Source of the DNA: a virus
Taxonomy: Duplodnaviria > Heunggongvirae > Uroviricota > Caudoviricetes
Virus record (IMG/VR): IMGVR_UViG_3300014205_008670
Coordinates: 64,001-96,846 of that record
Reading direction: 5' to 3' (one strand)
Length of the DNA: 32,846 bases
Below are positions 1-32,846 of this stretch, one piece after another. The notes beneath the pieces were generated by a model. The model made no database searches, was not told the origin of the DNA, and worked only from the letters and a program-made list of their open reading frames with translations. The first letter of the stretch is position 1. Each line of letters opens with the position of its first letter. Position numbers and translations under genes: made by a program.

Positions 1-10
1 TAAACACAAA

Positions 11-40
11 TAAAGGTGATACTTCCTATAAGTCGGAATA
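11..40 (+). promoter_or_regulatory. Degenerate copy of the AAGG-N17-TAGAAT promoter-like motif (TAAAGG-N17-CGGAAT)
   Basis: AAGG at 13-16 and GAAT at 36-39, the same offset as the two perfect copies, ~40 nt upstream of the ATG at 81. The first two bases of the downstream box differ. Confidence 0.3.
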
Positions 41-80
41 CGATTATATGTAAATAATATTTATAGGACGTGAAAATTCT

Positions 81-1265
81 ATGATTGAACTTGATTTCAT
101 AAAAGAAATTCCAATAGGAATATATGGAATTTTTTTGTTTTTATATTTGTTTAGTCAGATACTATACTCTATTCTTGAGAAAAACAAACAAAATAAAGTT
201 AAAGATATTATATTAGAAAACTTTCCATTTGTTTCAATATTGGTGCCATTTTACAATGAGGAAGAAAAAGAGTTAGACGAAGCAATACAATCTTTATTGG
301 ACTTAGATTATCCAAAGGATAAATACGAAATATTGTTAATGGATGATGGATCTGACAACAATGTTTCTGAATATATTGTCAATAAATATAAAAATGAAAT
401 AAAAATATTTTATCAAAAAAATAAAGGTAAAAGAGAAGCACAATATGCCCTAACAAAAGTCAGGGATGATCGTGCCATTTTTTACCTTACAGTTGATAGT
501 GATAGTGTTTTGAATAAGAACTGTTTAAAGGAAATTGTAAAGACAGCAGTTTTATTTCAGTGTGAGGCTGTAACTGGAGGAATTTTAGCGAAAAAACAAA
601 ATAATTTTTTAAACAGACTTCTCAGGATACGTTATTGGACAGCAAACTGGCAAGAAAGATTATCTCAAAGTTATTTTAACCAAATTGGATGTTGTTCTGG
701 TCCATGTAGTCTTTGGAATGCTGAAATTTTTGATAAGGTAAGTGACGAATATATATCACAAATGTTTTTAGGGAAAAAATGTACCTATGGTGATGATCGT
801 CATATGACAAATCTTTTCTTAAGAGAAAATTGTAAAATGAAAATGTCAAATATTGCATATTGTTATACAACTACTCCGGAAACTTGGAAAAAATGGATGA
901 AACAACAATTTAGATGGTCCAAATCTTTTTATAGAGAAAGTATTTGGATTACCTTAAACTTAAAAGGAAAAATTTGTTGGTTTTTTATATATCAAAATAC
1001 TATATCATTTTTGTTACCATTTATCTTACTGTCAAACTTATTTATTTATTTAATATTTTATTCTCCAACAAAATTTGCTATTTTTCTATATTTACTTTCT
1101 GTATTTTTATCGGGCTTAATTCGTGGATTATATAGCTTTTTTTGTACTAAAGACCCTACTTATTTTTTGGCTCCAATTTATGGTTTTGTTCACTTTATTA
1201 TCGTATTTCCAATAAAGATAATGGCCTTGTTTAAACTGAAAGATACAAGTTGGGGGACAAGGTAG
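81..1265 (+). CDS. Hyaluronan synthase / NodC-like processive GT2 glycosyltransferase, membrane-bound
   Basis: Motifs PFYNE, DDGS, NKGKREAQ, TVDSD, CCSGPC, QMFLG..GDDRHMTN, QQFRWSKSFYRE (QxxRW), a C-terminal TM bundle and terminal SWGTR. These are collinear with streptococcal HasA and rhizobial NodC; GDDRH and WGTR are the HAS-type variants. Confidence 0.85.
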   Translation: MIELDFIKEIPIGIYGIFLFLYLFSQILYSILEKNKQNKVKDIILENFPFVSILVPFYNEEEKELDEAIQSLLDLDYPKDKYEILLMDDGSDNNVSEYIVNKYKNEIKIFYQKNKGKREAQYALTKVRDDRAIFYLTVDSDSVLNKNCLKEIVKTAVLFQCEAVTGGILAKKQNNFLNRLLRIRYWTANWQERLSQSYFNQIGCCSGPCSLWNAEIFDKVSDEYISQMFLGKKCTYGDDRHMTNLFLRENCKMKMSNIAYCYTTTPETWKKWMKQQFRWSKSFYRESIWITLNLKGKICWFFIYQNTISFLLPFILLSNLFIYLIFYSPTKFAIFLYLLSVFLSGLIRGLYSFFCTKDPTYFLAPIYGFVHFIIVFPIKIMALFKLKDTSWGTR

Positions 1266-1294
1266 TTATATAAAATTTAGAAGTGTAAAAATAT

Positions 1295-1801
1295 ATGATT
1301 GTACAAAAAAATGCAGTCTTACTTTTAAATGCTGATTATAGTTTTTTAAATACTATAGATATAAAAAAATCTCTTTCTTTATGGGCTCGTGGAAAAGCAA
1401 AAATATTAAAATCCGGAAAAAGAATTGTTCATCCAAAGTTAAATATTTCTTTGCCCGAAGTTATGATTTTAATAAATTATGTTCATATACCATATAGGTC
1501 TAATCATATCAAACTTTCAAAAGAAACATTAATGTTAAGAGATGGATTTGTTTGTCAATATTCAGGAAGAAGACTTAGAAAATCTGAAATTGAAATAGAC
1601 CACGTAATTCCTAAATCTCGTGGAGGTAAGGATACTTGGGAAAATCTTGTTGTTTCTTCTTCTGAAATAAATAACTTTAAGGGCAATAAAACCCCAGAAG
1701 AGGCTGGAATAAAGTTAATACGAAAACCATTTAGACCTACACTAAAAGATATTATTTCTTATATAAAGAAAGATGAGTGGTGTGAGTATTTAAACGAATA
1801 A
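1295..1801 (+). CDS. HNH endonuclease (McrA/HNH_5-like with N-terminal VLLLNADY extension)
   Basis: RDGFVCQYSG...IDHVIPKSRGGKDTWENLVV...NNFKGNKTPEEAG. Confidence 0.9.
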   Translation: MIVQKNAVLLLNADYSFLNTIDIKKSLSLWARGKAKILKSGKRIVHPKLNISLPEVMILINYVHIPYRSNHIKLSKETLMLRDGFVCQYSGRRLRKSEIEIDHVIPKSRGGKDTWENLVVSSSEINNFKGNKTPEEAGIKLIRKPFRPTLKDIISYIKKDEWCEYLNE

Positions 1802-2506
1802 ATATTTTTCATTCGAATAAATTTCTTCTATTATTAGAATTTGTTTTTTTCTATATTGATTCCATATTTTTTTGTTTTCTTTTAAATATTTTTCAAATTC
1901 AGAAAAAACATATTCTTTAGAATTTATTAAATAAATAACTTCATCTTTACTAAAAAACATATTTCTCATTAGTCTAACAAATCCTTCATACTCTCCAAAA
2001 AAAGCTTTTTTCTCAATTGTCAATTCAAAATATTCTTTTTTTTGATCTTTACTTGAAAGTGATGTTAGTTTTTTATTTTTTTCAAAACAATATTCTGCAT
2101 AAAATCTATTATTAAATAGCGGATCAAAAACATGAACAATTTCATGGATAATAGTTTTCGTTAATAACATTATTGTATTTGACTTATTAGAAAACATATT
2201 CTCAATATCTTCTTGTAATATTTTTGAGTTTTTACCAAATTTACCTAAAATATTTGGTAAATAAATATCTATATAGAAGATGTTGTTTGTTTTTTTAATT
2301 GTCGCACAATTGTTATCGCAATTTTTAAAAAAAACTTTAAAAACAACATTTGTTTTTCTTGAACATTTTAAAAACCTTGAAATTCTATATGATAGTGTAA
2401 ACATTTTTAAATTTTTATTTTTTTTTTCTAGCTTATATTTTATTTTCTCTAAAATACATGATGTTACGTCTTTTGTTAAGGTCCACATATAATCTTTAAC
2501 GATCAT
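1790..2506 (-). CDS. Hypothetical protein with HExxH...ExxA zinc-metallopeptidase-like motif
   Basis: 238-aa ORF; TIIHEIVHVFD followed later by IEKKAF. Stop overlaps the convergent HNH gene end. Confidence 0.55.
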   Translation of the reverse strand: MIVKDYMWTLTKDVTSCILEKIKYKLEKKNKNLKMFTLSYRISRFLKCSRKTNVVFKVFFKNCDNNCATIKKTNNIFYIDIYLPNILGKFGKNSKILQEDIENMFSNKSNTIMLLTKTIIHEIVHVFDPLFNNRFYAEYCFEKNKKLTSLSSKDQKKEYFELTIEKKAFFGEYEGFVRLMRNMFFSKDEVIYLINSKEYVFSEFEKYLKENKKIWNQYRKKQILIIEEIYSNEKYLFV

Positions 2507-2932
2507 TTATTCCTCAATTTCGCAGGAGAAATTCTTTCCCCTCCATAATATAATTTTTAAATTAGAAATTAAAGATAGCTGACTTGCAAATGGTAAAATA
2601 TCACTTTCGAACTCAAATGGAACTATAATTAGTTTATATTTTTTTTTATTCTTATTTATGATCTCACTAAAATCAACAAAATATTCATCAAATAACCAAT
2701 CTATCTTTTTGCTTTTAAAAAACTTTATTAAAGGAAGAGCGTCTTTGATAATAACACAAGGACTTTTTGGAAAATGATATTGAACAAAATGCTCAATTAA
2801 TATTTTTAAGAAAGAAGAACCTTGCTCTTCGTAAGCAATGTCTAGCTCTTCTTTAGCAATATCTTTATTGTTTGATATGTATAGGTCATAAAGATCATTA
2901 ACTGATGCGCAAACAGGGGTAAGATTACTCAT
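2507..2932 (-). CDS. Hypothetical protein
   Basis: 141-aa ORF; its stop directly abuts the next start (TAA-ATG); AGGAG-type SD upstream. No family recognised. Confidence 0.65.
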   Translation of the reverse strand: MSNLTPVCASVNDLYDLYISNNKDIAKEELDIAYEEQGSSFLKILIEHFVQYHFPKSPCVIIKDALPLIKFFKSKKIDWLFDEYFVDFSEIINKNKKKYKLIIVPFEFESDILPFASQLSLISNLKIILWRGKNFSCEIEE

Positions 2933-2935
2933 CTT

Positions 2936-3403
2936 TTACTCCCCAGAAGTAAGACTATTTATATAGTCAAGCTCCTGTGCAACAAGAATATAAACCATCT
3001 CTCTATCGAATCCTTTTTGCTCTAAATTGTCTTTAAAACATTGAAGATATTCGACTTTAGTATTAATATATTCTTCGAAAGAATGTTTGTTTTTCCCTTT
3101 TTCTATTTTATTTAAAATTATTTCATTTTCTTTTTTTATTTCAAAAGAAGTTTTTGTATAACTCTTTTCATTTTTTGCTTTTTCGTAAAAAAAGCCAAGC
3201 ATTTCTTTAGCTAAATTTTCATTAATAAAACATAAAGATTCGTAAATTTCTATAATTTTTTCATTTCCTAAACTAGGAACTATTTGTGTTTTAAATTCTA
3301 TCCGACTCTGCTCGTCAAAGCCAAACCAAATTGATGGAATGTAAGCAAAATCTTTTTCTAAAAAAAATTCTAGAATTTGTTGAAATTTATTTGAAGGATT
3401 CAT
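2936..3403 (-). CDS. Hypothetical protein
   Basis: 155-aa ORF with ATGA overlap with the upstream gene. No family recognised. Confidence 0.65.
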   Translation of the reverse strand: MNPSNKFQQILEFFLEKDFAYIPSIWFGFDEQSRIEFKTQIVPSLGNEKIIEIYESLCFINENLAKEMLGFFYEKAKNEKSYTKTSFEIKKENEIILNKIEKGKNKHSFEEYINTKVEYLQCFKDNLEQKGFDREMVYILVAQELDYINSLTSGE

Positions 3404-3600
3404 TTTAGTTCTTCTAATATTTTTTTTCCCGACTCGGTAATTGAGTATACTTTTTTATTTCCAGAAACTTCTAAAACAGTAATATATTCTTCTTTTTTTA
3501 AATATTCATTAACACAATCTGGATCTCTTAATTCTTTTGGAGAACTACTAATTTCTTCTAATCTTTTTATTGGGTTTTGAAAAGCAAAGTTACTTGTCAT
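3400..3600 (-). CDS. Small winged-helix-like protein
   Basis: 66 aa, ATGA overlaps on both sides. C-terminal KKVYSITESGKKILEEL resembles the wing/final helix of PadR/MarR-type wHTH domains. Confidence 0.5.
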   Translation of the reverse strand: MTSNFAFQNPIKRLEEISSSPKELRDPDCVNEYLKKEEYITVLEVSGNKKVYSITESGKKILEELK

Positions 3601-4208
3601 AAGCAGATTTCCTTTTTTATTTTTTCACAAATTATTTTTGAAATATTTTCAAACTCATTATGGTGCAAATGTATTATGTTGTCATTTACTGAAAGATCAA
3701 TATTCCAAGGCCATTTTGGAACAACCACCAATACATTTTTTCTATTATTTAATACAGGAATTATTGCGTCTGGATCATCTTCAAAATATATGGAATTATC
3801 TTCAATTGCTAAATATTTATGTTTAGTATCAACCGTAATAACAGGAGTATCATTCCCCAAAATATCGTGAATAATTTTTTCAACATTTTTTCTAGTTGAT
3901 CTTGCTGTTATAACAATAACTTCATTCCCAATTCTTTTTTGAAATAGTAAAAAATCATAAATTCCGTCAAAACAATCTGTTTTATATATTCCTCCTAATT
4001 CATTTGCAATATAAACCAAATCTTCTGTAAGTTCTTTAGATAAAGAATAACTTTCTATATATGGATCTAATGGTCTTTTATGTTTGTCTTTAAATATAGA
4101 CTTCCTATAATTTGTTGCATAAGAAATTTTTAAATATTTAATAATAGCCTTCTCATAGCTCACACTGTAATTGTGTAGAACATAATCAAAATCAGTATAG
4201 ATTTTCAT
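3597..4208 (-). CDS. HAD-superfamily 5'(3')-deoxyribonucleotidase-like phosphatase (NT5C-like)
   Basis: Motif I YTDFDYVL, motif II VITAR, motif IV YFEDDP, C-terminal PWN. Start moved from 4214 to the second ATG (4208), which has an AAGGA SD at suitable spacing. Confidence 0.75.
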   Translation of the reverse strand: MKIYTDFDYVLHNYSVSYEKAIIKYLKISYATNYRKSIFKDKHKRPLDPYIESYSLSKELTEDLVYIANELGGIYKTDCFDGIYDFLLFQKRIGNEVIVITARSTRKNVEKIIHDILGNDTPVITVDTKHKYLAIEDNSIYFEDDPDAIIPVLNNRKNVLVVVPKWPWNIDLSVNDNIIHLHHNEFENISKIICEKIKKEICL

Positions 4209-4230
4209 ATACATCCTTTATTGTGTAATA

Positions 4231-4677
4231 TTACTTTAGATCTACAATTTTATTTACTGGTAAAACATAAAAATAAATTTTATGATTTTCAATCCAGTCA
4301 CCATAGTCTCCAGACCTTTCAACCTGACACATTGTTGTTGTAAGGTTTGAGGAAGTAATATTTGACACTATAAAGTTCATGGGATCAAGAACGCTAGACC
4401 CTTTTAGGCCAACATCTGAGGATTGTAGTTTTTTATAATTTTCTGTTATTTTATAAGCCAAATTAATTGGCTCATTTTCTTCGTTTAAAATTTTTATTTT
4501 TTGTGCAACCTCAATAAGAGCTTCTGAAAAATCCTTCGCCTCAATATGGTAGAAACAATCAGATCTTTGAATTTCACACGGTTCTTGACTCTCGGAAAAA
4601 GCTGGCTCAAGTTTAAAAGAACATTCTTCTACAACAAATTTAGAACACTCATCAATTACATGAATTAAAAATTTCAT
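4231..4677 (-). CDS. Hypothetical protein
   Basis: 148-aa ORF with strong AAGGAG SD. No family recognised. Confidence 0.7.
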   Translation of the reverse strand: MKFLIHVIDECSKFVVEECSFKLEPAFSESQEPCEIQRSDCFYHIEAKDFSEALIEVAQKIKILNEENEPINLAYKITENYKKLQSSDVGLKGSSVLDPMNFIVSNITSSNLTTTMCQVERSGDYGDWIENHKIYFYVLPVNKIVDLK

Positions 4678-4701
4678 GTTTATTTTTATTCTCCTTTATA
4701 A

Positions 4702-7371
4702 TTATACTTTAGTAGGATTATTGTACTCATCAAGATGAAGTTTTTCTTTAAACTTCATTGTATCAGTAAAACTAACATCGTGCAAGTCTGTGGCATCTTT
4801 AATTTCTTGTTCTTTGAAAATCAAAGCTTTTTCATAAATATTTCTTGCACCGGCATTAAAAATTTCTATTCGTTCGTCATCATCATTTGCCGATTGAGCC
4901 ACAGTTAAAAGTTCTTGTAATTTTGGTTCCAAGAACCTAATAACATCTAAAACTATATGTTCACCATTAATTTTACTTGAGGATACTTGATACTCTTCTA
5001 CTTCTCCCTTTAAACAATCAACATAACTAATGTTTTCATTTTCCGACTTATTCTTACAATAATTTTTAAACTCTTCGTCACTTGACATTAAAAAAGCATC
5101 TATAAAAAGCTCATCTAAATTCCATACTAAATCTTTTATTTTTTCAAGAAATACTTCGCCACTCTTCTTGTCTATTATTTTCTCGAAAAGAGGATGTTCC
5201 TGAACTGCGAATAGAACATCAAGTTCTCCTGCGGTCAACCTACTTAGGCCATTTTTGTCCATTATCCAAGATGAAATTTTCATTGAATCCAACCTTGTGG
5301 ATGAATGTTTACTCCACCTTTTTTTAGCCCTTTCTCTTTGTTTTTCACTAAAAGCTCTTTCTCCCAATTCTTCTCTTTCTTTTTTTATTTTTGTTTTTGC
5401 TGTTTCACTTTGATAGTCACTATATCCTTCTTTTCCCTTTTCCTTTTTTAATCTTTTATGTCTATCTTTTCCACCATATTCATAGGAGCCTTCTTCTTTT
5501 GTTTTCTTTTTGTGTTTATCTTTTTTTACCCATTCTAAATTTTCTTTTGTATCAGTTCCCTTTTTCCATCTAGGAATTTTGTGATCTAACTCATAATGAC
5601 CCTTGCCTTTTGGTTTGTCAGGAATTTCTTTTGCTTTTATTCTAGGTCTTCCAGATATCTTAGAATATGAACTAATAACTTTTTTTTTACCGCTTTCAGT
5701 TAGTTTTAACAAAACACTTAAGCTAGAAGTTGTTGGTGGTATAGATCTATTCACTGGTTCTAAAGTTGTATTTTCTTGAATCCCGTTAGAAACCATTGTT
5801 TCTAAAAATTGTTGAAATTCTCCAGTATCTATTTCTTCAGAAGAATACCAATATTCATCTAAAACATCTTTTTCTTTTTGTTCCCAATATTTATCATCTT
5901 TTTTTAATAAGTGGGGGTTTGCATAAACATATAAAGGAATAAAGTCTTTTACATGCTCAAGAATGCTAGATACTTTTACACTCTCTTCGTTAACTATGTT
6001 TTCTTCTAAATTGTTTGGGTTGTAAACAACGTCTTCCGGCAACGTTGCATCTGCATTTGTGTTATCTGTAACGTCTATTATATTTCTTATATCGTCATCT
6101 ACAAATAGAACACGTTTTTCGTTTGGAATAAACATACTTTTTGGAAAATCATGTGCAATAACAATCATTTCCTTAAAGTAACCCAATATATTAAATCCCT
6201 TTAAAATTTGTATGACTGGCTGATCTTGATATTGAACTCCACTTTTTTCAGAATGACTAATTAAGCCTATCTTTTTATCTTTATAGAATAACCCAGCCAG
6301 CATACTACGTACACCATCTTTCAGAACAATTTTTTTACCGTTAGAATCAGTAACAGTGTTTTCTTCAAAAGTAAAAGGCGAATTCATTTCATATGCCTTT
6401 TCACCATCCCAAAGTGTTTTATCAGCATCAAATATAAAAACATCATAGTCATCTTGAGTTATTTTTTTATATTTAGATGCATAATAGTTCATACCCATTT
6501 CACCAAGAGTTTCAGATATCCTTTCTATAATATTATTGTTTAGTAAAATCCAATTATCAATATTTACATTTGAGTTAAATATAGACTTTAATGCCAATAG
6601 AATTTTTGTTTTTTGATTTTTAGAAATATCTATATCTGAATATCTAGGAAGTGCCAGTTGGGCAGCAATTTTTAATTTTTCTTCATTTACATTTTCCGTT
6701 AAGCCTATAGAACAATCCAACATCTCTCTTCCTATCTCAGAAAGATATTTGTTGTAAGAATTTATCTCACTAACTACATTTATATTGTGTTCTGGAAGAT
6801 TTTCTATTTCGTAGTCCCAGTTACTTTCTTTTCCAGCTTTTTTTACTATTCCTTCATGCTGATGAAAATGATTTTCAACATCATGAAAAACCAATCCATA
6901 TGGTTTGGCATCTACGAAATTTTCATGAGAACTATCGCTGTTATATCTTTTTCTAAGATCTAAAGATTCAGGTTGGTTTATAACACTATATTTTTTTTCG
7001 TAATTTTGCATTAAGTTCCAAATATCAGCCACAATTAAAACACTATGTTTTCTTCCAAGTTCCGCCTGCTTTTTAAAACCATCTATGTCTGAAGCTAGGT
7101 TTGTAAAAAATTCTTTAGCAGACTCTTTTGTTTTAAATGTAATGTAATTTCTTTGAAGAACTTGACCTATTAAGTCATTTTTAAGTAGGAACGATACCCT
7201 ATATAGGTTTTCACCCCAAGGAGATAACATAATATCGGCTGTAAGAGGGGAAGAATATTTATCAACAGCGGCCATGGATATTTTTTTATTTTCTTTATCT
7301 TCTTCATTTTCAGTATTATAGATATTTATTGTTCCACTATTATTCTGAATATTTATTTCTTGTTTTGACAT
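4702..7371 (-). CDS. 889-aa multidomain protein: MDP-1-type HAD phosphatase + HNH nuclease domain
   Basis: VFIFDADKTLWDG..PF....TDSNGKKIVLKDGVRSML..ISHS..FVDDD (~6050-6450) matches magnesium-dependent phosphatase-1, especially the archaeal form. YELDHKIPRWKKGTDTKENLEWVKKDKHKKKT (~5500-5600) is an HNH motif. Flanking regions not recognised. Confidence 0.75.
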   Translation of the reverse strand: MSKQEINIQNNSGTINIYNTENEEDKENKKISMAAVDKYSSPLTADIMLSPWGENLYRVSFLLKNDLIGQVLQRNYITFKTKESAKEFFTNLASDIDGFKKQAELGRKHSVLIVADIWNLMQNYEKKYSVINQPESLDLRKRYNSDSSHENFVDAKPYGLVFHDVENHFHQHEGIVKKAGKESNWDYEIENLPEHNINVVSEINSYNKYLSEIGREMLDCSIGLTENVNEEKLKIAAQLALPRYSDIDISKNQKTKILLALKSIFNSNVNIDNWILLNNNIIERISETLGEMGMNYYASKYKKITQDDYDVFIFDADKTLWDGEKAYEMNSPFTFEENTVTDSNGKKIVLKDGVRSMLAGLFYKDKKIGLISHSEKSGVQYQDQPVIQILKGFNILGYFKEMIVIAHDFPKSMFIPNEKRVLFVDDDIRNIIDVTDNTNADATLPEDVVYNPNNLEENIVNEESVKVSSILEHVKDFIPLYVYANPHLLKKDDKYWEQKEKDVLDEYWYSSEEIDTGEFQQFLETMVSNGIQENTTLEPVNRSIPPTTSSLSVLLKLTESGKKKVISSYSKISGRPRIKAKEIPDKPKGKGHYELDHKIPRWKKGTDTKENLEWVKKDKHKKKTKEEGSYEYGGKDRHKRLKKEKGKEGYSDYQSETAKTKIKKEREELGERAFSEKQRERAKKRWSKHSSTRLDSMKISSWIMDKNGLSRLTAGELDVLFAVQEHPLFEKIIDKKSGEVFLEKIKDLVWNLDELFIDAFLMSSDEEFKNYCKNKSENENISYVDCLKGEVEEYQVSSSKINGEHIVLDVIRFLEPKLQELLTVAQSANDDDERIEIFNAGARNIYEKALIFKEQEIKDATDLHDVSFTDTMKFKEKLHLDEYNNPTKV

Positions 7372-7411
7372 AAAATTAAATTCTCTTTAAAATGAATCAA
7401 TATTTACTATA

Positions 7412-7440
7412 ATTCTAATTTTATTCAAATATATCCTTTA
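7412..7440 (-). promoter_or_regulatory. Putative phage promoter TAAAGG-N17-TAGAAT
   Basis: Minus strand: AAGG (7438-7435), 17-nt spacer, TAGAAT (7417-7412), ~40 nt upstream of the 889-aa gene start. Same architecture as the copy at 19842-19868. Confidence 0.55.
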
Positions 7441-7882
7441 TAGAGGATATTACAATTTCAGGTCTTACAAAACAGTCTTCGTCAAAATCTTCTTGATGCC
7501 ATTGGTCAAACTGAAATTTCCTTAAATATTTTCTGTCTTTTACTAAATTAATATTATCCTTATATCCAAAAATATTTGGATCAGATTTTGACCAAATAAC
7601 AACACCCTTTTTATTTCTATAATTTGCAATATGCTGGAAATAGGAGTCTACAGAAATCCAACTGTCACAATTATCTATTTCAAAACATAATTCTTTAAAG
7701 ATTTTGTCTAAAATAAATCCACTTATATTATTAAATTTATTTTCTTTAGAAATTCCAACTTGATATATGCTATAGCTTTTAGAAAGTTCGTCTATTACAT
7801 TTTGCCACCAAGGATAATTCTTAGGATTAGTCTTGTCATTATTTAAAATTGAAGAATATGGCGCTATTAATATTTTTTTCAT
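7421..7882 (-). CDS. GT9 (heptosyltransferase-like) C-terminal Rossmann half
   Basis: ILIAPYS..KNYPWWQNVIDEL..IYQVG..WISVDSYFQHIA..GVVIWSKSDPNIFGY..NINL; TAATG coupling to the upstream glycosyltransferase gene. Confidence 0.7.
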   Translation of the reverse strand: MKKILIAPYSSILNNDKTNPKNYPWWQNVIDELSKSYSIYQVGISKENKFNNISGFILDKIFKELCFEIDNCDSWISVDSYFQHIANYRNKKGVVIWSKSDPNIFGYKDNINLVKDRKYLRKFQFDQWHQEDFDEDCFVRPEIVISSIKDIFE

Positions 7883-10173
7883 TATAGATACATCTCCCTG
7901 TATGCTTCAACAATACTTCTTTCCCATTTTCTTTTTGCCATCCAAAGATAAATATTATACTGTTCCATATTATTAGTATGTCCACAACCTTCTTCTATTG
8001 ATATGAGATTAACGCTATTCTTGTAATCTTCAAAAATTTCCAAATGGACAACTGCTATTGTTATTTTTTTATCTTTATATTTTTCTATTATTTCAGGTAA
8101 AATATTTAAAAAGGCGACATGATCTCCTTTTCCACCAGTTATATGTATATATTTTTCGTCAGTATCATTATTTAAAAATTTTACTCTATTTAAAAAAATT
8201 ATTTCATCTTTCACCCAAAAAGATTTATCAGTATGAGATCTAATTCCACCATTTGTATTTTTAAAATGCCAAACCTTAATAGAAGGGTCAATAATTAAAT
8301 CCCAACCATTTTTAAACATTTCATATGTAAATAGAGTTTCTTCTCTATGACCGACTGGTGATAGATTCATATTATACCCATGATTTCCGGCTTTAACTCT
8401 ATATAAAAATGTACAATTTAAATGTTCTGTTTTAAATGGATCTTGTTTGTTTATATCATAAACAAACCACTGAGGATTTGGCTTACAGTCAACACAGTCT
8501 TCGATTTTTGTATTTAAATTGTTTACATGAGAAAAATTATAACTATCTGGGAATAAAACAAGACTTCCTGCTGCCCCAACATTTTCATCTTTAAAATGTT
8601 TTAATAAAGTTTCTAAAACATTTGATTCAGCATAAACGTCATCATCTAATCTCCAAATTAAATCTGTTTTCACCTTTCTTAATGCCATTTCATGATTAAA
8701 AACTTGACCATTCCCTCTTGAGTAAACTACTTCCCAAGTTATTCCATTTCTATGGAAAGCATTAAAAAGATTCATATAAACAGATTCTTTTGTTAGATCT
8801 CTTTTTTCTCCATCTTCAAATAACATAAAATGATCTGGTTTTACTGTTTGTCCTATAATACTGGCAATAGAAATAGGAAGGGTGTCAAAATACCTGTCCC
8901 TTGTTGATATAGTAGCAGTAACCGTTAATTTTTCCGATTTAAAAAACTGATAAACACCTTTTTTGTCACCTATATATAATGGCTCTAAATCAGGATATCT
9001 TTCTTTCATTATTTCTGGAGTAAGATCTTCCTGTATATGCTTTTCATATGGATTACCATATAGTTCATCTTGTTTATATTTCCAAGGAACATGAATAAGC
9101 CCATTAATAATTCCACTATCTTTTATTTTTTTAATTAGTTTTTTTGAATCTTCAATATTTATATGCTCAAGAACGTCACCTAAAACAACTAAATCATATT
9201 TGTTTTTATTAAAATCAAAAGTAACTGCATCTTCGAAATAAACATTGTTATAGATTTCTCTTAAACCATTTTGTATTATATTTGGCTCCCAAACCTCAAT
9301 TGCATCAACTATCTTATAATTTCTTTTTAAAAGTATTGAATAAATTCCTTCACCAGCACCTATATCTAAAACTTTAAGGTTTTTATCTGGATAATTATTA
9401 ATTAACCAGCTAATAGAAAGTTCTCTAAAGAAAGGGTAGCTTCCTCCACCGTGATTTTTATCACTCCCATATTTATTTTTTAATAACTGAGAGTTTTTAT
9501 CAAAAGATTCTTTATATTCTTTTATTTTTTTTACCGTTTCCCCACCCTTATGGTAAATAGGAAAGCCTCCAACAAAAAATCCCTTATCTTGATTAACAAA
9601 GAGTTTTTCATTCTTATATGGAACTTCTACTGTTTTATAGTTGCCATTTTGCGCCTTGATACAAAACTCACAATCTTCACCACCACCTAAACCAAACTCT
9701 TCATTTAATGGTCCAAACTTATCAAAAGATTCACGACTTATCATAACACAAAAAAATATTAAAAAATCTTTTCCAGAAAAAAAACAATGGTTTAAAACAG
9801 GTCCAGTTACAGCTACATTATCTTCTAAAAAAAACGGAAGTTCTAAGTGCTTTATCCATTTGTTTTTTTCTTGATCCAAAAGGATACAATCATCATTAAG
9901 AAGTATTAAAAATTCTCCAGAAGAAATAGATACTCCGTGATTTATTGCGGCTGGATATCCTATTGATTTTTTAAGACATTTAAAATCAAAAACAGTAGGA
10001 TATTCTTTTTTTTTGTTTTTTAAATAATCTAAAGACTCCTGCGGCGCTCCATTTAAAACTACTATAACTTCTATATTTTCTAAATTTGTAAATTTTATAA
10101 TACTATCTATACATTTTTTCATACCATCACAATTTGTGTAAGAAGGTATTATTATAGAATATTTTTTGTTCAT
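7882..10173 (-). CDS. Multidomain glycosyltransferase: GT2 - SAM methyltransferase - GT2 - GT9 N-terminal half
   Basis: N-terminal SIIIPSY..LLNDD (GT-A); VLDIGAGEG and YDLVVLGDVLEH (class I MTase); second GT-A domain ATISTRDRY..IWRLDDD; C-terminal ITGGKGDHVAF resembling the GT9 GGxGD motif. Confidence 0.85.
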   Translation of the reverse strand: MNKKYSIIIPSYTNCDGMKKCIDSIIKFTNLENIEVIVVLNGAPQESLDYLKNKKKEYPTVFDFKCLKKSIGYPAAINHGVSISSGEFLILLNDDCILLDQEKNKWIKHLELPFFLEDNVAVTGPVLNHCFFSGKDFLIFFCVMISRESFDKFGPLNEEFGLGGGEDCEFCIKAQNGNYKTVEVPYKNEKLFVNQDKGFFVGGFPIYHKGGETVKKIKEYKESFDKNSQLLKNKYGSDKNHGGGSYPFFRELSISWLINNYPDKNLKVLDIGAGEGIYSILLKRNYKIVDAIEVWEPNIIQNGLREIYNNVYFEDAVTFDFNKNKYDLVVLGDVLEHINIEDSKKLIKKIKDSGIINGLIHVPWKYKQDELYGNPYEKHIQEDLTPEIMKERYPDLEPLYIGDKKGVYQFFKSEKLTVTATISTRDRYFDTLPISIASIIGQTVKPDHFMLFEDGEKRDLTKESVYMNLFNAFHRNGITWEVVYSRGNGQVFNHEMALRKVKTDLIWRLDDDVYAESNVLETLLKHFKDENVGAAGSLVLFPDSYNFSHVNNLNTKIEDCVDCKPNPQWFVYDINKQDPFKTEHLNCTFLYRVKAGNHGYNMNLSPVGHREETLFTYEMFKNGWDLIIDPSIKVWHFKNTNGGIRSHTDKSFWVKDEIIFLNRVKFLNNDTDEKYIHITGGKGDHVAFLNILPEIIEKYKDKKITIAVVHLEIFEDYKNSVNLISIEEGCGHTNNMEQYNIYLWMAKRKWERSIVEAYREMYL

Positions 10174-10175
10174 AG

Positions 10176-11351
10176 TTATTCCCTTAGTAATTTTTTATAT
10201 AGATTATAATGCTTGTCTGCCGAGCTTTCCCATGTAAATTTTTTACAAACATTATATCCATTTTCTATCATTTTACTTTTTCTATCTTCCGACATATCCT
10301 TTAACCCATAAAGAGTTTTTGAAATTCCCTCAGAAGATAAATCTTCTATTTTTATAGCACAGTTTTCTGTAAGATATTCATTCATACCACCAACAAACGA
10401 AGCTATCAATGGAGTTCCACAGGCCAAAAATTCAAGACCAACTAATCCAAATGGCTCGTATATACTTGGAAAAATTCCATAATCAGCACTTTTCATACAA
10501 TTTATCTTATCTTCACCGGATCTAAACCCTATATATTTGACATTTTTTTTAGATTTTAAAACTTCTGACATAAAAACAAATATATCAGGATTTGAACCAA
10601 TAAACCCTCCCATTATTATCAAGTCCATATACTCCGGTATATCTGCTCTTAATAAGTTTAAGATGTTCTTCATTAAATCTAATCTTCCACAAAATAAAAC
10701 TTTTATTTTATTATCTCCATCAAGTTCTATCTTTTTAAAATTAAGATTGTTTATGTAGTTAAAGTCTACACCATGATGAATAACATTATATTTGCCATGA
10801 ATACATGATTTTTTTCCATCTATTTTATTTAAAAATATTCTTTCATTACTTTTTAAAATTGCTAATTGTTCCAATGCTCCAGCATATTTCATTGTTTCTT
10901 TTTCAACACTTTTAGCATCAAAAAAATCTTCCTTATATTTAATTAGTTCTTCTGCCATCATAGAAATACTTAACTGTAAACTAAAAACTGTTTTTATGCT
11001 ATAGTCAAAATAATCTAAAATAGCCAATGTTAATGGAACTGAAGTCCAATCTTGAAAGTGAATTATATCTGGTTTTTGTATATTTCTTAAAGCAGTAGAT
11101 ATAGATAAAGGAACACTATCTAATACAGATATTATTGGATCTGTAGATTTATATAAGGTTGAGTTTTTGCTTATTGATATTATTTTTATTTTATCATATT
11201 GTTTAACTTCGTTTACGTTGCAAATACATATTATTTCTATTTCAATGTCATCATATTTGTCTACTAAAGAATGTATTATTTCTTTTACAGAAGATCCTAA
11301 TCCACCAAAAGAGTGGTAAATATGATCTCCAATTATATATAATATTTTCAT
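10176..11351 (-). CDS. GT4 family glycosyltransferase (GT-B fold)
   Basis: GGLGSSV, PDIIHFQDW, IHHGVD, FCGRLDLMKN, PSIYEPFGLVGLEFLACGTPLIASFVGGMNE, FTWESSA. Confidence 0.92.
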   Translation of the reverse strand: MKILYIIGDHIYHSFGGLGSSVKEIIHSLVDKYDDIEIEIICICNVNEVKQYDKIKIISISKNSTLYKSTDPIISVLDSVPLSISTALRNIQKPDIIHFQDWTSVPLTLAILDYFDYSIKTVFSLQLSISMMAEELIKYKEDFFDAKSVEKETMKYAGALEQLAILKSNERIFLNKIDGKKSCIHGKYNVIHHGVDFNYINNLNFKKIELDGDNKIKVLFCGRLDLMKNILNLLRADIPEYMDLIIMGGFIGSNPDIFVFMSEVLKSKKNVKYIGFRSGEDKINCMKSADYGIFPSIYEPFGLVGLEFLACGTPLIASFVGGMNEYLTENCAIKIEDLSSEGISKTLYGLKDMSEDRKSKMIENGYNVCKKFTWESSADKHYNLYKKLLRE

Positions 11352-13840
11352 ATATCAAAAGCGGCGACCTTGTATGTAGTTGTATTAGTCTGAGAAGTTG
11401 TTGCTAAATTATAAAACCTTAAATTTAAATCAGGGTTCGTACCAGACATCCATGCAGTTTGTAGTACGATAAAACTTCCAGACATTTCTAAGGCGCCTGT
11501 TATTAACCCACCAACAGATCCATAATAAAATCCAAAAAGAGGTCTTCCGGCTGGAAGTGAATTATAACAAAATATTGACTCATCAAGATATACTCCTATT
11601 GCATAGGTATAACATTCTTGATATGTGGTTCTTGGGCGCATACAATAAGTATGATCAGTAAAGACCATCATAAATTGACCAAACCTAGTTGCATAGCTGG
11701 AAGCAGCAGCATCCAACTCTTTGTCAAATGTTCCGAAATTTATTCCTTGAAAATTAAAAGTAACAATATCGTTTTTTGCCACTTCTGTTGCTGAATCTGA
11801 ATTTCCGGGACCTATTGTAAGCATTGTATTTAAATCTAAAGATCTGATTGTAGCGTCTGAGGTTGTGTTTGGAAAAAAAGCAATTAAAGCTCTTTTTTTA
11901 TTAGTTAATCCAGCTAAACTTATTGTATTTGTTATGCCCGTTGTCGCTGAAATTGCAGCACCAGCATTTATTTGAAATGTAGTTATTACAATATTAGTTG
12001 AAGATAAAAACGTTACATTTTCTCTATGATAATCGTCTGGAGTAAAAATTCCTCCAGACTCAAATCTAGCCTTAGGAGATCCTCCGGCTGTTATTCCAAT
12101 ACTATCAGCAGCATTATGAAATATACCAGTGTTTGTGTCTGTTGAAAAATAAATAGAGGGAACACCTGAAGTTCCTTCTATAAATTGTGATACTGTTTGT
12201 AAATAAATTTTTGAACCAGATAAATTTACATCTCCTACAGCAGACCCTAATGTTGATCCTCCATATAAATTTACATCCCCCCCATCACCATCTCCAAAAC
12301 TACCATCAAAATAAGTCCCAGCAGTCCCACCAGTTATTGTAATATCACCCCCATTGGCTGTTGATGAGCTTGTAGTTGATCCTCCATGACCACCTGTAAT
12401 TACTATTCCTGGTGGCAACCCAGAAGCAGTTCCACTTTTACCGCTTACCGTGAGACCGTATAATAATAAAATATCATTTGCATTAGATGCTTCTTTTGAA
12501 AATCTTGCAATAGCAACACCGCTTCTGGTTATATTTAAAGAATCAGCAGCAGATGAAAAAATACCTGTATTTAAATCTCCAGTAAACGTATAAGATGGGG
12601 TTCCAGATAATCCAGAACCTGCAATATGCAAACCGCTTGTATATTCATAAAAAGAATTTATTATATTATAAGCAGAGTTTTTCGATGGTGCTATTGTTGT
12701 TACAGTGCTCCACGAAGATGCATATGCTGTATCTGAAACATTTGCAGTTCCTGAATAACCAGAGATACCTGAATAACCACTATATCCAGATATACCAGAA
12801 TCTCCTGAAAACCCGGAAATACCAGAATCACCATTACTTCCCGAAAAACCAGAATACCCTGAGTAACCACTTATTCCATTGGTTCCTGAATAACCCGAAT
12901 CACCATCTATTCCATTAATTCCTGAATAACCAGAGTATCCTGAGTATCCAGAAGATGTATCTTGAGTTTGATTAATAAATCCTAAAGCTAAAAAATAATC
13001 AAGTGAATTTACGTTAGACCACTCACCCTCATATCCATATCCATATGAATATCCGTATAATAAAATGTCTCCTTCTGAAAGAGAATATAAACTAATATCA
13101 TTAATACTGTCTAATGAAGTTATTGTTTCTCCAGAATAGCCGCTATATCCAGAATATCCGCTAGTCCCTTCTGTTCCTACCGTTCCATTTTGACCACTAT
13201 AACCAGAATAACCAGAATATCCCGAATAACCAGAATCACCGTCTATTCCTACTGTTCCATTTTGACCACTATATCCAGAATAGCCAGAAACTTGATCTAT
13301 ATTTGATGATATAGTTAATGTGTTTAATGTATCGTTATATTCTATTGATATATTATTTCCCTCAACCAAAAGGGAGCTTATTCTATCGTCTATTTTTTCA
13401 TTAAAATCAGTAATTGATTCTGATGTATGGGTATGATCTGATCTTGAAACATTTGTTGATATTCCATTATTGTCAAAATTTGCTTTTAATATAGCTCCAC
13501 TATCTACTTTTAATCCATCACCGACAATATATGTTGTTGGTCCTCCCTTTAATGAAGTAGATGAATTTTTTCTTGCACTTGCTAAAGATTCTGATTTTGC
13601 TGGAGAAATATTTGAAATTCTATTATTATTTTCATCATATAAATACAAGGTTTCTTCTTGTATAAGTGTATCTAAATTTCTAGACATACTTATTTGTTCT
13701 AAAGTTCTTAATTTTTTACCATAAATATTTGGTGCTAATAGGTCTATTCTATCTCCAATATTTTTAATTAAAATATCAAGATCTTTAATATATACATTGT
13801 TCTTTCTGGCTTCAATTATTCTTTTTATAGATTTAGACAT
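11348..13840 (-). CDS. Tail-fibre/spike-like structural protein with collagen-like (SGY)n repeats
   Basis: Phage fibre-type motifs SRSDHTH, ITDFNEKIDDRI..LVEGNNISIEYND, SDTAY..SW..APSKN, and two copies of PS.F..D.NTGIF..AADS. Two Gly-X-X repeat blocks and Gly-rich GGDITITGG/GGDVNLYGG repeats. Confidence 0.75.
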   Translation of the reverse strand: MSKSIKRIIEARKNNVYIKDLDILIKNIGDRIDLLAPNIYGKKLRTLEQISMSRNLDTLIQEETLYLYDENNNRISNISPAKSESLASARKNSSTSLKGGPTTYIVGDGLKVDSGAILKANFDNNGISTNVSRSDHTHTSESITDFNEKIDDRISSLLVEGNNISIEYNDTLNTLTISSNIDQVSGYSGYSGQNGTVGIDGDSGYSGYSGYSGYSGQNGTVGTEGTSGYSGYSGYSGETITSLDSINDISLYSLSEGDILLYGYSYGYGYEGEWSNVNSLDYFLALGFINQTQDTSSGYSGYSGYSGINGIDGDSGYSGTNGISGYSGYSGFSGSNGDSGISGFSGDSGISGYSGYSGISGYSGTANVSDTAYASSWSTVTTIAPSKNSAYNIINSFYEYTSGLHIAGSGLSGTPSYTFTGDLNTGIFSSAADSLNITRSGVAIARFSKEASNANDILLLYGLTVSGKSGTASGLPPGIVITGGHGGSTTSSSTANGGDITITGGTAGTYFDGSFGDGDGGDVNLYGGSTLGSAVGDVNLSGSKIYLQTVSQFIEGTSGVPSIYFSTDTNTGIFHNAADSIGITAGGSPKARFESGGIFTPDDYHRENVTFLSSTNIVITTFQINAGAAISATTGITNTISLAGLTNKKRALIAFFPNTTSDATIRSLDLNTMLTIGPGNSDSATEVAKNDIVTFNFQGINFGTFDKELDAAASSYATRFGQFMMVFTDHTYCMRPRTTYQECYTYAIGVYLDESIFCYNSLPAGRPLFGFYYGSVGGLITGALEMSGSFIVLQTAWMSGTNPDLNLRFYNLATTSQTNTTTYKVAAFDI
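12749..13288 (-). repeat. Two 9-nt-period coding repeat blocks (13130-13288 and 12749-12952) encoding S-G-Y / x-G-x triplets, with a 72-nt internal duplication
   Basis: Gly at every third residue over 53 aa and 68 aa. CCTAC(C/T)GTTCCATTTTGACCACTAT recurs 72 nt apart (~13176 and ~13248). Confidence 0.9.
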
Positions 13841-13853
13841 CTAAAAACAACCC

Positions 13854-14378
13854 CTAGATAATTAAATCAAAATAGTCTAATGTATTATATTTTATACCAT
13901 AACCATAGCTATAATTTTTATTAAAAATGTCATCAAAACTATATCCATACCCATAATCAAAGGATATTCTTTCCGTATTTATCATAAGATTTTTTATTAA
14001 TAAAGTAAGGAATATTTTTGAAGATTGATTTAAAATATCTATAAGGTCTATTTTATTTTGAATAGTTAATTTTTCACCAACACTTTCGTCATTTATCGAC
14101 CTAATTTCCAAACTACTCCACCCAGTTTCGGGGTTAAATAGAATTGGATTAATTTTTTTTAATATTTCATATGGACCCAAATTAACTAGTATTGTTTCTA
14201 CAAACTGTCTAATCGCAAAACCACCTACATTGTTAAAGCTTTTAGGTGTTGGGAAAGATAGTACAATATTCCAAAAATCACTTTTTCTATTTAAAATGTC
14301 TGATAAGTAAATTGCTAGTGCAATTTTTTCTAGATCTTTTGGTAATCCAAAATTTAAACCAAGATTTGTGTTTAACAT
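13854..14378 (-). CDS. Hypothetical protein with YGYG motifs
   Basis: 174-aa ORF directly upstream of the fibre gene; C-terminal DYGYGYSF and NYSYGYG. Confidence 0.65.
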   Translation of the reverse strand: MLNTNLGLNFGLPKDLEKIALAIYLSDILNRKSDFWNIVLSFPTPKSFNNVGGFAIRQFVETILVNLGPYEILKKINPILFNPETGWSSLEIRSINDESVGEKLTIQNKIDLIDILNQSSKIFLTLLIKNLMINTERISFDYGYGYSFDDIFNKNYSYGYGIKYNTLDYFDLII

Positions 14379-14379
14379 T

Positions 14380-14904
14380 TCAAAAATTATTATCCACCTT
14401 TTTTAGATTAAAAGGTTTTTGATGTTTTTTTTTATTCAAATATTCGTATATTTTTTTATTATGTCTAGCATCATCTAAAGCGTTGTGTTCCCCCTCTTCT
14501 TGTTCTGGGACACTACTAACATTTAAATCATGTTTTAATTGTTGCAAATCATATGTCCACATTGGAAAACCCTTTGGTAAATCCATCATAGTTCCAAAGA
14601 GTTGGCAAAAAACAACCCAATCATAAGATCCATAATTTGTTACAAAAATAGGACTATCGTCTTTTGATATAAATTTCAATATTTCATTGGCTATTTGTTG
14701 ATTTGATTTTCTATTGTTTTTAGAAACATTTAATTTTGATATTACGTTTTCTTTAACCCAATCAGATGCTGAACTTTCGTCAAATTCATTAGAAACAGAA
14801 TAATATTCTCTTTCATCGTCAGAGACAATCCCTATCGAAATAAATTGAATTGGTTTTTTGGGTCCGCTTTCTATAAATTCTGTATCAAAAAAATAAATGC
14901 TCAT
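14380..14904 (-). CDS. DEDDh 3'-5' exoribonuclease, RNase AS (Rv2179c/DUF5051)-like
   Basis: YFFDTEF, ISIGIVSDD.REYY, SDWVKENV, YGSYDWVVFCQLFGTMMDLPKGFP, HNALDDARHN. Confidence 0.88.
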   Translation of the reverse strand: MSIYFFDTEFIESGPKKPIQFISIGIVSDDEREYYSVSNEFDESSASDWVKENVISKLNVSKNNRKSNQQIANEILKFISKDDSPIFVTNYGSYDWVVFCQLFGTMMDLPKGFPMWTYDLQQLKHDLNVSSVPEQEEGEHNALDDARHNKKIYEYLNKKKHQKPFNLKKVDNNF

Positions 14905-14907
14905 ATT

Positions 14908-16167
14908 TTATGCCTTTATTTTATACCAATTATTTTCTGAAATTTTATTTTGTGGCACATACTTTTCTTTTATTTCATTTATCATACTTTCTCTTTCTAT
15001 ATCAGAAATTTCATTTCCCTTTCTGTTTATAAATGGTCTAATTATCTTGAACTTTTCCTCTTTTAACATTTGATCAATAAAAGAGTTTTCCGTATTTTCA
15101 GCCCTAGACTCATCATCTGGATCTCCATCTTTTGATGTCATTTTTACAGTATGTTCTGCCTCATGTGCGATAACAGATCCCATCGCAAGTTTTAAAACCT
15201 CATCATACATAGTTAAAACCAAATCCCCTAACCCAGAGGATATAGCTCCAGCTTCAACTTGTGACATAAGTTCTTCTGTTGTTGTTGCTATTTTTAATGG
15301 ATTTACACGAAAGGCTATTGCACCTTTATTGAATTCCTCTTCTAATTTTTTTATAATTTCAATAGCATCTGATTCCTTTATTTCGTCAGGATACCCGCTT
15401 AATTCATTTATTATTTTTATCTTTGCTAGTTTTGATTGTAGCTCAGTTTCAACTATTCCATATGGTCCTGATTCACCAGAACTCATTATATATATAGTTT
15501 TATTTAAAACAGGAGCAAACTTACTAGCATCGTTTATTGCTTCATTTACAATTTTAGAGTCGAAATTATTTTCTAATTTTGCAGAATCATTAATTGGTCC
15601 GTATTCTGTTTTTGTTAAATCATCATTTCCAGTAATATGGTTTATTAATTCTTGCTTACTTACCATATTTTCTTGATATTGAGATTCTTTTTTAAAAATA
15701 AAATTTCTTGCTTGTTTCTCCAAATCATCATCTAGTTCTTCTCTATATATTTTTATTGCAATTTCAGGATCTTTTAAAAAGGTTTTTTTGATATAATTAA
15801 ATTCTATTTCATCTTCTTCCGTGTCTCCCAAATTTCTTTTAATTTCTTCCCAATTTGGATTTTCAGAATTTAATTGTTCGTAAATATTAAATAACCAATT
15901 TTCTAGAGAATCACAACATGATTTAAATGACTTTTTAATTCTAAAATTAGATTCTGAAAATATTTCGTTTCCATTATTTTTTAACATTTCATTCTTCATT
16001 ATTTTATCTTTATTTTCCAACCAAATTGCTTGAAGCTGTTCTCCAGAAAGATCCTTTGTATAAAAATTATTAGACCATTCTCTTCCAACATATTGTTCTA
16101 ATAGCTTAATTATTGTTTCTGGATCATCTGGAGAAACTACAGTATTTATATCAATAAAATCTTGCAT
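14908..16167 (-). CDS. Hypothetical acidic protein with HExxH...ExxA motif
   Basis: 419-aa ORF; SVIAHEAEH followed by DESRAE; ends in NWYKIKA. Confidence 0.6.
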   Translation of the reverse strand: MQDFIDINTVVSPDDPETIIKLLEQYVGREWSNNFYTKDLSGEQLQAIWLENKDKIMKNEMLKNNGNEIFSESNFRIKKSFKSCCDSLENWLFNIYEQLNSENPNWEEIKRNLGDTEEDEIEFNYIKKTFLKDPEIAIKIYREELDDDLEKQARNFIFKKESQYQENMVSKQELINHITGNDDLTKTEYGPINDSAKLENNFDSKIVNEAINDASKFAPVLNKTIYIMSSGESGPYGIVETELQSKLAKIKIINELSGYPDEIKESDAIEIIKKLEEEFNKGAIAFRVNPLKIATTTEELMSQVEAGAISSGLGDLVLTMYDEVLKLAMGSVIAHEAEHTVKMTSKDGDPDDESRAENTENSFIDQMLKEEKFKIIRPFINRKGNEISDIERESMINEIKEKYVPQNKISENNWYKIKA

Positions 16168-16523
16168 TAAACAATCTCTTGAGAAATAGTAGAAGGATCT
16201 GGATGTCTTGTTTCGTCTAATGTTGGAGGTGCGCTTGTCATATTAATAAAATCTGAGGCAACAGAAACTAACCTTATTGCTTCTGCATTAAATCCATTAG
16301 AAAGTAAAAAATCTAACGCTTCTAATGCCTGTTGAGCAACCCCCTCATCAATACCGCCAGCTTGGGCTGCAAATTCCCTAATTCTTAATTGATCTTCAGA
16401 AATAGTATTAGATTGAGACCTTTTAAACATTAAAAGATTTTTCCTATCTCCATCACTTAGTATTTTTAGCCCCATTATATTTGATGATAAAAATGGTTTA
16501 TCTTGGGTGTTTGATATATTCAT
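16167..16523 (-). CDS. Hypothetical protein
   Basis: 118-aa ORF with AAGGAG SD and TAATG coupling to the next gene. Confidence 0.65.
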   Translation of the reverse strand: MNISNTQDKPFLSSNIMGLKILSDGDRKNLLMFKRSQSNTISEDQLRIREFAAQAGGIDEGVAQQALEALDFLLSNGFNAEAIRLVSVASDFINMTSAPPTLDETRHPDPSTISQEIV

Positions 16524-17532
16524 ATCCGGGGAATCTCCTTATGTTTCTTTCTTTATTTTTCAAATATGTTACTTCAGAATTTGTATTGTAATAACCCGAT
16601 TTTGCTTTATCTAAAATATCTAGTTTTTTTTCAAGATATTGTGATCTTTCACGTTTTTTCCTTCTTAAATAAGCTTTATGATTTTCTCTTTCGTTCATTA
16701 ATCTTTGAATCATTCCTGAAGGAGCTTTTTGTGCTAAAGGTATTATTTTTGTTCCAAACATTTTTTGTTTAATTATAGAATCTATTTCTGATTGTTTCGG
16801 AAGAAATTTTATAATTCCAATTTTATCAAATTCTTCGTATGCTATTTCTGGATTATATTCAAATGCCTTTTCCACTGTGCTCTGAACCATTTTACTATTT
16901 GGATGTGCTTGTAACCAATATATAAGTGCTGGTAAGTTTTTTTTAACTGCTAAATCATATTCAGAATCAGACTTTAAACCAAATTGTGCCTTAAACCTAA
17001 CTCCTCTTAATATGTTTTTAGGATTAACAGCAAATCCTTTCATTGGAGAAAGCGGAGTTCTTAAAATTTTATTTTCAATATCATGAATAGCCATTTCTGT
17101 TAAATCAAAAATTCTTAATGATTTTGGATCTAAAAGCAATGTGTTTATTGTAAAGTCCCTAGAAAAAACATCTTTATTAATTGGTGTTGGTTCTATTTTT
17201 TTTAAAAACAACTCATCAACAATATGAGGAACATTATAGTATGCATTATGAAACTCTACTTTCCTTCCACTTTCTAATGTAATTAAAGCGGTTCCACTAC
17301 TTTCATAAATAATTGGATCTGGAAGTCCATATTTTGCAGCAACAAAGAAAGCAAGATCAAATGCATTTCCATTTTTTTCTGTTACATCTAAATCAGTTTC
17401 CTCATCTACTCCAAAATCAAAAACAATATCTCTAGGAAATCCACCAACAACATATAATGTCATTTTTAATTCATCACATACAGAGATAATTAAATCAAGA
17501 TCATTTTTTATATTTTTAGGAATCTCTATCAT
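16498..17532 (-). CDS. Class II CCA-adding-enzyme/poly(A) polymerase-like nucleotidyltransferase with atypical templating motif
   Basis: Motif A VVGGFPRD..DLD, GTA, VEF, motif B SRDFTINT, DIENKILRTP, motif D region FAVNPKNILRGVRF. Start moved from 17547 to ATG 17532 (GAGG SD 9 nt upstream). Confidence 0.85.
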   Translation of the reverse strand: MIEIPKNIKNDLDLIISVCDELKMTLYVVGGFPRDIVFDFGVDEETDLDVTEKNGNAFDLAFFVAAKYGLPDPIIYESSGTALITLESGRKVEFHNAYYNVPHIVDELFLKKIEPTPINKDVFSRDFTINTLLLDPKSLRIFDLTEMAIHDIENKILRTPLSPMKGFAVNPKNILRGVRFKAQFGLKSDSEYDLAVKKNLPALIYWLQAHPNSKMVQSTVEKAFEYNPEIAYEEFDKIGIIKFLPKQSEIDSIIKQKMFGTKIIPLAQKAPSGMIQRLMNERENHKAYLRRKKRERSQYLEKKLDILDKAKSGYYNTNSEVTYLKNKERNIRRFPGYEYIKHPR

Positions 17533-17881
17533 CAAAGATAACCTCATATTCTTTTATATTAATTCTATCCCCAACCTTTATGTCCATTTCCATTGGAACC
17601 ATATGGTGAGATTCTACGACATATCTTATATTAAAATTACTAGAATAAACTGGGTTAAGTTGATTTTCTTTTAAATAGGAAATTTGTTTTACATTAAAAT
17701 TTTCATCACAAAACAAAAGAGATATTGGAAAAGAAACATTCTTATTCCAAAAATTATATCTGCCAGATTTTTTAAAATCAAATAAGGCACATTCGTTTTT
17801 TTTTAAAGGAGGTTTACACATTAACCCTAACTCTCTAGTTAGGGAAGTGTTTGCCAACAATGTGATCTTAAGTTTTTTCAT
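17516..17881 (-). CDS. DUF192 family protein
   Basis: ANTSLTRELGLM..L..ALFDF..FWNKNVSFPISLLFCD..YVVE..IKVGDRI follows the DUF192 consensus. Confidence 0.85.
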   Translation of the reverse strand: MKKLKITLLANTSLTRELGLMCKPPLKKNECALFDFKKSGRYNFWNKNVSFPISLLFCDENFNVKQISYLKENQLNPVYSSNFNIRYVVESHHMVPMEMDIKVGDRINIKEYEVIFDDRDS

Positions 17882-17882
17882 A

Positions 17883-18608
17883 TTATTTTCTATTATTTAA
17901 CTCTCTTAAAACTTTAGTAGCAAAGTCTTTAATCTTATGAACTGGAACTGTTGACATTTTGCTTCCAGAAATAACTATATTATGAGAGTTGTCAGTAACC
18001 TTTTTTGCAAGATGCAATACTTTAATAAGATCTTCATCAGAATAATCAGACAATGATTTTTCTGTCCCATCTAATTTCTTAGTTGAGATTTTATAATCTT
18101 CTATTACTATTGGTTTTATGTTTTTTTTCGCAAATATTTTTTTGTCTATATTTATATATCTTGCACCAAACTTTTGGCTATCATTTACTTTTGCTAAAAC
18201 ATAATCTCCAAAATCATAACTATTTTTTGATATCATTTTTTTAGAAGCTTTTTTTGTTATAGAAAACTTTTCATCGTTTAAAATTGCATCACGAAGAAGT
18301 TTTGATCCCCTATCAGTTAATTGATATTTATCCCCTATCCCATTAAGAAAACCTTTAGTTTTCAATATATCTAAAGAGTTTTTATCAATATTACTTCCTA
18401 TTTGAATAATATTGTCTCCAATAGAAGAAGAGTGAAGCCAAATATCTTTTAAGGCTTTCTTCTCTTCAATATTGCTTTCTTTTGTTCCAAATAAATGTTC
18501 TATAATTGGAAAAAGATTAAAAAAATCTTGTGCAATAGTAGGGTTTTTCATTTCTTCAGCGAAAGTAAGTGTTTCTTCACTGTTCTTTCTTATTGGTAAG
18601 GGACTCAT
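17883..18608 (-). CDS. Hypothetical protein with a winged-helix-like segment
   Basis: LDILKTKGFL..YQLTDRGSKLL. Start moved from GTG 18638 to ATG 18608 (GGAG SD 7 nt upstream). Confidence 0.6.
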   Translation of the reverse strand: MSPLPIRKNSEETLTFAEEMKNPTIAQDFFNLFPIIEHLFGTKESNIEEKKALKDIWLHSSSIGDNIIQIGSNIDKNSLDILKTKGFLNGIGDKYQLTDRGSKLLRDAILNDEKFSITKKASKKMISKNSYDFGDYVLAKVNDSQKFGARYINIDKKIFAKKNIKPIVIEDYKISTKKLDGTEKSLSDYSDEDLIKVLHLAKKVTDNSHNIVISGSKMSTVPVHKIKDFATKVLRELNNRK

Positions 18609-18621
18609 TTTTTTTCTCCGG

Positions 18622-18969
18622 TTAGCGTGGAAGTCCACCAGTAAATTGTTTTGAAATATCTGTTGGCGGTGATAATGGATCTGTAAAATTTGTAATATTT
18701 TTTATCCATTTTCCTTTTTTGCCATTTATATAAGAATCAAATTTAGAAAAATTCTTCATAAAAGAGTCTTTAGGAACAATCAAATCTCCATTTTCTCTCT
18801 TTACTTCAAGTCCTTGATTCTTTAATTGATTTTCCATTTCTAGAATATCTTCTTCTCTAAGATTATTGATCACCTCATTCGTATATCCTTTCTCTCTTAA
18901 ATAATTAGATATTTTTAACTCTAATTGTTCTTGTGCAATTTTATACCAAGTAAAGTTTTTTGATTTCAT
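18622..18969 (-). CDS. Hypothetical protein with N-terminal WYKIAQ motif
   Basis: 115-aa ORF tightly packed between neighbours. Confidence 0.65.
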   Translation of the reverse strand: MKSKNFTWYKIAQEQLELKISNYLREKGYTNEVINNLREEDILEMENQLKNQGLEVKRENGDLIVPKDSFMKNFSKFDSYINGKKGKWIKNITNFTDPLSPPTDISKQFTGGLPR

Positions 18970-18973
18970 TTTT

Positions 18974-19813
18974 TTATGGTCTTGTTAGATTTGTCATAAA
19001 ACTAGATCTGTCAGCAATATAATCAGCCCAACTCATAACCCTATATCTCATATCTGAATCTAATCCACTTCCTGTGTTTTCCTGTCCATACCAACCTTCA
19101 GTGCCGGGGTTTCTGTTATGAGGCCAAGATCCGTCTGCTTTGTTTTTGTTTCTATTTTTTTCTGGATTATACCTTGGTTGTTTTTTTACTCTTCCTCTTT
19201 CTGTATACACATTAGAAGGTTGTATTGCCTCTCCACTATCTCCATCTACTTTAACTCTAACAAACTCAACCCCACCAGAAGGTTTCTTTTTTTTAATAAT
19301 TTTATATTTAAAATTCTTTTTTTGTTTTTGATGGTCAAATTCTTCTCGAAAACCATCCTCTATTCTATTCCATGGAATAACTCTTTCATCATCACTTAGA
19401 TCCAATCTACCCCAAGGCTGATTTGCAGGATTAATTCCAGAAAGATTTGGATTAGAAATACTAGCAGATTCTTTTACAAAACCTTCATTTCTAGCTCTTT
19501 TTTTCCTAACACGAGATTTTTTATTTTTATATACTTTTCTTTTATATGGATCATTGGTATTGTGACAGTTATTGCATCTATAAATCTCTTCGCCTGAATC
19601 CAAAAACCTTCCCTGAAATTCAAAATTTTCCAACTTGCTTTTACAGATTGGACAAATTTCAGGACGAACAACGGTTGATGTTGGATTTTCTGGTTGTTTT
19701 ATATCTTGAGGAAGATATTCAGAATCAAAATTTCTAATTTTTGTATCCTGAATAAAATTACCACCTAAACCATCACTTCCAATAAATTCTTGCGCTAACT
19801 TATATTTCCACAT
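18974..19813 (-). CDS. Zinc-ribbon-containing basic hypothetical protein
   Basis: CPIC..CNNC, Lys/Arg-rich tracts, GAGAGG SD; first gene after the terminator/promoter cassette. Confidence 0.7.
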   Translation of the reverse strand: MWKYKLAQEFIGSDGLGGNFIQDTKIRNFDSEYLPQDIKQPENPTSTVVRPEICPICKSKLENFEFQGRFLDSGEEIYRCNNCHNTNDPYKRKVYKNKKSRVRKKRARNEGFVKESASISNPNLSGINPANQPWGRLDLSDDERVIPWNRIEDGFREEFDHQKQKKNFKYKIIKKKKPSGGVEFVRVKVDGDSGEAIQPSNVYTERGRVKKQPRYNPEKNRNKNKADGSWPHNRNPGTEGWYGQENTGSGLDSDMRYRVMSWADYIADRSSFMTNLTRP

Positions 19814-19841
19814 ACCATTACCTCTCTTTTGTTATACCTTA

Positions 19842-19868
19842 ATTCTAATAAAAGCAAGGAAAGACCTT
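19842..19868 (-). promoter_or_regulatory. Putative phage promoter AAGG-N17-TAGAAT
   Basis: Minus strand: AAGG (19868-19865), 17-nt spacer, TAGAAT (19847-19842). Lies in the largest intergenic gap, immediately after a terminator and ~29 nt before the ATG. Confidence 0.6.
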
Positions 19869-19870
19869 GT

Positions 19871-19909
19871 AAAAAAAAAATACCCTCTTACCAAATAAGA
19901 TAAGAGGGT
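19871..19909 (-). terminator. Intrinsic (Rho-independent) terminator after the helicase gene
   Basis: Perfect 9-bp stem ACCCTCTTA/TAAGAGGGT (19882-19890, 19901-19909), 10-nt loop, followed on the minus strand by a T10 run (19871-19880). Confidence 0.85.
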
Positions 19910-19932
19910 TCGTTGTGTATATTGTTGTTTTT

Positions 19933-22900
19933 TTAAATAGAATCTAAAATTTTCTTAGATCTATTCTTACCTAATATCTCTACTACTTTACTTTCATTTA
20001 TAGGTAATTTTAAATCCTTTTCATTCTTTATGTTGTTGTCATAAAGTTTTTTAGCAAAAGCCCTGCCTATTCCATCTATCTTTACTAAATCAATCATTTC
20101 AATACCAACACCATATTTCAACCTAGATCCCAATATATCCCATTCATTGCCCCAACCAAACCCGTCGCACTTTCCAGCACCGTTTACATGTTTTCCTATC
20201 TGATCGTCAATTTGCTTCATTGTTTGTATTATTCTTTCACAATCTTTTGTTATGTTGTAACTTATTGACATAAGTTCTGGACTAGAATCTTCTCCATTTA
20301 ATATTTCAGAAAAAGCTGCAACATATTTTAGATGAGGATTTGTAAGAGGATCTTTTCCTAATCTAACTCCAATTTGCTTTACAGATTCACAATCAGCTTC
20401 TCTCTTCGATATATAGATTGCGTTTGATGGCGCTTGAAAATCCTTTTCACCGTCAGTTCCTTTGAACCAAGTTTTTCCCCACTGAAAGCACTCGGCAAAT
20501 GCACTAGCAACATTTAGATTTATTATAGTAGAAACATCTGGTTTTGAACAGTTTTTAGGAGGGTTTATATACTTTATTCTAGAAAAGTTTTTAAACCAAT
20601 CAGAAACATCAAGTGGCGACATATACATTCTTGCTGTAATTTCACCAAGTTTTGTTTGTACATACTCTCCTGTATTTTTATCTACCTTAATCATTCCTCT
20701 TCCACAAAGATTGTCTAAAACTTTTTGTGCATTTTGTTGGTTTATTTGAGAGTTTTGAATTGAAGCTAATGTTTTGTTATACCATTTCAATAAATCGTTA
20801 CAGTTTTTTATATTGCCATTAACGATGTAAGATAATATATGAAAACAAAGAGTATTCACATCGTTTAATGTAGAAAGTACTTTATATCCTTTGAAAATTC
20901 TTTCTTCTTCTTGATTTTTTTTTCTTTTCTCACATAAAATAATTGCGTCTCCTTCAGATGAATAACCAGCCCTTCCTGCTCTGCCCATAGATTGATGAAT
21001 ATTTGCTGGCTCCATCGGAGTTAAGCCAAAAGCTGTGTGAGAAATAATAACATATCTAGCAGGTGTGTTACAATTATGAACAAGTATGTTGTTTGCATAA
21101 TAATGTCTATATTCTTCAGAAACAGGATCTTGTATATCTAGATCGTAAACCTTTGTTTTTAATTTATATTTTTCAATGTTTTTTATTTTATATTTTTCAA
21201 TCATTTTATTTTGTTTTTTAATATTGAATTCTTTATCAGGGATAAAATTACAATTTTCTATTAAATACTTACATAGTTGTGTTTTGTTGTCAGTAGGTGC
21301 ATTAATAATAAAGTCTTTTGTTTTATAGTGCTTTCTTTTTCTTCCCATAAACTTTTTTTCTTCAATATCAAAAATACAGTTTAGATAATTATTTCTTATT
21401 GGAAGACGTTTTAATTTATTATCTTTTAATACTTCAGTAAGCATTATTGGCAAATTTGAAGCTTTGTTTATAAAATCAATCATAAATGTATGTGATCTTT
21501 TTGAATGAAAGAAACCAAAGTTAAAATAAGAATTATCTTTTTTTAATCTTTTAAAAGAACCATAATACCTTCTTTTTAATTTATCAATTTTTTCTTTATG
21601 AAACATATATTTCATAATATTTTCATAGAAAAATTCTATTGCTTTTCTAGATCCAAAATAAAGTTCATAACATGTTTTTTTACTATTAATTATGTGTCCG
21701 TTATATTTTTGTTGTTGTGCTTTTCTACATCTTATTTTTGAAGGTATAGAAAATCTTCTCATTGCCAAAACAAAAAAATTAATTAAATGATATGAAGTAT
21801 TATAGAAACATATTTTATTATCTTCTATACCTCCATCTGTATCTATAAGTCCAGCTAAAATAGAAAACAGGATCTCTTCTTCACTATAAATCAAATTATA
21901 ATCTATTTTTTTAGCAGAATTTTCTACATACGAAATGTTTTCTGATAGAAAACTTATAAATTCTTTACCTTTCGATAAAGTTATTTGATAAGTTCCGTAT
22001 GAATTCTGACTTATATTTGGATATATATTTATTTTTTTAGCTAAATTATAAATATTTTCTCTATATATTTTATTTTCACAAACTATTACCGGATGATACT
22101 TTCTATTATTTTCTGAAAACCAACCATCTCCAGAAATAGCACCTATAAAATACGCCTGTTCTATATTAATATTTTTTTGTTCTTTTTTTGGTAAATAACT
22201 ATTGTTTACAAATAAGTAATCTTTGGTATTTAATTCACATACCTCTTTGTGTTTGTTTCCAACCACAGGAATAACATGTTCACCTGTACACTCTACTGAA
22301 AGTCCATTATCTAATGTAATTCTATATATTTCATATTCCTTTTCTTCATGTTCAAGCAACATAACAGATTTTTTAACATTATCTGTTATATCTTCAGAAA
22401 CAACTCCTGAGCTTATTACTAAATCGTCTTTATTTATATTTTCAATACTTTTTATTTTGTTTTCAAGAATAATTTGTGTATTTGGTGTTAAACATCCCCA
22501 AGCAAGAGTTGTTGTTGAAACTAAAACTTTTATTGTTCCATCTTTAAAGTCTTTTTCTATTTTTTTTCTAGACTCACGATCTTCATCTGCATTATGAAAA
22601 TAAGTTTTTATATTAATAAGATTTAATTGTTTAGATAATTTATGACCAAAATCTTTAGAACCAACAAAAACAAGAACTGATTCTTTTTCATATTTTTGTA
22701 TTTCTCTAATTGCTGTTTGCAGTCTATTTACTTCCTTTTCAGCATAAGACGCTCCCCTACCACCCTTATTTGTATCTTCAATTAAAGACCATTTTATGTT
22801 TAATTTACATGGTCTATAGTTGCTTAATAGGTAAACAGCTTTTTTACCAGTAAGATGTTCTAACCAAGCCTTAAAATCTTCTGCATTTGGAATTGTTGCA

Positions 22901-23499
22901 CTAACAAACAATGCTCTTGCATTTAAATCGTTTTCAAAGTATTGTATAAGACCAACTTCAAGAGCGTCTCCCCTTTCCCTCATTCCAATTAAATGTATTT
23001 CATCTCCAATAAAAACAGTATTTTTTAGCCAATCATGTTGTGAATAAAACCTACATTTAGAATTAAACATTTCTGGGGTTAATATTATTATATTTGCTAA
23101 CAATAATCTTTTCTTTTTTTCTTCAGTAAGTTCAAAATCTCCAGTTTGAATTTCTACTTTATATTTAGAAAAAGTATGAGATGGGTTTGTCCACTCTTCA
23201 AATTTTTCATCAGCCAAAGCCTTCATTGGGGCAATATAAAGTGCTCTTTTCCCATGATTTATAATGGCTTCTGAAATAAAATATTCAATACAAATAGTTT
23301 TACCACTTGATGTTGGCGCTGCAAGAACTATATTTGTATCATAGTCTTCCAAATATGGAACAAAATCACTTTGAACAGGATTTAAAAATTCAAAAGGAAA
23401 ATTTAAATATTTTTTTAAATGTTCTGATTTAATGCAAGGGTATGGGGAGTTATGACTCCCCATAGGCTGAACCATTTCTACAGGATAACTTTTAGGCAT
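19933..23499 (-). CDS. Ski2/Hel308-like SF2 DEAD/DEAH-box helicase, intein-containing (~714-aa mature protein)
   Basis: LNPVQ (Q motif), APTSSGKT, YIAPMKAL, TGD, TPE, DEIH, SAT, VLVFVGSK, STTTLAWG|CNTPAR, QSMGRAGRAG, and C-terminal HhH IDGIGRAFAKKLY. Confidence 0.92.
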   Translation of the reverse strand: MPKSYPVEMVQPMGSHNSPYPCIKSEHLKKYLNFPFEFLNPVQSDFVPYLEDYDTNIVLAAPTSSGKTICIEYFISEAIINHGKRALYIAPMKALADEKFEEWTNPSHTFSKYKVEIQTGDFELTEEKKKRLLLANIIILTPEMFNSKCRFYSQHDWLKNTVFIGDEIHLIGMRERGDALEVGLIQYFENDLNARALFVSATIPNAEDFKAWLEHLTGKKAVYLLSNYRPCKLNIKWSLIEDTNKGGRGASYAEKEVNRLQTAIREIQKYEKESVLVFVGSKDFGHKLSKQLNLINIKTYFHNADEDRESRKKIEKDFKDGTIKVLVSTTTLAWGCLTPNTQIILENKIKSIENINKDDLVISSGVVSEDITDNVKKSVMLLEHEEKEYEIYRITLDNGLSVECTGEHVIPVVGNKHKEVCELNTKDYLFVNNSYLPKKEQKNINIEQAYFIGAISGDGWFSENNRKYHPVIVCENKIYRENIYNLAKKINIYPNISQNSYGTYQITLSKGKEFISFLSENISYVENSAKKIDYNLIYSEEEILFSILAGLIDTDGGIEDNKICFYNTSYHLINFFVLAMRRFSIPSKIRCRKAQQQKYNGHIINSKKTCYELYFGSRKAIEFFYENIMKYMFHKEKIDKLKRRYYGSFKRLKKDNSYFNFGFFHSKRSHTFMIDFINKASNLPIMLTEVLKDNKLKRLPIRNNYLNCIFDIEEKKFMGRKRKHYKTKDFIINAPTDNKTQLCKYLIENCNFIPDKEFNIKKQNKMIEKYKIKNIEKYKLKTKVYDLDIQDPVSEEYRHYYANNILVHNCNTPARYVIISHTAFGLTPMEPANIHQSMGRAGRAGYSSEGDAIILCEKRKKNQEEERIFKGYKVLSTLNDVNTLCFHILSYIVNGNIKNCNDLLKWYNKTLASIQNSQINQQNAQKVLDNLCGRGMIKVDKNTGEYVQTKLGEITARMYMSPLDVSDWFKNFSRIKYINPPKNCSKPDVSTIINLNVASAFAECFQWGKTWFKGTDGEKDFQAPSNAIYISKREADCESVKQIGVRLGKDPLTNPHLKYVAAFSEILNGEDSSPELMSISYNITKDCERIIQTMKQIDDQIGKHVNGAGKCDGFGWGNEWDILGSRLKYGVGIEMIDLVKIDGIGRAFAKKLYDNNIKNEKDLKLPINESKVVEILGKNRSKKILDSI
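21073..22494 (-). mobile_element. Intein (474 aa) with LAGLIDADG homing endonuclease, inserted in helicase motif V
   Basis: Starts CLTPNT, block B ECTGEH, LAGLIDADG helices FIGAISGDG and ILAGLIDTDG, ends KVYDL..YYANNILVHN, +1 Cys. Removal restores TLAWG-CNTPAR. Confidence 0.95.
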
Positions 23500-23518
23500 T
23501 TATGTTCCTTGTAATAAA

Positions 23519-23722
23519 TTAACCACAAAAAGAATTGTAGTTTTTTCTTCCAAATAAATCTTTAGGTTTTTCGTTAAAAAACTTCTCAAATAAGGAATCT
23601 GGATTAATAGTTTTTGCTATAGCTACCATATCTTCATGATCACGGCTAAGAAATATTTCTCCCGTTTTGAGATTAATAACTATATCTGTTTCTATATATT
23701 TTTGTTCTTCATTTTTTTCCAA
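23519..23722 (-). CDS. Hypothetical protein
   Basis: 67-aa ORF overlapping the upstream DUF2997 gene. VINLKTGE resembles RIDLKTGQ of its neighbour. Confidence 0.6.
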   Translation of the reverse strand: MEKNEEQKYIETDIVINLKTGEIFLSRDHEDMVAIAKTINPDSLFEKFFNEKPKDLFGRKNYNSFCG

Positions 23723-23930
23723 GTTTTTGTCTTTCTTTTTCAGCCTCAGAATCTGATTGATGCTGAAATTTCTCAGCTTTTTCTTTTATCTCTTCAACCT
23801 TAGATCCCATTTCTTTTGAAAGTTGATCAAGTGTTTCTTTGCAACCTTTGCCTTTAAATCCAATGGCTTCAGTTGTCATTTGTCCTGTCTTTAAATCAAT
23901 TCTAAATTCTATTTCTCTTAGTTGTGACAT
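23709..23930 (-). CDS. DUF2997 family protein
   Basis: IEFRID..G....EAIGFKGKGCKETLDQL..EMG matches the DUF2997 pattern (GFxGxxC). Confidence 0.7.
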   Translation of the reverse strand: MSQLREIEFRIDLKTGQMTTEAIGFKGKGCKETLDQLSKEMGSKVEEIKEKAEKFQHQSDSEAEKERQKLGKK

Positions 23931-23944
23931 ATTAAAGGTATCCC

Positions 23945-24316
23945 TTAAATGAATTTTCTTACACGAACAACAACAACATCTTCTTCTACACTATTTTTAG
24001 CAACAGACCATCCAAGCTTTTTTGCTGCTTTTATAGCTTGTATTTTCTTAAAATGAGCATGAACTTTTGTTTTTAGTTCTTGAAATTTTAAGTTATTTGC
24101 ATTTCTATCAGTATGTAAATCTACAGAAAATTCAACATTTTCTCCATGCTTTCTTACATATACAACTGGAGCACCATATGTTTTAATTCCATGTCCAGTA
24201 ATATTAATTTGTCCTGAAATAATTTTAGCTTGAAGTCCAGCATCAACACAAGCCTCTACTATTGTATCAAAATCATCTGAAGACATTTCAACAGTTTCTC
24301 TTCGCCATTCACTCAT
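23945..24316 (-). CDS. DUF1257 (Ycf35)-like protein
   Basis: N-terminal MSEWRRETVEM..D..IVEACVDAG and C-terminal AKKLGWSV..EEDVVVVRVRKF; adjacent to DUF2997, its usual partner. Confidence 0.55.
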   Translation of the reverse strand: MSEWRRETVEMSSDDFDTIVEACVDAGLQAKIISGQINITGHGIKTYGAPVVYVRKHGENVEFSVDLHTDRNANNLKFQELKTKVHAHFKKIQAIKAAKKLGWSVAKNSVEEDVVVVRVRKFI

Positions 24317-24332
24317 ATTAAATATTCCTTAT

Positions 24333-25154
24333 TTAAATTTCTATTCCAAAAAAACATTCACAGTCATCTTCGTCATCATTTGCTCTTACTGTTTTTTGAT
24401 CTTTTAAGACATCGTTTTCGCTAATAAGTTTTAGTCCTTCTTCAATTCCTCTTTTTTTTATAAGTTTTAAATCTTCTTGAAAAAATGAGTTTAACTTTGG
24501 ATTTTCCAAACAAATCAATCTTTCCCCATATGTATTGATTATGTGAGTTGCAATCTCGGTATCAGTTAAGTTTCCATACTGCCTACACCAGTCAATCATT
24601 CCACTGTAAGCGTATCTTTCTTGTTGCATTTCATTTCTACAATTTGATTTTATATCCATGTGCATATGATATAGCTCATGCACTAATGTTGCCCTAACTC
24701 TAAGAAATTTCCATTCTTTTTCACTAAATCTTTTTGGTCTTTCAAGTAAAAATTCCATCCCTTTCTTGTGGTATATGTCAGTTATATAGAATATTTCTTT
24801 AGTATCAAGGTAATAAAAGGCCATGCACGAAAGATACATTTTAGGAGCTTCTAAGTATATTTCTCTCTCTAAAATATCTATTGCTTCAATGGCTTTTTTT
24901 GAACAAAATTTTTCAGTATCACTAACAGCATTATTAGTTATTGAGTATATATTTGATTTTAATATGCTTGAACAATTTGTTTTTAATGAAACGTAATTTA
25001 GAAGTTCTTTTAAGTGAGGTGACTCATTCATCTTTCTAGTTTCTGAATGTTCTCTTAGCTCAGAAAGAACTGTCGTTGAAATTTTTTTGTGTGTTTTTCT
25101 ATACTTTAAAGATCTTTCGATATTTGCTACATGCTCAGTTAGAGAGTTTGTCAT
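24333..25154 (-). CDS. Hypothetical protein with HExxH...ExxA zinc-metallopeptidase-like motif
   Basis: ATLVHELYHMH..QERYAY in a 273-aa ORF. Confidence 0.6.
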   Translation of the reverse strand: MTNSLTEHVANIERSLKYRKTHKKISTTVLSELREHSETRKMNESPHLKELLNYVSLKTNCSSILKSNIYSITNNAVSDTEKFCSKKAIEAIDILEREIYLEAPKMYLSCMAFYYLDTKEIFYITDIYHKKGMEFLLERPKRFSEKEWKFLRVRATLVHELYHMHMDIKSNCRNEMQQERYAYSGMIDWCRQYGNLTDTEIATHIINTYGERLICLENPKLNSFFQEDLKLIKKRGIEEGLKLISENDVLKDQKTVRANDDEDDCECFFGIEI

Positions 25155-25896
25155 CCAATAATTTTCCCAATATTTCTTTTTTTATTTCCAAATCGAATTC
25201 CTCACCATAACCATACGTGGTTTGACTTAAAACGGTAATGGCCATCTTTCGACTACATTCTTTAAGCGCAAAAACTGTTTTTTCAATAGTTTTGGCCACA
25301 CTTTCATCGGAAATTTTAGAAGAAGTTCTTACTGGGCTTTTCTTCATTCTTATTTTTATTTGATTCTCAATTTTATTATCTTGAGAAAATTCAGGACTAG
25401 CTACTGGCTCTCTTTTTTTTGTAACGAATTCGTTGTCAAAAGACATCAGTCTTTCTTTTATTTTTCTTGTATTTTCTTTAAATTCTTCCTTAAGTTCTCT
25501 TAATTCTGGTGTAATTTTCTTTAAAGAACCATATTCTTTTTCAAATCTTTTCGATAGATTGTATAGTCTATTTATCAGACTTATTATTCTATATGGTCTT
25601 AATGTTATTTTCTTTGACCCAGACATCATAGGATGAATAAAAAGACATACATTTTTAAAAGAAATATCATCATCTACTTTTAAAAATTTATCTAAAAGAT
25701 CTATTATTGAAACCAAATGTTCTGAAGTTTCTGGATCATGTAGTTTTGACTCTTTTATTAGTCCAATATAATCTTCACTTGTTGATTTTTTTATTATATT
25801 GTCCCATTCGGAAAAAAGACTAATTTTAGACTCTCTATCCAAATTATAAACTATTTTCATTAAATTAAATTTTATTGTATTTGATTGCATTGTCAT
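25135..25896 (-). CDS. Hypothetical helical/coiled-coil protein
   Basis: ~253-aa ORF; ATG at 25896 has a GGAG SD, but a later start is possible. Confidence 0.65.
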   Translation of the reverse strand: MTMQSNTIKFNLMKIVYNLDRESKISLFSEWDNIIKKSTSEDYIGLIKESKLHDPETSEHLVSIIDLLDKFLKVDDDISFKNVCLFIHPMMSGSKKITLRPYRIISLINRLYNLSKRFEKEYGSLKKITPELRELKEEFKENTRKIKERLMSFDNEFVTKKREPVASPEFSQDNKIENQIKIRMKKSPVRTSSKISDESVAKTIEKTVFALKECSRKMAITVLSQTTYGYGEEFDLEIKKEILGKLLDDKLSN

Positions 25897-26995
25897 CAAG
25901 AAACTCCATTAACTTCGAAGAGGGTATTGCTGCATTTAGCCCTGAAATATCCTTACCTCTAGAAACTATTGCAGCAGCCATTCCGACTATAGCACCTTTT
26001 TCTCTACAAACAACTGGACCCCCACTTGATCCGGGAGATATGTCTGCTGAAACAAAAATATAACTAGAGCCACCCTCCTCAACAACATATTCTCTGTTTG
26101 AAGAAATAATTCCATCAGATATTAAATTTTCAAATCCAAGAGGTGTTCCAACAATTATTATCTCATCTCCAGATTTAGTTTCTTGTGAATGAAATGAAAG
26201 ATAGTTTTCAGAATTATAGTCTTCTTCAATTATTAATAAGGCTATATCCATTTCAGAATCAAATGCATAAATTTTAGAAAAATATTTCCTATTATTAATT
26301 TTTATATTTACAACTGGAGTATCAGTATTCCCAGATGGAGAAACGACGTGGAAGCATGTTAATACCATATTTTCATTGACAAAAAATCCACTTCCAATTT
26401 CAGACAATTCTCCATCAGTTGAATTTATTGTAACAGAAGAGTTTAATACTTTTTTAAAAAAATTATCTTCAGATTTTTTTGGTTTTTCAAAATTGTTATT
26501 TTGATTTAATTCTGTCTCTAATCCTGTTTTTTTAACCTTCCTAGAAGGTTGATTTATTTTTTCTTTGTTTACGTCATAAAATTTTTTTCTAAAATGTTCT
26601 TCTTTCCAGTAAGGAAGTTTAGGTCCTTCCATTCCCCACTGGGCATATTTTTGAGGGAAATTTTCATTTCCCTCTACTAAGCTTAATTGTTTATTTGAGT
26701 TTATAGAAGAGATTTTTTTATTGTTTTCCTTTCTTTTTTTTCTCTTTCTCTTTTTCTCTTTTAACAATTCAAGTCTTTCCTCAATACTTGGAGCCTCATT
26801 TGACTCACTAAAATAATCATTTGCGTGGCTTTGACCAGAACTTGGCTCAAACAATCCGAAACGGGAATCTCCACCCAAATTACCATAAGGTTGAGTTCTA
26901 ACTTTGCTGCTTAGTTCTCCAGCACCAAAAGGCTCCGCTCCAAATGGAGAAGCCTTTTTGTGCCAGTTTTTATTTTTTTTTAACTCACCAGCCAT
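25865..26995 (-). CDS. Trypsin-like (Trypsin_2/HtrA-type) serine protease with long basic N-terminal region, no PDZ
   Basis: GSGFFV..VLTCFHVV (His), MDIALL (Asp), ISPGSSGGPV (Ser), VGTPLG, DGIIS. Confidence 0.9.
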   Translation of the reverse strand: MAGELKKNKNWHKKASPFGAEPFGAGELSSKVRTQPYGNLGGDSRFGLFEPSSGQSHANDYFSESNEAPSIEERLELLKEKKRKRKKRKENNKKISSINSNKQLSLVEGNENFPQKYAQWGMEGPKLPYWKEEHFRKKFYDVNKEKINQPSRKVKKTGLETELNQNNNFEKPKKSEDNFFKKVLNSSVTINSTDGELSEIGSGFFVNENMVLTCFHVVSPSGNTDTPVVNIKINNRKYFSKIYAFDSEMDIALLIIEEDYNSENYLSFHSQETKSGDEIIIVGTPLGFENLISDGIISSNREYVVEEGGSSYIFVSADISPGSSGGPVVCREKGAIVGMAAAIVSRGKDISGLNAAIPSSKLMEFLDDNAIKYNKI

Positions 26996-27692
26996 TTTTC
27001 AACGTTTCCATTTTCTCTAATATGTCAGCAATAATTGGCTCTCTAACAATATGCTCTTTTGTAAACTGATGATATCCAACAAAACTTAATGAAGATAAAC
27101 CCTTTGCAATATAATCAAAACAACATCCCTGTTTTAGGTCTGTTTGTGAACTATCTCCTGTAAGAACTATTTTTGTTCCTTCTCCAATTCTAGAAAGCAA
27201 CATTTTTATTTGATCATAATTTATATTCTGACATTCATCGGCTGCTATAAAACTATTTTTAAAATTACGTCCACGCATAAATGCAAGTGGACAAACTTCA
27301 ATTGTTTTTTGTGCTAAATGTTGTTGAATTTCTCTTTCACTTAAATAATCTCCAATAAGATCTAACAATGGAACCAAATATGGATGTACCTTTTCCTGTA
27401 ATGAACCTGGTAAAAAACCCATTTTTTCACCAGCCGCTTCAATCATAGGTCTTGTTAATATTATTTTTCCTATTTCTCCCTTATACAATGAATCTAAAGC
27501 ATACATCACTGTAAGAAAAGACTTGGCTGATCCCGCTGGACCACTTAAAAAGGTAATTCTTTTTTCTCCAATTATATCATAAGCCTCTTTTTGAGATTCA
27601 TTTTTAAATTTAACTAATTTCCTTATATTGTAATGTCCTGTTTTTGTATCACTTTTTTGTTCTTCAACATTTTTTTGATTTCTTCTAGACAT
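26985..27692 (-). CDS. phoH: PhoH family ATPase
   Basis: GPAGSAKS, LTRP..E..GFLPG..EKV.PY..P, PLAFMRGRNF, ADECQN, LSRIGEGTKIVLTGD..QTDL. Confidence 0.96.
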   Translation of the reverse strand: MSRRNQKNVEEQKSDTKTGHYNIRKLVKFKNESQKEAYDIIGEKRITFLSGPAGSAKSFLTVMYALDSLYKGEIGKIILTRPMIEAAGEKMGFLPGSLQEKVHPYLVPLLDLIGDYLSEREIQQHLAQKTIEVCPLAFMRGRNFKNSFIAADECQNINYDQIKMLLSRIGEGTKIVLTGDSSQTDLKQGCCFDYIAKGLSSLSFVGYHQFTKEHIVREPIIADILEKMETLKNGW

Positions 27693-27716
27693 AACATCCC
27701 CTTAATTTAGTTAGAT

Positions 27717-28169
27717 TTATTTTTCTTTTTCAACATCTATTTTATTTTCAAGACTCTTGTCATCTTTTCTTGCATCTTCTAAATTATAAACTTCATGCCA
27801 TATTGGTTGAATATTTTTCTTTTTATGTCCTCTAATACTTTCATTGTTTTCTTTTTCTTCTCTATGTCCACCATCCTTACCCTTTTCTAAAAACTGTTCT
27901 TCTTGAACCGGAAGCTTCTTATTGGTTCTTCTTTGTTCTAACTGTTTTTCATATAGCTTCCTTTGTTCTCCCCTATTATCCTTAAGGTTTGAATGTGAGC
28001 TTTCATCAAACTGTCTATTTGTGAGCATTGTTATATCTTTATCATTTTCCCATCTAGATGGAATTTTATCATTAAGACTTAACAGTTCTTCTATTGTTTT
28101 AGAAATAGAATCTTCTGAGTTTGAAATTTTTAAATCTTTAATGTTGATTTGAAATTTGTTAAAATCCAT
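27717..28169 (-). CDS. Hypothetical highly charged protein
   Basis: 150-aa ORF with AGGAG SD directly downstream of terL. Confidence 0.65.
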   Translation of the reverse strand: MDFNKFQINIKDLKISNSEDSISKTIEELLSLNDKIPSRWENDKDITMLTNRQFDESSHSNLKDNRGEQRKLYEKQLEQRRTNKKLPVQEEQFLEKGKDGGHREEKENNESIRGHKKKNIQPIWHEVYNLEDARKDDKSLENKIDVEKEK

Positions 28170-28170
28170 T

Positions 28171-31100
28171 TTATCTAGCTCCTGTTCTGGCTACTCTTAA
28201 TTTTGGAAGTCCTATAACCCCATCTCTTCCGAGTGTCATAGCATAGCAAACTCCGCATAAACAGTCACAAAGATCATCATCTGGATAATCTTTTGAATCA
28301 GGATTTTTTACAATTGATGGATCTTTTTTACTGTGATCTATAATTATATTTTTTAATTCACCCTGAAGTTCAACGTCGTCACTACATAATTCTATTCTAT
28401 TGGACATAAACAAATTCCTTGTGTTAGAATAAATATTAAACTTTTGTCTTCCGGCAAATCTTAATTCTAACAGGCTAGAACATTTATATTGAATTTTTTT
28501 TCTTTGCTCTCTCGTAAATATTCCGTCAAAAGAAGTACAAACAATATTAAATCTATAAAATAGTGGCAAAATATATTCATCTACTATAAAATCAGGATCT
28601 AGCGCAACACCACCCTTTGGCTTTATAAAATAGGAGTAATCTTCTACACAATACTCTATTTTTTGCCTTATTTCACTGTCAAATCTATTTTCAGAATGGG
28701 CCAATAAAAAAGCATACCTGTCAGAAGTTTCAGCAGCATCTATGTGTAAATAATATTGGTATGCTGGATTTCCTTTGGATTGCATCACCCTTCCCCTTTC
28801 CATTGACAAATCAACTTTTTCGGGAGGGAAGTATAAAGAGTTTACTCTTCTTAAAAATCGAGCACCGTATTCAGTTGCAGCGGATTCAGGGTCTTGTCTA
28901 AATTCAGATTCGAGAATACTCTTAGGAACACGAGGATTAATATTCCAAGTTGGAACTTGAAACATTAGTATTGTAGGTTCAACCTTTCCATCTAGGTAAA
29001 GATCATAAAACTTACCACTAGGAGTATATGGTGATGAAAGAACAATTTGTCTACCATCTCCAAGCATTTTATAGGTTGCAGAGGACCTAGAAAGAGCACT
29101 ATATACCTCTTTCCCTGATCCTGATCCATTTGTCTCCACAAAGTGTGCCATTTCGTCATATATAACACAATTATGGTTTAAGATTCCATCGGCAAAAAAA
29201 GATTTATCTTTATCGTTTTCAAAAGAAAAATCATAAACAAAATCGCTTTTAATAAAATCACTTTTAATAAATTTTACAAATTTAAATTTATTATTTAATT
29301 CAAATTCTTTTTTTGATTCATCAGATAGTAAGTGTAATATTTCTTTTATTAAATTAAAATTATTTCTAGACATTCCATTTTGTTTTTTATTTAATAAATC
29401 TCTTATTGAGGAAAGTAAATTATTTCTACTTTTTTTATCTAAAATAAACTTATTTAAAATTATTATGTTTTTAACATCAATAAGAAAGCTATCAGTTAAC
29501 TTAATACTTTCATATCTTGTATACTTATTCTTAAATTCAAATTTACTATAATTATTTCTTCTTGATGAGAAAAAACCAATTGTATTGTAATATTTTTTGG
29601 CGAAAAAATTATACATGGTAACTCTATAAAAATCATTTCCAGATTTTATTTTTTTACAACTTATATTGTTATTTATATCCAATTCATTTAAAAGAAATGA
29701 TACATCTAATGCCAGCCTTTTCGATATAGTACAATATTGTATGTTTTTTTTCCCTTGAATCCCATCCCCCTCAAACAATGATTTTAGAAATGAAATTATA
29801 GTTTCTTTCTTTGATTTAAAAATACATGCAGGTATTATTTTACTTTTTGATAATTTATTTTCGAGTCCAATTGTTTTAGAAAGAAAATATTTTATTTTAT
29901 CATTGGCAAAATCACAAATATATGCTGTTTTATAGGTTGGTTTAGATGGATCTCTTTTCCTTGTTTTAATTTCAATATCAATATTAAATATTTTTTTTAT
30001 TTTATTACAATAATCTTTCGCAACATCAAAATCTGTAGTTATAAATTTTATTGAATTTTTAATACTATAGTTTCCTTCAGATATTAGATATCCAAGTATT
30101 GAAGCCAAATCATTATCACATTCTTTTGGAAAAGTAATATATGTATCTCTTATTCTATTTTTATAAAAACTTGTATTTTCTTTACCAAATTTCTCAGTAT
30201 ATTCTTTATATGAAATTCCATGACTTTTAATATGGTTATTTGTTATCTGAACATATTTATTTCCACATATTTTACATGTTTCATTTTTCTCATGGTTACT
30301 TGTAAAATGTGGAAGGTTTTCTTTAAATTCTTCTGAAAATATAAAATTATCTAAAGAAAATTTACCACAATTAGATGATTTTACTATTGTTGAATTTTCA
30401 TTTAGATCTTTAACAGTTTTTTCAACTATATTATTTCCTTCTTTAACAAATATTTTATGATCTTTTGTGCAAGAAAGAATTGTTCCATCGGAAAATTTGT
30501 AATCATAAATATTGTCTATTCTTTTTATAAAATTTGTAGTTTCATGTATTCCGTTGGCTCCATATAATTTTTCTTTCAATGAGTACGTTCCAACGTCTAT
30601 ATTTTTCAAACCATCTTCAATTCTAAAATATCCATTTTCACCACATATTAAGGAATTACCGTCTAAACAAATCGCACTTTTACCCCTCAATCCTGCTGAG
30701 TTAGAAGATCCACTCTTCAAAACAATAGACCCAATCATATGATCTTCAGCAAACTCAGTATTAAAACCAGCCAAATCCTTGTTTGTTAATATGTGTAATT
30801 CGTCCTGTGTGTTTTTGCCAATTCTACCATCAAATGCGGGACATTTCCTTATAAATCTTTTTACTTCGGTAAAGATAATGCTTTCAGCCTGTTCGGCAGA
30901 AGTTGCTGTATTTATTATATAAATTGGTGAATTTATTTTATAGAATTCTTGTGGATCTTTCAACATAAGAAGCTTGTATGCTTCGTATGAAGAAATTAGT
31001 GCTGAGAGATATGACTTTCCAGATCTTCTACCAAGAACAAGTATTAAATCTAAAAACCAAAGAGGGCTAAATGTTTTTTCTTCTTCCGGAACAAATTCTC

Positions 31101-31476
31101 CCTTTATTTCCCTCTCATATATGTCTTTTCTTTTACTATATTCTTTCTTTCGCCTTTCTTCATTTGAGTATTTTTCATGCCACTTTATTTTTGAATCTTC
31201 ACCGTAAGTAATCCAAGTTTGTTCTATATCAAAAGAATTTATTATTTTTAAGTCATTATCGTCTATTTTTAAATCTTCATTAAATCTGCTTCCTGCATAA
31301 AAAAACTTTACAATGACCCTTTGCCCAGCACTAAGAGATTCTTTTAAAAGTTTTTCAGAAAAGTCTATGATATTTAATGGACTATTGTAGTCCATTGCTT
31401 TTTCTTTTTGAACTTGTCTTACACTTATTTTTAAAAGTTCTTCAATGTTTATTTGTTCTTCCCTTCTTTTAGCCAT
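28171..31476 (-). CDS. terL: Terminase large subunit, intein-containing (~601-aa mature protein)
   Basis: Walker A VLGRRSGKS, SAEQAESIIF, LRGKSAI|CVIYDEMAHF (Walker B), coupling motif VLSSP..SGKFYDLY, RNase H-like HIDAA..D, and C-terminal DDDLCD. Confidence 0.93.
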   Translation of the reverse strand: MAKRREEQINIEELLKISVRQVQKEKAMDYNSPLNIIDFSEKLLKESLSAGQRVIVKFFYAGSRFNEDLKIDDNDLKIINSFDIEQTWITYGEDSKIKWHEKYSNEERRKKEYSKRKDIYEREIKGEFVPEEEKTFSPLWFLDLILVLGRRSGKSYLSALISSYEAYKLLMLKDPQEFYKINSPIYIINTATSAEQAESIIFTEVKRFIRKCPAFDGRIGKNTQDELHILTNKDLAGFNTEFAEDHMIGSIVLKSGSSNSAGLRGKSAICLDGNSLICGENGYFRIEDGLKNIDVGTYSLKEKLYGANGIHETTNFIKRIDNIYDYKFSDGTILSCTKDHKIFVKEGNNIVEKTVKDLNENSTIVKSSNCGKFSLDNFIFSEEFKENLPHFTSNHEKNETCKICGNKYVQITNNHIKSHGISYKEYTEKFGKENTSFYKNRIRDTYITFPKECDNDLASILGYLISEGNYSIKNSIKFITTDFDVAKDYCNKIKKIFNIDIEIKTRKRDPSKPTYKTAYICDFANDKIKYFLSKTIGLENKLSKSKIIPACIFKSKKETIISFLKSLFEGDGIQGKKNIQYCTISKRLALDVSFLLNELDINNNISCKKIKSGNDFYRVTMYNFFAKKYYNTIGFFSSRRNNYSKFEFKNKYTRYESIKLTDSFLIDVKNIIILNKFILDKKSRNNLLSSIRDLLNKKQNGMSRNNFNLIKEILHLLSDESKKEFELNNKFKFVKFIKSDFIKSDFVYDFSFENDKDKSFFADGILNHNCVIYDEMAHFVETNGSGSGKEVYSALSRSSATYKMLGDGRQIVLSSPYTPSGKFYDLYLDGKVEPTILMFQVPTWNINPRVPKSILESEFRQDPESAATEYGARFLRRVNSLYFPPEKVDLSMERGRVMQSKGNPAYQYYLHIDAAETSDRYAFLLAHSENRFDSEIRQKIEYCVEDYSYFIKPKGGVALDPDFIVDEYILPLFYRFNIVCTSFDGIFTREQRKKIQYKCSSLLELRFAGRQKFNIYSNTRNLFMSNRIELCSDDVELQGELKNIIIDHSKKDPSIVKNPDSKDYPDDDLCDCLCGVCYAMTLGRDGVIGLPKLRVARTGAR
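29170..30669 (-). mobile_element. Intein (500 aa) with LAGLIDADG endonuclease and C2H2-like zinc finger, inserted just before TerL Walker B
   Basis: Starts CLDGNS, block B SCTKDH, helices ILGYLISEG and FLKSLFEGDG, ends FVYDF..FFADGILNHN, +1 Cys. Contains CKICG..NNHIKSHGISYKEY. Confidence 0.95.
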
Positions 31477-32144
31477 TAGCTTTCATCGCCACCTAAAGTT
31501 CTTGTTATAAGATCTTCTAATCTTTTTTGAGCATCTGGCATATCACTAAATTGAGCTAAAACTTGCTTTAAATATCCAGTAATAATACCTTGAACTTGCT
31601 GTTTTTGCTCTTCTGGTGTTTTCCCATACCCTATTAAATTCATTTCCATTTCATGAAGATCTTTAAATGCCTTAGAAAGCTTCACAAAAGTTTCACTCAT
31701 ATCTCTTAGACTTTTTTTATCTTCTGCAAGTTTAATATTTTCTGGTTTTGCAGTATATACGTCAGTTATTAATTCAAACAACATTTCCTTTATCAAAGGA
31801 ATTCTTGCAACATTTACCTTTGATTTTTCCTTTACTCTTTCTTCTAAATCATTTAGTTTTTTTTCTTTGAGTATTAAAAACCCCTTAACAAAAGGTTCTA
31901 TATGCTCTTTGAAATGTCTCCTTAGAGTATTCTCATTAAATTCTTTTCTAAAATTATTTTTAAAAAATAAAGAAACGGAATCAATATTGTAGTTAGATGA
32001 AAAATAAATTTCTGTAGCTTTGTCACACGCAGAATGTTTGCATACAGAGCAATTTGGACTTTTACCTGTAGACTTTTTAGTTTTAGGAATTGTTTCGCAA
32101 TCTTCTTTACTTTCCTCACAATCATCTTCAAAATTGTCTGACAT
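31476..32144 (-). CDS. Probable terminase small subunit (Zn-finger/HTH plus coiled coil)
   Basis: TAATG-coupled directly upstream of terL; CSVCKH..NTLRRHFKEH followed by a helical oligomerisation-type region. Call rests mainly on position. Confidence 0.55.
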   Translation of the reverse strand: MSDNFEDDCEESKEDCETIPKTKKSTGKSPNCSVCKHSACDKATEIYFSSNYNIDSVSLFFKNNFRKEFNENTLRRHFKEHIEPFVKGFLILKEKKLNDLEERVKEKSKVNVARIPLIKEMLFELITDVYTAKPENIKLAEDKKSLRDMSETFVKLSKAFKDLHEMEMNLIGYGKTPEEQKQQVQGIITGYLKQVLAQFSDMPDAQKRLEDLITRTLGGDES

Positions 32145-32155
32145 ACCATTTCCTT

Positions 32156-32764
32156 TTAGAATATAATTGTTGGATTCTCACTTTTTTTACTTACTTTTTT
32201 TAATAGTTTTTTTTCAGTTGCTTTTCTTCTATTAAAGTGAGTTATATATTCTATAGGCCATACGCCAAAAAAAAGCTGTTCTGTCTTTTCTTTAGAAGAA
32301 ACTTTTTGAAAATTTCCACAAGCAACAGATGCTGTGTTAGATAACATTATGTTTTCAACAAGAGGTTCTAATTCATTGTGAATTTGTTCAAGCATAATAT
32401 TCGTTGGACAAACACGAACAGCAGCAATTCTTTTTAGTGTTTCTAAATTTTTCGGAGAATACATTTTAAAATAATTCTCCAGAGAGTCTAATGAAGCAGA
32501 GAGAATTGTTTTTTCAGTAATCCCTTTTAAATCTTCATAAGATGTTGGTGGTCCTTCTTCGTAATATGGCGGAAGATCATCTAAAACATCATTAGCTAAC
32601 CTTTTACTTATATCTTTTGGACATCCATCTATTTGTAAAAGCTCAGAAATCATTTCTTCATCAAATCCCTGAGAAATATATTTGGTTGCTGCCTCTCTAT
32701 AGTTATTATAACTATTTAAATCATTTTTACTATTTATTTTTTCAAAAGAATCATAGATGTCCAT
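32156..32764 (-). CDS. Hypothetical protein
   Basis: 202-aa ORF with AAAGG SD. Confidence 0.65.
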   Translation of the reverse strand: MDIYDSFEKINSKNDLNSYNNYREAATKYISQGFDEEMISELLQIDGCPKDISKRLANDVLDDLPPYYEEGPPTSYEDLKGITEKTILSASLDSLENYFKMYSPKNLETLKRIAAVRVCPTNIMLEQIHNELEPLVENIMLSNTASVACGNFQKVSSKEKTEQLFFGVWPIEYITHFNRRKATEKKLLKKVSKKSENPTIIF

Positions 32765-32781
32765 TTTTTATTTACCTTTTT

Positions 32782-32844
32782 TTATATTTTTATCCATTTT
32801 GTTTTTTTAGAAGAAACAGGTGCCAATTTTAAATCAGAATTAGG
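32782..32844 (-). CDS. Probable 3' end of an upstream gene truncated by the window edge (...PNSDLKLAPVSSKKTKWIKI*)
   Basis: Open frame from the window edge to TAA at 32782-32784, 17 nt before the next start, consistent with the packing seen elsewhere. Confidence 0.4.
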   Translation of the reverse strand, partial: PNSDLKLAPVSSKKTKWIKI

Positions 32845-32846
32845 AG

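Follow-up and report, generated by a model that had tools for sequence, protein, structure and literature searches.

What does a tailed virus of prokaryotes make with an enzyme that resembles a hyaluronan synthase (HAS)? Virus-made hyaluronan coats are known from chloroviruses, the algal giant viruses, and the gene at positions 81 to 1265 of the window raises the question of a counterpart in bacteriophages. By the window we mean the whole stretch of DNA that was analysed, 32,846 nucleotides that make up the final third of a linear virus record of 96.8 kb. A first-pass annotation had described the gene product (hereafter P0001) as an intact 394-residue membrane glycosyltransferase of family GT2 that carries every class I HAS/NodC motif, with a HAS-type GDDRH and a terminal WGTR. 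Its description as an intact membrane GT2 holds: the frame runs uninterrupted from ATG to TAG over 394 codons without an internal stop, the Pfam GT2 profile matches at 1e-22, and the predicted model matches the HAS fold. The named motifs are present as well, namely PFYNE (60), DDG (88-90), GKR (116-118), DSD (139-141), RYW (184-186) and CCSGP (204-208), followed in the C-terminal half by CTYGDDRH (234-241), QFRW (276-279) and WGTR (391-394), which is indeed the end of the protein. The features of the locus, in window positions, are as follows.

1-80, no strand: intergenic DNA, bounded by the GT2 gene and, immediately outside the left window edge, a divergent 118-residue gene
81-1265, + strand: processive membrane GT2 of the HAS/NodC family, 394 residues (P0001; open reading frame, profile and fold)
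108-173, + strand: sole N-terminal membrane helix, approximately residues 10-31, equivalent to HAS TMH2 and NodC TM1, without a preceding TMH1
429-431, + strand: K117, equivalent to CvHAS K177 and XlHAS1 K218 (alignment)
495-503, + strand: metal-binding motif DSD (139-141), equivalent to CvHAS D201/D203
630-632, + strand: R184, equivalent to XlHAS1 R287 and CvHAS R247; Glu in NodC and PgaC
645-650, + strand: N189-W190, clade-specific, in place of the acceptor-collar Phe-Asn (XlHAS1 F292)
789-803, + strand: GDDRH (237-241) with catalytic base D239, equivalent to CvHAS D302; GED in NodC
903-917, + strand: QQFRW (275-279), the QxxRW motif, with R278/W279 equivalent to CvHAS R341/W342
978-1229, + strand: two membrane helices (300-325 and 331-356; HAS TMH3-4) and interface helix IF3 (359-383)
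1251-1262, + strand: WGTR gating loop at the protein end; TMH5-6 of viral and vertebrate HAS are missing
1295-1801, + strand: 168-residue HNH nuclease gene, 29 bp downstream of the GT2 gene, marking the insertion site
28171-31476, - strand: intein-containing terminase large subunit (terL)

The proposed setting in a tailed virus was confirmed by terL and by the genes for the major head protein and portal, which lie upstream on the same contig. The head protein matches phrog_2522 (6e-72) and shares 54% identity with gp27 of Bacillus phage G, and the occurrence of head protein, portal and terminase on one contig identifies the virus as a Bacillus phage G-like jumbo phage (Caudoviricetes). Related head proteins occur in records whose sizes extend to 316-548 kb, so the 96.8-kb record most likely covers just part of a jumbo genome, and its rating as '100% complete' is probably misleading. 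The closest homologue of P0001 (P0002, 67% identity) sits on contigs of 180 and 349 kb; the 180-kb contig has a head gene 96% identical and the same gene order, in independent ENA and Logan assemblies. A relative with a 93% identical head protein (G006) is collinear across the entire window, but there the 118-residue and HNH genes adjoin without the synthase and thus form an empty site, and the DNA before the P0001 gene loosely resembles the DNA before the HNH gene in G006. The synthase gene occurs in none of 27 related records, five of which are rated at least 90% complete. The synthase gene is accessory and has a defined insertion site; its history may be gain in one sub-lineage or loss in others. 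We rejected the HNH gene as a dedicated partner, as it is present without the GT2 gene in G006, G008 and G009.

Nine proteins with 41-67% identity to P0001 form a single branch (SH-aLRT 100, quick tree), to which we refer as the clade. A profile search of 1.8 billion representatives recovered just four 50% clusters of the clade before a large drop in score, all four already contained in the profile, and a metagenome scan with P0001 as the single query found no close relative. Wherever the flanking DNA of a clade member is long enough, its setting is that of a large phage; three members are on contigs too short to judge. The neighbors of these genes include helicase, UDG, RNA ligase, intein-bearing DNA polymerase III and ThyX, and PARP, and one clade locus (L009) encodes a head protein with 91% identity across 80 residues. 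Because dN between P0001 and P0002 is 0.25 against a dS of 1.8, and because all catalytic residues are invariant across the clade, the clade is under purifying selection and its enzyme is being kept active.

Host DNA or a chimeric assembly, the latter a concern of the first-pass annotation, might be suspected from the position of the gene at the window edge, on the strand opposite to most window genes. We consider this extremely improbable: phage genes flank the synthase on both sides, its gene order is repeated in independent assemblies, and its composition (GC 27%, GC3 0.21) falls inside the range of the genome. Among the best 80 of at least 546 GTDB matches, all with 40% identity or less, there is no clade member. 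The synteny at L005-L007 and the empty site of G006 refute this explanation.

Elsewhere in the window, positions 7421-13840 encode a 153-residue protein, a GT2-methyltransferase fusion (763 residues), a GT4 (391 residues) and a collagen-like fibre (830 residues). This run is unmatched in the corresponding stretch of G006 except for the collagen repeat, is partly present in G008, and is possibly a virion glycosylation cassette. The 889-residue product of positions 4702-7371 combines an MDP-1/acid-phosphatase-like domain with an HNH-like insert, which the 729-residue relative at L005 lacks. PADLOC placed P0001 in no defence family, and the promoter scan gave 10 matches where 18 were expected, which is below chance.

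The AlphaFold model of P0001 (pLDDT 91, pTM 0.90) is predicted to have one N-terminal and two C-terminal membrane helices together with IF3, and to end at WGTR. In a structure search with this model the top 13 matches were all HAS from Chlorella virus and Xenopus (TMq 0.85-0.88), whereas chitin and cellulose synthase structures reached a TMq of at most 0.65. The best sequence matches among solved structures were likewise XlHAS1 (4e-44) and CvHAS (2e-38), and the resemblance is much too strong to be accidental. All characterised class I HAS have four or six membrane helices (PMC10939387); the class is defined by two N-terminal helices in a total of four (I-R) or six (I-NR), and the predicted P0001 has three with a single one at the N-terminus. 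The topology of NodC, in comparison, has been mapped as three helices and argued to lack a channel, and NodC, which has a 'ruler' pair formed by Leu19 and Arg349, yields short cytoplasmic oligomers only (PMC4132801). By prediction and alignment only, this pair corresponds to L19 and R348 of P0001, which also shares Y22 with NodC. The membrane body of P0001 is thus modelled as NodC-type.

The same alignment positions can be viewed from the side of HAS. In XlHAS1 the ruler positions are M69 and K448, which line the open channel, and Arg or Lys is found at the R348 position in HasA and CvHAS too. Most of the channel-lining residues of XlHAS1 lie, by alignment, on TMH2-4 and IF3, which P0001 keeps; TMH1 with its loop carries a few, and TMH5-6 carry none. 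The channel positions L312, L316, N319 and R348 are invariant within the clade, as is Y337, and two of these residues, N319 and Y337, are located in the outer half of the helices. In CvHAS, TMH1 is unresolved, yet hyaluronan is made, and a lateral opening is thought to release short hyaluronan. We infer that a channel through P0001 would take the form of a laterally open groove built from the equivalents of HAS TMH2-4 and IF3.

To describe the active site we used the residue roles given in PMC11750622 and PMC12987647. The CvHAS positions E93, K177, D201, D203, R247, Y248, R256, C267, GDDR 300-303, R341, W342, R348 and WGTR 454-457 are identical in P0001, the equivalent of Y299 is also kept, and R442 is replaced by K379. 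P0001 thereby has the single cytoplasmic GT2 domain (with a predicted HAS fold), DxD, GDDR and QxxRW of class I HAS, as well as its WGT(R/S) gating loop, residues 391-394 being equivalent to CvHAS 454-457; this loop is essential. K177 and R341 of CvHAS, corresponding to K117 and R278 of P0001, form the pocket for the glucuronate carboxylate (PMC12987647), and R287 and R296 of XlHAS1 are located next to GlcA-2 within the channel and required for long hyaluronan (PMC11750622). The basic glucuronate-associated residues of XlHAS1, K218, R287, R296, R381 and K448, are represented by K117, R184, R193, R278 and R348, which are invariant in the clade.

Not all of these residues are informative, as the equivalents of K177, R341 and R256 are present in NodC too and therefore do not discriminate HAS from NodC. 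Three positions do, and P0001 is HAS-like at all three: R184 (Glu in four NodC and PgaC), D238 (Glu in NodC) and WGT (WLS in NodC). The first-pass reading of GDDRH as HAS-type is accordingly upheld for D238, which separates HAS from the GEDRH of NodC, but not for the histidine, which is undiagnostic given GDDRR in PBCV-1 HAS and GDDRC in Bacillus cereus HasA. The claim that every motif is present also needs one exception. The acceptor collar, defined by XlHAS1 Y288, F292, C307, D342, R343, W382 and S385, is kept at six of seven positions, and F292 is replaced by N189. Nine of the ten clade rows have Asn at this position and the remaining one has Ala, and in nine an aromatic residue follows; Phe is found in 130 of 148 family members, and NodC has Cys. 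As judged from sequence, P0001 has a HAS-type active site with one change, and the acceptor site of the clade has been remodelled.

CvHAS (PBCV-1 A98R; PDB 7SP6-7SPA, 8SNC-E and 9YQ2-5) and XlHAS1 (8SMM-P), both of class I-NR, share its fold, and CvHAS is likewise virus-borne. P0001 differs from both in having only about 26% identity, in lacking TMH1 and TMH5-6, in DDGS instead of IDG and in the collar Asn, and from CvHAS also in residing in a prokaryotic virus, where linked ugd or GFAT was not found. Bacillota HasA (hasACB of B. cereus G9241 pBCX01 and the streptococcal class I-R enzymes; 31% identity) resembles P0001 in ending at or near WGTR and in DDGS, R184, GDD and RWxKSFxRE, but has two N-terminal helices and ugd/galU as neighbors. 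NodC has the length, the out-in/in-out/out-in topology and the L19/R349 pair of P0001, but only 24-26% identity, and differs in EYW, GED, RWARST, WLSR and its nodB neighbor. The closest cellular homologues (35-40% identity) are short HAS-like GT2 proteins of Enterococcus and Lactococcus plasmids (WP_002334573.1), CPR bacteria and archaea; the plasmid proteins, at 37%, are the nearest from cultured organisms. Proteins of this type have about 395 residues, the same build with one N-terminal helix and the same motifs, but they keep the collar Phe, their Bacillota members are linked to ugd, and a sister grouping with the clade is rejected (p 0.007).

Several identifications could be discarded. TIGR04242 (NodC) covers positions 6-394 of 395 at 191 bits against a cut-off of 550, which, together with differing motifs, the missing nodB neighbor and an AU p of 0.003, argues against P0001 being a NodC; a nodB-type deacetylase (PF01522) was not found in the 97-kb record. 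PgaC/IcaA was rejected on the basis of TIGR03937 (86 bits against a cut-off of 422), 21% identity to a PgaC and GDD rather than TED. Fungal and oomycete chitin synthases (EDR, QRRRW), which were not represented in the trees, were rejected on GDDR, QQFRW and a TMq of about 0.6 or less. Among GenBank phages nothing is close to P0001, the best match being gp79 of the cultured tailed Streptomyces phage Kromp (MH744420), a processive GT2 ending near WGTR with 24% identity. We rejected gp79 as a cultured HAS-type example, as it has SDDS instead of GDDR, no R184, and MRWMRGS. By fold and active site, then, P0001 is predicted to work like a class I HAS, but we do not file it as a HAS member, because its helix number and collar residue differ from those of the class; the first-pass annotation had overlooked both departures.

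The phylogeny leaves the clade standing on its own, outside the characterised HAS clade. AU tests rejected its union with NodC (p 0.003), Bacillota HasA (p 0.0003), viral and eukaryotic HAS (p 0.024) and the Enterococcus/CPR short type, and the tree therefore assigns no product to the clade. These tests, like the supports, come from a quick tree (LG+G4) with long branches and with groups partly chosen after seeing a tree, built from a set excluding vertebrate HAS, Streptococcus pyogenes and S. equisimilis HasA and the pneumococcal type 3 synthase. The first-pass assignment to the HAS family nevertheless survived, in that P0001 clusters neither with NodC nor with PgaC. NodC itself (L050-L053) forms a long branch inside the HAS-motif family, beside actinobacterial members and with modest support (86-90), a hint that the ancestor of NodC was an enzyme bearing HAS-type residues.

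The wider family is widespread, a breadth that the first-pass annotation had missed, and its GTDB matches include CPR bacteria, archaea, Actinomycetota and Bacillota. In two actinobacterial HAS-like synthases (L073:4959-7049 and L093:613-2316) the C-terminus is fused to an EAL domain or to a response-regulator receiver, which suggests that signals control the polymer synthesis. Upstream of archaeal HAS-like genes (L057, L066, L069, L070, L074, L075, L081, L087 and L089) there is a conserved gene encoding a small protein of about 164 residues with a signal peptide, and a membrane protein is often encoded downstream. The family is also represented on 37 viral contigs, among them those of giant viruses and, on branches other than the clade, of small terminase-bearing phages. 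HAS-type genes on viral contigs of 22-107 kb (L013-L016, L018, L041, L020, L031, L044 and L046) belong to at least three other branches, and a terminase match was present in four of five such contigs tested, which indicates that the HAS family was acquired several times by phages. The first-pass annotation knew of no characterised phage example, and we found no phage-encoded HAS or NodC in the open-access literature; HAS-like genes in other terminase-bearing viral contigs make this one less singular than it had seemed. The same contigs define a recurring phage theme, of which the clade is a stand-alone variant.

The first-pass annotation had noted that the window holds no UDP-glucose dehydrogenase or GFAT gene. 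This is correct and extends to the 64 kb upstream: ugd, glmS, nucleotidyltransferase, deacetylase and TolC-family genes are absent from the whole 97-kb record, itself most likely one part of a much larger genome, and no gene for an outer-membrane exit was found. No clade member has ugd beside it within the flanks examined, which were often short, and the ugd-like genes in three of 27 related records all occur without the synthase. In 13 of 14 control genomes ugd was detected, so that a phage need not carry its own copy, and the enzyme would rely on host UDP-sugars. In a Gram-negative host the polymer could leave the periplasm only by way of a host channel. There is no conserved small membrane partner: the short hydrophobic reading frames either shadow genes on the opposite strand or are unrelated from one locus to the next.

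The short homologues offer an analogy for the substrate. On the Enterococcus and Lactococcus plasmids they lie 37 bp from a nucleotide-sugar dehydrogenase gene, and across the family ugd is linked at 13 of 16 Bacillota loci as against 1 of 64 others, with flanks that are often short. By analogy, this linkage ties the three-helix build to uronic-acid substrates. The two-gene cassette of ugd and a short HAS-like gene on Enterococcus faecium plasmid NZ_CP118956 (L011:6747-9164), annotated as 'glycosyltransferase' only, also occurs on dairy Lactococcus plasmids (L056, L064, L068, L090 and L101), and is possibly an unrecognised hyaluronan-type capsule locus.

How P0001 might differ from a hyaluronan synthase in its product can now be weighed. 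A NodC-like enzyme, with a three-helix body lacking a through-channel, would release its products, short GlcA-GlcNAc oligomers or chito-oligomers, inside the cell, where they could serve as signal, decoy or precursor for the other glycosyltransferases of the phage (window 7421-11351). The length, topology and almost full-length profile match to NodC, the aligned ruler pair with Y22, and the lack of a conserved export partner next to the gene all fit such an enzyme. We regard it as unlikely all the same, given the profile score far below cut-off, the rejected grouping, the Arg or Lys that HasA and CvHAS also have at the ruler position, the invariant outer-half residues N319 and Y337, and a record that has no nodB-type deacetylase.

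If the chain is exported, it might still be neutral or otherwise not hyaluronan (chitin-like, a glucan or GalNAc-containing), the exchange of Phe for Asn and Asn for Trp at the collar having altered the choice of sugar and the missing ugd reflecting no need for UDP-GlcA. The clade-wide collar change and the scarcity of ugd linkage outside Bacillota point this way, and in the tree NodC is a branch of the HAS family that switched to a homopolymer. The sampled GlcNAc-homopolymer enzymes (NodC, PgaC), however, have Glu at position 184 and ED, whereas the clade keeps Arg and GDD, and with ugd so frequent in control genomes its absence from often short phage flanks says little; we find such a polymer distinctly unlikely. 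It is also conceivable that the enzyme acts as a drain on host UDP-GlcNAc and UDP-GlcA that suppresses capsule or wall synthesis, its product being incidental and forming no coat. A stand-alone gene without precursor or export genes would suit this role by inference only, but the conserved channel positions and gating loop suggest selection on product handling, and we rate the drain as very improbable.

We are nearly certain, from sequence, that P0001 is an active processive synthase encoded by a true phage gene. Glucuronate in the product is somewhat favoured, because of R184, GDD and the ugd link of the look-alikes, and a long exported chain is moderately probable in preference to short oligomers. 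The combined reading, in which host UDP-sugars are built into a glucuronate-containing polymer (hyaluronan or a variant) that is exported to form a coat, falls a little short of probable, and authentic hyaluronan is a doubtful identification of the product. Against the combined reading stand the three-helix NodC topology, the collar change, the absence of ugd nearby and of an exit gene, and the lack of grouping with characterised HAS. In this mechanism an accessory gene of phage-G-like jumbo phages would place a self-priming processive synthase in the host cytoplasmic membrane. UDP-GlcNAc (or a similar neutral sugar) and UDP-GlcA would be drawn from host pools and added alternately, and the chain would be threaded out through the laterally open groove of three helices and IF3. 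Such synthesis would yield hyaluronan or a closely similar chain with glucuronate, and, to go by CvHAS, its molecular weight would probably be low. More speculatively, by analogy with the chloroviruses and as the first-pass annotation had suggested, the polymer may coat and protect the infected cell, hiding receptors from competing phages or predators during the long infection of a jumbo phage. The boldest form of this proposal, in which the three-helix synthase is the smallest architecture that makes and exports a glycosaminoglycan and its altered collar yields hyaluronan or a new glucuronate polymer cloaking the bacterium, seems rather unlikely.

The novelty of the finding is tempered by the fact that neither the enzyme family nor its use by viruses is new, that the family is widespread in CPR bacteria and archaea, and that other phages hold independent members. 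For glycobiology, P0001 is a natural hybrid with a HAS active site on a NodC body and a changed acceptor collar. It makes two questions testable, namely how few helices suffice to transfer a polysaccharide across the membrane and which residues decide between hyaluronan and chitin, and as a single-gene synthase of 394 residues it is an easy target for expression. If an exported acidic polymer is made, one phage gene would build a capsule-like layer on the infected cell. This would be a route to superinfection exclusion that we did not find in the open-access literature, and the bacteriophage counterpart of the chlorovirus hyaluronan coat.
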